This document shows, piece by piece, positions 1 through 64,000 of a stretch of DNA of 64,000 nt (position 1 is its first letter; each line of letters begins with the position of its first letter). Origin of the DNA: Coleofasciculus sp. B1-GNL1-01 (GTDB lineage Bacteria > Cyanobacteriota > Cyanobacteriia > Cyanobacteriales > Coleofasciculaceae); NCBI GenBank assembly GCA_040220235.1, contig JAVJTO010000063.1; one strand, written 5' to 3'. The notes beneath the pieces are model-generated. The model was not told where the DNA came from, did no database searches, and worked only from the letters and a program-made list of their open reading frames with translations. The translations under genes and the position numbers were made by a program.

Positions 1-1570
<1,570 letters not shown>

Positions 1571-1647
1571 CGCGGTTTCTCTGGCAGATGCTATGGGGCG
1601 GGTCAATTATACGGCATTTCTGCGCGATCGCACGCCCTAAAACGAGC

Positions 1648-1678
1648 AAAAAAAGAGGAGGAAACCGATGTCCTCCCC
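1648..1678 (-). terminator. Rho-independent terminator downstream of the DUF1830 gene
   Basis: The minus strand reads GGGGAGGA-CATCGGTT-TCCTCCTC-TTTTTTT (stem-loop with one G-U pair, then a U-tract). Confidence 0.65.
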
Positions 1679-1771
1679 AGTCCTTATCTATTGTGGCAAC
1701 ATGAGTTTCAAACAATGTTAAGTTTTGTTTGAGAACCTATACCAATGTGCCTTCTTTATGCTATTTCTTTC

Positions 1772-2053
1772 TTAAGCTGATAGCCGAGGCTGATCAACGT
1801 CAACCTGTAACTGGCGACAGGGGATTTTTTCAATCTTGATCGCTTGACCCAGATAAGTTGATAAAACTTCGAGTTGAGCATCCGATGCCGCTTCAAACAA
1901 CAGGCGATCGCCGGGAAACACAACACGCTCAAAACTGTAAGCGCTAGGGTTACCAATCCGAATCACTTGCAGTGAGCTAGTTGTGTTGGCATAGCTACAA
2001 AGACGTTGAGCAGAAGCACTCGTCGGTTGTGAAGGAATGGCTGATATCATCAT
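1772..2053 (-). CDS. DUF1830-family small cyanobacterial protein
   Basis: 93 aa; the pattern LCSYANTTSSLQVIRI...FERVVFPGDRLLFEA...AQLEV is typical of DUF1830. Confidence 0.8.
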   Translation of the reverse strand: MMISAIPSQPTSASAQRLCSYANTTSSLQVIRIGNPSAYSFERVVFPGDRLLFEAASDAQLEVLSTYLGQAIKIEKIPCRQLQVDVDQPRLSA

Positions 2054-2452
2054 GATGGGTCTTAGGTGTTCTTGAGTAACAAAGCGAAGGTGATTGACTC
2101 CCTCTATTTTAATTTTTACAAATTAGAGTTTAAGTTTACTAAAAACAATTGTTAAATTTACACTAAATTTTATATTTGTTGACAAAATTAAATACAAAGG
2201 GTATTGACATTTAACCTGTCAAACCCTCAGAAGCGACGAAGGATAAGCGGTTTATCATTAAACCACCTTAGTGGAATTTTGGCAACCGGAAAGCGAGAAC
2301 GGGAAACAGCCAACAGGCTATTTAATTTAAACGAATCTTCGTTCAGTCATTTTTTAGTAACATACTTATACAATTTGTCGGCAAAATCAGAGGGGATTTA
2401 TCTCCGGCGACTCTGAGATGAGAACGATTCAGACTGATATCACTTAAAAATG

Positions 2453-2998
2453 TTATGATACGCCCCGCAGTTTACGAGAATGATCCACTAAACTCTCCGC
2501 AAACTGATCTAAACGCTTTGAGAGTTTCTCATCTAAAAGCTTGCCATCCTCGCCAAAGGCTTGCCAAGCTCGACCAAAAGCAATTTGCTCTGGAATCACC
2601 CAACCATGAACCCAACGGATAATCAGCCGGAGTTCATTGAGGGCATTACTATTGGCTTGACCGCCTAAAACACTGAGCAGCCCTGTTACCTTACCCGATA
2701 AATGGTCAAATGTCATCAAATCTAGGGCATTTTTGAGTACCCCACTCACGCCCCCATGATATTCCGGTGTAACCAAAATTAAGCCATCAGCGTCCTGTAC
2801 CGTTTCCCGTAATCGGATCACATCAGGATAACCGGGATAGTCATCGCTACCGATACAAAAGGGTAACTGCATCTGTCGCAGGTCAAGAATTTCTGTGGAT
2901 GCGCCCAAGGCTTGTACACGCTGAATGGCTAAGGTTAAAGCTTGATAACTATAGGATTTAGCTCGCAGGCTACCATTAATGCCAACAATTTTTACCAT
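2453..2998 (-). CDS. NADPH-dependent FMN reductase (flavodoxin-like fold)
   Basis: MVKIVGINGSLRAKSYS, ADGLILVTPEYHGGVSGVLKNALD. Start moved to the ATG at 2998 because the track's 5' extension is not family-like. Confidence 0.9.
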   Translation of the reverse strand: MVKIVGINGSLRAKSYSYQALTLAIQRVQALGASTEILDLRQMQLPFCIGSDDYPGYPDVIRLRETVQDADGLILVTPEYHGGVSGVLKNALDLMTFDHLSGKVTGLLSVLGGQANSNALNELRLIIRWVHGWVIPEQIAFGRAWQAFGEDGKLLDEKLSKRLDQFAESLVDHSRKLRGVS

Positions 2999-3203
2999 GT
3001 CTTGCCGATGAATACTTTCTAATACAAAATACCTTAGTTCCCTGGTTCCTGACATCCCACACCCCACACGCCACACCCTGCCTACTCCTTCACTTTTCCG
3101 AAAACACGATTGCATCCTCTCCTAGCCACGGCTAGATTGGAGGAACGCTAAACTAGAGGTTGGTAAAGCAGTTGAACGTGCCGCGTCACGCCTTGGCAGC
3201 ATA

Positions 3204-5273
3204 ATGCTGCGAGTTAATAGACAGGACCAACAAGGGAAATTTTGGATGAACAACAGTTCCTGGATGAGATCATGGATGGGACAAGAACCGCGTAGAGGTT
3301 CAACAAGGAAGCCAAAACCGCCACAGAATAAACTCCGGTATTGGTGGCGTATGGTAACCAGTTTAGTGATCGTTCAAGGTGTGATGCTGGGTGTCCCTGC
3401 CCAAGCGCAACAAACGGAGCAAAAGCCATCGTTAAGCTATGGGCAGCTTTTGCGGCAAATTGATGCCTGCACGCCGCCACCCTCATCCCCAGACGAAGAG
3501 AACCCACCGAGTCAGACATCGAAAACGGATTGTGATATCGAAAAAGTTGAACTAGACCCCGCCCGTGATGTTGCCAGAGTCTACTTAGTCGGACAGGAAG
3601 ACGCCGAACCTCCTCAAGAGATCATGCTACTGGAGCAAAATGGCGAACTGATTGGCAAATTGCGGAACACCAATATTCCCTTGGATGTGACACCAACCAC
3701 GAATAATTCCGCCGCTGTAGGGTTGGTGATGCAGTTATTTTTGCTCTTACTCTTGCTCGCCGGACTGATGATGATTCTGCGCCGTTCGGCGAGTAGTTCC
3801 GGTCAAGCGTTAAACTTTGGCAAATCTCGCGCTCGCTTTCAGATGGAAGCGAAAACAGGGATACAGTTTGGGGATGTGGCGGGGATTGAAGAAGCGAAAG
3901 AAGAATTGCAAGAAGTTGTCACATTTCTCAAACAACCGGAACGGTTTACCGCCATCGGTGCGCGTATTCCCAAAGGGGTGCTGTTAGTCGGTCCTCCGGG
4001 TACAGGGAAAACGCTGCTGGCAAAAGCGATCGCGGGAGAAGCGGGAGTTCCGTTCTTTAGCATTTCGGGCAGTGAGTTTGTGGAGATGTTCGTCGGGGTA
4101 GGTGCCTCGCGAGTGCGGGATTTATTCAAAAAAGCCAAAGAAAATGCTCCCTGCTTAATCTTCATCGACGAAATTGATGCCGTGGGCAGACAACGGGGTG
4201 CGGGTATCGGTGGGGGTAACGATGAGCGAGAGCAAACCCTCAATCAGTTGCTCACAGAAATGGATGGATTTGAGGGAAATACGGGGATTATCATTATTGC
4301 GGCGACCAACCGTCCCGATGTCTTAGATTCCGCCCTGCTTAGACCGGGGCGATTTGATCGCCATGTTATGGTCGATCTACCCACCTATAACGGACGGCTG
4401 GGGATCTTGGATGTCCATAGTCGGAATAAGAAATTAGCACCAGAGATATCCTTAGAAGCGATCGCCCGACGCACTCCGGGATTTTCGGGCGCGGATTTGG
4501 CGAACCTACTTAACGAGGCGGCGATCCTCACCGCCCGACGGCGTAAAGAGGCAATCACACCTCTAGAAATTGATGATGCCATTGATCGGGTGAGCATTGG
4601 TCTGCAAATGACGCCGCTTCTGGATAGTAAGAAGAAGCGATTAATTGCTTACCATGAGGTTGGACATGCTTTGCTGATGACCATCCTGAAAAATTCTGAT
4701 CCCTTAAATAAGGTGACAATTTTGCCCCGTTCCGGTGGTGTGGGTGGGTTTGCCCAACCCTTACCCAATGAGGAATTTATGGATATCAGTCGCTCTACGG
4801 ATCTGGGTGATTTGTACTTGCCCCGGACGTGGCTGATTGATCAGATTACCATCGCTTTAGGGGGGCGGGCGTCGGAAGAAGAAGTCTTTGGTCATAGTGA
4901 AGTGACTATTGGTGCCGCCAGTGATATTAAGAAAGTGGCAGAACTGGCGCGTGAGATGGTGACTCGCTACGGAATGTCTGATTTAGGTCCGGTTGCTCTG
5001 GAACGCCCGGATAGCGAAGTGTTTCTCGGCGGTGGTTGGACACAGCGATCGGACTATTCCGAAGAAGTTGCCGCTAAAATCGATCATCGAGTTCAAGCGA
5101 TCGCGATGCAATGCTATGAACAAGCGCGTCAGCTAATTCGCGACAATCGACCGTTGATTGATCGCTTAGTGGACATTTTGTTGGAACAGGAAACCATTGA
5201 AGGGGAGCAATTCCGACAAATTGTTGCCGAACACACCCAACTGCCAGAAAAACAAATGGCGGTGATACATTAG
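3204..5273 (+). CDS. ftsH: ATP-dependent zinc metalloprotease FtsH
   Basis: Two hydrophobic N-terminal segments, Walker A GPPGTGKT, Walker [22 protein letters not shown], zinc motif HEVGH. The true start may lie downstream of 3204. Confidence 0.96.
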
Positions 5274-5372
5274 GAAGGCAAAAAGGAAAGCAGAAGGCAG
5301 AAGGCTGTAAGGTTGATGTCTTATGCTTTTTCGTCTAAGTAGGTTGGTGGAAATAAACTTAACTAGATTAAA

Positions 5373-5672
5373 TAAGCTGTTCGGCGTTTAAACCTTAATG
5401 TCAAGCATGGCAAAATCCTTGTAGTGCGAGCATCTTGCTCGCTACTAATTCCCAATTTACAGCGCTTTTCACGTTTACAGCGTTTTCCATGCTGGTGAGG
5501 TACATTGAGAATAAGACTTTTGCACTCACAGAGGCTAACCTCGTCTTGTTACTGTACCTCACTAGACTGAGAAATGCTGTATGGAATACAAAATTGTATC
5601 GGCTTGCTTTTCAGCGCAATGATCGTCTGTAGTCTACTAACTTGAAAACTGCTGTAAATGCATGACAGTTTA
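5373..5672. mobile_element. Three nested MITE-like elements (outer 5373-5672, middle 5460-5654, inner 5478-5579)
   Basis: The middle and inner elements have CAGC...GCTG terminal inverted repeats, each flanked by TA. An uninterrupted copy of the outer element lies at 32273-32362 in reverse orientation with a single TA at the insertion point. Confidence 0.8.
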
Positions 5673-5746
5673 CAGATTGAGGTATATCTTCAGCAAAAGA
5701 AATACCCGCCTGGTTCAATTTTTGCTGACTCGGTTGGGAAATTCGG

Positions 5747-8080
5747 TTAGTGCTGACACGTCGCTAGGGAAACCACTGAATCCGGGAAGCGACGACTTAA
5801 TACGGGTAACACAGGACAAGGCTTTTTTATCTGCAAATTATCTGAAGCTTGTCCACTGAAGGTATTCCAGCGAAAGGGTCCTTTTTGTGCCGCCGACATC
5901 CATAAAAGTCGTTTAGCGCGGGTCATGGCAACATATAATAACCGATATTCTTCGGCGGTTTTGAGTTGTCCCGCTTTCTCCCAGGCTTCTAAGGCTGTGG
6001 GTAGGGGGTGTTCGTGCAAACTGGCGCGAATTTGCGCCCGGGCGACTTCAGCTAAGGTGAAATCGCCTAAGAATTGGGCGGCGGTGGGTACCCAAGGATT
6101 ACCGGGAATGGTGTCTTCGTGGAGAAAGGGGAGAAATACGTAGTCCCAATCTAAGCCTTTGGCTTTGTGCATGGTGATGATGGTGAGTTGACGGTGACGT
6201 AGATAGCGAGAGTCTGCGTTGTCGGTTTCGACGGGTTCAAATCGTTCCGAGGAGACAATTTCACTTAAGGCGGCTAAGGTAGCAGGCATGGCGCTGCTAC
6301 TATAGGTTTGTTTGACCACTCGTTCCGCTAATTTATCGGCTGTGGCGAGTTCTGATTGGTCGTATTTTAAGGTGAGGGCTAAGAAGGAAATAAGCTGATA
6401 ATGGGGTAATTCTAGACGCGCCCGTAAGAGACTACGACAATATCTGGCGGCTTGACTGACTCCAGGGGATTGAGTGGGGTCAAGGGGTCCAGGATAGAGG
6501 AATTGTTCGGGATAGGTGGCGAGGGCGTTTAAGTCTTGGGTGGGAATCAGTTGGCGTTTAACCAGAACGTCTAATGCGGCTTTTAGGTAGTCGGGAGAAT
6601 GGGGACGGTCGATAAATTGCAATAATGCCAGTATTTCAATGGGAATGTGGGAATGGCGATCGCTCCCTTGCACATCATACACGTCAATCCCATGCTGGCG
6701 TTTGAGATAGTCGAGTTTCTGGGCGATAAAATTACCTTGGCGATTTTCCCGGACTAAGACGGCGGCGTTATGGTCTGGGTTGCGGGTAAATAGGTCTATT
6801 ACTCGTTGTCCCAACAATTCTACCGTTTGATAAATATCACTGGGTTGATAGATTTCTAACCCTCTCCCCTCTGGCTGGGGATTGGCGTCAGTTTGGGGGT
6901 CATCGGGGGGTACGGGGTGGATGGTTTGGGGACGAAAGGGACGAGTGGATTCATCCTGGTTTTGCGTATAGGTTTGATTCACCCAATTGAGGATAAAATT
7001 AGCCGCATTAATAATAATCGGTGTACTACGACCCGCTTGATCCATGGTAGCTAGGCGCTGTTGTTCCTGGCATTGGGTACAAAAGCGATTAAAATAAATG
7101 GGGTCAGCGGGAGTAAAGGTGGAGTTAATCGCTTGATTTGGGTCACCCACCCGGATTAAATTGAGGGGACTGTAAGGATTACTGGGATCAGCGGCTAGGG
7201 TTTGTAATAAGCGATATTGGAGGGGACTCGAATCCTGTGCCTCGTCTTCAAAGACGGCAAAGAATTGCCTCTGCCACAGTTGACGCACGGTGTTATCGTC
7301 TAGCACTCGCAACGCTGCCAGAATCATATCATCATAATCAATAAAGTCTCGCGATCGCGTCACTCGTTGATACTGTTCGTATAATCCGGCTGCGATCGCT
7401 AATATGTCATAAGGGTCATTGGTTTGTTGACTGATTACCCATAAGTCTTCCGGTAATAATCCCGAACTTTTGGCTTCGTGAATCACGGTATAGGCTAAAG
7501 ACGGTAACACTTCGGTTCGCAATACCGATTGTCGCCGCAATCGTTCCGTTTCTTCCCCATCAAAACTAACTCCTTCCAATAAAGTAGAATAGCGGCGCGG
7601 ATTCGAGGCAATCCACTGTTCTACACAAGCGCGAATTAGGCGGTGGCTTTGATTCGGGGTGACAACGGTTAGTGTATCTAAATTAATCCCCGATAAATCC
7701 GGATGGCGGTTGGCAATATTGAGGGCTAATCCATGCAGCGTATAGACGACAAAACTATTTTGGGGTAAGCGTAGCGGTTTGAGGTACTCGCGAATTTTGC
7801 CCTTAATTGAAGCCGCCGCCGATCGCGTAAACGTAACCACGACTAATTGTCGTTTACCATGAAGTTGATATCGTGCGATCGCAATAGCCGCCGCAACAGC
7901 CATTCCCGTAGACTTCCCCGCACCCGGTACCGCTGACACCGCCAGAGAACCCCCCTGCCAATCTGCCATCGGTTGTTGTCCCTGACGTAAGCTATTCCGC
8001 AGGCGTTGCAATTCCTGTTCCCTGAAAGCAGTGAGGGACAGTTGTACAGTATTTTGACTGGTGTTGGAATGATCTGGCAT
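5747..8080 (-). CDS. UvrD/REP-family (SF1A) ATP-dependent helicase
   Basis: AVPGAGKS (motif I), FEDEAQD (II), VGDPNQAI (III), TMHKAKGLDWD (V), EEYRLLYVAMTRAK (VI). Confidence 0.92.
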   Translation of the reverse strand: MPDHSNTSQNTVQLSLTAFREQELQRLRNSLRQGQQPMADWQGGSLAVSAVPGAGKSTGMAVAAAIAIARYQLHGKRQLVVVTFTRSAAASIKGKIREYLKPLRLPQNSFVVYTLHGLALNIANRHPDLSGINLDTLTVVTPNQSHRLIRACVEQWIASNPRRYSTLLEGVSFDGEETERLRRQSVLRTEVLPSLAYTVIHEAKSSGLLPEDLWVISQQTNDPYDILAIAAGLYEQYQRVTRSRDFIDYDDMILAALRVLDDNTVRQLWQRQFFAVFEDEAQDSSPLQYRLLQTLAADPSNPYSPLNLIRVGDPNQAINSTFTPADPIYFNRFCTQCQEQQRLATMDQAGRSTPIIINAANFILNWVNQTYTQNQDESTRPFRPQTIHPVPPDDPQTDANPQPEGRGLEIYQPSDIYQTVELLGQRVIDLFTRNPDHNAAVLVRENRQGNFIAQKLDYLKRQHGIDVYDVQGSDRHSHIPIEILALLQFIDRPHSPDYLKAALDVLVKRQLIPTQDLNALATYPEQFLYPGPLDPTQSPGVSQAARYCRSLLRARLELPHYQLISFLALTLKYDQSELATADKLAERVVKQTYSSSAMPATLAALSEIVSSERFEPVETDNADSRYLRHRQLTIITMHKAKGLDWDYVFLPFLHEDTIPGNPWVPTAAQFLGDFTLAEVARAQIRASLHEHPLPTALEAWEKAGQLKTAEEYRLLYVAMTRAKRLLWMSAAQKGPFRWNTFSGQASDNLQIKKPCPVLPVLSRRFPDSVVSLATCQH

Positions 8081-8287
8081 TGTTTCGGGGAAACGTGATC
8101 AGGATTGAATATTTTTATCGCTTTCTTGTCACTCTGGGAAAAGAACCGTCAAAGCTGATTGCTGAAAGCCATGATTACTAGGCATTGGGACGTTGAGAAA
8201 CTGATAGAAATTCATGTTTTAGGGGAGAATTGCCAAACTCTATCATAGTAAGGGTATTATGCTTGGCTCTTCCGAAAGTGACAATAA

Positions 8288-8378
8288 TAGGACTTACGCA
8301 AAGGCTCTATATGTAGGGTGTGTTAGCGTAGCGTAACGCACCATTGCCATTATAGTTGGCGTAGCTGCGTAAGTTCTG
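8288..8378. mobile_element. MITE-like element with AGGACTTACGCA...TGCGTAAGTTCT termini and an internal GTAG REP
   Basis: Terminal inverted repeats are visible. A partial reverse-complement copy lies at about 41687-41742 (GGTGCGTTACGCTTCGCTAACACACCCTACATATAGAGCTTTTGCGTAAGTCCTA). Confidence 0.65.
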
Positions 8379-8443
8379 AATAAGAGCGTTAGTCTACAGG
8401 CTTTAGTCAGTAACAGTCTAGTAATTCCGAGGAGACAGATGAA

Positions 8444-8764
8444 ATGACCTTTGCCGAATCCCGCAGTGACACGGTTCCAGTTGAGCTTCCCAATGGGGCG
8501 ATCGCTTTCTTTGAGGTGACAACCACGGGGCGAGAGGATGTCAGCTTTGACTCAAAGCAGTTTCAGCCTGTCGCTGATGCAATTGAAGGTGTGGTTCAGA
8601 TGATAGCTACACCCCTGAAAAAAGTCAAACCCAAGAAGGCGACGGTAAAATTTGGCATGGAAATGGCAATCGAGTCTGGACAATTGACAGCGGTAATTGT
8701 CAAAGGATCGGGTAAAGCGAATCTGGAAATTACGTTGGAATGGGAAGCTCAATCTAAAGCTTAA
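8444..8764 (+). CDS. Trypco1 / CU044_2847-like small trypsin-co-occurring protein
   Basis: 106 aa with VELPNG, GREDVS, P-KK-ATVKFGMEMAIESGQL...GSGKANLEITLEW. It has a GGAG RBS and lies 3 nt upstream of a trypsin-domain gene. Confidence 0.75.
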   Translation: MTFAESRSDTVPVELPNGAIAFFEVTTTGREDVSFDSKQFQPVADAIEGVVQMIATPLKKVKPKKATVKFGMEMAIESGQLTAVIVKGSGKANLEITLEWEAQSKA

Positions 8765-8767
8765 ATA

Positions 8768-11329
8768 ATGAGTCGCGTCGAGGATCTGCTGGAACAATGT
8801 ACGGTGAAGCTTTCCCTTCCTGGTCAAATGGGTTGGGGTACAGGCTTTTTTGTGGCTCCAGAATGGATTCTCACTTGCGCTCATGTGGTAAGAGCGAAGG
8901 GTGAACCTGTTCAAGTCTGGTGGCAAAAGCAGGAGAATTGGTCAGAGGCGGTGGTAGAGGACTTGTTCCCTAACCCTTATGATTTAGCGCTGTTGCGGGT
9001 GACGCTTCCTACTGATGCCAATCCGCCTTGTGTGTATTTGGATGAGGCGATTCAATCCCGCGATCCGCTCTATCTATTTGGCTATCCTGATCAAGATTTT
9101 GACAATGGCTGTCCGGTGACATTGAACTGTGAAGGGTTAACCGGGGATGAACCAGAGTTAATTAAGTTGGCTTTGGGACAGGTGCGACCAGGGATGAGTG
9201 GCGCACCGTTGCTGAATCAGCGAACGGGTAAGGTTTGTGGGATGGTTAAGTTTACCCGCGATCGCTCTTTCGATTTGGGGGGTGGAGCCGTGCCAACTGC
9301 CACGATTCTGGAAAAGTTTCCCCAATTGCGAGAGTTTCAGGAGCAGTTTCATCAACGCGATCGCCGCTGGCGGGATTTAGAACGCGATCGCCGCCCGATA
9401 AATCCAGAACAAAAACCGCCCCTAACTCGCCAAGAATACCGCAATCGTCAGGCATTACTGACAAAAGTAAACAACTTTTGGGTCAAAGGTGTTCTGGAAA
9501 AATCTCTCTATAATCAGGTGATAATTGAGTTGGGGTTGGAGGAACACGCTAATGCTGTCGTTTCTTCCTGGAACATGGAATTAGAAACAACTGAGGCGAC
9601 ACAAAAACCTTTACCCAAAGGAACTAAAGTTATTTCTATCTTTGACCAGTTGGGTGAGGGACGAACACTGTTGATTCTAGGAGAACCTGGAGCGGGGAAA
9701 ACTACCAGCTTACTGGAACTAACCCGTGATTTAGTTAACCGCTCCGAACAGGGTCTAGATTACCGCATTCCTGTCGTATTTAACTTATCCTCTTGGGCGG
9801 GTAAAAAGCAGACGATTGCGGATTGGCTCGTGGGGGAACTCAACAGCAAGTATCAAATACCTAAGTCAATTGGGCAGGACTGGGTAAAAAAACAGGAACT
9901 TCTGCTGCTGCTGGATGGTTTGGATGAAGTGGACGCAGAACAGCGGGATAGTTGTGTTGCGGCTTTGAATGATTTTCATCAAGATTATGCTCCAGAGATG
10001 GTCGTTTGTAGTCGGATTAAAGACTACTCAGCCCTCTCTAACCGTCTCAACTTTCAAAGTGCAATTTATTTAAAGTCACTCAAGAAAGAACAAGCGGTTC
10101 ACTACTTAGACAGTATAAAGGTTGATTTGACTGGGTTAAGAGCATTAATTGAAGAGGATAGGGCGTTGCAGGAGCTGGCGAAGTCACCATTAATGCTCAA
10201 TATTATGGTTCTAGCTTACAAGGGAGTAGCTGTTGAAGATTTGCCGAAAACTGAAGTTGTGGAAGAACGGCGTAATCAGCTATTTGATGCCTACATTGAG
10301 CAAATGTTTCATCGTCCTACTCGCGTTAAGGTTGAGCAACGATACTCGCCAGATCAATCCATACGTTGGCTTACTTGGCTAGCCCAAATATTAGTTCAGG
10401 AGTCACAGACCGTATTTTTAATTGAAAAAATACAACCAATAGGGTTAACAACTAAAGGCAATAAAATACTTTATGAGATTGGAATCTTCTTAATTGCTTG
10501 GCTGATTAGCTTCCTGATTTTTCGGCTATTTTTTGGACTGTTTTTTCTGTTTGATGGACTAAGTTACGGGCTGTTCGTAGGGCTAATTTATGAGCTATTA
10601 TTCAGTTCAATTAATGGACTTATATCTATGTGGAATAAAACAAAAATACAAACAGTAGAAACATTAATTTTTTATACAAAAGGCGTAAAAAAATCGCTGA
10701 AAAATGGACTGAAAAATGGACTGAAAAATGGGTTAAGTGTGGGGGGGCTTTTGGGGATGATTGTAACGCTGATTTATTGTCTGACTGAAAGTTTAATTTT
10801 TGGGGGCATTTTTGAGGTAATTGTAATGCTGATTTATGTGCTGATTTATGGGCTGATTTTGGGAGTAATTTATGGGCTGATTTTGGGAGTAATTTGTGGG
10901 CTGATTTTGGGAGTAATTTATGGGCTGATTAGTGGAATAAAAGGTTCGGCAATAGCGACAAAAACAATTCCCAACCAAGGTATTTATGAAACAGCCAAGA
11001 ATGCTGGGATTATTGGATTAATCAGTTGGCTGATTGTTGGGCTGATTGTTGGGCTAATTGCGCTGATTGTTGGGCGGATTTCTGAGCTGATTGTTGGGCT
11101 GATTGTTGGGCTGATTGCGCTGATTGCTGGAGGTGGTAAAGCTTGCATCCAACACTTCACTTTACGCCTCATCCTTTATCGTGATGGTTACATCCCCTGG
11201 AATTATGCCCGTTTTCTCGACTACGCCACCGATCGCATCTTCCTCCAAAAAGTTGGCGGTGGTTACATCTTCATCCACCGGATGTTAATGGAACACTTTG
11301 CCCAGATGGAATGCGATCGCTCTCGTTAA
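8768..11329 (+). CDS. Trypsin-like serine protease + NACHT (STAND) NTPase + C-terminal multi-pass membrane region
   Basis: Triad motifs GTGFFV..LTCAHVV, DLALL and GMSGAPL; Walker A GEPGAGKT; Walker B LLLLDGLDEV; Gly-rich TM repeats; C-terminal PWNYARFLDYATDRIFLQKVGGGYIFIHRMLMEHFA typical of cyanobacterial NACHT-TM proteins. Confidence 0.9.
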   Translation: MSRVEDLLEQCTVKLSLPGQMGWGTGFFVAPEWILTCAHVVRAKGEPVQVWWQKQENWSEAVVEDLFPNPYDLALLRVTLPTDANPPCVYLDEAIQSRDPLYLFGYPDQDFDNGCPVTLNCEGLTGDEPELIKLALGQVRPGMSGAPLLNQRTGKVCGMVKFTRDRSFDLGGGAVPTATILEKFPQLREFQEQFHQRDRRWRDLERDRRPINPEQKPPLTRQEYRNRQALLTKVNNFWVKGVLEKSLYNQVIIELGLEEHANAVVSSWNMELETTEATQKPLPKGTKVISIFDQLGEGRTLLILGEPGAGKTTSLLELTRDLVNRSEQGLDYRIPVVFNLSSWAGKKQTIADWLVGELNSKYQIPKSIGQDWVKKQELLLLLDGLDEVDAEQRDSCVAALNDFHQDYAPEMVVCSRIKDYSALSNRLNFQSAIYLKSLKKEQAVHYLDSIKVDLTGLRALIEEDRALQELAKSPLMLNIMVLAYKGVAVEDLPKTEVVEERRNQLFDAYIEQMFHRPTRVKVEQRYSPDQSIRWLTWLAQILVQESQTVFLIEKIQPIGLTTKGNKILYEIGIFLIAWLISFLIFRLFFGLFFLFDGLSYGLFVGLIYELLFSSINGLISMWNKTKIQTVETLIFYTKGVKKSLKNGLKNGLKNGLSVGGLLGMIVTLIYCLTESLIFGGIFEVIVMLIYVLIYGLILGVIYGLILGVICGLILGVIYGLISGIKGSAIATKTIPNQGIYETAKNAGIIGLISWLIVGLIVGLIALIVGRISELIVGLIVGLIALIAGGGKACIQHFTLRLILYRDGYIPWNYARFLDYATDRIFLQKVGGGYIFIHRMLMEHFAQMECDRSR

Positions 11330-11554
11330 ACACATACTCCGAAACGCTACACACCCACAGTAGAAAGCATTCTGGCGGATGAATGGAAAAGTGCGATCGC
11401 ACTCCCTACTGTCATTAAAAATACAGTAAAGTTTGGTGTTATCGCAAGAGGGTAAAGTCGCTGTACGACATGGCTAATAAAGTTCGGTTTAACGATAAAA
11501 ATAGTAATCCACTTCACTGATAGCAATCGCCATAGCGGTTGGAAACATCATTTA

Positions 11555-11583
11555 GTAGAGACGTTCCGGCGGAACGTCTCTAC
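11555..11583. repeat. GTAG-type REP palindrome GTAGAGACGTTCCGGCGGAACGTCTCTAC
   Basis: Perfect palindrome. Related copies at about 30414-30437, 50326-50353 and 56010-56038. Confidence 0.8.
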
Positions 11584-11736
11584 AACAGTTCGGAAAGTCC
11601 TAATCGATGTGTCTACGGCTATAAAATTTGCTGAGGGTGACAGAATTGGCAACAAATTTGGGCATACTCTGAATAGAGTGAGTCATATAGCAACAAAGGC
11701 AACGACACCAGCAATCCGGTTACAGATTACACGGCT

Positions 11737-14193
11737 ATGGAACAACTACAAGCGCCAGAGGAGACGATCGCTCAACGTTATCGTATTTTAGCACCCTTGG
11801 CAGAGAGTGGAAGCGGTATCACCTATCTGGGCGAAGATGGGGAAACTGGAAAACGAGTTGTCCTGAAAGCCTTGTCACTGCGCCAGATTACTGATTGGAA
11901 AGCCATTGAACAGTTTGAACGAGAAGCGCAGGTGTTGGCTCAACTGAATCATCCGGGGATTCCTCGATATCTGGATTATTTCTATCAAGATACATCAAGC
12001 GATCGCACGTTCTATATTATCCAACAATTTGCCCCCGGACGCTCACTAGCCGAATCGGTACAAAACGGGTGGCGGGGGAAGGAAACAGAAATTCGCCAAA
12101 TTGCTATTCAAGTCTTAAACATTCTGGTTTATTTACATCAGCAAACACCCCCTGTAATTCACCGAGATATTAAACCCGATAATATCATCCGAGGCGATGA
12201 TGGGCGGATAATGCTTGTGGATTTTGGTGCGGTGCAAACTACCTATTACAGTACCTTAGCTAGAAGTCATACTGTGGTAGGAACCTTTGGCTATATGGCA
12301 CCCGAACAATTCCTGGGACAAGCGGTTCCAGCTACCGATTTGTATGGGTTAGGCGCAACGTTGTTATTTTTACTCACTCATTGTTCTCCCGCTGATTTAC
12401 CTGTCAATCATCTGACGACAGATTCCCGGTGTTTTCGGATGCAACTATCGGAAGCCTTTGCTGATTGGTTGGAGACAATGCTGGAACCGGATTTAAATTA
12501 CCGCTTCGCTTGTGCTGAAACCGCCCTGGCTGAGTTACAAAATCAGCGAGTTGTTGTTAAACTTAAACCCGTTAAGCCGAAGCCAGTATTCTGGAAACCT
12601 CTGGTATCGGTGGGACTTTTAGCTAGTATTATTTTAGGAATTAATACGTTTAAATATCCAATCCTTAGCACGCTTAGACTAACACCGCCCCAGGTTTATA
12701 AAGCCGCCGAACAGGGAGATAGTACCACGATTCAGCAGTATCTCAAAAACGGGTTAGAGGTAAATGCCAGAAATGGAGACTATACAACCCCCTTACACTG
12801 GGTAGGTTCACCAGAAGTGGCACAGATATTGATTAATGCTGGTGCGGATGTGAATGCCACAGATCAGTATGGTTGGACTCCTCTCCATTATGCGCGATCG
12901 CGTGACATTGCGGCGTTACTTATTGCTAACGGTGCTGATATTCATGCCAAAAGTCAATTGTACCGAGATCGATTACTGAATCCTCCTACACAATCGTTTT
13001 CAATTAATTCCTGGAACAGCTTAATGAAAATTTGGCTTACTGAACTGACTCCTTTACACGTTGCCCGTTCTGCTGAAATTGCCCAATTATTAATTGATAA
13101 CGGCGCTGATGTGAATGCCAAAGATGACCGAACGAATCGCACGCCATTGCATCTAGCACATTCTCCTGAAATTGCCGCTGTTTTAATTGAAAATGGTGCA
13201 AAAATTGAGGCAGATGAGATTAATACAGACTATCATTCCACTGGGACTCTTCTGCATCAGGCAAGTAAAATCGGTTCTCAGCAGATGATCGAGTTTTTGC
13301 TGCAAAGGGGAGCCAATATTGTCGCTAAAGATTCTCAGGATAATACGCCGTTGCATTTTGCCCCTTCTCCTGAAATTGCAGCACTTCTAATTGCTGATAT
13401 TAATGCCAGAAATCGTGATGGGGAAACACCACTTCATCAAGCAGTACAGAATGACAAAACCGAGCTAGTTGAGTTTTTGCTGGCTAAAGGTGCAAATAGT
13501 AATGCCCAGGATAACCAAGGAGAAACGCCATTACATCAAGCAGACAATACTACGATTATCGAGTTATTACTCAATAATAATGCTGATAGTAATGCCCAAG
13601 ATAATTGGGGGAATACACCGCTTCATAACGCGGCTTCTTTGCTTAAGCCAGATTGGGTGGCGTTACTGATTTCTAAGGGAGCAAATGTTAACATCAGGAA
13701 TAATCAAGGAAACACCCCGCTACATGTCGCGATCGCAAATCAAACTCATGACGATTTTAAAGGAAATAATGATCTGGATGTAATCAAACTATTGATTGCT
13801 AACGGTGCATACGTGAATATGCCAAATAATCAATTCTCTAGTCCCCTTCATGTCGCCGCTTGGAATAACTTAGACGCTGTTAAACTTCTGATTCAAAAAG
13901 GAGCAGAAATCAATGTTCCTGATGGAGAGGGCAAAACACCCCTGCATCGTACAGGATTACAGGATATTGCCTTATTTTTAGTTAATTCAGGTGCTGATAT
14001 TAATGCGACAGATATTAATGGTGACACTCCGCTGCATAAAGCCGTCAGAAATAACTGGTCGAAATTAGTCGTGCAGTTACTTGCTAGAGGCGCAGAGGTT
14101 AATGTGATGAATTTTTACGGTGAAACTCCTCTACAACTGGCTAAAGAAAAGTATATCAAACAATTACTCGAAGATTATGGTGCGATTCCCTAG
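11737..14193 (+). CDS. Hanks-type Ser/Thr kinase with a TM segment and C-terminal ankyrin repeats
   Basis: VVLK, HRDIKPDN, VDFG, GTFGYMAPE; hydrophobic LVSVGLLASIILGI; more than 10 GxTPLH ankyrin motifs. Confidence 0.93.
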   Translation: MEQLQAPEETIAQRYRILAPLAESGSGITYLGEDGETGKRVVLKALSLRQITDWKAIEQFEREAQVLAQLNHPGIPRYLDYFYQDTSSDRTFYIIQQFAPGRSLAESVQNGWRGKETEIRQIAIQVLNILVYLHQQTPPVIHRDIKPDNIIRGDDGRIMLVDFGAVQTTYYSTLARSHTVVGTFGYMAPEQFLGQAVPATDLYGLGATLLFLLTHCSPADLPVNHLTTDSRCFRMQLSEAFADWLETMLEPDLNYRFACAETALAELQNQRVVVKLKPVKPKPVFWKPLVSVGLLASIILGINTFKYPILSTLRLTPPQVYKAAEQGDSTTIQQYLKNGLEVNARNGDYTTPLHWVGSPEVAQILINAGADVNATDQYGWTPLHYARSRDIAALLIANGADIHAKSQLYRDRLLNPPTQSFSINSWNSLMKIWLTELTPLHVARSAEIAQLLIDNGADVNAKDDRTNRTPLHLAHSPEIAAVLIENGAKIEADEINTDYHSTGTLLHQASKIGSQQMIEFLLQRGANIVAKDSQDNTPLHFAPSPEIAALLIADINARNRDGETPLHQAVQNDKTELVEFLLAKGANSNAQDNQGETPLHQADNTTIIELLLNNNADSNAQDNWGNTPLHNAASLLKPDWVALLISKGANVNIRNNQGNTPLHVAIANQTHDDFKGNNDLDVIKLLIANGAYVNMPNNQFSSPLHVAAWNNLDAVKLLIQKGAEINVPDGEGKTPLHRTGLQDIALFLVNSGADINATDINGDTPLHKAVRNNWSKLVVQLLARGAEVNVMNFYGETPLQLAKEKYIKQLLEDYGAIP

Positions 14194-14291
14194 ACTTAAA
14201 GGATGCTTCGCTTTTGGTTCCATGGGAGAGAATTCAAAGCCTCTCTCCTTGCAGGAGAGAGGTTTGGAGAGAGGTTTTATAGATACCGTTA

Positions 14292-15587
14292 ATGAAAATG
14301 CAACAACTCTATTCTCGTCAAAACATCATAGCTCAACGATATCGCATCCTCAATGTTTTAGGACAAGGCGGTATGGGAAGAACCTATAAAGCTGAAGACT
14401 TAAAAACGGGTCAAATCGTTGCAATAAAATCCCTATCTCTGTATCAAATAAGCGACTGGAAAACCTTAGACTTGTTTAAGCGAGAAGCCCAAACTATCGC
14501 GCAACTCAATCATCCCGCAATTCCCAAGTATTTAGCCTATTTTCAGGTGGATACAGTTGAAACTCGTGATTTCTATTTAGTTCAGCAACTCGCTCCAGGA
14601 AAGTCGTTAGCTGAATTAGTGGAAATGGGCTGGAAACCGAAGGAGGCTACTGTTAAACGTTTAGCCATCGAAGTCTTAAAGATACTGGTTTACTTACAAC
14701 AATTTACCCCAGCGATTATTCATCGTGATATTAAGCCACAAAATATCATTCTGAGTAAAAACGGAGAAGTCTTTCTCGTAGATTTTGGGACTGTTTCCGA
14801 TACCTATCGTCACACCGTAACCGGAGGTAGTACGATAGTGGGAACATTCGGCTATATGGCTCCCGAACAATATCGAGGTCAAGCTGTATTATCCACGGAT
14901 TTGTATGGATTAGGGGCAACATTACTATTTTTATTAACCGGACAATCTCCCGCCGATTTTCCTCAGCATCAGCTAAAGATTAAGTTCCGTTCTAATGTGC
15001 AAATTTCACCCGATTTTGCTGATTGGTTAGAGCGAATCCTCGATCCGGCGATCGCCTATCGTTTTGCTAATGCGAAAGATGCCTTATCTGTCTTGCAAGG
15101 GAAACAGAAACTAAGGCAAAATATAGGACAACTTTTTTACCAATCGCCGCAACAGCGGATAGCATTACTCAAGACGCCGCACAGATTAATTCTAGAAATT
15201 AAACCCATAGGGCGACAGCGCGATCGCTTTCGTTTACTCAGGCGATTGACTCGGATAATTAAACCCATTTTACCGTTGCTTCTATGGGATATGATTGGTT
15301 TGCTTCTGGTTAACTCTATCGCTGTGCCATCTTTTTATGGTGAGCTTTATAAAACGATTCGACTCAACAATCATCCGGATGTGATATTTCTAACAACTCT
15401 TTACAACTGGGTGTTAACAGGATGTGTTGTGTTTCTGATTTTGGGGATTTTATTTTTAATTATCTATGGTTTAATCGGGCTATTTAGTATAGCCAGCTTT
15501 TTAATTAAAGCGACATCTCGCACTTGGATTGAACTAACGCCAAACCGCTTTCAAATAAAACGATGGATGCTAGGTTTATGCTACTGA
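14292..15587 (+). CDS. Hanks-type Ser/Thr kinase with TM segments; possibly truncated by a premature TGA (frame stays open to 15782)
   Basis: LGQGGMGRTY, VAIK, HRDIKPQN, VDFG, GTFGYMAPE; two hydrophobic segments. Confidence 0.9.
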   Translation: MKMQQLYSRQNIIAQRYRILNVLGQGGMGRTYKAEDLKTGQIVAIKSLSLYQISDWKTLDLFKREAQTIAQLNHPAIPKYLAYFQVDTVETRDFYLVQQLAPGKSLAELVEMGWKPKEATVKRLAIEVLKILVYLQQFTPAIIHRDIKPQNIILSKNGEVFLVDFGTVSDTYRHTVTGGSTIVGTFGYMAPEQYRGQAVLSTDLYGLGATLLFLLTGQSPADFPQHQLKIKFRSNVQISPDFADWLERILDPAIAYRFANAKDALSVLQGKQKLRQNIGQLFYQSPQQRIALLKTPHRLILEIKPIGRQRDRFRLLRRLTRIIKPILPLLLWDMIGLLLVNSIAVPSFYGELYKTIRLNNHPDVIFLTTLYNWVLTGCVVFLILGILFLIIYGLIGLFSIASFLIKATSRTWIELTPNRFQIKRWMLGLCY

Positions 15588-15927
15588 AATTTTCGGGGAA
15601 GTATCAGTGATATCAATCCCATAAACTTAGACAAAATAAAGTTACCGTTACTCAGAAAAACGATAACCGTGTGTTCGCTACAGTCGCATCGACGCAAGCA
15701 TTGGCTAGGTATAGCACTCAGTCGCTCAGAGCAAAAGTGGCTGGTGAGAGAAATAACTGAGTTTTTGGGGATTTTATCTTAATTTTTAGGGAGCATTCAG
15801 TTGGGGATAAAGCATTACCCAAAGTAACGAATTTACCAGGGGTTCAGCCTCCTTACAAGAGTCAACGTGCCAAAATGGGATGCTCCCAATTTTTAAAAGC
15901 CAAGAACTAAAGTTCTGGCTAAAAGAT

Positions 15928-16731
15928 CTAACCCAAAATAAGCAATCCAGCGTAGACAGTTGCACCCAAAGCAAATGCCCAAAAGCGACTTTGCCGTTCT
16001 TCGGGTAATTCTTCTTTAATCACATTCAGGATAATTCCCCCACCCAGAAACGCAAACAGCACCGCTAAAGCGGCTGGAGAGATTTCCGTAGCTTGTCCAA
16101 TCGCCCAACCACATAAAATCGCACCCGCTAAAACCCAGCGCCCTACCCGATGATAGGCGTCTTTGTGATGATCCCGCAATCCATAGTCATTGACAAAAAA
16201 GTGCAACGCCATGGCGATAAAAAAGAATAAGAGACCCTCTAATCCCGGTTCCTCCCGATGAATCAGTAGATAACCAATTAACAGGTTATAAAGGGAAAAT
16301 GAGCCAATATGTAACCAAAAGATTCCTTGAGAGAGGATACCGCTAAGTTTGTGCTGATTTTGTCGGTATACTGTAACCAGATGTTCTAAGCCATAGAATA
16401 CCGTTAATCCCAGAAGTGCGACTAAATAAACGTGGCTTTCCAAAAACGCGATCGCCAATCCTTCTGTCTGTTCAATAGTTCGCTGTCCCTGATTGAGTTC
16501 TGGCAATAAATGCACAAAAACATACGCCACCGATGCTCCCCCAGCGAATGATAACCACTGACTGCGAGGAATCACATCGAGAAAGCGCATTTTTCCCCCG
16601 AATAGATGGACAATCGCCAGGAGTATGGCGAAGATTAATGCTAGCAGTGTGGTTGATGATTCGTTCAATACTGAAGCGTCTGCGATCGCGAATAATCGTT
16701 GTACACCCATTCTCCTATTTTCTTGAAACAT
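15928..16731 (-). CDS. Multi-pass membrane protein, ZIP-like/uncharacterised transporter
   Basis: About 8 hydrophobic segments; SFAGGASVAYVFVHLLPEL, AMALHFFVND and FLGGGIILNVIKEELPE resemble ZIP-type motifs. Confidence 0.65.
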   Translation of the reverse strand: MFQENRRMGVQRLFAIADASVLNESSTTLLALIFAILLAIVHLFGGKMRFLDVIPRSQWLSFAGGASVAYVFVHLLPELNQGQRTIEQTEGLAIAFLESHVYLVALLGLTVFYGLEHLVTVYRQNQHKLSGILSQGIFWLHIGSFSLYNLLIGYLLIHREEPGLEGLLFFFIAMALHFFVNDYGLRDHHKDAYHRVGRWVLAGAILCGWAIGQATEISPAALAVLFAFLGGGIILNVIKEELPEERQSRFWAFALGATVYAGLLILG

Positions 16732-18004
16732 CTGGCAATTCCAACACAGTCACCTGGACTAAGGGGGTAACATTAAAATCCTGTTCTAATAAATGAGTTT
16801 GAATCGCTTCAGTTAACTGTGTCTGAATCGTTTCCGTAGAAGCCGTTACCTCCGGATTACGCTGCACATAAACTATCGTCAGTAGTGTATTTTGCCCCTC
16901 AATTTTCGTCCGCGTAAACTGCACATTCGACTGCACCAGTTTTGCCAAATCACTCTCCTGCACCACCTGCTGAATCTCCGTTGAGGTACGCTGTTCAAGT
17001 GAGGTTCGCTGTAAAGTGGGTTCCTGCCAAAGTTGGGCGGTTAACAACCCTGCCATGATCACCGCCCCAATCCCCAACCCCACAGGAAACAACCACCGCT
17101 TGCCCCGGTTATAGCGAGCGCCCGTGGCGGAAAGCCCCACCAGACGGAAGACAATCGCGCCAGAAAAATTAATCCCGGCTAACTGAAGCACGAGGAGAAA
17201 CAGACTATTCACCACCATATCCCAGCGTGCGATCGCGGCTGCCATTCCCACTAATCCGGCGGCTGGGGCTAAGGATGCGGCGACTAACACACCAACGGCG
17301 GCTCCGGACACCAGACTACTGCGTTCCGATTGGATGAGATTCAACGCGCCTGCTGTTCCGGCAATGAGGGGGAGGAGAATCGTAACTGATGATACCTTAA
17401 AACTCGCCATCATCAGACTGGTTGGGGCTTGTTGTTGCATAATCACACTCAAAATCCCTGCCACCAGCACAGTCACGGCAATCCCTGCACCATAGCGGAT
17501 GACACTACGCTTAAGTAAGTATAAATCGCCTCGTGCCGTTGCGATCGCGGTATTCATCGCTGGTCCTGCAAAGGGTGCAATCAGCATCGCGGCGGTGAGT
17601 AGATAAATGGTATTGGTAAACAACCCAATCCAAACCACCACACCTGCACAAGCCGCATACCCCAGAAATCCTGTCCAAGACCCAACACTCTGCAACCCAG
17701 CTAAAAATATCTCTAGGGGGCTGCGTAACTCCACCTCTTTCACTTGTTGCGGGGCTTCTGACGGGGGCGGTTTGAGGGGCATCATCCCTCGAGGCACTAT
17801 TGTCACATGCAAGTCAGGCAGAGTATCTAAGGCTTCTAGCAACTGCTCAACCTGACGATTGGGAACATAAGTAATTACAAAATCTATTGGTTCCTCAGTA
17901 TCAGACGCCTCAAACCGCGCCAGATTCGTCCCCTGATGAGCTTTAGCCATATCGAGAACCTTATCCCCTTGTCCTCGTGGCACTTGAATTAACAGTTGGC
18001 GCAC
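16715..18004 (-). CDS. DUF389-domain membrane protein
   Basis: AAMLIAPFAGP and VSGAAVGVLVAASLAPAA; about 7 TM segments; GTG start with GAGG RBS; overlaps the next ORF. Confidence 0.8.
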   Translation of the reverse strand: MRQLLIQVPRGQGDKVLDMAKAHQGTNLARFEASDTEEPIDFVITYVPNRQVEQLLEALDTLPDLHVTIVPRGMMPLKPPPSEAPQQVKEVELRSPLEIFLAGLQSVGSWTGFLGYAACAGVVVWIGLFTNTIYLLTAAMLIAPFAGPAMNTAIATARGDLYLLKRSVIRYGAGIAVTVLVAGILSVIMQQQAPTSLMMASFKVSSVTILLPLIAGTAGALNLIQSERSSLVSGAAVGVLVAASLAPAAGLVGMAAAIARWDMVVNSLFLLVLQLAGINFSGAIVFRLVGLSATGARYNRGKRWLFPVGLGIGAVIMAGLLTAQLWQEPTLQRTSLEQRTSTEIQQVVQESDLAKLVQSNVQFTRTKIEGQNTLLTIVYVQRNPEVTASTETIQTQLTEAIQTHLLEQDFNVTPLVQVTVLELPDVSRK

Positions 18005-18278
18005 CTCATCCTCCCATAGTTACCTGTCATTTAAGAGGAATGGCACGCTTAAGAGGAATATTGCTGACTTGTATAGCCAAGACATGAATTTCCTTGTCAA
18101 AGCTCAAGTGAGCTAAAGCCTACTAGGTAAGTATTTAACCCGTTTTAACGGGTTTGAGCTTTTAGCCCGAACTTTAGTTCAGGGCTGAATTTTAAGTCAG
18201 TGCCATTCCATTTAAGCGTGATACGCCCAATACATTTTGACTTCCCTCATCGGAAAGATGTTAGGGCGGAGGTGTGGA

Positions 18279-18452
18279 GGGGAGATGGGGGAGATGGGGA
18301 AGATGGGGGAGATGGGGAAGATGAGGGAGATGAGGGAGATGGAGAAAATTATGTAGGGGCGGGTTTCACTACTATCTTTTCGGTTATACCCAGATGTAAC
18401 TAAACCCGCCCTTTACCAATGACAAAGGACGAATGACAAATGACAAATGACA
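18279..18452. repeat. Cluster of short tandem repeats (GGGAGATGG nonamer, AATGACA heptamer) and a REP doublet (GTAGGGGCGGGTTT...AAACCCGCCCT, 18353-18412)
   Basis: Directly visible. The same REP doublet recurs at about 29953, 30231 and 37281 and inside smc. Confidence 0.8.
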
Positions 18453-18523
18453 TTTTTTCCGAAATAAGGCTAAAGGCATTGATATGAAAACTATAGCTTG
18501 CCCTTAAACAACCGATCGCACCT

Positions 18524-19936
18524 ATGCAACCTGAACACCCCTCCCTAGAGCAGCTCATTTTGGAGAATGCTAGTCTGCGTCAGGAAATCGCCGCCCTGAA
18601 GCAGGAAAATGCGGATTTGCAAATTCTGCTGGAGATGACAACGGAACATTCGGATACCGTTACCGCCCAGTTGCATAATCAGGCAATTCAAGCAGTACGC
18701 GATAGTGAAAAACGACTCTTACAATTTCTGGAAGCCATGCCCGTGGGTGTGGCGGTACTGGATTATCAAGGCTGTCTGTACTATATTAATCGCAAGGGAA
18801 AACAGTTAACCCGACATAGCATCCCTCTGGGAGTCAAGGCGGAAAAATTAGCTAACGTTTATCACATTTATCGCGCCGGAACCAACCAACTTTATCCCTT
18901 TAATCAGTTGCCGATTGTGCGAGCGCTTCAGGGTGAAACTGCCACGGCTGATGACTTAGAAATCCGCCACGGAGATCAGGTGATTCCCTTAGAAGTTTGG
19001 GGAACACCGATATTTGATCAAGACGGGACTATTATTTTTGCGATCGCGGCGTTTCAAGACATCACCGAACGTAAAAAAGCTGAAGCAGAACGCCTTCAGT
19101 TTACCACGGATCTGTTTGCCCTCAATCAAGCCCTATCCCGCTTTGTCCCCCGCCAATTTCTCCAGTTGTTGGAGAAAGACAGTATTGTTGATGTGCAATT
19201 GGGCGATCAGGTTCAGAAAGAAATGTCGGTGTTATTTTCGGACATTCGCAATTTTACCACCCTTTCGGAACAAATGAACCCGGACGATAATTTTAAATTT
19301 ATTAATTCCTATTTTAGTCGTATGGAATCGGCAATTATTGATAACCAGGGGTTTATTGATAAATACATTGGTGATGCCATGATGGCACTCTTTAGCGGTA
19401 GTGCCGATGATGCTCTCAAGGCAGGAATTACCATGTTGCATCGGCTGGCTGATTATAATAGTCATCGTGCCAATTTTGGCTATACGCCGATTAAAATTGG
19501 GATTGGGATTAACACTGGCTTGTTGATGTTGGGGACAGTCGGTGGTGCATCGCGCATGGATAGTACAGTGATTAGTGATACCGTGAATTTAGCGTCTCGG
19601 ATGGAAGGATTAACTAAAGCTTATGGTGTACCGTTGTTGATTTCTCACCACACCTTTTGCCAGCTCAATAATGCCAATGATTATAATTTTCGCGTGATTG
19701 ATAGAGTTAAGGTTAAGGGGAAATCTGAGGCGGTGAGTGTTTATGAAGTCTTTGATGCCGATGAACCGGAAATGCGACAGGCTAAGTTAGTCACTAAAAC
19801 TACTTTTGAACAAGCCCTGTTATTTTACAATCTGGGTAAGCTTGACGTAGCCGCCAGTCTGTTTGAACAGTGCTTGCAGCAAAACCCCAGGGATAGCGTG
19901 GCTCGAATTTATCAGTTACGCTGTTTAAGCAGGTAG
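18524..19936 (+). CDS. Coiled-coil + PAS + class III adenylate cyclase
   Basis: PAS/PAC ending AFQDITERK; cyclase motifs VLFSDIRNFT, FIDKYIGDAMMALF and TVISDTVNLASRMEG; C-terminal TPR-like helix pair. Confidence 0.92.
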   Translation: MQPEHPSLEQLILENASLRQEIAALKQENADLQILLEMTTEHSDTVTAQLHNQAIQAVRDSEKRLLQFLEAMPVGVAVLDYQGCLYYINRKGKQLTRHSIPLGVKAEKLANVYHIYRAGTNQLYPFNQLPIVRALQGETATADDLEIRHGDQVIPLEVWGTPIFDQDGTIIFAIAAFQDITERKKAEAERLQFTTDLFALNQALSRFVPRQFLQLLEKDSIVDVQLGDQVQKEMSVLFSDIRNFTTLSEQMNPDDNFKFINSYFSRMESAIIDNQGFIDKYIGDAMMALFSGSADDALKAGITMLHRLADYNSHRANFGYTPIKIGIGINTGLLMLGTVGGASRMDSTVISDTVNLASRMEGLTKAYGVPLLISHHTFCQLNNANDYNFRVIDRVKVKGKSEAVSVYEVFDADEPEMRQAKLVTKTTFEQALLFYNLGKLDVAASLFEQCLQQNPRDSVARIYQLRCLSR

Positions 19937-20058
19937 AAAGCAAGGCAAATGGATGAAAAATAAGTATCGAGGATTTTTAATTCCTATAAAATGATTGATT
20001 TTAACAGTTTATATGCCTGATTGTGCTTCCCTATTCCCTGTTCCCTTAAATCACATCT

Positions 20059-23000
20059 ATGTTTAATATTCGCGGTTATCAGATTTTATGCCAAATTTAT
20101 GAAAGCACTCAATCGATTGTCTATCGAGGAATTCGCCAAGCGGATCAGCAAGCGGTTATCCTCAAACGCCTGAATACTCATTATCCTACACCGGAAGAGA
20201 TTCGCCAATATAAGCAGGAATATCAGATTACCCGCCGTCTCAATTTGGCAGGCGTCGTCAAAGCCTATCGCTTAGAACAGTATCAAAACAACGTAGTTAT
20301 TATATTCGAGGATTTTGGTGGCGATTCTTTACAGCTATTGCTTAATCACCATCCACTGACTTTGGCTGAGTTTCTAGATATCGCGATTAAAATAACTGAG
20401 AGTTTAAATCAAATCCACGCCGCTAATATTATCCATAAAGATATTAACCCTAGCAATATTGTTTACCATCCCCAAACCGGAAAAATTAAACTCATTGATT
20501 TTGGCATTGCCAGTGTTTTGAGTCGGGAAAATCCGACTCTGAAAAACCCCAATGTTATCGAAGGGACTTTAGCCTATATCTCCCCGGAACAAACGGGCAG
20601 AATGAACCGATATGTGGATTATCGCACAGATTTTTACTCGCTGGGTGTCACCTTTTATGAATTGTTGACCGGAAACCTCCCCTTTGAGGCTCAAGATGCG
20701 ATGGAGTTAGTGCATTGCCATCTGGCAAAATATCCCACACCTCCCCATCTTTTAGGCGGGAGTAAACAGATGCAGGAAGGTAAGGGAGTGGGGGAGATAC
20801 CCCAGGCGGTTTCAGACATTGTGCTTAAACTCCTCGCGAAAACAGCAGACGAACGCTATAAAAGTGCCTTGGGAATTCAAGCAGATTTAGTGATTTGTCT
20901 GATGCAATTAGAGGCAAATGGCTTTATCGAACCCTTTCCCCTTGGCGAAAATGATGTCAGTGAAAAATTCCAAGTTCCTCAAAAAATCTATGGTAGAGAT
21001 GCTGAATTAGCCATCTTATTCGCTGCCTTTAACCGTGTGGCTAAGGGGGGCAAAGAATTAATGCTCGTATCTGGTTTCGCCGGGATTGGCAAATCGGTAT
21101 TAGTTCAGGAACTTCATCAACCCATTGTCCAAGAACGGGGCTATTTTATCGTTGGTAAATTTGACCAATTTAAACAGAATCGCCCCTTCGCGTCTTTGGT
21201 GCAAGCCTTCTCTGACTTAATCGGACAATTTTTAACCGAAAGTGAAGCCAAAATTGCTGATTGGCGTTCTCAAATTTTAGAGGCATTTGGTATTAATGGT
21301 CAAGTTATTATTGACGTTATTCCTAAACTTGAGCTGATTATCGGTCAACAGCCTCCTGTAGCGGAACTTCCGGCGACAGAAGCACAAAATCGCTTTAATC
21401 GATTGTTTGCTCAGTTTATCCAGGTGTTTGCTCAAGCAGAACATCCTCTAGTTATTTTCTTGGATGATTTGCAATGGGCAGATTCTGCGTCTGTAGATTT
21501 ATTGGAACGGTTACTGACTGATATAGATAGTCGTTATCTTTTAATTATTGCTGCCTATCGGGATAACGAAATTAACCCGCTTCATCCGTTAAATAGGTTG
21601 CTGGATAAGAGTCCTAATCTGGGTGTGGCAGTTAATCAAATTAATCTCAGCCCTTTAGCGTTAATCCACCTCAATCAGCTAATTGCCGATGCGCTGGATT
21701 GTTCTTTAGAGGCGGTAAAATCCCTGGCAGAATTGGTTTGGAACAAAACTCAAGGCAATCCTTTTTTTGCTAGCCAGTTCTTAACCTCTATTTATAACCA
21801 AGGGTTACTTAAGTTTGATTTTGATTCGGGTTCGTGGCAGTGGGATATTCAAGATATTGCAGCGCAAACGGTATCTGATAACGTTGTTGAATTTATCGCC
21901 CAAAAACTGCAAAGGTTATCGGAAAATACCCAAACAAGTTTACAGCTTGCGGCTGGGATTGGTAATGTCTTTGATTTAACCATGTTAGCCGCTATTTATG
22001 ATAAATCACGATTAGAAACTGCCATTGACTTATGGGAGGCGGTTCAAGCAGGACTGATTATTCCTCTGGGTGAAGATTACAAATTTATTCAAGCCGCTGT
22101 ATTTACTACGTCTAGTTATTTCACTGACAATGATCCGAATGACAATTCCTCTTCTTTAACGTCACCAATCAGTGTCACGATTAATCCTTCATACCGATTT
22201 ATTCATGACCGAATTCAACAAGCTGCCTATTCGTTAATTTCTGAACCTGATCAACCTGCTATTCACCTGCAAATTGGTCAGTTTATGCTGAAAACAACTC
22301 CCCCAGAAAAGCAGGACGAGAAACTCTTTGATATTGTTAATCAGTTAAATGTGGGTATCCCATTAATTACGCATCAGTCTGAGCGAGATGAACTGGCTCA
22401 ATTGAATCTCTTAGCTGGACAAAAAGCCAAAGCCGCCACTGCTTATGAATCGGCGGCTAATTATTTAAATACAGGATTGAATTTGTTAGCCACCGATAGC
22501 TGGCAGCTTCAGCATGATTTAACAGTAAAACTCTATTATAAAGCCGCAGAAACTGCTTATTTACGAGGAGAGTTTGCCGAGGCAAAACAGTTAGGAACGG
22601 TTATTTTAGACCAAGCTAATACATTGAGCGATCGCGTCAAAGTCTATGAGCTGATGATGCAGATTAGTATCGCCGAAAATCAGCTACTTCAGGCGATTGA
22701 TATTGGCTTAGAAACTCTGGAAATGCTGGATGTTTTTTTAGTCGAGTCTAACGCGGAAAACAGACAAGTTGAGTTACCCTCGCTCACCGACTTGGACGAC
22801 TTTCCCAAAATGACTGATCCGCAGAAAAAAGCGGCAATGAGAATACTGGTTACCGTGGCATCAGCGACCTATTTAGCCAAGCCAGAACTCTTGTTTCAGG
22901 TAATCTTAACCATGGTCAATCTTTGTCAAACCTATGGACTTTTACCAGAGTCTACTTACGCCTATTCAGTGTATGGATTACTTCTGTGTGGAATGTTGGG

Positions 23001-25845
23001 GAAAATAGAGGAAGGCTATTACGCCGGGGAGTTGGCGCTGAGACTTTTAGATCAATTAGAGGCAAAGGCACTTAAGTGTAAAGTGCTGCACCTGTTTAAC
23101 GTCTATATCCACCACTGGAAAGCCCATGCTAAGGATACCTTAATTCCCTTGCGATCGGCAATTCAATCTGGATTGGAAACCGGGGATTTAGAATATGCGG
23201 GGTATTGCATGACCAATGATTGTACCTATTCGTTTTTTATTGGTACTCCCCTGGATGTTGTCGAAAAAAAACATAAACACTATATTAAATCACTCTCTCA
23301 AATAAACCATACATTTTCCCTTTATTTAACCCAACTCTGGCGACAACTCTGCTTGAACTTAATTGGAGAAGTCGAGTCAGTGGTGCAATTGCAGGGGGAT
23401 AGCTTTGATGAACAGGAAACTCTGCCCTACTTACACCAAACTAATAATCATACCTTACTCTTTTTTGCCTATTTAGCCAAAGAAATCCTCAGTTATTTAT
23501 TTAAAGAGGTGAATTTAGCGATTTCCGCAACCCATCAGACTGAGGCATTTGCCGGATCAGCCCAGGGATTAATCGTTTATGCGATTCATCTGTTCTACAA
23601 TTCACTCATCCTTTTGGCACAGTATCCAACGGTAGAACCCTCTGAACAAGAACAGTATTTAAATCAAGTCATTGCCAATCAAGAAAAGATGCAACATTGG
23701 GCGAATTATGCCCCGATGAACTATCAGCATAAGTATGATTTAGTGGCAGCAGAGAAAGCGCGAATTTTAGGAGACTTCCTCAAGGCAATGGACGATTATG
23801 ATCACGCGATTCAGGGCGCAAGAGAACATGGGTATATCCAAGAAGAAGCCTTAGCTTATGAACGCGCCGCCGAATTTTATCTCAGTCTCAATCGAGTAGA
23901 AATTGCTCAAACGTATATGACTAAAGCGCATTATTGCTATAGTCGCTGGGGCGCAAACGCTAAAGTTAGGGACTTAGAAGAACGCCATTCTCAGTTAATT
24001 GAACGGCGGTCAAATTTCCGTTCAGCCGACAGGGACACCTCCGGCGTCAATCCCTTTATTCAAACCTCTAATGGGAGTGATTCGTCTCGCTTAGATTTGA
24101 CCAGTGTTCTGAAAGCCTCCCAAGCGTTATCAGGAGAAATCCTTTTGGATCAATTGCTGGCAAAGTTCATGCAAATTCTGATTGAAAATGCAGGTGCAAC
24201 TCAAGGCTATTTGATTCTGTCTACTCAGGGACAACTACTGATTGAAGCGGAGGCGGCGGTGAATCAGGAGACGGTTAAGGTGTTACAGTCTATTCCAGTA
24301 GAAAATAGTCCCGCTGTGGCAACAAGTATTATTAATTATGTAGCGCGTACCCAAGAAACCGTTGTCTTACATGATGCCATGAATCAGGGTAAATTTACCC
24401 AGGATCTCTATGTGATCCAAAATCAGTCTAAGTCGATTTTGTGTAGTCCATTGATCAATCAAGGGAAACTATCGGGACTGATTTATTTGGAAAATCATTT
24501 AACCACGGGGGCTTTTACCTCAGACCGACTAGAACTGCTGAAACTCTTATCCTCTCAAGCCACAATATCAATTGAAAATGCTAAACTCTACGCCAAAATT
24601 CGCAGCAATGAAAGTAGACTAACTCAATTTTTAGAAGCTATCCCTGTGGGGTTAGCCGTTATCGATCAAAGTGGCAAAACCTACTACCTGAACCAACGAG
24701 CGAAAGACTTACTGGGGCAAGGAATTATATCCGATCTCAACCCCGATGAAATTTCTGAGATGTATCAAAGCTATATCGCTGGGACTGATCAACCTTATCC
24801 TAATCATAAATTGCCTGTAGTCAGAGCATTGCGTGGTGAATATACGACAGCGGATGATATTGAAATTCACCAGGGCGATAAAATTGTTCCCATCGAAGCG
24901 TGGGGAACACCTATTTTTGATGAACAGGGGAATGTTATCTATGCAATTGTCGCCTTTCAAGATATTACCGAACGTCGCCAAGCTGAGGCTGAACACGAAC
25001 GATTTACCCAAAAACTCTCTCAACTGAATCTGGCATTTTCCCGGTTTGTGCCGCGTCAATTTCTCCAGTTTTTGGATAAGGACAGTATTGTGGAGGTACA
25101 AGTTGGGGATCAGGTGCAGAAGGAAATGTCAGTGTTATTTTCTGATATTCGGGATTTTACCCAACTCTCGGAAACAATCACACCGGATGATAATTTCAAA
25201 TTGATTAATTCTTATTTACAATGTATGGAACCGACGATTGTGGATAATCAAGGGTTTATCGATAAGTATATTGGCGATGGGATTATGGCACTCTTTGGCG
25301 GTGAGGTTAATGATGCGGTGAACGCCGGAATTGCCATGTTGCATCGACTGAGAGAGTATAATCAAGAACGCCAAAATCAGGGTGATAGTCCCCTGAGAAT
25401 CGGCATAGGGATTAATACGGGTTCCTTGATGTTGGGGACAGTTGGCGGATGCAATCGCATGGATACGACGGTAATCAGTGATGCGGTGAATTTGGCGTCT
25501 CGTGTGGAAGGATTGACGAAAGAGTATGGCGTGTCGTTGTTAATTTCCCATCATACGTTCTTAGGATTACAGCATCCCACTGACTATGCGATTCGTTTAA
25601 TTGGTCAGGTACAGGTTAAGGGAAAAGCGGAATTAGTCACAGTTTATGAAGTCTTTGATGCGGATTCTCCGGAGATAAAAGCGGGGAAGTTGGCAACATT
25701 GCAACTGTTTACTGAGGCGTTATCGTTCTATCATCTCCAGGTTTTTGAGCAAGCCGCACAAGGGTTTGAAGAGGTTTTACGGTTGAGTCCTAGGGATAGA
25801 GTGGCTCAACTTTATCTGAATCGGATTCGGGGGTGTGGGGTTTAA
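20059..25845 (+). CDS. Multidomain Ser/Thr kinase - AAA ATPase - TPR-like - GAF - PAS - class III adenylate cyclase
   Basis: HKDINPSN/DFG kinase; GFAGIGKS Walker A; FLDDLQWAD Walker B; GAF (LCSPL..QGKLSGLIYLEN); PAS ending FQDITERR; cyclase FSDIRDFT, DKYIGDG, DAVNLASRVEG. Confidence 0.93.
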   Translation: MFNIRGYQILCQIYESTQSIVYRGIRQADQQAVILKRLNTHYPTPEEIRQYKQEYQITRRLNLAGVVKAYRLEQYQNNVVIIFEDFGGDSLQLLLNHHPLTLAEFLDIAIKITESLNQIHAANIIHKDINPSNIVYHPQTGKIKLIDFGIASVLSRENPTLKNPNVIEGTLAYISPEQTGRMNRYVDYRTDFYSLGVTFYELLTGNLPFEAQDAMELVHCHLAKYPTPPHLLGGSKQMQEGKGVGEIPQAVSDIVLKLLAKTADERYKSALGIQADLVICLMQLEANGFIEPFPLGENDVSEKFQVPQKIYGRDAELAILFAAFNRVAKGGKELMLVSGFAGIGKSVLVQELHQPIVQERGYFIVGKFDQFKQNRPFASLVQAFSDLIGQFLTESEAKIADWRSQILEAFGINGQVIIDVIPKLELIIGQQPPVAELPATEAQNRFNRLFAQFIQVFAQAEHPLVIFLDDLQWADSASVDLLERLLTDIDSRYLLIIAAYRDNEINPLHPLNRLLDKSPNLGVAVNQINLSPLALIHLNQLIADALDCSLEAVKSLAELVWNKTQGNPFFASQFLTSIYNQGLLKFDFDSGSWQWDIQDIAAQTVSDNVVEFIAQKLQRLSENTQTSLQLAAGIGNVFDLTMLAAIYDKSRLETAIDLWEAVQAGLIIPLGEDYKFIQAAVFTTSSYFTDNDPNDNSSSLTSPISVTINPSYRFIHDRIQQAAYSLISEPDQPAIHLQIGQFMLKTTPPEKQDEKLFDIVNQLNVGIPLITHQSERDELAQLNLLAGQKAKAATAYESAANYLNTGLNLLATDSWQLQHDLTVKLYYKAAETAYLRGEFAEAKQLGTVILDQANTLSDRVKVYELMMQISIAENQLLQAIDIGLETLEMLDVFLVESNAENRQVELPSLTDLDDFPKMTDPQKKAAMRILVTVASATYLAKPELLFQVILTMVNLCQTYGLLPESTYAYSVYGLLLCGMLGKIEEGYYAGELALRLLDQLEAKALKCKVLHLFNVYIHHWKAHAKDTLIPLRSAIQSGLETGDLEYAGYCMTNDCTYSFFIGTPLDVVEKKHKHYIKSLSQINHTFSLYLTQLWRQLCLNLIGEVESVVQLQGDSFDEQETLPYLHQTNNHTLLFFAYLAKEILSYLFKEVNLAISATHQTEAFAGSAQGLIVYAIHLFYNSLILLAQYPTVEPSEQEQYLNQVIANQEKMQHWANYAPMNYQHKYDLVAAEKARILGDFLKAMDDYDHAIQGAREHGYIQEEALAYERAAEFYLSLNRVEIAQTYMTKAHYCYSRWGANAKVRDLEERHSQLIERRSNFRSADRDTSGVNPFIQTSNGSDSSRLDLTSVLKASQALSGEILLDQLLAKFMQILIENAGATQGYLILSTQGQLLIEAEAAVNQETVKVLQSIPVENSPAVATSIINYVARTQETVVLHDAMNQGKFTQDLYVIQNQSKSILCSPLINQGKLSGLIYLENHLTTGAFTSDRLELLKLLSSQATISIENAKLYAKIRSNESRLTQFLEAIPVGLAVIDQSGKTYYLNQRAKDLLGQGIISDLNPDEISEMYQSYIAGTDQPYPNHKLPVVRALRGEYTTADDIEIHQGDKIVPIEAWGTPIFDEQGNVIYAIVAFQDITERRQAEAEHERFTQKLSQLNLAFSRFVPRQFLQFLDKDSIVEVQVGDQVQKEMSVLFSDIRDFTQLSETITPDDNFKLINSYLQCMEPTIVDNQGFIDKYIGDGIMALFGGEVNDAVNAGIAMLHRLREYNQERQNQGDSPLRIGIGINTGSLMLGTVGGCNRMDTTVISDAVNLASRVEGLTKEYGVSLLISHHTFLGLQHPTDYAIRLIGQVQVKGKAELVTVYEVFDADSPEIKAGKLATLQLFTEALSFYHLQVFEQAAQGFEEVLRLSPRDRVAQLYLNRIRGCGV

Positions 25846-25846
25846 A

Positions 25847-26094
25847 TAGGGCTTGCTGCACAAGTCGAAAACCCTTATATTTAATAAAGGACTCTCAGGA
25901 GTTTTCCGGCTGAGGGAGTGCAAGAAAATAAGATAAGATTTGTGAAAAACCTAGCATCATAGCGAGCGAGACGCAAAGCCTGCGGCATGGCTTCGCTTAA
26001 CGCACTACCGTTTTGTTCTTTCCTCCTGAACTCCTGAACTCCTGAACTCCTGAACTCCTGAACTCCTACTCAAATACTTATTCAGCAGACCCTA
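25847..26094. mobile_element. MITE with TAGGGCTTGCTG...CAGCAGACCCTA termini containing a CTCCTGAA tandem repeat
   Basis: Terminal inverted repeats with TA at both ends. Same family as 53863-54079 and 57952-58167, with partial ends near 32060, 40712 and 59862. Confidence 0.75.
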
Positions 26095-26183
26095 AATAAA
26101 GGGCGGGTTTTACATAAAGGGCGCACATCATTGAATAAAGGGCGCACGTCGGTGCGCCCCTACGGTAAAATACATTATTAAAA

Positions 26184-29100
26184 TCACCGCTCCATCGGTG
26201 TCCAATCTCCCGATAAAATAAACGCCGCCCAATAATAAGGATGTTGATACGCTTCAGAGTTTAACATCTCTAATTGTGACTGACGCAACGCCTCAGTCCG
26301 TCCCTGATTGTCCTGCAATTTCTGATAATACTTCACCATTAAATCGACGGTCGCCGCATCCGATATTTTCCATAAACTGGTGACTTGACTTTCTGAACCT
26401 GCTAAAACTAACGCCCGCCGAAATCCATAGATTCCTTCTCCGGTTTCGATATGTCCTAATCCGGTATCGACAGCCGATAAAACGACCAGTTTTGTCCCCA
26501 TCAAATTTAATAGTGACATTTCCTGGGCGGTGAGAATCCCATCTTCGTCGCCACTCCCACCCACGCGGAAGCCAGCAAGCACTAATCCCGATAGCAGTAA
26601 GGGATAATTTTCTCGGAGAGTTTGTACGGTTTCACTTTCAGGATTTGTTTCCAAGAAACCATGAGTGGCAATATGTAAAATAGAGGGACGATTTACCTGT
26701 TTTACAACGTTTTCTGTTGCCAGAGAACCTGTGAGTGGAGTAACCTCTAATAATTGACCAATTGCCTCAACTTCCTCGGCGGTTCCAGGGAGGGGAGTAA
26801 AGGTTTTTTGGGATAAGTCAATTAAGGGAATCATCTCAGATAGCGGCGTCATTGCTTTACCGCGAGGCTGAATCACTTCACCGGGACGCTGAAAATAGGG
26901 GTCAGCAATTAACACAGGTGGCTGTTGACTGGGAAAGGAGGTTTGTAGTCGGAGTAAATCTCGTCCAGAGGTTAAATAAGAGAATGAATAGGTTTCAATT
27001 AAATAGCGGTTATTTTCATCAACGAGAACTTCAAACGGAATTAAATTAAGCGTCCCATCGGGAGCAATGAGGATATGGCGATTGTTACCCATTCGTTCTC
27101 GCACGGGTTCCATGAGAACAGTATCCAATGCACGGGCAGATTGTTTAATTAGGGGAATCGGAATTTGGTTACCATTTTGGAAAAGTTGGCGAAAATCTGC
27201 AACTTTTTGATCAATTATCGCCGCTGCGCCTAAGTCAATGGCTTCAGGGGTTCCTTGGGAGGATAGAATGTAAGCTGCATAGCGGGGTTCACCTTGATGA
27301 TAATAGCGTACCAGTTCCACTAATACGGTATCTTCAGGGATTAATTGTTGAATAGTTTCGATGGTGACGGGTTGGGATTCAATCCGGAATTGTTCACTTT
27401 GACGAGAGAGTTGATTTTCCAATTGTTGCGCTTGTTGTTCTAGGGAGGCGAGTTGAATGCGGTAGTCTTCTGGAGGTAAAGTTATATCGTTTTCTGATGT
27501 TTTATAAATTAGGTTCGTCAGTTGTCGATAGGTATCCGCAAGTTCAGCTAATAACGCCTGATTTTCTGGGGTCAGGTTTTGACGTAGGCGTTGCAGGGTA
27601 TTCGTTGATACATCTAAGATGCGTCCTTTGCGTCGGAAGATCGTCGTTAGGGCTAAGTTAGCGGCTTGGGGATTATTCGGGGCAGAATTGAGATGAAAGG
27701 AAGGAGCAAAATTGGTGCTTCCAGAAAGCGTTTGTAAGTAATCTCGTTTCTGGCGATTAGAACCAGCGGCGAGATTAGCAGTGAGGTTATATTCTTCGAT
27801 ATTTAATCCTTCTTGGAGGACAGTGAGGGTATTATCAATGTCACCGAGTTGAGAGTAGAGAACAGCTAGATTATATAAGCTCATGGCGACACGAGGATGA
27901 TCCTCCCCCATGAGGCGTTTTATTATCTCTAAAGATTGGCGAAATAGGGGTTCGGCTTCTGTGTAGCGTCCTTGATTTCGGTACAATAATGCCAGATTAT
28001 TCAGGGAAGTTGCCACATCAGGATGATCCTGTCCCAGGAGACGTTTAAACATCTCTAAGGCTTGGCGATAGAGAGATTCAGCTTCAGAGTAGCGTCCTTG
28101 ATTTCGGTACAATGCTGCTAGACTAGCCAGGGAAGTTGCCACATCAGGATGATCCTGTCCCAGGAGACGTTTAAACATCTCTAAGGCTTGGCGATAGAGA
28201 GATTCGGCTTCACTGTAGCGTCCTTGAGTATCGTACAATACTGCCAGATTATGTAGGGATTGTGCTACATCAGGATGTTCTTGTCCCAGGAGACGTTTTC
28301 TCATCTCTAAGGCTTGGCGATAGAGAGGTTCGGCTTCACTGTAGCGTCCTTGATTTCGGTACAATGCTGCCAGATTATTCAGGGAAGTTGCTACATCAGG
28401 ATGATTCTGTCCCAAGAGGCGTTTTCTCATCGCTAAAGCTTGGCGAAACAAAGGTTCAGCTTCCGAGTAGCGTCCTTGATTTTGGTACAATAATGCCAGA
28501 TTATTCAGGGAGGTTGCCACCCAAGGATGATCCTCTCCTAGGAGGCGTTTTTTCATCTCTAAAGCTTGACGAAAGAGGGGTTCAGCTTCACTGTAGCGTC
28601 CTTGATTTTGGTACAATAATGCCAGATTATTCAGGGAAGTTGCCACATCAGGATGATTCTGTCCCAGGAGGCGTTTTCTCATCTCTAAGGCTTGGCGATA
28701 GAGAGGTTCGGCTTCACTGTAGCGTCCTTGATTTTGGTACAATAATGCCAGATTATTTAGGGAGGTTGCCACATCAGGATGATTCTGTCCCAGGAGGCGT
28801 TTTCTCATCTCTAAAGCTTGGCGAAAGAGGGGTTCGGCTTCCGAGTAGCGTCCTTGATTTTGGTAGAGTAATGCTAGATGATTCAAGCTAGTGGCAATCT
28901 GAGGATGTTCCTCTCCTAAGAGTCTTTTTCTCATTGCTAAAGCTTGGCGAAACAAGGGTTCAGCTTCCGAGTAGCGTCCTTGATTTTGGTAGAGTAATGC
29001 CAGATTATTTAAGCTAGTGGCGATATCAGGATGTTCCTCTCCATAGAGACGTTTTATCATCACTAAGACTTGGCGAAACAAGGGTTCAGCTTCCGAGTAG

Positions 29101-29546
29101 CGTCCTTGACTTCGATACAGAATTCCTAAATACGTTAAACTATCAGCAATATCAGGATGTTCCTCTCCATAGAGGTTCTGATAAAGGGTTAGCATCCGTT
29201 CGGCTAAGGGAATCGCTTCACTATATTGACCTTGATGGTAAAGTTGTTCAACCTGTTGCTTGAGTCGTTCGGCTTCGGCTAAGTCATCGGCTTCATTGGC
29301 GATAAGGGATGGAGGATGAGGGATAGGAGACGGAGGCGGTGATTGACTCAGGGCGATTGTAGGGATAGATAGGGATAAGGTAGCTAGTGCAAGAAGGCAG
29401 GAGGCAGAAGGCAGAAGGCAGGAGGGCAGAAAGCTTATACCGTAAGATTTTGCACCTTTTTTAACTGGAGAGTTACTTCCGCTGCGCTGGTCTAGAGATA
29501 GTTCTACCATGAAGAGTAGAGTAGGTCGAGTATCCCGGTTTAGCAT
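26184..29546 (-). CDS. TPR-repeat + CHAT (caspase-HetF) domain protein; catalytic Cys replaced by Val
   Basis: About 11-12 42-aa TPR units (HPDVATSLNNLALLYQNQGRYSEAEPLFRQAL); CHAT motifs IAPDGTLNLIPFEVL, LPGTAEEV, LHIATHGF, LVVLSAVDTGLG and HPYYWAAF; signal-peptide-like N-terminus; start uncertain. Confidence 0.92.
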   Translation of the reverse strand: MLNRDTRPTLLFMVELSLDQRSGSNSPVKKGAKSYGISFLPSCLLPSASCLLALATLSLSIPTIALSQSPPPSPIPHPPSLIANEADDLAEAERLKQQVEQLYHQGQYSEAIPLAERMLTLYQNLYGEEHPDIADSLTYLGILYRSQGRYSEAEPLFRQVLVMIKRLYGEEHPDIATSLNNLALLYQNQGRYSEAEPLFRQALAMRKRLLGEEHPQIATSLNHLALLYQNQGRYSEAEPLFRQALEMRKRLLGQNHPDVATSLNNLALLYQNQGRYSEAEPLYRQALEMRKRLLGQNHPDVATSLNNLALLYQNQGRYSEAEPLFRQALEMKKRLLGEDHPWVATSLNNLALLYQNQGRYSEAEPLFRQALAMRKRLLGQNHPDVATSLNNLAALYRNQGRYSEAEPLYRQALEMRKRLLGQEHPDVAQSLHNLAVLYDTQGRYSEAESLYRQALEMFKRLLGQDHPDVATSLASLAALYRNQGRYSEAESLYRQALEMFKRLLGQDHPDVATSLNNLALLYRNQGRYTEAEPLFRQSLEIIKRLMGEDHPRVAMSLYNLAVLYSQLGDIDNTLTVLQEGLNIEEYNLTANLAAGSNRQKRDYLQTLSGSTNFAPSFHLNSAPNNPQAANLALTTIFRRKGRILDVSTNTLQRLRQNLTPENQALLAELADTYRQLTNLIYKTSENDITLPPEDYRIQLASLEQQAQQLENQLSRQSEQFRIESQPVTIETIQQLIPEDTVLVELVRYYHQGEPRYAAYILSSQGTPEAIDLGAAAIIDQKVADFRQLFQNGNQIPIPLIKQSARALDTVLMEPVRERMGNNRHILIAPDGTLNLIPFEVLVDENNRYLIETYSFSYLTSGRDLLRLQTSFPSQQPPVLIADPYFQRPGEVIQPRGKAMTPLSEMIPLIDLSQKTFTPLPGTAEEVEAIGQLLEVTPLTGSLATENVVKQVNRPSILHIATHGFLETNPESETVQTLRENYPLLLSGLVLAGFRVGGSGDEDGILTAQEMSLLNLMGTKLVVLSAVDTGLGHIETGEGIYGFRRALVLAGSESQVTSLWKISDAATVDLMVKYYQKLQDNQGRTEALRQSQLEMLNSEAYQHPYYWAAFILSGDWTPMER
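27890..29170 (-). repeat. 126-bp tandem repeat array encoding TPR units
   Basis: Near-identical units; GTAGCGTCCTTGA recurs every 126 nt. Confidence 0.9.
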
Positions 29547-29629
29547 CCTAGTCGTCTCCCTTGTTCAATCCAGTACAAAGTCGAGATGATTCATTCAGTT
29601 TATCTCTAGAAATGATAAAACAAAATCCA

Positions 29630-30437
29630 CGTAGGGGCGCACCGACGTGCGCCCTAATTGCCAACGTGTGTCCTGATGTTTATCCTGGAAACAATTATCA
29701 ACCGCGTAGGGTGGGTTAGGCGGGCTTTCAAACTGAAACAGAAACCATTTAATCATCTGTCCGCCGTAACCCACCGATGTTCTGAGGCGAATAACTAATC
29801 ATCCGGCAAAAAATGGCTTAAAAAAGGGCGCACGTCATTAAATAAAGGGCGCACATCATTAAATAAAGGGCGCACTGAGGTTATGCGTTTTCAGTTAAAG
29901 AAACCCCTCACCCCCAACCCCTCTCCCACTCTGGGGAGAGGGGAGCAAGAATGTAGGGGCGGGTTTAGGGACTAAATTGGGTGGCTTAACGATAACTGAA
30001 CAACAAAACCCGCCCTTTATTTAATGGCGCTTTTGAACTCAATTTGTTCAAGGAATCTGTAATTTAAGCAAAGATAGGCTCGCATCCCTTACGACAAACT
30101 ACAAACTTTTAAAAATTCCTCACCTGAACATCGGTGGGTTAGGTTGGACACTTAATTGAATGGTTATTCGCTTCTATTAAATGCCGCCTAACCCACCCTA
30201 CGGCACTAATGTAAAAAATATCCATCTATTGTAGGGGCGGGTTTAGAGACTAAATTGGGTGGCTTAACAATAACTGAACAACAAAACCCGCCCTTGATTT
30301 AATGGCGCTTTTGAACTCAATTTGCCCGTGCAGACGTGCATTGGTGTCAACGTAAAGAAAACTCAAGGTATTGCGTTCTGGCAAGAGCTTAAGTTGACAC
30401 CAATGGTGGGGGTGTAGAGACGCGCCATGGCGCGTCT
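29630..30437. repeat. Intergenic mosaic of REPs/MITEs
   Basis: 95-bp direct repeat 29952-30046 / 30230-30324; inverted pair 29705-29782 / 30126-30202; 21-bp tandem AAAGGGCGCAC(G/A)TCATTAAAT at 29823-29875; TTGGTGTCAAC...GTTGACACCAA element at 30340-30403. Confidence 0.85.
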
Positions 30438-30453
30438 GGGAACGAGAGCCGGA

Positions 30454-30825
30454 CTATTCCCAGGCGTCGAGGTCTATGGCTTTTGAGCCACCTCGTTCTA
30501 GCTGTCCTAAAAGTTTACCCAACTGATACCACACTAACCAGCCAATGAATAGAGTTAGGGGTAGGGAAATGGTGTAAGCCAGGAATGTGGGAAAGCTAAA
30601 AATTTCTAGCCCAGCCGCCAGAAATACACAAATTCCGGCGGAAATTCCTAGGAATGGGATGAATAATGGCAATCCTTGCATTTGAGCCAGACTGCGAGAG
30701 GAACGGTTTTTTGACCATTCCTGTACCTTTTGTTTCAGTGTGGCTTCAAACGCCGCACCACAGGTAATCCCAGCCAATAAACCCATCACTAACAATAAAT
30801 AAGGCGGTTCGTGAAGATAATACAC
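30454..30825 (-). CDS. Conserved cyanobacterial membrane protein (3 TM)
   Basis: 123 aa, GTG start, hydrophobic segments, C-terminal GGSKAIDLD. Confidence 0.75.
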   Translation of the reverse strand: MYYLHEPPYLLLVMGLLAGITCGAAFEATLKQKVQEWSKNRSSRSLAQMQGLPLFIPFLGISAGICVFLAAGLEIFSFPTFLAYTISLPLTLFIGWLVWYQLGKLLGQLERGGSKAIDLDAWE

Positions 30826-30907
30826 AAAGCACTCCCAGCATATAAGTCCGATACAGCCAGATTGTACACTGTCCAGCCTTGAAGCGGTGACGTATTGAGT
30901 TATTGAG

Positions 30908-31312
30908 TTATGATTTACTTTGGCGATGTGACCGACGTGAGTAGACCCAAGCCGATCGCATCCAGGTCCAACCCAGGAAACTGCCGATAAAATAAGCGGG
31001 GAAATCTGACCAGGTAAAGGTATTCCCCAAGATAACCCGACCCAGTAACGTGGCTCGAATGGCTTGCAAAAATGGAGGTTGCCATAGTTGCAGAACCTCC
31101 AGCAGACAAGTAACTATACAGACGCCTACCGCTGTCCACAGGGGAGACGCTTGGGGAAAGAAAAGTCCAACCAAGAGAATCCAGAAAATCTCATAAGCAA
31201 AGCTACCCAGTCGGTCATTCAGCCATTCCGGTGCAGGTGCGTAAAACCGCACCGCATACCCCAAAGGAGCAATGAGGATAATGCTGATGAGCAGGATAAT
31301 GCGATATTTCAA
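30908..31312 (-). CDS. DUF2809-family membrane protein
   Basis: LEVLQLWQPPFLQAIRATLLGRVILGNTFTWSD motif; 4 TM segments. Confidence 0.78.
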   Translation of the reverse strand: MKYRIILLISIILIAPLGYAVRFYAPAPEWLNDRLGSFAYEIFWILLVGLFFPQASPLWTAVGVCIVTCLLEVLQLWQPPFLQAIRATLLGRVILGNTFTWSDFPAYFIGSFLGWTWMRSAWVYSRRSHRQSKS

Positions 31313-31334
31313 AATAGGATAGTGGTCAACCTCT

Positions 31335-31862
31335 CTACACCCATGGCTTTAACTCAGGATTAGCACTCAACTCTAATTCTGGAAACGCATAAACGACAAC
31401 GCCTGTATCGGGGTCATTGTCAATATTCACATACCCGGACTTGACCAAATCGTTCAACGTCGCTTCTACTTCCGCAAACCCTCGTCCCGTATCGACAACC
31501 CCCTGAGTCACGGACAATTTACCGCCTCTCGCTTCAGCCGCTTTCACTAATTGAACAACAAAGGAGTCATGGTTTAAAGTAGCAGGAGCATGATAAGGCT
31601 GGACTAATGTGGGTGAACCAGAAACCGTTGCTTCTCCAGCGATGCGATCGCGCTTCCCATATTTGAGATAATGTTCTTCTACCATGCCGGGAATTAGAAA
31701 CAGGTCAATGAATTGACCAACCCCAAATAATCCCCCCGTACAAAACCACAACAAACCTGTGCCAATCTTACCATTGTAGAAACGGTGCAATCCGGCAAAT
31801 CCAAACAGAAAGCCGAACCACAACAAATAACTCCCCTCACGTCTATTTATCTCCATTGCCAA
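31335..31862 (-). CDS. TM2/NINE-domain protein with a C-terminal winged-helix-like region
   Basis: [45 protein letters not shown]. Confidence 0.85.
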
Positions 31863-32059
31863 TCCTCCTCTTGGTTTGGTTTAGCTAAAGCGCTCTTTCC
31901 CGGTCACAGGCTGCATCGGCTTAAACTCCAGCGTGATTAACGTAAAGCCAGCCACTGTAAGTTGTCCTGTGGTTCTTTACACGCTTTCTTTCATTATCGC
32001 CAAACTTTGAGCGAAACGTTTTAAGTATTGACAAATGTAGGGACGGGTTTCACTATATC

Positions 32060-32424
32060 GGGGTTGCTGAACAAGTGTTGTGGTGAGGAGAGGGAACACC
32101 TCGACTTACCTCGACTTACTTCGGACTTCGGCGTGAGCGCTCAGTCGAACGCTTCGCTCAGTAACACGCTCGGTAACACGCTCGGTGTGTCACAGGGAAC
32201 AGGGAACAGTTAAGGTAGAGTTTTCAGTTCACTTACCCATCTCCCTCATCTCCCCCATCTCCTGATAACAGATAAGCTGTCATGCATTTAAATTGGGTAT
32301 TAGTAGCGAGCAAGATGCTCGCACTACAAGGTTTTCGCCGTTATTGATATTAAAGTTTAAACGACGAATGACGAATGACGAATGACGATCTCCACCGTTA
32401 ACTTTAATTGTCCCCACCTACTTA
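32060..32424. repeat. Composite of a MITE end, nested CTCGAC/CTTCGCTCAG small dispersed repeats, short tandem repeats and an uninterrupted TAAGCTGT..GTTTAAAC element (32273-32362)
   Basis: Visible palindromes. The TAAGTAGGTGGGGACAATTAAAGTTAACGG element (reverse at about 32395-32424) recurs at about 39110 and 59661. Confidence 0.7.
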
Positions 32425-32469
32425 ACTGCTCACTGATAACTGATTAACTCCCCCAGCTTCCCTAAATCC

Positions 32470-34119
32470 CTATTCCCACTCAATGGTTCCCGGTGGCTTA
32501 GAGGTAATATCGTAAGCCACCCGATTCACGCCCTTAACTTCATTCACAATCCGATTAGAAATGAGTTCGAGTAAATCGTAAGGAACTCGCGACCAATCCG
32601 CCGTCATCCCATCTTCACTACTGACCAAACGCAGTACAATCGGATAGGCATACGTGCGCTGATCCCCCATTACCCCAACACTGCGAATCGGGAGTAAAAC
32701 AGCAAACGCTTGCCAAAGTTCTTTATAAAGTCCGTGGCGATTAATTTCCTGGCGAACAATCAAATCCGCATCGCGCAGAATATTCAGTCGTTCTGCGGTG
32801 ACTTCGCCAATAATCCGAATCGCTAATCCGGGTCCGGGGAAGGGATGACGTCGAACAATTTCTTCGGGTAAACCAATGGAACGTCCCACTTTGCGAACTT
32901 CATCTTTGAAGAGTTTCCGTAAGGGTTCAACCAGCTTAAAACGCAAGTCTTTAGGTAAACCCCCGACATTATGATGACTCTTAATTTTCACCGCCACCCG
33001 TTCCCCGGTTTTGGGATCAACATTAGTATCCGCCGACTCAATCACATCGGGGTAAAGCGTACCCTGAGCCAAATAGTCAAAAGGACCCAGGATTTTGGAT
33101 TGTTCTTCAAAGACACGAATAAACTCATGACCAATCCGGCGACGCTTTTCTTCGGGATCAGTCACCCCTTCCAGACGAGCTAGGAAGCGATCGCGGGCGT
33201 TAACATATTCTACAGGAATATGAAATTCATCCTGAAACAGCTTCAGCAACCGTTCTGGCTCCAGTTTTCGCATGAAGCCTTGGTCAATAAACATACAGGT
33301 CAATTGGTCGCCAATCGCCTTATGTAATAAGAAGGCTAGGGTTGAGGAATCCACACCTCCAGACAGAGCCAGCAATACTCGTTTATCTCCCACCTTGGCG
33401 CGAATTTCGCGAATGGCTTCCTCGACAAAGGCTTCCGTCGTCCAAGTGGGTTCGCAGTCGCAGATGTGATAAACAAAATTGCGAATTAACGCGATACCCC
33501 CAACCGAATGCACGACTTCCGGGTGAAACTGCACCCCATAGAGCTGCTTCTGGTGATCCGCGATCGCGGCGCAAGGAGTATTATCGGTATGGGCTAGGAC
33601 TTCAAAGCCGTCTGGCAATTCCTGACAGGAATCTGCATGACTCATCCACATAGTTGAGTTTTCTTCCACGTTCGTCAACAAGTCCGTGGGATCATCGATA
33701 TGCAGCGAGGCTTTGCCATACTCTCCCCGTTGAGAGCGAGTTACTTTCCCACCTAGTTGCTGTACCATTAACTGCATCCCATAGCAAACCCCCAAGATAG
33801 GGATACCTAGATGCAAAATTTCGGGATCACACTGAGGCGCCGCCTCATCGTAGACGGAATTCGGACCTCCCGATAGAATAATTCCTTTGGGACTCAGTTG
33901 TCGGAGTTTTTCAGCGCTGGTGCGATAGGAGATAACTTCCGAATAAACCTGAGTTTCGCGGATACGACGAGCGATGAGTTCTGAATATTGAGAGCCAAAA
34001 TCCAGAATCACAATCATCTGGCGATGTAACTGGTTTTGTAGAGTGGTTGTGGGTAATATCTCTACTGGTTGAGATGCGTTTCCTGTTGGTCTAGTCACTG
34101 CTTTGTCCTGTAAGCGCAA
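32470..34119 (-). CDS. guaA: GMP synthase (glutamine-hydrolysing)
   Basis: [48 protein letters not shown]; exact start uncertain. Confidence 0.98.
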
Positions 34120-34224
34120 TTTGAGTAAGATAAGGATATATCTCGCTGAGCAAGTCTGCTACTGATCAGCGAGAATCTATTGGTTTAACCGATGGAGCCA
34201 AGCTTTATAGATATTCTTACCAAC

Positions 34225-35337
34225 TTAACATAATTGCGACAGTAATGTGGCTCCCGTGGGGCTAGTGACGATGACTTGGCGGTTGCGATCAAATAACAGG
34301 GAACCGACTCGTACTTCTTGCTGGCTATGCTTATAAATATAGTCTTGGCTACGTTTATCTATCGTAGACGCGATCGCCCTATAAATCTGATTCACCCAAT
34401 CACTCCCCTCCTTAGCATCCAATTGCCGCAAATAGGTTAGCGCGGCTTCGGTGGTGGGACTGGTAAAAACTGCCTGTAAAATCGGCGTGGGTAATCCCAC
34501 TTGAGCGCCATGAGCGGTGAGAATTTCTAAGCGTCCATCGGCTAAGTGATGATGGGTGTGAAAAATGCCTCCCGCTAACTTAATCAGCTTACCATGATAC
34601 CCGAATAATAAAAGTCCGGGGATTTCCTGCAATCCCGCCGCCACTAATAAGGGACCGAGCCAATTTGCCGTTTTAACTAATTGTTCGGGATTAATTCCCA
34701 TCTGTCGCGCCAAACTTAACCCATTTTCTCCCACACAGAAGACTAAACAATCAAAACAGAGGGCTTTAATTTGCAGTTGTTCGCGATAAGCTTGCAGTTG
34801 ATCAGGAGCGCTTAACGGTTGAGAAATACCTGTCGTTCCCAACAATGATAATCCTTCTAGCACACCAAATGCAGCATTCGATGTCCGTTCTGCCAGTTTG
34901 CGTCCTTCGGGTAAAATAATTGTCACCTGAATTTTCTCATCGGGAGCAAGTAAGCGACTGAGATTCTTTTCTAATAACGTCTCAGCATAGCCATAAATTG
35001 CCGCTTTTCCTGCGGCATTTAATTGTCGCCCAATTCCTTCACCGCCGACTATCTGTACCCGTTCGCTTTGCTCAGATTGTCCCCATTCCACAACTGCCCA
35101 AATCGGAGTATTTCGGGTTAGATCAATGTTATCCCCCGGATCACTGCGGGTAATTGCCAACGCCATTCCTGGGTGAATTCCGGCGACTTGCTCAATCGGA
35201 ATTTCTGCCGTTTCTTGAGGTTCAATTAAATCTACAGATACGGTATCTAGGGGTTTAGCTTGGCGCAACCACTGCAACGCCGCAATAGCGGAAGCACAAG
35301 CAAAGACGGGTAGAGTATATCCAGATCTTATTGACAT
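34225..35337 (-). CDS. cbiD: Cobalt-precorrin-5B C1-methyltransferase CbiD
   Basis: RSGYTLPVFACASA, SDPGDNIDLT, RTSNAAFGVLEGLSLLGTTG, GYHGKLIKLAGGIFHTH. Confidence 0.93.
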   Translation of the reverse strand: MSIRSGYTLPVFACASAIAALQWLRQAKPLDTVSVDLIEPQETAEIPIEQVAGIHPGMALAITRSDPGDNIDLTRNTPIWAVVEWGQSEQSERVQIVGGEGIGRQLNAAGKAAIYGYAETLLEKNLSRLLAPDEKIQVTIILPEGRKLAERTSNAAFGVLEGLSLLGTTGISQPLSAPDQLQAYREQLQIKALCFDCLVFCVGENGLSLARQMGINPEQLVKTANWLGPLLVAAGLQEIPGLLLFGYHGKLIKLAGGIFHTHHHLADGRLEILTAHGAQVGLPTPILQAVFTSPTTEAALTYLRQLDAKEGSDWVNQIYRAIASTIDKRSQDYIYKHSQQEVRVGSLLFDRNRQVIVTSPTGATLLSQLC

Positions 35338-35379
35338 GGTAGATCATTAGATTCTGCACTTGGAGCCTTAAATAAGACG

Positions 35380-35853
35380 CTAAACCCAGCCAATAACATC
35401 CCGAATCTGAGACTTGGCATACTCGCAGTCAATATGCTGCTGTGCTTTAGATAACGCGGTTTCCGGTCGCTTGTACCAGCGTTGCGATCGAATACAAAGA
35501 CCATCTCGTCGAGTGGCTTCCCAGGAATAACGGGCGCGGTCTACTACCAACCACACTTTATAACCCCGATGCTGTTGTTGGGGGAATTTCAAAAGACCAA
35601 TCTCAGCTAGCACGCTTAAGCGCATCCGGGAACGAGCTAACCGTTTCATCAACTCTAGAAAGCAAACAGCAGCGCGTTTAGCATCATCATGAGAAGGGTA
35701 GCGGTAGCGATCTCTGGGTTCAAACTTAAAATCAGATCCAATCAGTGAAAACCGGAACTTCCCGGACGCTTCCTCAACGAATGTGACTCGCCAGGAGGTT
35801 TTAGGATACCGAACGCAGAAGCCAGAAGGCTGAATTTTGACCGTCGCTGTCAT
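35380..35853 (-). CDS. Hypothetical basic protein with an apparent internal duplication
   Basis: 157-aa ATG ORF co-oriented with cbiD; no family recognised. Confidence 0.6.
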   Translation of the reverse strand: MTATVKIQPSGFCVRYPKTSWRVTFVEEASGKFRFSLIGSDFKFEPRDRYRYPSHDDAKRAAVCFLELMKRLARSRMRLSVLAEIGLLKFPQQQHRGYKVWLVVDRARYSWEATRRDGLCIRSQRWYKRPETALSKAQQHIDCEYAKSQIRDVIGWV

Positions 35854-36226
35854 CTGAAGTATGAAATATAAAGGATGAAAGACATCGAGAGAAGGTAGAA
35901 ATCACCATCAAAATTTTCAGGCGTCTCACTGGATGTCGGAATCGTTACCACGCCAAAATCCATCATAGCTTTTTCCATGAGGCATCTGCCTCAGCAAATA
36001 GTCCCATGTTCTACGAAAAAAGTCGATGCTGATCTACCTATCTCAGGCTGGGAAATGTTAAGGTGAATGGCAGCTAACTGAAGCCTTTTAAGATCGCCGA
36101 AACCATTGATATACCCTAGGGTGGGTTTCGACTTCGCTCAACCCACCACCATGCCAGTCAGTACCATTCATGTTAAGGTAGCGAAGCTAACCACTTGGAA
36201 AATTCATCCCATCGAGGAGTGAGGAA

Positions 36227-36874
36227 ATGTCAGGAGTATTTCCACGCCGAGGACACAATAAACACAAGACAACCGTAAAACGGTTTCTCCTGTTCGCTGG
36301 ACTAAGTTTAATCAGTTTTATCCTCTGGGGAGTCATCACCCAACACCGAGTTACCGCCTCAGAGGTTATTCCTACTCAGATAACGACCAACACCAACACC
36401 TATTGGCAAGGAGGTTCGTTTCCCGTTGAGAATTTTCAGGCTTATACCTCTCCCTACGGCTACCGTCGTTCTCCCCGTGGATCAGGTACAGAATTTCATC
36501 GCGGCTTAGACATCGCCGCACCCGAAGGCAGTTACATTCGCAACTGGTGGGCAGGTCAGGTGGTATCCCTGTCCGATAATACCGCCTGTGGCACCTCTAT
36601 CACCATCCAATCCGGTGAGTGGAAGCATATCTACTGTCACCTCAAAGGTCATGTGGAAACAGATAACCAAGGTATGTATTTGAGCGATCGCAGTGGCGGG
36701 ATTCAAATCTGGAAAGGTCAACAGATACCCACTGGCGCCCGAATTGGTCGTGTAGGAATGACCGGGCGCACCACGGGTCCTCATTTGCATTGGGGATTAA
36801 AGTACGCCGACAACTATATCGACCCCGCCTTAGTTCTCCGGGAAATGTACCGACGGCAAACAGCATCAAAATAA
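36227..36874 (+). CDS. M23-family metallopeptidase
   Basis: FHRGLDIAAP (HxxxD), YCHL, GMTGRTTGPHLHW (HxH); N-terminal TM/signal; GAGGA RBS. Confidence 0.92.
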   Translation: MSGVFPRRGHNKHKTTVKRFLLFAGLSLISFILWGVITQHRVTASEVIPTQITTNTNTYWQGGSFPVENFQAYTSPYGYRRSPRGSGTEFHRGLDIAAPEGSYIRNWWAGQVVSLSDNTACGTSITIQSGEWKHIYCHLKGHVETDNQGMYLSDRSGGIQIWKGQQIPTGARIGRVGMTGRTTGPHLHWGLKYADNYIDPALVLREMYRRQTASK

Positions 36875-37354
36875 GGAGCGTTATTGCTGTAGTGGACTTT
36901 AACTGTTCGGGCAATTCGCTGATATCTGCCTTCAAAAGCTGAATTCCCTAATGTAACCCACTCGTAACTATTTCATCTTTAGCTCGCATATAAAGTACAG
37001 TAGATCAAAGTCCCCCTTTTTAAGGGGGATTTAGGGGGATCGACAATGTACCGCCTAGCAGAGCAAACTGCTGTAAATCTTCGCAAGGAGAGTATATACT
37101 CCTCAATTACTGTTTCTTTAAAAGATATTCAAGAGTTTAATTTTTCGGATTTTTTGCCTTTATACAGGTATGTAGTTTTTTGTGCTTCAAGTTGAAGTGC
37201 GAAGTCTGGGTAATACCAGTAGAGACGATTCATGAATCGCCCCGACGATAGATTCTAGACTGTGTGTAACAGAAATTGCTGTAGGGGCGGGTTTAGCCTA
37301 TCAATGTAGATACTCACCAATAACCTAGCAACAAAACCCGCCCTGACCCAAAAT

Positions 37355-38839
37355 TTACCCCTTCAACTTTTTACCTAAAAGCTGATTCGTTAATTTTGGA
37401 TTTGCCCGTCCATTGGTTTCCTTCATCACCTGTCCGACAAAAAAACCTTGCAGCTTGGTTTTACCATTGCGATACTGTTCCAATTTCTTGGGATTCGCAG
37501 CAATCACTTCATCAATGATGGCTTCGAGTTGGCTGACATCCGAGATTTGAATCAGTCCGCGACTTTCAGCTATTTCCTTGGCTGAACCGCCTTTCGATAG
37601 CAGTTCCGGGAGGATTTCTTTAGCGATTTTGCCGCTAATCGTATCATCTTCAATCAACTGAATTAGTTCTGCCAACACTAACGGTTTCAGCGCAATTTCT
37701 GTAATCGCGAGTTTCTCAGTATTCAGATAAGCAGCAATATCTCCCATTACCCAGTTTGCCACTTGTTTGGGATTGGCATTTGCAGATACGGCAGCTTCAA
37801 AGTATTCCGCCACCAGTTTATCTTCAGTTAAGACACGGGTATCATAAGCCGAAAGCCCGAATTTCTCTTCATAATGATGCCGTTTCTGGGCGGGAAGTTC
37901 GGGAAGCTCACTGCGCCATTGTTCTAATTGTTCTTTAGAAACTTCAATTGGGGGTAAGTCGGGTTCGGGGAAGTAGCGGTAATCGCTAGACCCTTCTTTG
38001 ACGCGCATACTAATCGTGCGTTGACTTCCTTCTTCCCAGAGGCGGGTTTCTTGGACAATCGGTTCCCCAGTTTCAATAGCTTCAATTTGTCGTTCGATTT
38101 CGTAGTCAATGGCTTTTTGAATGGCGCTAAAGGAGTTCATGTTTTTGATCTCAACTTTCACACCAAACTCTTTTTGACCGACAGGACGCACGGAGATATT
38201 CACATCACAGCGCAAGGAACCTTCCTGCATATTGCCATCGCTGATACCCAGGTAACGCATAATCCGGCGCAATTCTTGGGCATATTCTGCGGCTTCTTTG
38301 CCAGAACGCAAGTCGGGTTCTGAGACAATTTCCAGGAGGGGGACACCTGCACGGTTGAAATCGACGAGGGAGTAGGTGGAACCGGAAAGTCTATCACTTC
38401 CCGCATGGACGAGCTTTCCAGCGTCTTCTTCCATGTGCAGGCGGGTGATGCCGATTTTTTTATCGATGGGGTTTCCATCGTCATCGATGAGTTCGATTTC
38501 TAACCAGCCATGTTCGGCGATGGGGAGGTCATATTGAGAGATTTGATAATTTTTGGGGAGGTCGGGATAAAAGTACTGTTTGCGGTCAAATTTACTATAG
38601 GGGGCGATTTGGCAGTTGAGGGCTAATCCGGCTTTGACGGCGGATTCCAGGACTTTTTGGTTGAGAACCGGTAGCACGCCGGGGAGTCCCATGCATATCG
38701 GGTCAATGTTGGTGTTGGGGGGAGTACCAAATTCTGTGGAGGAGTAGGAGAATATTTTGGTGGCGGTGTTGAGTTGACAGTGGGTTTCTAGACCGATTAT
38801 GGCTTCGTACTTCGTTTTTGCAGGTGCTGCGGTGGTCAT
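37355..38839 (-). CDS. gatB: Asp/Glu-tRNA amidotransferase subunit B
   Basis: [57 protein letters not shown]. Confidence 0.98.
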
Positions 38840-39186
38840 AGGTGTTTCGTTGCTGTCGTTGTAAGAGTTTTGGTCTATTTTAGCGTGGGGGTTGGTCGTT
38901 CGTAGTAGGCACGAAGCGTGCCAATCTCACCAACCGCCTCGGGTTCAAACCCAAGACTAAAAGCGAAAGTCAGCTTTAGCTGACTGAATAAAAGTTTTAG
39001 ACCATTGTTAATAAAGTTGACCTAAATCAAGAAGAGTTTGAACTCCGGGCAGGTTTTCCATTTTGTGTAGTGGACTGACACACCTTATTTGATGAATTAG
39101 ATTCGGCTTGTAAGTAGGTGGGGACAATTAAAGTTAACGGTGGCAGATGGCTTGGGTGGGCATTGCCCACCCGCCTCCTTGTTCAA

Positions 39187-40125
39187 TTACATTGACTCCA
39201 TAGGTTGCACGGGTTGAAACTGAGAGGTTAACCATTCATACCAACTCTCTAGCCCAACGCCTGTTTTTGCCGAAACCTGAAATACCTGCATCTGAGGATT
39301 CACGGTTCGTGCATACTCAATACAGCGTTCCACATCAAAGTCTACATAAGGCAACAGGTCAATTTTCGTCAGAATCATCACTTGGCTAGCACGGAAGATA
39401 TGAGGATATTTAATCGGCTTATCATCGCCCTCAGTTACCGATAAAATCGCCACCTTTGCCTGTTCCCCCAAATCAAATAAAGCGGGACAAACCAGATTTC
39501 CCACATTCTCAATCATCACCACAGAATTGAGGGGAGGATTCAGTTGAGTACAACCCCGTTCCACCATCGCTGCTTCTAGATGACACCCGGTTCCAGTATT
39601 AATTTGGACAACCTTACACCCGGTTGCTTGAATTTTCTGGGCATCATTCGCCGTCGCTTGATCCCCTTCAATTACATTAATCGGTAATTGTGCCTGTAAA
39701 TCCTGAATCGTGCGAGTCAATAACGTTGTTTTACCCGCCCCCGGAGAACTCACGAGATTTAGCGCCAAAATATTACGCCCTCTAAACCATCCCCGATTTT
39801 GGGCAGCAATTAGGTTATTTTTTGCCAGGATATTCTCTTCCAGAGAGATTTTTGTACCGTGAACCTGGGCGTGAACTTGAGAGGCTTGATCATGGTGATT
39901 TTCCGACGAGTCGTGAGTGTGAGTGTGGGTGATGACTCGACCATCGGGTAAGGTGTGAGTATGGGAGTGGCTAGATGAGGAGGAGTGCGCGATCGCAGTC
40001 CCATCGGGTAGAGTATGGGTATGACTCTGGTCATGATTGGAGTTAGCCATGGCAACAACCTCCCCCGTTTCCGGGTTGGTAAAAGTCATGTCAGCGCCAT
40101 CAGAACAGCCGCAGGTTACACACAT
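39187..40125 (-). CDS. hypB: Hydrogenase nickel incorporation GTPase HypB
   Basis: MCVTCGC, His-rich linker, SSPGAGKTT, GCHL, ENVGNLVCPA, TKIDL. Confidence 0.97.
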   Translation of the reverse strand: MCVTCGCSDGADMTFTNPETGEVVAMANSNHDQSHTHTLPDGTAIAHSSSSSHSHTHTLPDGRVITHTHTHDSSENHHDQASQVHAQVHGTKISLEENILAKNNLIAAQNRGWFRGRNILALNLVSSPGAGKTTLLTRTIQDLQAQLPINVIEGDQATANDAQKIQATGCKVVQINTGTGCHLEAAMVERGCTQLNPPLNSVVMIENVGNLVCPALFDLGEQAKVAILSVTEGDDKPIKYPHIFRASQVMILTKIDLLPYVDFDVERCIEYARTVNPQMQVFQVSAKTGVGLESWYEWLTSQFQPVQPMESM

Positions 40126-40454
40126 GGTTCGACCTCCATTTCCTTAATTTTCAGTTCTTGACCCGATATTATATCCAGTTCTACACTACCGCATTCACAG
40201 AGACCAAAAGGTTGATCGAGGGGAATTTGGGCATCACAGTGACGACAGCGACCAATACCCGGAATTTCAATAATATCCAGGGTTGCCCCTTCTAAGGGAG
40301 TGTCTTTGCTGCAAACATCAAAACAAAATAGTACCGCATCGGGCATTATCGCCGCTAACTGACCAATTTCTAGGCAGACTCGTCGCACTTTTGCCCCTTT
40401 AGCGTGTTCGGCAACGATATCAACGATATTTTGTGTGATTCCCAGTTCGTGCAA
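40116..40454 (-). CDS. hypA: Hydrogenase nickel metallochaperone HypA
   Basis: MHELGI (TTG start), CRHC and CECG zinc motifs; overlaps the hypB start. Confidence 0.95.
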   Translation of the reverse strand: MHELGITQNIVDIVAEHAKGAKVRRVCLEIGQLAAIMPDAVLFCFDVCSKDTPLEGATLDIIEIPGIGRCRHCDAQIPLDQPFGLCECGSVELDIISGQELKIKEMEVEPCV

Positions 40455-40713
40455 TGGTCTATTCCGTTACATTACAGAGGATATCCGATTTAATTTTATC
40501 TCGTTTTTAGGTAAGAGCGTATGTCATTTGTCATACCAAATCTGGGTTAGCTACCCCCGTTATAAGCCAGTCCGCGCAGGCGGACTTTGTTTGTGTAGCA
40601 GCGATTTCAATCGCCTCGTCAAAAGGGGGGTAATAAAGGCTTTCTACAACCATTTCCTGTTCCCTGTTCCCTGTTTCCTATCCTCACTACAACCCTTATT
40701 CAACAAACCCTAT

Positions 40714-41574
40714 TTACAGTGTTTCCGGTTCAAATTGAGTTAATCCAGGAAATAGTGGCGCTTGCTGTTTATGGTATTTTGCCAAATAATCCCGGAATGA
40801 TGTTCCCCCAGTTCCGACCTCTACACCCACAAGTTTAAGTTGTTGTACCGCCAGTGATAGATGGAATTGATGAAAGCGGATTTGTAAATTATCGTAAGTT
40901 CGCATATTCTTTAAAATTGGATTGGCATGAGGGTGATTAAAGAGATAGGAAATCTGTTCCGCTGTCGTGTTTCCAGGACTTCGTTGTAGTAGGGTGTCGT
41001 AATAATAGGCGAGATTATGATTATGATAGCGCTCAAACCATTGGGCGATATCACTCCCATAGCGGCGGTCAAACTCGGTTTCTGCAATGTGAGGATTGCC
41101 CTGGGTGTCTTTAGTTCCTCCTTGCCAATAGTTTCGCACCCCGCTCATAATTTCTAAATGGCGAAACTGGAACGACTGAAACCCACTGGTTGGACCAATA
41201 GTTGTCCGAAACTCGGCAAATGCCCGCATTGTCTTGAGAATGGGCATGGTTGTCAATACAACGTCATAAAGGCGCAGAATTCGGGGGAAAAAGTAACAGG
41301 CTTCGCTAGTATCTCCGATAATCGGATCAGTATTATCAGTAATGGCTTGCGCTAATGCCGCTAAAACTCGCTCCATATCCAGAATCATTTGATGGAACGC
41401 GAGTTCACAAATTTGATGAACGGCAATAAATAAGTCTTCGTCTTGGGACGCGGTGAGCGGATGCTTGCAACTGAGTAGCGCCTCTAGATTATGATACGTC
41501 CAATAGTGATTTTGAGTAACATCTAAACTGGGATCAAGGGGAGGTAAGGGTTGAGTATGATCAGATTCAGGCAT
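40714..41574 (-). CDS. Tryptophan 2,3-dioxygenase-family heme protein
   Basis: YWTYHNLEALLS, DEDLFIAVHQICEL, FR..IGPTSGFQSFQFRHLE, proximal His region FHQFHL, GTGGTS loop; start taken at the ATG at 41574. Confidence 0.85.
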   Translation of the reverse strand: MPESDHTQPLPPLDPSLDVTQNHYWTYHNLEALLSCKHPLTASQDEDLFIAVHQICELAFHQMILDMERVLAALAQAITDNTDPIIGDTSEACYFFPRILRLYDVVLTTMPILKTMRAFAEFRTTIGPTSGFQSFQFRHLEIMSGVRNYWQGGTKDTQGNPHIAETEFDRRYGSDIAQWFERYHNHNLAYYYDTLLQRSPGNTTAEQISYLFNHPHANPILKNMRTYDNLQIRFHQFHLSLAVQQLKLVGVEVGTGGTSFRDYLAKYHKQQAPLFPGLTQFEPETL

Positions 41575-41851
41575 AGTCGAGATAGAGTGCGATCGCGCTA
41601 GAGCTAGAACACCTGTAAGGACACGGCACTGCCTTGCCCTTAGGACAATTGTCACTCTGAAAAACAGGCTCTGATAGTACTGATTAAGGTGCGTTACGCT
41701 TCGCTAACACACCCTACATATAGAGCTTTTGCGTAAGTCCTAACAATTAGTCTTTCCAAACAAAATCCTAACATAAATGCCTTTCCAGACAAATAATAAG
41801 CTGGGTGTCAAGAAATCAGTCTTTTTTCATTTTCCTATCTGCCATTCTCTA

Positions 41852-42904
41852 TCAAGGATTAACCACATACTCAGAGGTTACGGCATCTGCTTTCCCAGCT
41901 TCAACTAACGCCTGATAAACCATCGCCGCTACCTCAGCGCGAGTTGCATCTTGAGTCGGATTTAGAGACTCAGTATTCGGATAATTCACCACAATACCCG
42001 CTTCTGTCGCCGCACTGACTTTTTCACGCGCATACTCTGGAATCTGATTTGAATCCTGATAGGTTTGTAACACCTCCTGAGGAGATTGATTTGCTTCTAA
42101 CCCCAAGCCACTCGCTAGTGCCACTAAAACTTGTACTTTAGGAATCGGTTGCTTGGGTTGAAAGGTATTATTAGGATAGCCACGCAAAAAATTGGTTTTG
42201 CTGGTTTCCTGAATCGCCGACCATGCCCAAAAGTCTGAGGATACATCCTTAAAGTTGGGTGTCTCTAAGGTGGGTTGTTGCTCAAAAGCGCTTCTTAGCA
42301 ACGCCGCAAATTCTGCCCGAGTGATCGAACTATTCGGTTTAAACGTATTATCTTCTGGAAAGCCGCTCATAATATCTCGCTGCACTAGAGCGGTAATATA
42401 AGGACTTGCCCAATAGTCATCTGGAACATCGGCAAACTTCACGGCTACATCAGGCGTTTCCGTTGGGGTTGGTGTTGGTGTTGCTTCCGGGGTTTCCGTG
42501 GGTGTTTCTGCTTCTGTTTCTGTTCTGGAAGCTGAGACAATCGGAGCAAGAGGAACGGCTCTCGCTATTTCCGGAAACGCCTCCTCTTCCTCTGGGGATT
42601 CGGGTACAGTAGCTTCGGCTGGAGAGGGTGAAGGGGAATCTGTTGCCAAAGGAGCGCTGCTGACGCTTTCGCGAGTGGGAATCTCCTCAGCTATCGGAGA
42701 AGTCACTTTTGCCTCTTCTGGTGCTTCCGTTGTTGGTTCAGAGGTGAGTGAGCCAACCCACTGCTTCAGGTTAAATCCCTTTTGCCGTTGACCCAAAACT
42801 CCAATCAAAATCCCACCGATAGTGGCAATGGCGATAATTATACCAATCCATTCCTCCAAACCTAGTCGAGAGGAATCCGAATCGGGTGGCGGTAGATTTC
42901 TCAT
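41852..42904 (-). CDS. Membrane-anchored S-layer homology (SLH) domain protein
   Basis: N-terminal TM, Pro/Thr/Glu linker, three SLH repeats (FADVPDDYWA...ITRAEFA; FKDVSSDFWA; ATRAEVAAMVY). Confidence 0.92.
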   Translation of the reverse strand: MRNLPPPDSDSSRLGLEEWIGIIIAIATIGGILIGVLGQRQKGFNLKQWVGSLTSEPTTEAPEEAKVTSPIAEEIPTRESVSSAPLATDSPSPSPAEATVPESPEEEEAFPEIARAVPLAPIVSASRTETEAETPTETPEATPTPTPTETPDVAVKFADVPDDYWASPYITALVQRDIMSGFPEDNTFKPNSSITRAEFAALLRSAFEQQPTLETPNFKDVSSDFWAWSAIQETSKTNFLRGYPNNTFQPKQPIPKVQVLVALASGLGLEANQSPQEVLQTYQDSNQIPEYAREKVSAATEAGIVVNYPNTESLNPTQDATRAEVAAMVYQALVEAGKADAVTSEYVVNP

Positions 42905-42999
42905 TATGCACCTGGCTTATTCGCGACAACACTAATCGGCAAGGGAAATCGGAGAATTTTGGTCAGTTTTTTCAATGTTTGACCCCCCAATCCCCAGTG

Positions 43000-43623
43000 T
43001 TAGCCTCCACAATTGACGGTAGAGCGTTGGGATAAACATGCCTCTGGCTTTAGTTTACTGCCAAAGTGCTTATCCACTAGCGTCGGTACGTCTTCGGGAG
43101 CCACCTTATTGTACCGGGCTTTGTCTGGCATCACTACCATGCAGGGACCTTTTTTACACTGCTTCATACAGCCTGTGTCTTTAATCGCTACTTGGTCATC
43201 AAGATTGCGATCGCGCAAGGTGTCATTCATGGCTTGATGGACTTTTGCCGCACCGCGCTTGCGACAGGATGACTTTTTACACATCATGACGCTGGCTTTG
43301 GTTTTCTTGGGAGACGGTTGCAAAAGTTTCTCATATTGCTGGGATGCTGACGGGGTTTTCAATGTCACCCGCTCGGCTTTGAGTTTCAATTCCCCACGTT
43401 TGGGTTTGTACTTCTGTTTGCCACAGACTTCTATCGGATCTCCGGGTTTGAGGATTTCAGGTAGAGATTCCCGTAAGGGTTTAGCCAGCTTGATATACCG
43501 TTCACCTGCTTCTGTATTGATCCACAGCAGCTTGGGTTTTTTGCCAGCTTTACCCAGAAATTTGACAAACTGTCCCTCTAGCTTGAAGGGGCTGACTTGT
43601 TTCTTTTTATCTGATTTACCCAT
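43000..43623 (-). CDS. OB-fold-like N-terminus + thioredoxin-like [2Fe-2S] ferredoxin domain
   Basis: CKKSSC...TGCMKQCKKGP four-Cys pattern; Lys-rich N-terminus. Confidence 0.85.
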   Translation of the reverse strand: MGKSDKKKQVSPFKLEGQFVKFLGKAGKKPKLLWINTEAGERYIKLAKPLRESLPEILKPGDPIEVCGKQKYKPKRGELKLKAERVTLKTPSASQQYEKLLQPSPKKTKASVMMCKKSSCRKRGAAKVHQAMNDTLRDRNLDDQVAIKDTGCMKQCKKGPCMVVMPDKARYNKVAPEDVPTLVDKHFGSKLKPEACLSQRSTVNCGG

Positions 43624-43825
43624 GAAAGTACTCCAATGTCTCCCCCTAACCGTAGCGCTAATTGATAAAACATGTCATCTATTTTTCGTAAGAGTTCTTC
43701 ATACGCCGTTACAAATTGGGGGAGCAGAGGGAGCAGAGGGAGCAGGGGAAGCAGAGGGAGCAGGAGGAGCTTACTATCAATCGCAAAACAAAAGTCCCGA
43801 AATCCGCCCCTACAGACTCAACACG

Positions 43826-45424
43826 TCAATTTTCCTGCTGATCCATGGGATTGTGCATCAGGGTTTCGAGTTGTCTGTCGAGATGGTGTAAGAGTTGGTT
43901 CAGGGTTGGTAGGGTTTCCACCGGAGGAAGGGAATAGCGATAAGAGCGATCGCGGATTTCATTGAGCTTGTGTTGGAGTTGTCCAGCGAGTTTAATCGCA
44001 TCCTGACCCAATCGTTCCACCTTTTGTTGTTGATAGAAGTTTAAAGGCGCTCCTCGCAAGAGTTGTAGCGTTGCCTCTTCCCCATGAATACCGGGTACTA
44101 GCCGCAAACACAATAGGAGGGATTCTTGCTGGTAAAGTCGCTCACTTTCGATCTGTTTGGGCTGGGTAATGGGCTGCAACGGCAGGTCAACTAAGCGCTT
44201 AAGCTCAATAATGATATCTTCAAAAACAGATACGCTTAATTTATCCAAGACAGACTGGGAAGAGCTATCCTGGCGCAAAACAACGCGACCCCGCTCAGAT
44301 TGTCGCTGAAAATACAGCCGACCAATTCCCCCCTGCAACAGACGCCCTAACAACTCTTCTACAATTTGATGGGGGGCTAAGGTTGCCAAAAATGCGATCG
44401 GACGAGATAAATAGAGAGGGTTTACATCCAAAGGTAGAAGAGCCTTAGTCGGGAGTGACCTTTGGAAAACTGGCGTCAGCGCCGTCTGAGCCGATACCGT
44501 TTTGCCAGAAGGATGCGGTGGTTGGGCTGGGGAATGATTAGACGATTGTGGCATCGGTTGAGGCGTTGCCGCCGATGGCTGGCTATCCTCTGGGTTAGGC
44601 ACATCAGAGGATTGGTTTAATTCGTCCTGGAGTTGACGGATATCATCGATAATCAGTGTTGGTTGAGATTCGCTAGCAGGAGAATTATTATTGGTTTTCG
44701 CCGCCGCTTCTGATTCCTCAGGCTGCACCGCCTCATTTTCAGTGTGGCTCACCTCATGGCTGGTTGGAAATTGAGAGGCTGTCGGTGGAGGATTATCAGT
44801 TGTCGCTGCATTAGAGGTTGATGGCTGGGGTTCAGTTGTTTCATCCTCCGTTAAATGGTCAGCATCACTTGGTTGCGGTTGAGACCCTCCTGGGGTAAAG
44901 TTGTGTTTCTGTGCCGCCGCTTGAGGAGAAGGGGTTGGTGGCTCAGGCGGATTCGCCTCATCTTCAGCTAAACTGGCATCATCAATAATTAGCGTTGCTT
45001 GTTCCGACCGAGGAATGGACTGTTGGCGCTCAGAGCGTTGCCTTTTCGGTGCTGTTTCACGATGACCTTGATTTAAATAAGCAGACAACATCGCTGTATG
45101 AGTGTTGGCGCTAATCTGTTCGACTTTGAGGGAACAGTTCATAAACGCCAGAATGCGACGGACATAATCAAGAGCCGTGGAGTCGTGGGTATCCACTATA
45201 CCCAGCTTAAGGTACTTGCCTTCCAGAGACAGGGGCAAGAATTGATGAAATAGACAGGCTTCAAAAGGCAGAATACTATCAATCAGCCGAAACATTTGCT
45301 CAGTATCCACGCCAGAGAGTTCTGACGCTTGAGAGGATGATTTAGACTGAACAGGAGTGTCCGCTCGTTCTGGGTCCTGTGGTGAGGGTAACATAATAAT
45401 TAATTTCTCCAGCCTGAGTATCAA
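43826..45424 (-). CDS. PilB/GspE N-terminal-domain protein lacking an ATPase domain
   Basis: LIDSILPFEACLFHQFLPL..LKLGIVD resembles T2SSE/PilB N1; long disordered linker; GIGRLYF...GIHGEEATLQLLRG resembles N2; no Walker A. The start may be the ATG at 45394. Confidence 0.6.
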   Translation of the reverse strand: MILRLEKLIIMLPSPQDPERADTPVQSKSSSQASELSGVDTEQMFRLIDSILPFEACLFHQFLPLSLEGKYLKLGIVDTHDSTALDYVRRILAFMNCSLKVEQISANTHTAMLSAYLNQGHRETAPKRQRSERQQSIPRSEQATLIIDDASLAEDEANPPEPPTPSPQAAAQKHNFTPGGSQPQPSDADHLTEDETTEPQPSTSNAATTDNPPPTASQFPTSHEVSHTENEAVQPEESEAAAKTNNNSPASESQPTLIIDDIRQLQDELNQSSDVPNPEDSQPSAATPQPMPQSSNHSPAQPPHPSGKTVSAQTALTPVFQRSLPTKALLPLDVNPLYLSRPIAFLATLAPHQIVEELLGRLLQGGIGRLYFQRQSERGRVVLRQDSSSQSVLDKLSVSVFEDIIIELKRLVDLPLQPITQPKQIESERLYQQESLLLCLRLVPGIHGEEATLQLLRGAPLNFYQQQKVERLGQDAIKLAGQLQHKLNEIRDRSYRYSLPPVETLPTLNQLLHHLDRQLETLMHNPMDQQEN

Positions 45425-45560
45425 TCGGTTCAGATGCCCCAGGAGTCATAAGATATAGACTTTCCGGTTTGGGATTGGCAAAAAGGTTAGCTGTTAACCC
45501 TACTTCAATTTTTAACAACTTTGGTTAGGGAAGACACGGAATTGGCAAACGATCAATGTT

Positions 45561-46733
45561 CTAGGAAGAGCTACGGATGTCTTGAGCGGCTAAGTAGAGC
45601 TTACTCCATTCGCCCAGTGCCTGGTTATACTTCCAATTTAGATCCTTGGCAATGACATCTAGCGTTTTACCAGTTCTCAATTGTTGGAGTAGCTGGCGCT
45701 GTTGGTCGGTGAGACTTTGCCAATAATCTTGCCACTGTATGGGGGTTAACCCTAAGTTATGCTCTTTTAAGGATACCTCTAGCCAACTGGCAACTAATTC
45801 CGGCTTAACTTTCAGGGAAAAGACGCGAATGGCATGGTAACTGATTTTTTCTCGCAAGCGATAAACCTTTTGGATCGGCAAGCCTAACGTCTTAGCGATC
45901 TCCTCTTGAGATTTCCCTTGCAGATACAGCCGTAACCATTGGGCGGCTTGGGCACCAACGTTTTGGTCGAGGTAGGTTTCAAATTCTTGGCGTACTGATA
46001 GACGCAGCGCTTGTTGCTCTTGCCAGACTTGAGTCTCTTGATAATCCGCGATCGCTTGATTATCTAATAAACTCACCGGAGCATCAGTATCATCGGAGGT
46101 AATCGACTCAGAGACAAATCGCACATTTTCCCCGCCAGGTAGATGCGTCATTCCACCGCGTCCCGATCGCTTGAGAAAATTGACAAATCGATAGACAACC
46201 AACGGCTGATTGCGGATCGGACGCATACAATATTCTTCAAGGGTGGTGAGTAAGAGGGCGTCACGTAAATGAATATCTTCACTACATTGAGCAATCCAAC
46301 CAATCTGCCCTTGGATATAGCGATCGCTGTTTAATAATTCCTGAATCACTTCTTGTAAGACATCCACCACAGCGCGTTGGCGATCGCGACTCAGAGACAC
46401 CCACGTCCGGATTTTATTCCGTAACGTCATTAAACTCGCTAACCGACTGGTCAAATTGCGATAGGCTTGCTCTGGAGTAACCCCCAAATAGCGCTGGCGT
46501 AAAATCCGATAGCGATAGTCCATCGCTTGGCAGACAATCTTGAGTTTGTCGGGTAGTAAGTGGTTTAACCGTTCCCTGTTTTCTCCCAGTAACCAGTGGA
46601 CAATGCTGGTTCTGATCGCTGGGCAATAGCCTGGATAGTCATTGGCTAAACGCTGTTGCCACTCTTGTTCGAGTTGATCTGCCAACCTTTCCATCAGATG
46701 GCACTCCTCTAACCCCTGTTTTAATGTTTGCAT
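45561..46733 (-). CDS. HetZ-related protein (sigma-like HTH regulator)
   Basis: YRILRQRYL, DVLQEVIQELL, LEEYCMRPIRNQPL, LYLQGKSQEEIAKTLGLPIQKVYRLREKISYHA (HTH); GGGGAG RBS. Confidence 0.78.
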   Translation of the reverse strand: MQTLKQGLEECHLMERLADQLEQEWQQRLANDYPGYCPAIRTSIVHWLLGENRERLNHLLPDKLKIVCQAMDYRYRILRQRYLGVTPEQAYRNLTSRLASLMTLRNKIRTWVSLSRDRQRAVVDVLQEVIQELLNSDRYIQGQIGWIAQCSEDIHLRDALLLTTLEEYCMRPIRNQPLVVYRFVNFLKRSGRGGMTHLPGGENVRFVSESITSDDTDAPVSLLDNQAIADYQETQVWQEQQALRLSVRQEFETYLDQNVGAQAAQWLRLYLQGKSQEEIAKTLGLPIQKVYRLREKISYHAIRVFSLKVKPELVASWLEVSLKEHNLGLTPIQWQDYWQSLTDQQRQLLQQLRTGKTLDVIAKDLNWKYNQALGEWSKLYLAAQDIRSSS

Positions 46734-47288
46734 AACAACTCCCCTTTCGTTGCACTGACTGTTTTGATAGACTCTGCTGTTCTAATTTCATCATTTCTAT
46801 CCTGAAATAGAAGTGATCGCCCTCCTGTGTTGCTTACAAGACAGTCACATCAGTATTTTGACCCAGAGTACGCCCTCGATGAGACTCGGATCTACCTTGA
46901 ACGTGTTTTGGATCACAAGCCCCTAAAAATGTGTTCTCCCGGCTTAACGATTGCATTTTGTGAACTCAATGCGGGGCAACCGTTGGTATCGATCAGGTAT
47001 AGGTTAAAACTCTCCAGATCAGGCTAGCATTTATCGATCAGTGACCCTCACGCGCCACTCAATCAAACCGAAGGAAGCAGCAGATGGCACAACCCCTACA
47101 ACAATGACCAGAAAAACAACAGCTTTAAAGCCCTGTGGACACAATCACCCTGTTCATTCCACCCTCATGGGGTTGATCTTGTTTCATCCTATCGCGATCT
47201 CTGGAACAGGATAATATCTGTTAACCTGATCAACATTATTATTTTGATACACTCGTACCACACAACGAACCTGAACTGACCTACACCT

Positions 47289-50200
47289 ATGGTGCATGTT
47301 AAGCGCCTGGAACTCACTAATTTTAAATCCTTCGGCGGCACGACTCAAATTCCGATGTTGCCCGGATTTACTGTGGTTTCCGGACCTAATGGGTCAGGAA
47401 AATCCAATATCCTCGATGCTCTCCTCTTTTGTCTAGGGCTATCCAGTTCCAAGGGAATGCGGGCTGAACGTCTACCTGATCTGGTTAATCATAATAAAGA
47501 ACGACGGAGTACGGTTGAAGCTAGGGTTACGGTGACATTTGACCTATCTGACGCACCCGATATTCTAGTGGTAGAAGAGATACCGGAAAACTCGGAATCA
47601 GATGCAGATGAGGAAGCCGAGGCAGAGGAAACAGAGGAATCAGAGGAAGACAATCCCAACTCCCAACCCTCAACTCCCCAATCAACAGAATGGACTGTGA
47701 CAAGGCGGCTGCGGGTGACTAAGCAAAACACCTACACCTCGACCTACTATATTAACGGTGAATCCTGCACGCTGACTCAACTGCACGAACAGCTCAACCG
47801 CCTGCGAGTCTATCCCGAAGGCTATAATGTGGTGTTACAAGGGGATGTTACCAGCATCATCTCCATGAACTCGCGAGAACGGCGGGAGATTATTGATGAA
47901 TTAGCCGGAGTCGCCGCCTTTGACCGCAAAATTACCCAGACGAAAGATACCCTGAATGAGGTGAAAGAACGGGAAGATCGCTGTCGGATTATTGAAAAAG
48001 AACTGATCACGCAACGCGATCGCTTGGCGGCGGATCGGATTAAAGCAGAGAAATACAAAAAGCTGCGGGCGGAACTCCAGGAAAAACAACAATGGGAACT
48101 CGTCCTCAAATGGCGATCGCTTCAACAACAGGTGGCGCATCTTACCTCTCTGATGGAGAAAGGAGAACAGGATGAACGCCAATTAACCCAGCAATTGCAT
48201 ACCATAGAATCAGATATTCGTCAAGGGACAAAACAACTCGAAACCCTCAACGCCCGTGTCAAAGCCTTGGGTGAAGAAGAACAAGTCGCCGTATCCGCCA
48301 CCCTAGCCAGCCAAGACGCCGAACGCCGCCAGTTACAACGCCGCCAACAGGAACTGATCCAAAACCTAGCGGATACCGAGGCGAACCAACAAAACACCCA
48401 AAACGAGATTCAGCAACAGGAACAACGCCTGCAACAGCTTCAGGCTGAACGCCACCATCTCGACACCCAAATTATCGCCTCACGCCGCCAAGAACGGGAT
48501 GCGGCTCAAACCGCCCTGAACGCCAGCCGAGAACAAGCGGATGCGATCGCCTCAGCTTCAGAGGCTTGGGTGCAGCACCAAAACACCCTCACCCGCCAAA
48601 TTGAAACTCGGCTGCAAACCCTGAATCCCCAGCGCACTGAACAAGCCCAACTCCAAGAACGGCATAACCAACTTAGCCGCCAAATTGACGAACAAACCCA
48701 GCTTTTAGAACGCATCGCCCCCGAACTTGCCAGCAAACAGACCCAAGCGGCAGAATTAGAGGGGCAATTAAACGCCGTCTCGCAACAGATTCAAACCCTT
48801 GCCCAAACCTTAGCCGCTACGGAACAAGAGTTACAAACCCAACGGCAAACCCAAACCCGCCTCCTGTCCGAACAACGGGATAAACAGCGTCAACTGGATA
48901 AGTTAGAAGCCCAAGCACAGGCACAGCAAGAAGCCCAAGGCACTTATGCGACTAAAATTGTTCTTCAGGCGGATATCCCCGGCGTTCATGGTTTAGTCGC
49001 CCAACTCGGTCGCGTCGAACCCCACTACCAACTTGCCCTGGAAACCGCCGCAGGTGGGCGTTTGGGGCATGTCGTGGTCGAAGATGATGCAGTAGCGGCG
49101 GTGGGGATCGAACTGCTCAAACAAAAACGTGCAGGGAGAGCGACATTTTTACCCTTAAATAAAATTAAGCCGCCTCGATTTTCCCCGATTGTGGCACTGC
49201 GCCATGCTCAAGGGTTTATTGACTACGCCGTACATTTAATCGATTGTGAGCCTCGATACCAAACCATTTTTGCCTATGTGTTTGGCTCAACCGTAGTGTT
49301 TGAAACCCTGAGTACGGCGCGTCCCTATTTAGGTCAATGCCGAATTGTCACATTGGACGGGGAACTTTTAGAAAGTAGTGGGGCGATGACCGGAGGAAGT
49401 AGTAGTTATCGGTCTGGATTACATTTTGGGATCAGTGATACCAGTGAATCAGCAGAGATGATGGCGTTGAGATCTCGTCTCCAAGATATTGAAGCCATGT
49501 TAAAGCGCTGTGACGAATGGCTGGAACGGGAATCAGTGACGGCTAAACAATTGACGCAAACCCTCACAGATGCCAGGGAAACCCGCTCCCAAACCCAATT
49601 ACGCCTAGAGCAATCCCGCAAAGACATCCAAGGGCTAACGGAACAACAAACTCAAGTGCGATCGCTCCTAGCTAAAAATACCCAGGAAGTCCAGACGGCG
49701 GCGGAACGGTTGCAGCAATTAAATCAGGATCTTCCCGCCCAAGAACACCAACTTCAAGCCTTACGTGAACAACTGGCGCAACTGGAAGCCGAGCAAACCC
49801 CCCAGGAATGGCAACAGATTCAGAGTCAAATTAAAACCCAGGAAGCCGTATTAGGCGATCGCGAACAGGCATTGCGAGAGGCGGAAAGACAACTGCAAGC
49901 CTTAGAGAATCAGCAGCAGCGAACGAATGAGAAGCTGGCGACAAGTTATCAACGGATTGCCGAATATCAAACCCAACAGCAATCGATCCAAGACCAGCAA
50001 ACCGAGATTAATCGTCAGCTTCAGGCAATAGATATTCAAATTGGACAAACCCAAGCCCGATTAACCCAGCTAGAGGAACGGTTAGGGGAAGCCAAACAAG
50101 AACGCGATCGCGTCGAGGCTATCCTGCGAAACCAGCACCTAAACCAGCAAAAGCTGTCTTGGCAACGGCAAAAACTCCAGGAAACCCAGGTGACAAGGCA

Positions 50201-51140
50201 GGAAAAACTGGCTACCCTAAAAACTCAACTGGACATTCAACAGGCTGAATTACCTGAGCCGTTGCCAGAGGTTCCCCTGATGGTAAAGACAGGAGATAAG
50301 GAAGATAAGGAAGATAAGGAAGATAGTAGAGACGTTCCGGTGGAACGTCTGACTCCGGCGGAACCTCTGGAAGATGAGGGAGTTAATCAACAGGATAGCG
50401 AGGCGGGTTTAGTTCCATCTGGGAGCCAAGAAAACGATAGTGGTGAAACCCGCCCCTACACAATTGCCCAAATCACCGTTCAATTGGAGAAGCTGCAACG
50501 GGATATCCGCAATGGTCAAAAACGACTTGAGGCAATGGAACCCGTGAATATGTTAGCCTTGGAAGAATACGATCACACCCAAGCCCGCCTACAGGAACTG
50601 TCAGAAAAACTGGCAACCCTAGAAGCAGAGCGAACGGAGCTATTGCTGCGAATTGAAAACTTTACCACCCTACGATTGAGAGCATTCAAAGAATCCTTTG
50701 ACGCGATTAATCAAAACTTCCAAGCCATTTTTGCCGAACTCTCTGAGGGCGACGGGCATCTGCAACTGGATGACGCCGATGATCCCTTTAACGGCGGACT
50801 GAACTTGGTGGCTCACCCCAAGGGCAAGCCAGTCCAACGATTGGCATCAATGTCCGGCGGCGAAAAATCTCTCACCGCCCTGAGTTTTATTTTCGCCCTA
50901 CAACGGTATCGACCGTCACCATTCTATGCCTTTGACGAAGTTGACATGTTTCTCGATGGGGCAAATGTCGAGCGATTAGCTAGAATGATCAAACAACAGG
51001 CTAAACTTGCCCAATTTATCGTTGTTAGTTTGCGCCGACCTATGATTGAATCTGCCGAGCGCACCATTGGTGTTACCCAAGCGAGAGGAGCGTATACTCA
51101 AGTCCTAGGATTGAAATTAGGGTCTGCCAAACGGGACTGA
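47289..51140 (+). CDS. smc: Chromosome segregation protein SMC
   Basis: FKSF, GPNGSGKSN, hinge (GVHGLVAQL, GRATFLPL, GAMTGG), MSGGEKS signature, FDEVDMFLD. Confidence 0.98.
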   Translation: MVHVKRLELTNFKSFGGTTQIPMLPGFTVVSGPNGSGKSNILDALLFCLGLSSSKGMRAERLPDLVNHNKERRSTVEARVTVTFDLSDAPDILVVEEIPENSESDADEEAEAEETEESEEDNPNSQPSTPQSTEWTVTRRLRVTKQNTYTSTYYINGESCTLTQLHEQLNRLRVYPEGYNVVLQGDVTSIISMNSRERREIIDELAGVAAFDRKITQTKDTLNEVKEREDRCRIIEKELITQRDRLAADRIKAEKYKKLRAELQEKQQWELVLKWRSLQQQVAHLTSLMEKGEQDERQLTQQLHTIESDIRQGTKQLETLNARVKALGEEEQVAVSATLASQDAERRQLQRRQQELIQNLADTEANQQNTQNEIQQQEQRLQQLQAERHHLDTQIIASRRQERDAAQTALNASREQADAIASASEAWVQHQNTLTRQIETRLQTLNPQRTEQAQLQERHNQLSRQIDEQTQLLERIAPELASKQTQAAELEGQLNAVSQQIQTLAQTLAATEQELQTQRQTQTRLLSEQRDKQRQLDKLEAQAQAQQEAQGTYATKIVLQADIPGVHGLVAQLGRVEPHYQLALETAAGGRLGHVVVEDDAVAAVGIELLKQKRAGRATFLPLNKIKPPRFSPIVALRHAQGFIDYAVHLIDCEPRYQTIFAYVFGSTVVFETLSTARPYLGQCRIVTLDGELLESSGAMTGGSSSYRSGLHFGISDTSESAEMMALRSRLQDIEAMLKRCDEWLERESVTAKQLTQTLTDARETRSQTQLRLEQSRKDIQGLTEQQTQVRSLLAKNTQEVQTAAERLQQLNQDLPAQEHQLQALREQLAQLEAEQTPQEWQQIQSQIKTQEAVLGDREQALREAERQLQALENQQQRTNEKLATSYQRIAEYQTQQQSIQDQQTEINRQLQAIDIQIGQTQARLTQLEERLGEAKQERDRVEAILRNQHLNQQKLSWQRQKLQETQVTRQEKLATLKTQLDIQQAELPEPLPEVPLMVKTGDKEDKEDKEDSRDVPVERLTPAEPLEDEGVNQQDSEAGLVPSGSQENDSGETRPYTIAQITVQLEKLQRDIRNGQKRLEAMEPVNMLALEEYDHTQARLQELSEKLATLEAERTELLLRIENFTTLRLRAFKESFDAINQNFQAIFAELSEGDGHLQLDDADDPFNGGLNLVAHPKGKPVQRLASMSGGEKSLTALSFIFALQRYRPSPFYAFDEVDMFLDGANVERLARMIKQQAKLAQFIVVSLRRPMIESAERTIGVTQARGAYTQVLGLKLGSAKRD

Positions 51141-51221
51141 TGTAGATTATATGTGATTATTAGCCTTGATACTATTGATAACTATTCCAGCAGGAGTCGA
51201 GATTCAGGATTGCAAGACATA

Positions 51222-52217
51222 ATGACAACTGAACTAATTCGTCAGCGCTCCGATTTTTTAAATACTCAGGTGATTACTCGCAATAACGGTAAGCGCCTCG
51301 GAGTCGTCAAGGAGCTGCTCGTAGATATTGATCGGCGCGAAGTTGTGGCATTAGGGTTACGAGACAACCTGCTCTCGCTGGCTGGAATGCCACAGTATAT
51401 GCTCCTCAGTAGCATTCAACAAGTGGGTGATGTCATCCTGGTTGAGGATGAGGATGTGGTTGAGGATGTTGACGTTGATGCCTACAGTACGCTGATCAAT
51501 AGCGAAGTGATTACCGAAACCGGGGAACTCTTAGGTCGGGTTCGAGGGTTCAAGTTTAGCGTAGAAGATGGCAAGGTGGCGTCTTTGATTATTGCCTCCT
51601 TGGGATTACCCCAAATCCCGGATCAGGTGATTAGTACTTATGAATTACCGATTGAGGAAATTGTCAGCAGTGGTCCAGACCGCCTCATTGTCTTTGAAGG
51701 TGCTCAAGAACGGCTGATTCAGCTAACCGTGGGTATTCTAGAGCGGATGGGGATTGGTAATCCGCCTTGGGAACGGGAAGAAGAGGAAGGCTACTACGCC
51801 CCCACCACCCGACCAGAAAATCAATTGGGGACAGGAATACCCGTTCGCACTCCCATTTCTCAACCCATCCAGACGGCGACACCCGTCGAGGAACGGTGGG
51901 ATGAGGATTGGCAAGAACCAGAACCGGAGCCGATACGCCAACAACGGGCAGAGCCAATTTATGCCGAAGCCCAACTGGAAGAGGATAATTGGGGGGATGA
52001 ATGGGAAGATTCCTCGCAATCAGCGCGTCGGTATGAAGAACCCCTTTATGCAGAACCTGAACCTTATGAGCCGCCGCACAAAGATGAGTACGCGGATTAT
52101 GAGGTAGAAGGGGATGCTTGGGAGGATAAAGTAGAGCCTGAACCCTATCAAGCGCCGCCCCTTAATATTCCCGAAAAGACGAAAACCCCAGAATATGAGG
52201 AAGAGGCGGGTTATTAG
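51222..52217 (+). CDS. Double PRC-barrel protein with an acidic C-terminal tail
   Basis: QVITRNNGKRLGVVKELLVD and EVITETGELLGRVRGFKF; start taken at the ATG at 51222. Confidence 0.88.
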   Translation: MTTELIRQRSDFLNTQVITRNNGKRLGVVKELLVDIDRREVVALGLRDNLLSLAGMPQYMLLSSIQQVGDVILVEDEDVVEDVDVDAYSTLINSEVITETGELLGRVRGFKFSVEDGKVASLIIASLGLPQIPDQVISTYELPIEEIVSSGPDRLIVFEGAQERLIQLTVGILERMGIGNPPWEREEEEGYYAPTTRPENQLGTGIPVRTPISQPIQTATPVEERWDEDWQEPEPEPIRQQRAEPIYAEAQLEEDNWGDEWEDSSQSARRYEEPLYAEPEPYEPPHKDEYADYEVEGDAWEDKVEPEPYQAPPLNIPEKTKTPEYEEEAGY

Positions 52218-52656
52218 CTTATCGGCAATTCATCGGTTCGGACTTCGGCGTGAACACTCAGTCGAACTACCCAAAACTTGTCTGGGGGAGAGTGCCATAG
52301 CTCAACTAGATTTGTGGCGATCGCACCGCCTTTAACCAACCGCTAAAAACTCTCCTGGGAACAAGTTACATCGGTTAAGCCAAGTTGCTGAAGTCCCATT
52401 GATGCTGGCGATGGCTGCTACAGCATTTTCAGACTCGATGTGAGTAATGCATAGCTGGCTAAGGGGGGAAATTAAAGCCATTTGAGTTCTTCGTTCCCTC
52501 CTTACCCCCTGTTTCCTCCCGGTTCCCTCCCCTTGATAAGGGGAGGGTTAGGGTGGGGTAGAGTCAAGGTATTACTTTCGTTTTAAGCTTAAGTTGACAC
52601 CAATGCTGTCAAACCCGCCCCTACACCTCGGCTTCCCGAAGTCAACTAACTAAATC

Positions 52657-53865
52657 ATGCAGTTTGCTCAACGTTTACAACCCCTGCAAGCCAATGTGTT
52701 TGCTGATATGGATCAGGCGAAGGCAAAAGCTAAAGCCTTGGGTCAAGATATTATTGACCTGTCATTAGGTTCCTCTGATTTATCAGCATCTGATCACGTC
52801 GTTGCTGCGATTGAAACCTCGCTGCATGACCCTAGCACTCATGGTTACTTGCTGTTTCATGGGACGCAAGGGTTTCGTCAGGCTGTAGCTAAGGTGTATA
52901 CTCAACGATTTGGTGTTCCGGTTGACCCAGAAACGGAGGTTCTGCCTCTGATTGGTTCTCAAGAGGGAACGGCACATTTACCCTTAGCGATTCTCAACCC
53001 TGGTGATTTTGCCTTGTTGCTTGATCCAGGGTATCCGTCTCATGTCGGTGGGGTGTATTTGGCAGGGGGTCAAATCTATGCCATGCCGCTGTTGGCAGAA
53101 AATCAGTTTTTACCTGTTTTTGAAGAGATTCCTGCCTCTGTGCTTGCCCAAGCTAGGATGATGGTGCTGAACTATCCTCATAATCCCACCAGCGCGATCG
53201 CACCGTTATCGTTTTTCCAGAAAGCGGTGGCTTTTTGTCGTCAGCATGACGTGGTTCTGGTTCACGATTTCCCCTATGCTGATTTGGTATTTTCCCCAGA
53301 TGGTACAGCACCCGCCAATCTTAAAGCCCTAGCGCCCTCAGTTTTACAAGCTGATCCCGATAAAGACATCTCGATTGAATTTTTTACCTTTTCTAAATCC
53401 TATAATATGGGCGGCTTTCGCATTGGGTATGCGATTGGAAATGCTCAACTGATTAAGGCACTGCGCCAAATCAAGGCGGTGGTGGATTTTAACCAGTATC
53501 GCGGAATTTTAAATGGTGCGATCGCGGCACTACAGGGAAATCAAGATGGTGTGCAAGCGATGGTGACTACGTTTCAGAAACGGCGGGATGCGTTTGTGCA
53601 GGCGTTAAATCGTATCGGTTGGCAGGTGTCACTTCCCCAAGCGACGATGTATGTCTGGGCAAAATTACCCCAACCTTGGGATCACAATTCGATTCAATTT
53701 TGCACCCAGTTAGTTGAGGAAACCGGAGTGGCGGCATCACCAGGGGCAGGGTTTGGCAAAGCTGGGGAAGGATATGTCCGCTTTGCTTTGGTGCATGAAC
53801 CTGAGGTGTTAGAAACAGCCGTGCAGCGAATAGCGGGATTTTTGCGATCGCATAAGCATAAGTAG
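52657..53865 (+). CDS. PLP-dependent class I aminotransferase (LL-diaminopimelate aminotransferase-like)
   Basis: IGSQEG, NYPHNPT, HDFPY, FSKSYNMGGFRIG (PLP Lys), GEGYVRFAL. Confidence 0.9.
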   Translation: MQFAQRLQPLQANVFADMDQAKAKAKALGQDIIDLSLGSSDLSASDHVVAAIETSLHDPSTHGYLLFHGTQGFRQAVAKVYTQRFGVPVDPETEVLPLIGSQEGTAHLPLAILNPGDFALLLDPGYPSHVGGVYLAGGQIYAMPLLAENQFLPVFEEIPASVLAQARMMVLNYPHNPTSAIAPLSFFQKAVAFCRQHDVVLVHDFPYADLVFSPDGTAPANLKALAPSVLQADPDKDISIEFFTFSKSYNMGGFRIGYAIGNAQLIKALRQIKAVVDFNQYRGILNGAIAALQGNQDGVQAMVTTFQKRRDAFVQALNRIGWQVSLPQATMYVWAKLPQPWDHNSIQFCTQLVEETGVAASPGAGFGKAGEGYVRFALVHEPEVLETAVQRIAGFLRSHKHK

Positions 53866-54079
53866 GGTTTGCTGAATAAGTGTTGTGGTGAGGGGGAGCT
53901 GGGGGAGCTGGGGGAGCTGGGGAAGCTGGGGGAGCTGGGGGAGCAAGGGTACATTTGCCCTGAGCCAGGTGATGCCATACTTATGAAGGATGCTACCCCA
54001 TTTCCTTGCACTTTATCCACTGTCAATATGGCTCAAAGCATTGCTTGATATGGGTTTCGGATTTTTGCAGCCAGCCATA
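53863..54079. mobile_element. About 215-bp MITE, copy 1 (left flank of the caspase-STAND gene)
   Basis: TAGGGTTTGCTGAATAAG...TGCAGCCAGCCATA; shares GGTGATGCCATACTTATGAAGGATGCTACCCCATTTCCTTG with copy 2. Confidence 0.8.
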
Positions 54080-54103
54080 AGTAACGGTGGAGCTACTCTC
54101 TGC

Positions 54104-57100
54104 TTAACGGCGAGTTCTTGAGCCTTTAGCTTGACAAATATCACGAGATAGGGTAGTTCCCGGATGCGGACGTTCAAAAACGGGATGATTTTCGAGGCGA
54201 TCGCACGCCACCCGCAGCCCAGTTTGCCAATCTTGCGGTTCTGGTAAAATCCGCACATCCCACAAGCGTACTGTTTTATCCTGGCTACCACTGGCAAGTC
54301 TCTCACCATCCGGACTAAACGCCAACGATCGCACCGCACCTTGATGTCCCCGTAACGGTTTACCCCGTAACTGACCCTGAGAATTCCATAAGCGAATTGT
54401 ACCATTCCCACTACCACTGGCGATCGTTTTCCCATCCGGACTAAACGCCACCGCAAAAACGACTCCCTGATGTCCTCGCCAAGGTTCACCGATCAACTCA
54501 CCTTGACGATTCCATAAGCGTACTGTCCCATCTCGTCCCCCACTGACAATCCTCTCACCATTGGGACTAAACGCCAGGTCAAAAACCACACCCTCATGTC
54601 CCCGAAACGGTTGACCCAAGGGTTGACCCTGACGATTCCATACGCGAATTGTACCATCCCCACTACCACTAGCAATGGTTTCTCCATCCGGACTAAACGC
54701 CACTGTAAAAACGACTCCCTGATGTCCCATGAACGGTTGACTGATGGGATTACCTTGGCGATTCCACACCTGAACGGTTCCATCTTTACCGCCACTAACC
54801 AGAAATTGACCGTCTGGACTCCAAGCTATTGAGGTGATCCAATCTTGTCCAAAAAACGGCTGACCCAGAGGTTGACCTGGAACCGTCCACAAGCGAATTT
54901 TACCATCCTGGCTACTACTAGCAATCACCTGTCCCTGGGGACTAAAAGCGACTCCTGTCACCTCATCTTTATGTCCGGGTAAGGATTGACGAATTAAATT
55001 ATCCTGTCGCGTCCACAGATGAACTAAACCATCCTCCGTTCCACTGACCAAGATTTGATTATCAGGATGAAAAGCGACCGCATTAACCGCTGATTCGTGG
55101 TCTAAGCGATCGCGTTCTCTAGCTACCTCAATTGCCTGCCAAAGACTAGACGCAATCCGCTGATCGACGTGCTGAAATTTAGCATAACTTTGACCCGTTG
55201 TTTCAATTGCTAGTAATAATCCCTTAATTGGTTCCACCGGGAGCAAATTTTGGACAGTAGCGGCATTTTTATACAAGTGTTCCCGTTGAGCCATCTGTGC
55301 CGTTTTATACCATCGGCTCATTCCCATCCCTGTGGTCAGACTCAATAGCGCGATCGCGAAAATTAATCCTCCCCCAGCCAATCCCCGTCGCCTTCGTTTG
55401 TGCTGGAGACTCTGCTGAATTAGGTCTTGTCCTAATGTAGATAAATGGAGATGATCTCGATAATACTCTGCCTCAGTTAGGGTTAAGTCCGATAAAATTC
55501 GGTTCGGTTTTCCTTGAGTTTGCCACTCAATCGCCGCCGCTTCAATTTGGCGCTGGAGTCTCATCCCGTGGCGTTTTTCTTCGACCCATTGCTGGAGTTT
55601 TGACCAATGCTGAATTAGGGCTTCGTGAGCAATCGTTACCAAGGTTTGGTTCCATTTTCCGGAGTGAGTAACGATTAAGCCAGCATCGATTAATTTTTGC
55701 ATTACGGCTGTTACCGCTTTCGTGGAATGGCGATCGCCAATGAAATTGTTTACCGCATTTGTTGGTGAAGAAGTGTTGAGTGTTGACCCTTCACGACCTT
55801 CGAGGGCATAGTTTTGATTGTGTAGGAACGGGTTTAGTAACTTTCGTTTCGCTATTGATAGTAACGTCGGTGCAAAACCAACCCTAACTGAGGGTTGAGT
55901 GTTGCCCCTTCGCGACTTTCGAGGGGATGGTTTTGAGTTAACGACTGAACTGTGTCCCGCTGTGCTAACCTTTTCCTCTTGTTTCCCTGATTCTGTGTTC
56001 CCAGACCTAGTAGGAGACGTGCCATGGCACGTCTCTACAGATTTGAATCGGTTTCTAGATTTTACTTGAAAACTCAGGATCAACTCAGACGGGTCTACTT
56101 GTCGCGCCGTAACTTGACCGTTTTCATTTAATTGGATTAACGCAAAAAAAATGCCTTTGGCAATTTGTTTCTCATTAGCCGACAACGATTGATAAACGCG
56201 GTTGGCGTGTTTTTCGATCGCTCCTTGCAGCTTACCCCAACGATAATATTCGGCTACCATTAACCGATCCACTGGACGTCGTTGCCACAGTTGAGTTAAC
56301 ATAAACTGGAGTAACGGCAAACTGGCAGCATCCTCTACATCTAAGAGTAGTTGAGTAACTAAATCTGACTCAATCTCTACACCCACTTGCTGGGCGGGTT
56401 TAATAATAGCGGTTTTCAATCCTTCCCTGGTCATTGGCGTTACTGTCACCATCAGCGCCTGAATCTTTTGTACCAATTCTGGATAATTTGCACAATGACT
56501 TAAAAAATCCGTTCGCATCCCGATAACCAGACAAAGTTGATTATTGGTACGTTCTAGTCCACCCAACAAACAATCAAAAAACTGTTGTCGTTCGGTTTCA
56601 TCCTGACAACAAGTAAACACCTGTTCAAATTGATCGACTACCAGCACTAACCGCTGCTCTTCAGCCATTGTCCGCACCACAATTCCTAATCCTACCGCCC
56701 CCATTTGGAGCAGTTTCATGGTTTGGGCAAACTGATAGTCGCGTTCTGGGTTATGGGGATTGATAAAGGATCGGGCTAAATTCTGGAGAGGATGTTCACC
56801 GGGTTGAAAAATTAAAGTTAGCCATTCCTGAGTTCCTGATAAGCGTTGACCCCGTTGAAGTTGATGCAAAAGTCCGGCGCGAATTAGCGAAGATTTGCCA
56901 CTACCACAGGTTCCAATTACCGCCAAAAAATTGTTGGTGCGGATATGTTCGAGGAGTTCATCTGTTAACGTCTCTCGCCCATAAAAATACTGGGGGTCTT
57001 CATTTTTGTAGTCAAAATAGGCTAAACCTTTATAAGGACAAAATCGTTCAGGTGCGCTGGGGGGTAAAGCGGGTAATGATTCTGGATTAGTTTCACGGTT

Positions 57101-57853
57101 ACGGATTAACAAAATCGGATTTCCGGCGTTAGCAAAAATTAGGGGTGGGGACAATTGATGAATCAAATCGGTCAGGGTATAGTTCGTCACCCAGCCAGGG
57201 AGATGGTTTCTGGAATCGAGTCCTAATAATAGAATGGACGCCAACTGACTATATTTATCCGATTCAGTCGGATTCAGTTGTCGTGTTTGCAGGTTATCCT
57301 TGTCTCCCCATTTTCCCCTCTCCCCATCCCTTTGTGACTGACAGGTGGCGATAAAACAACGACTGTATCCCTGACCCCGATATCCCGGATCAGCTTGGGT
57401 GAGGTCAACTCCTTCATCGTTACAATAGCAATCTAACCAAATAATTTGCTCTCGAACTGGACTTTGTTGCAACAAATCACGCAGCCATGACAGAGATAAT
57501 CCCCAGTTACCGCGATTAGGGTTAATATCGCTGGTGGCTAAAAAACTGGTTGGTCTATCTTGGTGTTTGCAGAGTCCATAGCCAGAGAAATACAGCAGAA
57601 CCGTATCGGGAATTGTGTTTCCTTCTGGTAACAAGAGTTGGACGAGTGCGGCTTCAAGTTGAGTCAGGGTAACTCGAATCGGGGTGGTTGAATCAACAGG
57701 AGTGTTAAAAGCCGGAATCCGCCTGACTTGGACATTACCACGATCAATCAGGAGTTGCGCGATCGCCTCAGCATCTTTTGCTGGTGATGTCAAGTTTTTC
57801 AGGTGCTGAGTATCGTAAGTATTAATCCCAACGATCAAAGCCTGTCGATTCAT
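54104..57853 (-). CDS. Caspase-like (C14, degenerate) + STAND/nSTAND1-like NTPase + TM + WD40 repeats
   Basis: ALIVGINTY...AKDAEAIA, YFSGYG, WLDCYC; CPYKGL..F..ED...FYGRE; GTCGSGKSS; LVVDQFEQ; LPLLQF.L..LW; IAHEALI..W; about 7 GH..V.AVAFSPDG..WN repeats. Confidence 0.9.
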   Translation of the reverse strand: MNRQALIVGINTYDTQHLKNLTSPAKDAEAIAQLLIDRGNVQVRRIPAFNTPVDSTTPIRVTLTQLEAALVQLLLPEGNTIPDTVLLYFSGYGLCKHQDRPTSFLATSDINPNRGNWGLSLSWLRDLLQQSPVREQIIWLDCYCNDEGVDLTQADPGYRGQGYSRCFIATCQSQRDGERGKWGDKDNLQTRQLNPTESDKYSQLASILLLGLDSRNHLPGWVTNYTLTDLIHQLSPPLIFANAGNPILLIRNRETNPESLPALPPSAPERFCPYKGLAYFDYKNEDPQYFYGRETLTDELLEHIRTNNFLAVIGTCGSGKSSLIRAGLLHQLQRGQRLSGTQEWLTLIFQPGEHPLQNLARSFINPHNPERDYQFAQTMKLLQMGAVGLGIVVRTMAEEQRLVLVVDQFEQVFTCCQDETERQQFFDCLLGGLERTNNQLCLVIGMRTDFLSHCANYPELVQKIQALMVTVTPMTREGLKTAIIKPAQQVGVEIESDLVTQLLLDVEDAASLPLLQFMLTQLWQRRPVDRLMVAEYYRWGKLQGAIEKHANRVYQSLSANEKQIAKGIFFALIQLNENGQVTARQVDPSELILSFQVKSRNRFKSVETCHGTSPTRSGNTESGKQEEKVSTAGHSSVVNSKPSPRKSRRGNTQPSVRVGFAPTLLSIAKRKLLNPFLHNQNYALEGREGSTLNTSSPTNAVNNFIGDRHSTKAVTAVMQKLIDAGLIVTHSGKWNQTLVTIAHEALIQHWSKLQQWVEEKRHGMRLQRQIEAAAIEWQTQGKPNRILSDLTLTEAEYYRDHLHLSTLGQDLIQQSLQHKRRRRGLAGGGLIFAIALLSLTTGMGMSRWYKTAQMAQREHLYKNAATVQNLLPVEPIKGLLLAIETTGQSYAKFQHVDQRIASSLWQAIEVARERDRLDHESAVNAVAFHPDNQILVSGTEDGLVHLWTRQDNLIRQSLPGHKDEVTGVAFSPQGQVIASSSQDGKIRLWTVPGQPLGQPFFGQDWITSIAWSPDGQFLVSGGKDGTVQVWNRQGNPISQPFMGHQGVVFTVAFSPDGETIASGSGDGTIRVWNRQGQPLGQPFRGHEGVVFDLAFSPNGERIVSGGRDGTVRLWNRQGELIGEPWRGHQGVVFAVAFSPDGKTIASGSGNGTIRLWNSQGQLRGKPLRGHQGAVRSLAFSPDGERLASGSQDKTVRLWDVRILPEPQDWQTGLRVACDRLENHPVFERPHPGTTLSRDICQAKGSRTRR

Positions 57854-57951
57854 AAGGAGTCGTCAATCCCTGTCAGCAGCATCCCGTTTTCCGGGCGTAT
57901 TTAACTGATTCAGAGATTTTGCTCCTAGTCAGGACAATTAGGGGAGTTACT

Positions 57952-58167
57952 TAGGGGCTGCTGAATAAGTGTTGTGGTGAGGGGGAGCGGGGGAGCGGGG
58001 GAAGCTGGGGAAGCTAGGGGAGCTAGAGGAGCTATGGTACATTTTCCCTGAGCAAGGTGATGCCATACTTATGAAGGATGCTACCCCATTTCCTTGAAGA
58101 AAACCCTCTGTAAATAAAGCTCAAAGTATTGATATCTAAGGATTTTGGCTTTGTGCAGCAAGCTCTA
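57952..58167. mobile_element. About 215-bp MITE, copy 2 (right flank, same orientation)
   Basis: TAGGGGCTGCTGAATAAG...GTGCAGCAAGCTCTA; colinear with 53863-54079. Confidence 0.8.
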
Positions 58168-58267
58168 AGTAGGTCGGGCTGAAAACACTCAACTATGTAA
58201 AGATAGGTAAACAAGAGTTGCTGTTCTGTATGAGGTGCTGAGTTATTTTACTTTTTTTACGTTATTC

Positions 58268-59194
58268 ATGTCACTCCATCAAACTTCGGGTCGCTGGCGC
58301 TTGGGATTAGTGCTATCTTTAATTACTGTATTGATGTGGGGGATTCTCCCCCTAGCGCTAACCATAACTCTTCAGGTGTTGGATGTTTATACAATCACCT
58401 GGTTTCGTTTTCTTATGGCTTTTGGATTGCTGGCGCTTTTTTTAGCAACAAGACAAGAGTTTCCGTCATTACAGCAACTGCGGTCAGCGTCTCTGGGACT
58501 ATTAGCGATCGCGACTCTTTTTTTAGGAGGTAATTACCTGCTATTTTTGCAAGGGTTAGGGCAAACGTCTCCCACAAATGCCCAAGTGCTGATTCAGTTA
58601 GCCCCCATGTTTTTAGGTTTGGGTGCTTTAGTTGTGTTTAAAGAACGCTATACTCTGCGTCAATGGATTGGTGTGGGTATTCTGGTGTTAGGATTTACTC
58701 TATTTTTCCATGATCGATTTCAAGTCGTCCTCACCTCACGCTCGACCTATCTATTGGGTAATATGATTATTGTCTTAGCTGCTGTAACTTGGGCGATTTA
58801 CGCTTTGGCACAGAAACAGCTTTTGCATAAATTACCCTCGACGACGATAATGCTGGTGATTTATGGCGGCTGTGCTGTATTATTCACGCCGCTAACCACA
58901 CCGCAATCCCTTCTCAGTTTGAGTCCGTTACACCTGAGTTTACTCCTCTTTTGTGGGTTAAATACCCTGATTGCGTATGGGGCGTTTGCAGAAGCCTTGG
59001 AACATTGGCAAGCCTCGCGGGTGAGTGCGGTCTTGGCGCTGACGCCGTTGGTGACATTAAGTTCAGTTTGGATTGCTTCACGCTTTATCCCTAGATGGGT
59101 TGCACCAGAACAGTGGACAGGTTTAGGGTTATTGGGAGCAATGTTAGTCGTGTCAGGTTCAATTGCGATCGCATTAGGGCGTCGATTACCTTGA
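58268..59194 (+). CDS. EamA/DMT-family transporter
   Basis: About 10 TM segments, MWGILP, TWFRF, FKER, twofold internal repeat; start taken at the ATG at 58268. Confidence 0.9.
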   Translation: MSLHQTSGRWRLGLVLSLITVLMWGILPLALTITLQVLDVYTITWFRFLMAFGLLALFLATRQEFPSLQQLRSASLGLLAIATLFLGGNYLLFLQGLGQTSPTNAQVLIQLAPMFLGLGALVVFKERYTLRQWIGVGILVLGFTLFFHDRFQVVLTSRSTYLLGNMIIVLAAVTWAIYALAQKQLLHKLPSTTIMLVIYGGCAVLFTPLTTPQSLLSLSPLHLSLLLFCGLNTLIAYGAFAEALEHWQASRVSAVLALTPLVTLSSVWIASRFIPRWVAPEQWTGLGLLGAMLVVSGSIAIALGRRLP

Positions 59195-59863
59195 AACACC
59201 GTTGGTCTTCCTGTAGGGGCAACCCGCTTGCATTCATTCACAACGCCAGTCCGGATAATTGGCTTGGGTCGCCCTTGGCTTAATTAAGTTTCATTACGGT
59301 AACTTCTGGGTGATAAATCAGGCTCATCAACTGCTTCATCCTACGCCAGGACTGGTTTTCAGAGAAAACTTTAACCGGACGCGATCGCACGATTTGATGT
59401 TCAATATCACAATTATCCTGTGACGGAAATCTCTGGATCATTACGGGCGTCATCGCTTAGGATGCAATAGTTCATCTCAAACCTATCGTGGTTTAAAGGA
59501 AGGGGCATTATGAACACCTCTTGGATTCGCACCGCAACCATTACCGTCATTGATGTGGCTTTGCTTTGCACCGCCCCTCTATTAATTCAACTCTTTTCCC
59601 ACTTGCCATAACTGGATTGACCGTTTCTCTGGGCGCTTGTGTAGATATTTTGCTTAGTCTCTAAGTAGGTGGACACAATTAAAGTGAACGGTTGAGATTA
59701 GGGAACAGGGAACAGGGAACAGGGAATAGGCAATAGGCAATAGGGTAATGGGCTATAGAAATTTTGTCTCCCATCTTCCCCAGCTTCCCCATCTTCCCTA
59801 TCTCCCCATCACCCCATCACCCCCTCACCCCCTCACCACAAAACGTTATTCAGTAAACCCTAC

Positions 59864-61495
59864 CTACATCGCCACCTTTGAGTTCAGCAACGGATAGCGC
59901 AGAATTAGCGTGTCAGAGGCAAGCTCATGCTCCTGGATAAACTGAGTCACCTCTGTCTCCAGATCGGGTTGCGCCACCGCCACAAAACGCTGCACCATTG
60001 AGGCAACCGCGCAAACGACAATCAGATGAACTAATTCCTCGGCTGAATAAAGCTCTACTGCCGATTGCACAAACCGCCGAGGCGTTGTTAGTGGCGTCTG
60101 TGCTGAAATCCAGGCGAGTTGCAACGCTGCTTGCTCCCGCTGATCAAATAAGTCTGGGCGAGTTTCCTGCCCTGTGGCTACGGCAAAACAATGGCGAATT
60201 CGCTCCACTGATTGGGCTTTGTTTGTTGTCTGATGGTGAGCCATAAAGCCTTCAATGGCGGCTAGATAAGCATGATCTTTGGCAATAGCAGATACCCTTG
60301 CCATGAGGTGCTTGAGTTCTGCACTCAGGAGCGTATGATCGCGATCGCCCATTAACTCCCCATACAAATAGGCATGGCGTTTTCGTAGGGGTTGGGGCCA
60401 ACGTTGCATCCAATTGGGAAACACCCCAAATTCACGCTCAGTATAGGCGGTCAAATCCTCAATTTCCCCATCGTATTTAGCGAGCATCTGCTCGATTGAG
60501 GGTCCTCCGCTGGGTAGCTGATAATCCAGATTAGAAGGGTTTGCCAACTGAGCGGTGTGTCGCCCTGCCTCAATACCGCTTTGAGTGCTAGCCTGCTCTG
60601 CCCATTGCCCTTCTAGCTCTAGCCCTGTGAGATCATTGAAAACATTGAGAAACCCGAAGGCGGATACCATCATTTCTACACCTTCTATATAAGTCTGGGT
60701 GGTTTTCGGATCGCCTGCTAGGGTTTGGAGCTGGCTGATCTGAGAATCCGTGACTTGGTTGCGCGTCGCCTCGGCTGCCAGATCCGCGATCGCTAATTCT
60801 AATGATCCAAAGGGATTATTTTCAGTCTTTTCTCCATCCCGGGCTTGCTTAAATTGCTGTACAATTTTGAGCGAATTTTCACCGCCTGTTGCCGCACTAT
60901 GAACTTGGCAGTAAGAGCAACCGTGGGCATTGGATGTTGCATAACCAACCGAGAACATATTAATCGGTCCGAGTCCCTGTTTGCCGTAGCCTACAGCCGA
61001 AAAATTATGGCAATAGACAAACAGCTTGTAAGCTTGAGTCCAATGGTATAGATAAGCAAACGTATTGGGCCAAAAGCCAAAGAATTGCTTATAAAAGTGC
61101 AGAATTGGCCACGTTTCTGGATCATCGCTCCGAAAACCATCACTTTGAGGAATGACGTCACGCAGCACCCAATCTTCTGCCCCTTGGTGCAGGGTTTCAT
61201 CGGAAATTGAGTCCAAGGGCAGGGTGGAACCTGCGGCATTGAGCAGATCGTCTAGTTGTCCGCTAGCCTGTAAACGCTCTAAGTCCTCTGCACCGTTAAT
61301 ATGGTAGTCACCAATAAAAATTTGCGGCACGGTGGCGCTACCACTGAAGTAAACGGCGGCATCCGCATGGCGTGAGTTGGCTTTAATGTCGTACTCTTGA
61401 TAGTCATGAATGCCCCTTTGTTTCAGGACGGCTTTTGCCCTGGCGCAATAGTTGCAATTTGGCTTAGTGAATAGGGTAATTTGAGCATTGCTCAT
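59864..61495 (-). CDS. Glutaredoxin fused to two tandem AhpD/CMD-like domains
   Basis: FTKPNCNYC..AK, TVPQIFIGD..IING (Grx); FGFWPN...HGCSYCQVH (AhpD CxxC); second FGVFPN...LSAELKHL...FDQREQAAL...YSAEELVHL repeat without CxxC; GGAG RBS. Confidence 0.8.
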   Translation of the reverse strand: MSNAQITLFTKPNCNYCARAKAVLKQRGIHDYQEYDIKANSRHADAAVYFSGSATVPQIFIGDYHINGAEDLERLQASGQLDDLLNAAGSTLPLDSISDETLHQGAEDWVLRDVIPQSDGFRSDDPETWPILHFYKQFFGFWPNTFAYLYHWTQAYKLFVYCHNFSAVGYGKQGLGPINMFSVGYATSNAHGCSYCQVHSAATGGENSLKIVQQFKQARDGEKTENNPFGSLELAIADLAAEATRNQVTDSQISQLQTLAGDPKTTQTYIEGVEMMVSAFGFLNVFNDLTGLELEGQWAEQASTQSGIEAGRHTAQLANPSNLDYQLPSGGPSIEQMLAKYDGEIEDLTAYTEREFGVFPNWMQRWPQPLRKRHAYLYGELMGDRDHTLLSAELKHLMARVSAIAKDHAYLAAIEGFMAHHQTTNKAQSVERIRHCFAVATGQETRPDLFDQREQAALQLAWISAQTPLTTPRRFVQSAVELYSAEELVHLIVVCAVASMVQRFVAVAQPDLETEVTQFIQEHELASDTLILRYPLLNSKVAM

Positions 61496-61663
61496 GATAA
61501 TTCTCCAGTAATTTGAATTGTGGTAGTCTTTTTTTCAGAGCAGATCGGAGCAGCGGCGCATGGGGGAGGGCGTGCTGCCAGCATGGTGATATTCATCAGT
61601 TGGTCAGTGTTCTAGGTGATCGACAGACGATGCTCAGGCGATCGCACAGACACAATGCATGAT

Positions 61664-63649
61664 TTACTGGATTTGGGGTCGCCGTAGCCAAGCTACGCCA
61701 GCAGTAATGCAGAACAGAACAATGGCGGGTACTGGGCTACCGCCAACCAGGAACAGATGGGTAAAGACGCCACCGAGCATAATGCAAGCCAGCAGCAAGC
61801 CACCTAAAAATGCCGTGCGTGGCAGCAAAATCAGCCCGGCACCGATCACTTCCAATACGCCCGTTAAGTAGCGGAACCATTGACCCCAACCAATGTCAGC
61901 AAATAGGGACACCATCTTTTCGACTCCTGCAAACTTTGAACCACCTGCCAGAAAGAAGGCGATCGCAGCGGCAATTTGTAATACCCAAACTAAAATTTGT
62001 TTCCATCGAGTCGGTTGGGTTGTGCTTGTGTCCTGATTTTGTTTCTCAGTCCTGAGATCGCTTTTTTCGATTGTCGTCGTTTTCCACTGCGGCAATTGCT
62101 GTTTAAAGGCATCAGCATTGAGAGTGGTAAGATCGCAGGCAACATAAGCATCTGGACGCACCAGAATCACGCGACCCGTTTGCGAACCAAGCTTCGTCTC
62201 GAAATCACCGCGATAATCAACCAGCATGTTGGCGTTAAAATCATGAAACTCTGGCAAACCGTTGTTGAGAATGACATGAGGCTTCAGCATCTCGTCAGCC
62301 TGTTCCACAATCTGGGCGATCGCCTCTCGTGCCTCTTGTGCTTGGTTGGGATCGATGAACAGGAGAAGCGTGTAGCCAGGAAAGCTTAGGAGTTCATAAA
62401 GGCGCACTCGTTCATTTTCAGCACTCATCAGTTCCATATCCGGTATCCGTGCGCCAGTCATTTCCCCGTTTCCCGACTCATAGCGAATGCCCAAGCCCGA
62501 CAGATTCAGGGCAAGGTTTCGCTGTATCGGCGGCAGGGGAATGAATATGCGAAACAGCGCTTTACGCAGATATCGCCACAAGGGTTGGCGCAACAGTAGA
62601 CTACGCAACAGAATATCGCTCGTCCATAACACACGCTTGCCAACTGTGTGCCGCTCCTGATTGTAGGTTTCTAGTAGTGCCTGCGGTGCTACGCCCTTGA
62701 CAAAGAACGCCAACTTCCAACCGAGATTAAAGGCATCTTGAATGCCCGTATTCATCCCCTGACCGCCAGCCGGACTGTGGGTATGGGTCGCGTCACCGCC
62801 GAGGAAGACACGACCAACATGATAACAAGAGGCAAGGCGCAACGAAGAACCCCAGCGCGTCAGCCATTTGGGTTCACTCAACTGCACAGGTTTTTCCAGA
62901 ATCGCGCTAATCGACTCTTGTAACTCTTCGAGCTTCAACTCTCGTGTTTTGCGATCGCTCTGATACTTACTATCAATGGTGACAATTCGGTGGGAACCGT
63001 CTTTAAAGGGGACGATAAAGGCAAGCCCGCGATCGTTGGAATGTTGCTCGGTTCCTCCTTCAGCAGCATGTCCGTCCAGGTGAACATCACCGAGAAAGGC
63101 AGTCCAGTCATAGGACGATCCTTCAAAGGGCAGATTAAGCGTTTTTCGCACGGTGCTATGCGCTCCATCCGCACCAACGAGGTAGTGGGTTTCAATTTCG
63201 ACGGTTCCTCCCTCGGCACATTCAACCGTACCGCGCACGCCATCCTCCGTTTCGGTAAAGTTGGTCAGTGTACGCCCACGCTCAATTTCCACACCCAGTT
63301 CATTCAGGCGGCGTTCCATAATCGCTTCTGTATCAGCTTGGGGCAGAATCAGGATATAGGGAAACCGCGTGTCCAGCCCGTACATATTGGCTCGCAGTGG
63401 AGTTTTGGCGTTGGCGCTGAAGTCAATGCCGGGTGAGGTATAGCCGCGACGAACCATCTCGTCAGCAACACCGAGAATATCCATGAACTCCAATGTGCGG
63501 GCATGAACGACCAGTGCCTTACTGCGCGTGGATGGCTCAGTGCGACGTTCAATGATTCGCACCCTGATGTTGCGTCGGGCAAGTTCAATGGCGACAGTCA
63601 TTCCCGTTGGACCAGCGCCTACAACTAGAACATCTATAGTTTGTGACAT
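61664..63649 (-). CDS. FAD-dependent monooxygenase (PheA/TfdB-like) fused to a C-terminal DoxX-like membrane domain
   Basis: VVGAGPTG, LVGADGAHSTVR, GDATHTHSPAGGQGMNTGIQDAFNLGWKL, ILVRPDAYV; then a 4-TM region FFLAGGSKF...WFRYLTGVLEVIGAGLILLP. Confidence 0.88.
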   Translation of the reverse strand: MSQTIDVLVVGAGPTGMTVAIELARRNIRVRIIERRTEPSTRSKALVVHARTLEFMDILGVADEMVRRGYTSPGIDFSANAKTPLRANMYGLDTRFPYILILPQADTEAIMERRLNELGVEIERGRTLTNFTETEDGVRGTVECAEGGTVEIETHYLVGADGAHSTVRKTLNLPFEGSSYDWTAFLGDVHLDGHAAEGGTEQHSNDRGLAFIVPFKDGSHRIVTIDSKYQSDRKTRELKLEELQESISAILEKPVQLSEPKWLTRWGSSLRLASCYHVGRVFLGGDATHTHSPAGGQGMNTGIQDAFNLGWKLAFFVKGVAPQALLETYNQERHTVGKRVLWTSDILLRSLLLRQPLWRYLRKALFRIFIPLPPIQRNLALNLSGLGIRYESGNGEMTGARIPDMELMSAENERVRLYELLSFPGYTLLLFIDPNQAQEAREAIAQIVEQADEMLKPHVILNNGLPEFHDFNANMLVDYRGDFETKLGSQTGRVILVRPDAYVACDLTTLNADAFKQQLPQWKTTTIEKSDLRTEKQNQDTSTTQPTRWKQILVWVLQIAAAIAFFLAGGSKFAGVEKMVSLFADIGWGQWFRYLTGVLEVIGAGLILLPRTAFLGGLLLACIMLGGVFTHLFLVGGSPVPAIVLFCITAGVAWLRRPQIQ

Positions 63650-63687
63650 GAGAAATCTCCTGATTTGTTATTTGTCATTCGTATTGA

Positions 63688-64000
63688 TTAATTTTGTAGA
63701 GATAGAGTCCTTGGCTTTGATTGGTGTTCACGTCGATGTAGCAACAAATAAGCCGCCGGAGTGAAGTACAATGCTAGGATGGGTGAACCCCCGATCCCCC
63801 CCGCGATCGCAATGGCTAAGGGTTGCCAGAAGGAACCGCCACTAATCAGTAAGGGAATAAATCCAACCATTGTGGTAATTGTGGTCGTTAGGACGTGGCG
63901 CGTGGCTTTAATCACCACCTCTACAACCGCTTGGCGATCGCCCTGACTCGCCCGTTCATCTTCATTAAAGGCAGACAGCACGATAATCGCCCCATTAATC
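63688..64000 (-). CDS. RND efflux permease (AcrB/CzcA family), C-terminal end
   Basis: INGAIIVL...TRHVLTTTITTMVGFIPL..SGGSFWQPLAIAIAGG matches the TM10-TM12 pattern of RND pumps; the gene starts beyond the window. Confidence 0.85.
   Translation of the reverse strand, partial: INGAIIVLSAFNEDERASQGDRQAVVEVVIKATRHVLTTTITTMVGFIPLLISGGSFWQPLAIAIAGGIGGSPILALYFTPAAYLLLHRREHQSKPRTLSLQN

Follow-up and report, generated by a model that had tools for sequence, protein, structure and literature searches.

A cyanobacterial glutaredoxin fused to an active and a degenerate Bmp8-like domain: a candidate thiol-dependent reductive dehalogenase

What does a protein reduce that carries its own glutaredoxin (Grx) in front of two AhpD-like halves, only one of which retains the redox cysteines, and what is the other half for? 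Such a protein of 543 amino acids is encoded in a 64,000-nucleotide stretch of DNA from Coleofasciculus sp. B1-GNL1-01, called the window here (Table 1). A first-pass annotation, made from the letters of the DNA, had proposed a self-recycling peroxidase or redox sensor with a sestrin-like layout. Our analysis instead points to a Bmp8-type reductive dehalogenase that works through thiols, is recycled by glutathione and serves detoxification, a reading to which we give about an even chance and which is stronger than either the peroxidase or the sensor reading. We found no description of a Grx-AhpD-AhpD protein in the literature searched, from which subscription journals were mostly outside scope, and the database label of the homologues is merely 'glutaredoxin domain-containing'.

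Table 1. Features of the gene, its protein product and the adjoining genes (positions within the window).
Feature	Position	Strand	Basis or remark
Gene encoding a 543-aa chain of Grx, active Bmp8-like half and dead Bmp8-like half	59864..61495	(-)	Single copy in its genome
Glutaredoxin domain, residues 1-87	61235..61495	(-)	PF00462, PDB glutaredoxins, conservation
Grx C14-N-Y-C17	61445-61456	(-)	Conserved motif
Grx TVP	61325-61333	(-)	Within T55-V-P-Q-I-F
Half 1, residues 109-307, Bmp8-like AhpD-fold domain, intact site	60575..61171	(-)	Bmp8 profile and fold matches
C193-S-Y195-C196-Q-V-H199	60899..60919	(-)	Aligned to Bmp8 CMYCKSH
N284-V-F-N287 of GFLNVFND	60635..60646	(-)	Aligned to Bmp8 GFLNRWN
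Half 2, residues 343-515, Bmp8-like fold without active-site Cys pair	59951..60469	(-)	Bmp8 profile, conservation
Half-2 loop 463-475, conserved, main predicted Grx docking site	60071..60109	(-)	Interface list, conservation
C-terminal tail 530-537 (R533, Y534), predicted Grx clamp	59885..59908	(-)	Interface list
FAD-dependent aromatic monooxygenase (rifampin/polyketide-oxygenase type) fused to DoxX-like membrane domain	61664..63649	(-)	Upstream, co-oriented
AcrB-type RND transporter, 3' end	63688..64000	(-)	At window edge

The N-terminal domain is a dithiol glutaredoxin, as had been read from its CNYC and TVPQIF motifs. Residues 6-66 match PF00462 with an E-value of 2.9e-17 (63 bits, cut-off 22.9), and among 121 homologues C14 is conserved in 117, C17 in 116 and P57 in 119; the GRX_bact score of 77.6 lies below the cut-off of 90. 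Instead of the GG seen in E. coli-type Grx3 relatives, the domain has N67-G68. K11 and D71 of the groove are kept, while N67 (102/121) and A44 (107/121) replace residues that we take to be glutathione-binding, namely the GG kink and the helix-2 Arg. In the predicted model N67 and D71 are contacted by R533 of the C-terminal tail, a residue conserved in 118/121 homologues. With Grx3/GrxC and the hybrid peroxiredoxin-glutaredoxin (1NM3) the protein shares a dithiol Grx, the TVP cis-Pro loop and the fusion of a Grx to a thiol enzyme, although the partner here has an AhpD fold and is not a peroxiredoxin. A selenoprotein was ruled out, as there is no internal stop and the Uxx-star HMM matches are Grx-fold cross-matches far below cut-off.

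Neither of the following halves reaches the AhpD/CMD cut-offs of Pfam or NCBIfam, and the AhpD assignment thus rests on profile and fold searches: the Pfam search of the protein gave no CMD (PF02627) match, and TIGR01926 scored 15.2 bits against a cut-off of 81.8. The best PDB match of both the half-1 profile (E 1.4e-9) and the half-2 profile (E 7.8e-9) is the tetrabromopyrrole debrominase Bmp8 (6OHI/6OHJ), an enzyme that takes bromine off marine natural products. With 14-19% identity it is the closest sequence relative of known structure for both halves, and it also leads the solved AhpD-type relatives in the single-sequence search. A search of the ESM Atlas returned unnamed or CMD-type clusters only. 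In the AlphaFold2 model of the protein (pLDDT 96.0, pTM 0.95) half 1 (model range 109-307) superimposes on Bmp8 with a Z-score of 14.5 and an rmsd of 2.5 over 183 aligned residues, ranking Bmp8 before 2PRR (12.6) and AhpD 1gu9 (7.7) among single-domain chains. The second half, whose fold the first-pass annotation had named as a test, also adopts the AhpD fold in this model, matching 6k40 (Z 11.6, residues 343-523), 2gmy (Z 10.5, residues 364-518) and AhpD 1gu9 (Z 7.7). The proposal of two homologous AhpD/CMD-like halves therefore stands by fold and by the Bmp8 profiles, but the likeness between their sequences is weak (hhalign probability 6%, E 0.006). Each half does show the FGxxPN start and later helix described for it, with FGFWPN (139-144), HGCSYCQVH (191-199) and FGSLELAIADLA (229-240) in half 1, and FGVFPN (356-361), KDHAYLAAI (406-414) and FDQREQAALQLA (450-461) in half 2.

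The active site of half 1 follows Bmp8 closely. C193 pairs with Bmp8 C82, the cysteine changed in 6OHJ (C82A), and the positions 60908-60919 originally given for HGCSYCQVH correspond exactly to C193-C196. C193 and Y195 occur in all 121 homologues, C196 and H199 in 120, and N284 and N287 of the last helix again in all 121; the equivalent His and Asn residues of Bmp8 are presumably catalytic. The histidine lies at +6 from the first Cys (CxYCxxH), as in Bmp8. Half 1 and Bmp8 thus have in common this spacing, GFLNxxN, the fold and the absence of the relay Glu, since position -12 from the first Cys (residue 181) is S, F, Y, M or L in 110/121 homologues and Trp in Bmp8. The AhpD/2PRR-type proteins (TIGR00778, TIGR01926, Pfam CMD) and RcsA share the fold, the CxxC at a helix-turn-helix and a nearby His, but the protein scores far below all curated cut-offs, and the His spacing and relay Glu differ. 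These proteins also use separate reductants. According to the sestrin 2 study, the histidine is found at +7 in 2PRR (C86/H93) and sestrin 2 (C125/H132), and position -12 holds the relay Glu or His in these proteins, E74 in 2PRR (PMC4674687). CxYCxxH and GFxNxxN also occur together in uncharacterised single-domain proteins (L071, P0154, P0158, P0161), so that the motif alone is no proof of dehalogenation.

In half 2, H408 and L411 occupy the positions of the active-site Cys pair. The earlier statement that this half lacks Cys is correct for the active-site position but not beyond it, as C436 is found in 109/121 and C495 in 115/121 homologues. Its own conserved residues further comprise Q502 and a polar set of H396 (121/121), E415 (120/121) and R503 (118/121). 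The mean column identity of 55% is close to the 61% of half 1, demonstrating that half 2 is not decaying, and a decayed second half is ruled out by this conservation together with the predicted docking surface. Grx helix 2 is remodelled into a conserved docking surface, and in structure prediction docking of the Grx to the core scores 0.82 compared to 0.01 for the best control, passing a mark that is reached by 116/157 solved pairs and 2/215 mismatched pairs; contacts agree between runs to at least 98%, with a partner pLDDT of at least 87. The predicted interface involves the linker, the C-terminal tail and half 2, with C14, C17 and the active-site residues of half 1 absent from it. Since Grx and core belong to a single chain, the docking reports on packing and not on electron transfer. 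The role of a pseudo-dimer partner suggested for half 2 is supported by these data and is extended to that of a predicted Grx docking surface. Based on the models, half 2 may replace the second AhpD-fold subunit and provide the platform for a clamped Grx.

The proposed sestrin-like arrangement of an active and a dead domain is borne out by the fold comparison. Sestrin 2 is the best whole-core match (Z 20.1-20.4 over 270-276 residues), aligning over both halves with a Z-score of 20.1, an rmsd of 3.5 over 274 residues and 11% identity, and sestrin 2 (5CUF/5DJ4) likewise has two AhpD-fold domains per chain related by a pseudo-two-fold, with the redox site only in the N-terminal one. In contrast to the protein studied here, which keeps its second Cys, sestrin 2 has a single Cys (C125, with L128), the His at +7 and no Grx; its C-domain binds leucine and GATOR2. 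Membership of the sestrins is ruled out for lack of any sequence signal, the profile searches with either half giving no sestrin match at E<=10 and the family being absent among the Pfam matches listed. Because both halves are closer to Bmp8, independent duplication is the likelier origin of the layout.

By analogy to Bmp8, C193 would remove the halogen from the ring, H199 and the Asn pair would give the proton, and a C193-C196 disulfide would form with release of HX. For Bmp8 itself a mechanism yielding a disulfide and HBr has been proposed, as a review states (PMC5577590). Grx C14/C17 would then re-reduce the C193-C196 pair, either within the same chain or between neighbouring molecules. The gene context suggests that the Grx may in turn be re-reduced with NADPH via glutathione and glutathione reductase, or directly by the co-encoded reductase. 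The earlier idea of recycling through the Grx and glutathione gains support from a glutathione-reductase-like gene adjoining in 9/72 loci, located 119-214 bp downstream in eight and upstream in the ninth; in three Bacillota members the core site persists and the Grx has lost its CxxC. This neighbour is a second, divergent copy in 4/5 genomes checked. L056, which matched the reductase query at 34% over 140 residues, was taken to be a different oxidoreductase and is not included in the count.

The gene is the last of a TetR/RND/FAD-monooxygenase cassette. Beyond the window the RND gene is preceded by one for an HlyD membrane-fusion protein and a divergent TetR gene (G000:C63:127688-133396). A promoter scan at the locus was uninformative (5 sites, 3.2+-1.7 expected), no terminator was found, and the GC profile gave no clear island signal; the plasmid collection contained no match at E<=1e-20. 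Homologues range over cyanobacteria, proteobacteria, Chloroflexota, Bacillota and actinobacteria, and the named hosts are mostly marine or saline. Among 41 genomes of the same genus, family and order the gene is intact in one, with deletion remnants in G007 and G017, which rules out a housekeeping role. We surveyed the neighbourhoods of 72 GTDB loci by 19 tblastn queries and about 70 hand-picked ORFs, not every ORF; because shadow frames in GC-rich loci distorted the initial counts of ORF clusters, all neighbour counts except that of TetR were repeated by tblastn. An AcrB-type RND gene is present in 21/72 loci, a divergent LysR gene within 350 bp in 19/72, a related FAD aromatic monooxygenase inside the fetched flank in 10/72 and TetR-like genes, counted from ORF clusters, in 29/72, while a Rieske oxygenase, LigB and a GST-domain gene are single cases. 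Most homologues thus lie in efflux/regulator cassettes, a difference from Bmp8. Under TetR control, the FAD-dependent monooxygenase and RND-type pump of the cyanobacterial cassette may act on the same compounds as the proposed dehalogenase.

Two groups of homologues adjoin halogen enzymes. In Actinomadura (3/72 GTDB loci) the gene follows, after 169-210 bp, a flavin halogenase (PF04820 E 2.5e-42, WxWxIP motif), and no other flavin halogenase reaches E<=1e-15 in any of these genomes of 7.9-9.8 Mb. These loci lie in a phenazine cluster that also carries a VCPO-domain gene; no description of a phenazine cluster with two halogenase types was found in the literature searched. In this they resemble Bmp8 (with Bmp2), likewise encoded next to a flavin halogenase within a biosynthetic cluster. 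Among 28 metagenome loci three have a halogenase match upstream, two of them a VCPO-like gene too. In Chloroflexota a reductive-dehalogenase (RDH)-like gene lies upstream in 4/72 loci from three genomes (TIGR02486 E about 1e-21; PceA 1.4e-22 versus QueG 4.2e-8), scoring 74-79 bits against a cut-off of 160, and the host genomes have 6 and 13 such matches. Among the neighbours screened in this survey no halogen gene was detected in 65/72 loci, and the genome of the window has no convincing flavin halogenase and no match to the RDH-like query. In a tree from a quick IQ-TREE search the halogenase, RDH-like and glutathione-reductase groups form separate, well-supported branches; the seven loci with halogen-gene links count as two inherited events. 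The substrates would be electron-rich halogenated aromatics, for example halophenols, halopyrroles or halo-hydroxyphenazines, which would be detoxified or, in actinobacteria, trimmed.

Could the substrates be aromatics without halogen? A glutathione-recycled thiol reductase protecting against redox-cycling or thiol-reactive compounds such as phenazines and quinones, together with the pump and monooxygenase, would fit the commonest neighbours, which are xenobiotic-handling genes (RND, LysR, TetR, FAD monooxygenase), and the phenazines made by the actinobacterial cluster; the combination of membrane-fusion protein, RND and DoxX also resembles the mexGHI phenazine pump. However, every phenazine-linked locus found has a halogenase directly upstream, the Chloroflexota RDH-like neighbour is left unexplained, and we know of no chemistry of a CxYCxxH site on non-halogenated aromatics. 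We consider this reading unlikely, although it survives best among the alternatives.

Slightly more doubtful is the proposal that the protein reduces alkyl hydroperoxides as AhpD or the Sesn-A domain does and recycles itself. The AhpD fold with CxYC and His, the whole-core match to sestrin 2 (Z 20) and the existence of Grx-peroxidase fusions (1NM3) agree with it, TIGR01926 'peroxidase-related' gives weak matches to 46/61 half-1 sequences, the best at E 2.5e-5, and the glutathione reductase neighbour fits equally well. Sestrin 2 reduces cumene hydroperoxide with C125/Y127/H132, according to the same study (PMC4674687). What weakens the original peroxidase proposal is the Bmp8-type site with its +6 His, GFxNxxN and missing relay Glu, the proximity of two clades to halogen enzymes, and a distribution unlike that of a core antioxidant; catalase, peroxiredoxin and OxyR/PerR-type genes are not recurrent among the neighbour clusters annotated. 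A slow hydroperoxide side activity would not be surprising.

Less probable again is that the protein reduces reactive halogen species (HOCl, HOBr, haloamines, sulfenyl halides) in the manner of AhpD-family RcsA. RcsA, an AhpD-like protein, is reported to degrade HOCl (PMC9751292). The VCPO-domain gene and flavin halogenase of the actinobacteria belong to classes that generate oxidised halogen, the mostly marine or saline hosts would be consistent with such a role, and Cys attack on positive halogen is chemistry near to that of the dehalogenase. The RND pumps, aromatic monooxygenases and RDH-like gene nevertheless suggest organic substrates, and glutathione reductase is the top-scoring assignment of the reductase neighbour (419-439 bits), with RclA/HOSCN reductase far behind (215-233 bits). 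A sestrin-like sensor, which would signal upon binding of a ligand or partner to its dead half, could draw on the conserved polar set of half 2 and on the persistence of second copies in which half 2 is recognisable but half 1 is dead or damaged (L015:6208, L021:3788, L049:15253), but is very improbable, as predicted Grx docking explains part of the conserved surface, separate, dedicated TetR/LysR regulators flank the gene, no signalling partner was seen among annotated neighbours and the sestrin match is confined to the fold.

Compared with Bmp8, a single domain of about 190 amino acids without a fused reductant, the candidate dehalogenase is a tandem of an active and a dead domain plus Grx. 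We know of no thiol-dependent bacterial aromatic dehalogenase other than Bmp8, which acts within a biosynthetic pathway. We tentatively suggest, with somewhat less confidence than for the single protein, that the homologues form a widespread, unannotated family of metal- and flavin-free, self-recycling dehalogenases, in which a Bmp8-type pair was fused, one site was given up for Grx docking, and glutathione and a dedicated reductase supply electrons; they would serve organohalogen defence in marine cyanobacteria and proteobacteria and halophenazine editing in actinobacteria, having reached the sestrin architecture independently. The analysis also reveals a phenazine cluster carrying two halogenase types. 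Whatever the substrate, the protein is a bacterial case of the active-plus-dead AhpD layout and useful for considering the origin and reductant of sestrin, whose own physiological reductant is given as unknown in the study cited above (PMC4674687). If the dehalogenase reading is true, the family would add an oxygen-tolerant, cobalamin-free route of halogen removal to the marine organohalogen cycle and would offer a biocatalyst easily driven by GSH/NADPH.

The first-pass annotation had described the gene product as a glutaredoxin (Grx, residues 1-87) followed by one active and one dead AhpD-fold half, and all the motifs it listed were found at the positions given. Pfam and NCBIfam scans recognise the glutaredoxin alone. 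An AlphaFold2 model built with 113 homologues as input (pLDDT 96.0, pTM 0.95) was searched against 48,161 representative chains; its best match, across both halves, is human sestrin 2 (Z 20.1, rmsd 3.5, 274 residues, 11% identity). The debrominase Bmp8 comes second, on half 1 (Z 14.5, rmsd 2.5, 183 residues), and the matches of half 2 are with AhpD-fold chains (6k40, Z 11.6; 2gmy, Z 10.5). Thus, the motifs, the confident model and these fold matches demonstrate that the proposed architecture is real. No description of it was found in the literature searched, which covered only a minority of subscription journals.

In searches with the protein minus its glutaredoxin, Bmp8 is the sole PDB match below E 0.001. 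It also ranks first in profile searches of half 1 (E 1.4e-9) and half 2 (E 7.8e-9), before the AhpD-like structure 2PRR (1.2e-5), while sestrin gave no match at E ≤ 10 with either half. The segment C193-S-Y-C196-Q-V-H199 aligns with CMYCKSH of Bmp8, the first Cys corresponding to C82, the residue changed by mutation for the tribromopyrrole complex; GFLNVFN likewise lines up with GFLNRWN. C193, Y195, N284 and N287 are invariant across 121 aligned sequences, and C196 and H199 are present in 120. According to PMC4674687, the sites are C86/Y88/C89/H93/E74 in 2PRR and C125/Y127/L128/H132/H113 in sestrin 2, so that in both the His comes seven residues after the first Cys (+7) and a relay residue twelve before it (-12); unlike these, the window protein and Bmp8 have His at +6. 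Position -12 is Trp in Bmp8 and S, F, Y, M or L in 110 of the 121 family members. As far as its residues indicate, the half-1 active site is of the Bmp8 type, with the caution for any motif-based reading that identical motifs also occur in uncharacterised single-domain proteins.

Bmp8 debrominates reductively, with a cysteine disulfide and HBr as proposed products, according to PMC5577590. Architecture, motifs, conservation, predicted packing and gene context are directly supported by our analysis, and from them we infer the reaction steps. C193 would take the halogen off an electron-rich haloaromatic, the ring would be protonated by H199 together with the Asn pair, and C196 would form a disulfide, which the glutaredoxin could reduce, perhaps directly in cis, with glutathione and a reductase completing the cycle. 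We favour, believing it about as readily as doubting it, a thiol-dependent, Grx/glutathione-recycled reductive dehalogenase of haloaromatics, with the neighbouring monooxygenase and pump perhaps acting on the same compounds. By this putative mechanism the protein would work most like Bmp8, its layout is sestrin-like, and the defining tests of the Bmp8 family, sestrin and AhpD place it in none of the three.

The dead half probably has a role of its own. Its conservation comes close to that of half 1, with a mean column identity of 55% versus 61%. H408 and L411 stand where the Cys pair would be, and H396, E415, Q502, R503 and C495 form a conserved set. When Grx (1-89) and core (100-537) were folded as separate chains they scored 0.82 against 0.01 for the best control, passing a mark that 116 of 157 solved pairs and 2 of 215 mismatched ones attain; contacts agree by at least 98% between runs, with partner pLDDT of at least 87. 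Since the two belong to one chain a pass was expected, and the interface is therefore the informative part. It is predicted to join Grx 42-55, 64-67 and 71-87 to linker 102-106, half-2 loop 463-475 and tail 530-537, R533 contacting N67 and D71. C14, C17 and all the half-1 catalytic residues are absent from the list, residues missing from it being uncertain, not excluded.

At eight of the 72 GTDB loci the gene is followed, 119-214 bp downstream, by one for a glutathione-reductase-like protein, which at a ninth locus is encoded upstream. Against the best glutathione reductase model this protein reaches 419-439 bits (cut-off 480), and it looks dedicated because a higher-scoring copy exists elsewhere in four of five genomes checked. 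The Grx CxxC is gone from the three Bacillota members, which retain the core site; Bacillota mostly lack glutathione. Near-identical LysR-gene-reductase cassettes in an Aurantimonas (L032) and a Sphingomonas (L058) assembly adjoin ORFs that by eye resemble conjugation genes, which points to a mobile element or else to faulty binning.

For the wider neighbourhood, about 70 selected ORFs were first scanned for families, and 19 neighbour proteins then served as queries on all 72 loci. TetR-like genes were found at 29 loci, an AcrB-type transporter in the fetched flank at 21, a divergent LysR gene within 350 bp at 19 and a related FAD monooxygenase at 10. The order in the window's genome is divergent TetR, HlyD protein, AcrB, FAD monooxygenase-DoxX, window-protein gene. 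The close L007 homologue of the monooxygenase fusion has 550 aa, about 110 residues fewer. Directly downstream in 10 of 72 loci (L003, L017, L020, L030, L041, L047, L052, L053, L066, L067) lies a hydrophobic protein with no Pfam or NCBIfam match at the thresholds used, joined in P0129 to a frameshifted copy. A Trp/Cys/Tyr-rich protein without family match, seen at L001 and seven more cyanobacterial loci, follows the RND gene or adjoins the window-protein gene. Short tandem repeats like those downstream of the gene are common in filamentous cyanobacteria.

Coordinates of the features described (plain numbers, window; G000, the window's own genome; C, contig; L, loci of homologues)
Feature	Location	Strand	Description
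Window-protein gene	59864-61495	-	ORF, 543 residues
FAD monooxygenase-DoxX	61664-63649		FAD aromatic monooxygenase fused to C-terminal DoxX-like membrane domain
Tandem repeats	59690-59840		intergenic, short, 7-mer and 9-mer types
Caspase-like protein	54104-57853		caspase-like domain, NTPase, WD40 repeats; 1249 aa (by eye)
PcrA/UvrD helicase	G000:C63:133704-137108 (L073:13705-17109), outside window		1134 aa; apparent intein, block CFPPG to VHN (by eye)
VCPO-like gene	G000:C45:16746-17993		unlinked; 31% over 439 aa to Actinomadura protein
Hydrophobic protein	L003:9726-10196		about 157 aa
Trp/Cys/Tyr-rich protein	L001:7606-7938		110 aa
Transporter fusion (P0174)	L013:4773-9623		AcrB-type transporter in frame with entire Grx-AhpD-AhpD protein; 1616 aa
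Second copy	L015:6208-7917		half-1 Cys pair gone; Grx and half 2 still recognisable
Second copy	L049:15253-16974		half-1 Cys pair gone; Grx and half 2 still recognisable
Second copy	L021:3788-5440		C196 to Gly; Grx and half 2 still recognisable
Second copy	L048:3656-5377		both copies intact, one each side of reductase gene

A protein search gave 224 matches at E ≤ 0.001 (8000 candidates); among the 120 listed most are near full length with 48-96% identity, and the named ones are mostly labelled 'glutaredoxin domain-containing'. Half 1 matched 49 of the 50% representatives, including distant Grx fusions at 26-34% identity and tandem pairs. Such active and dead Bmp8-like pairs without N-terminal Grx (P0160, cluster named Byssovorax; P0162; P0165, Enhygromyxa; P0151, a possible fragment) resemble sestrin in architecture more closely than the window protein does. 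The closest homologues, like the host gene content, are cyanobacterial, and the GTDB loci extend to alpha- and gammaproteobacteria, Chloroflexota, Bacillota and actinobacteria, with mostly marine or saline hosts where named. Because the gene is intact in only the window's genome among 41 of its genus, family and order, it is accessory; G007 and G017 in this set carry deletion remnants of the cassette of regulator, pump, monooxygenase and window-protein genes. Second copies lie near the intact gene at four loci. The transporter fusion, the sole longer form found (four sequences, three contigs, three sources), reflects either stop-codon loss with read-through or an assembly error.

In three Actinomadura genomes the gene lies 169-210 bp after a flavin halogenase (PF04820, WxWxIP) that is the sole one at E ≤ 1e-15 in each. 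The halogenase is preceded by phzA/B-C-D-E-F-G-like genes (read in two of the three), a Baeyer-Villiger-type monooxygenase, a VCPO-domain gene and a PhzS-like hydroxylase. At metagenome loci a halogenase match lies upstream in 3 of 28, two with a VCPO-like gene too. The actinobacterial cluster (L057, L059, L061, L114, L115, L101, L107) also holds a transporter and a cation/H+ antiporter. It may represent an undescribed halophenazine pathway; a literature search turned up only LvcH, a haloperoxidase acting on phenazines whose gene lies apart from phz genes. In Chloroflexota the upstream gene is reductive-dehalogenase-like in four loci of three genomes, nearer PceA than QueG yet under the TIGR02486 cut-off, and two assemblies (G044, G045) hold 6 and 13 such matches, three above the cut-off and many short (~350 aa). 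A quick maximum-likelihood tree (72 rows) puts the reductase-, halogenase- and reductive-dehalogenase-linked groups on separate, well-supported branches; the halogen link therefore arose or was kept twice. Weighing against such a link, no halogen gene was seen by the neighbour queries and chosen ORFs in 65 of the 72 loci, and the window's genome gave only a weak halogenase match besides its unlinked VCPO-like gene.

Beside reductive dehalogenation, defence against redox-cycling aromatics is the best-placed alternative, if an unlikely one. An alkyl-hydroperoxide reductase is improbable and ranks after it, and a hypohalite or haloamine reductase like RcsA (as PMC9751292 describes it) seems a remoter prospect again. 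A sensor role we consider very improbable. Recycling through the glutaredoxin, common to the dehalogenase reading and the first three of these, is likelier than any single substrate claim. The window protein represents an unannotated family that spans several phyla and has a specific candidate function which would be cheap to test.
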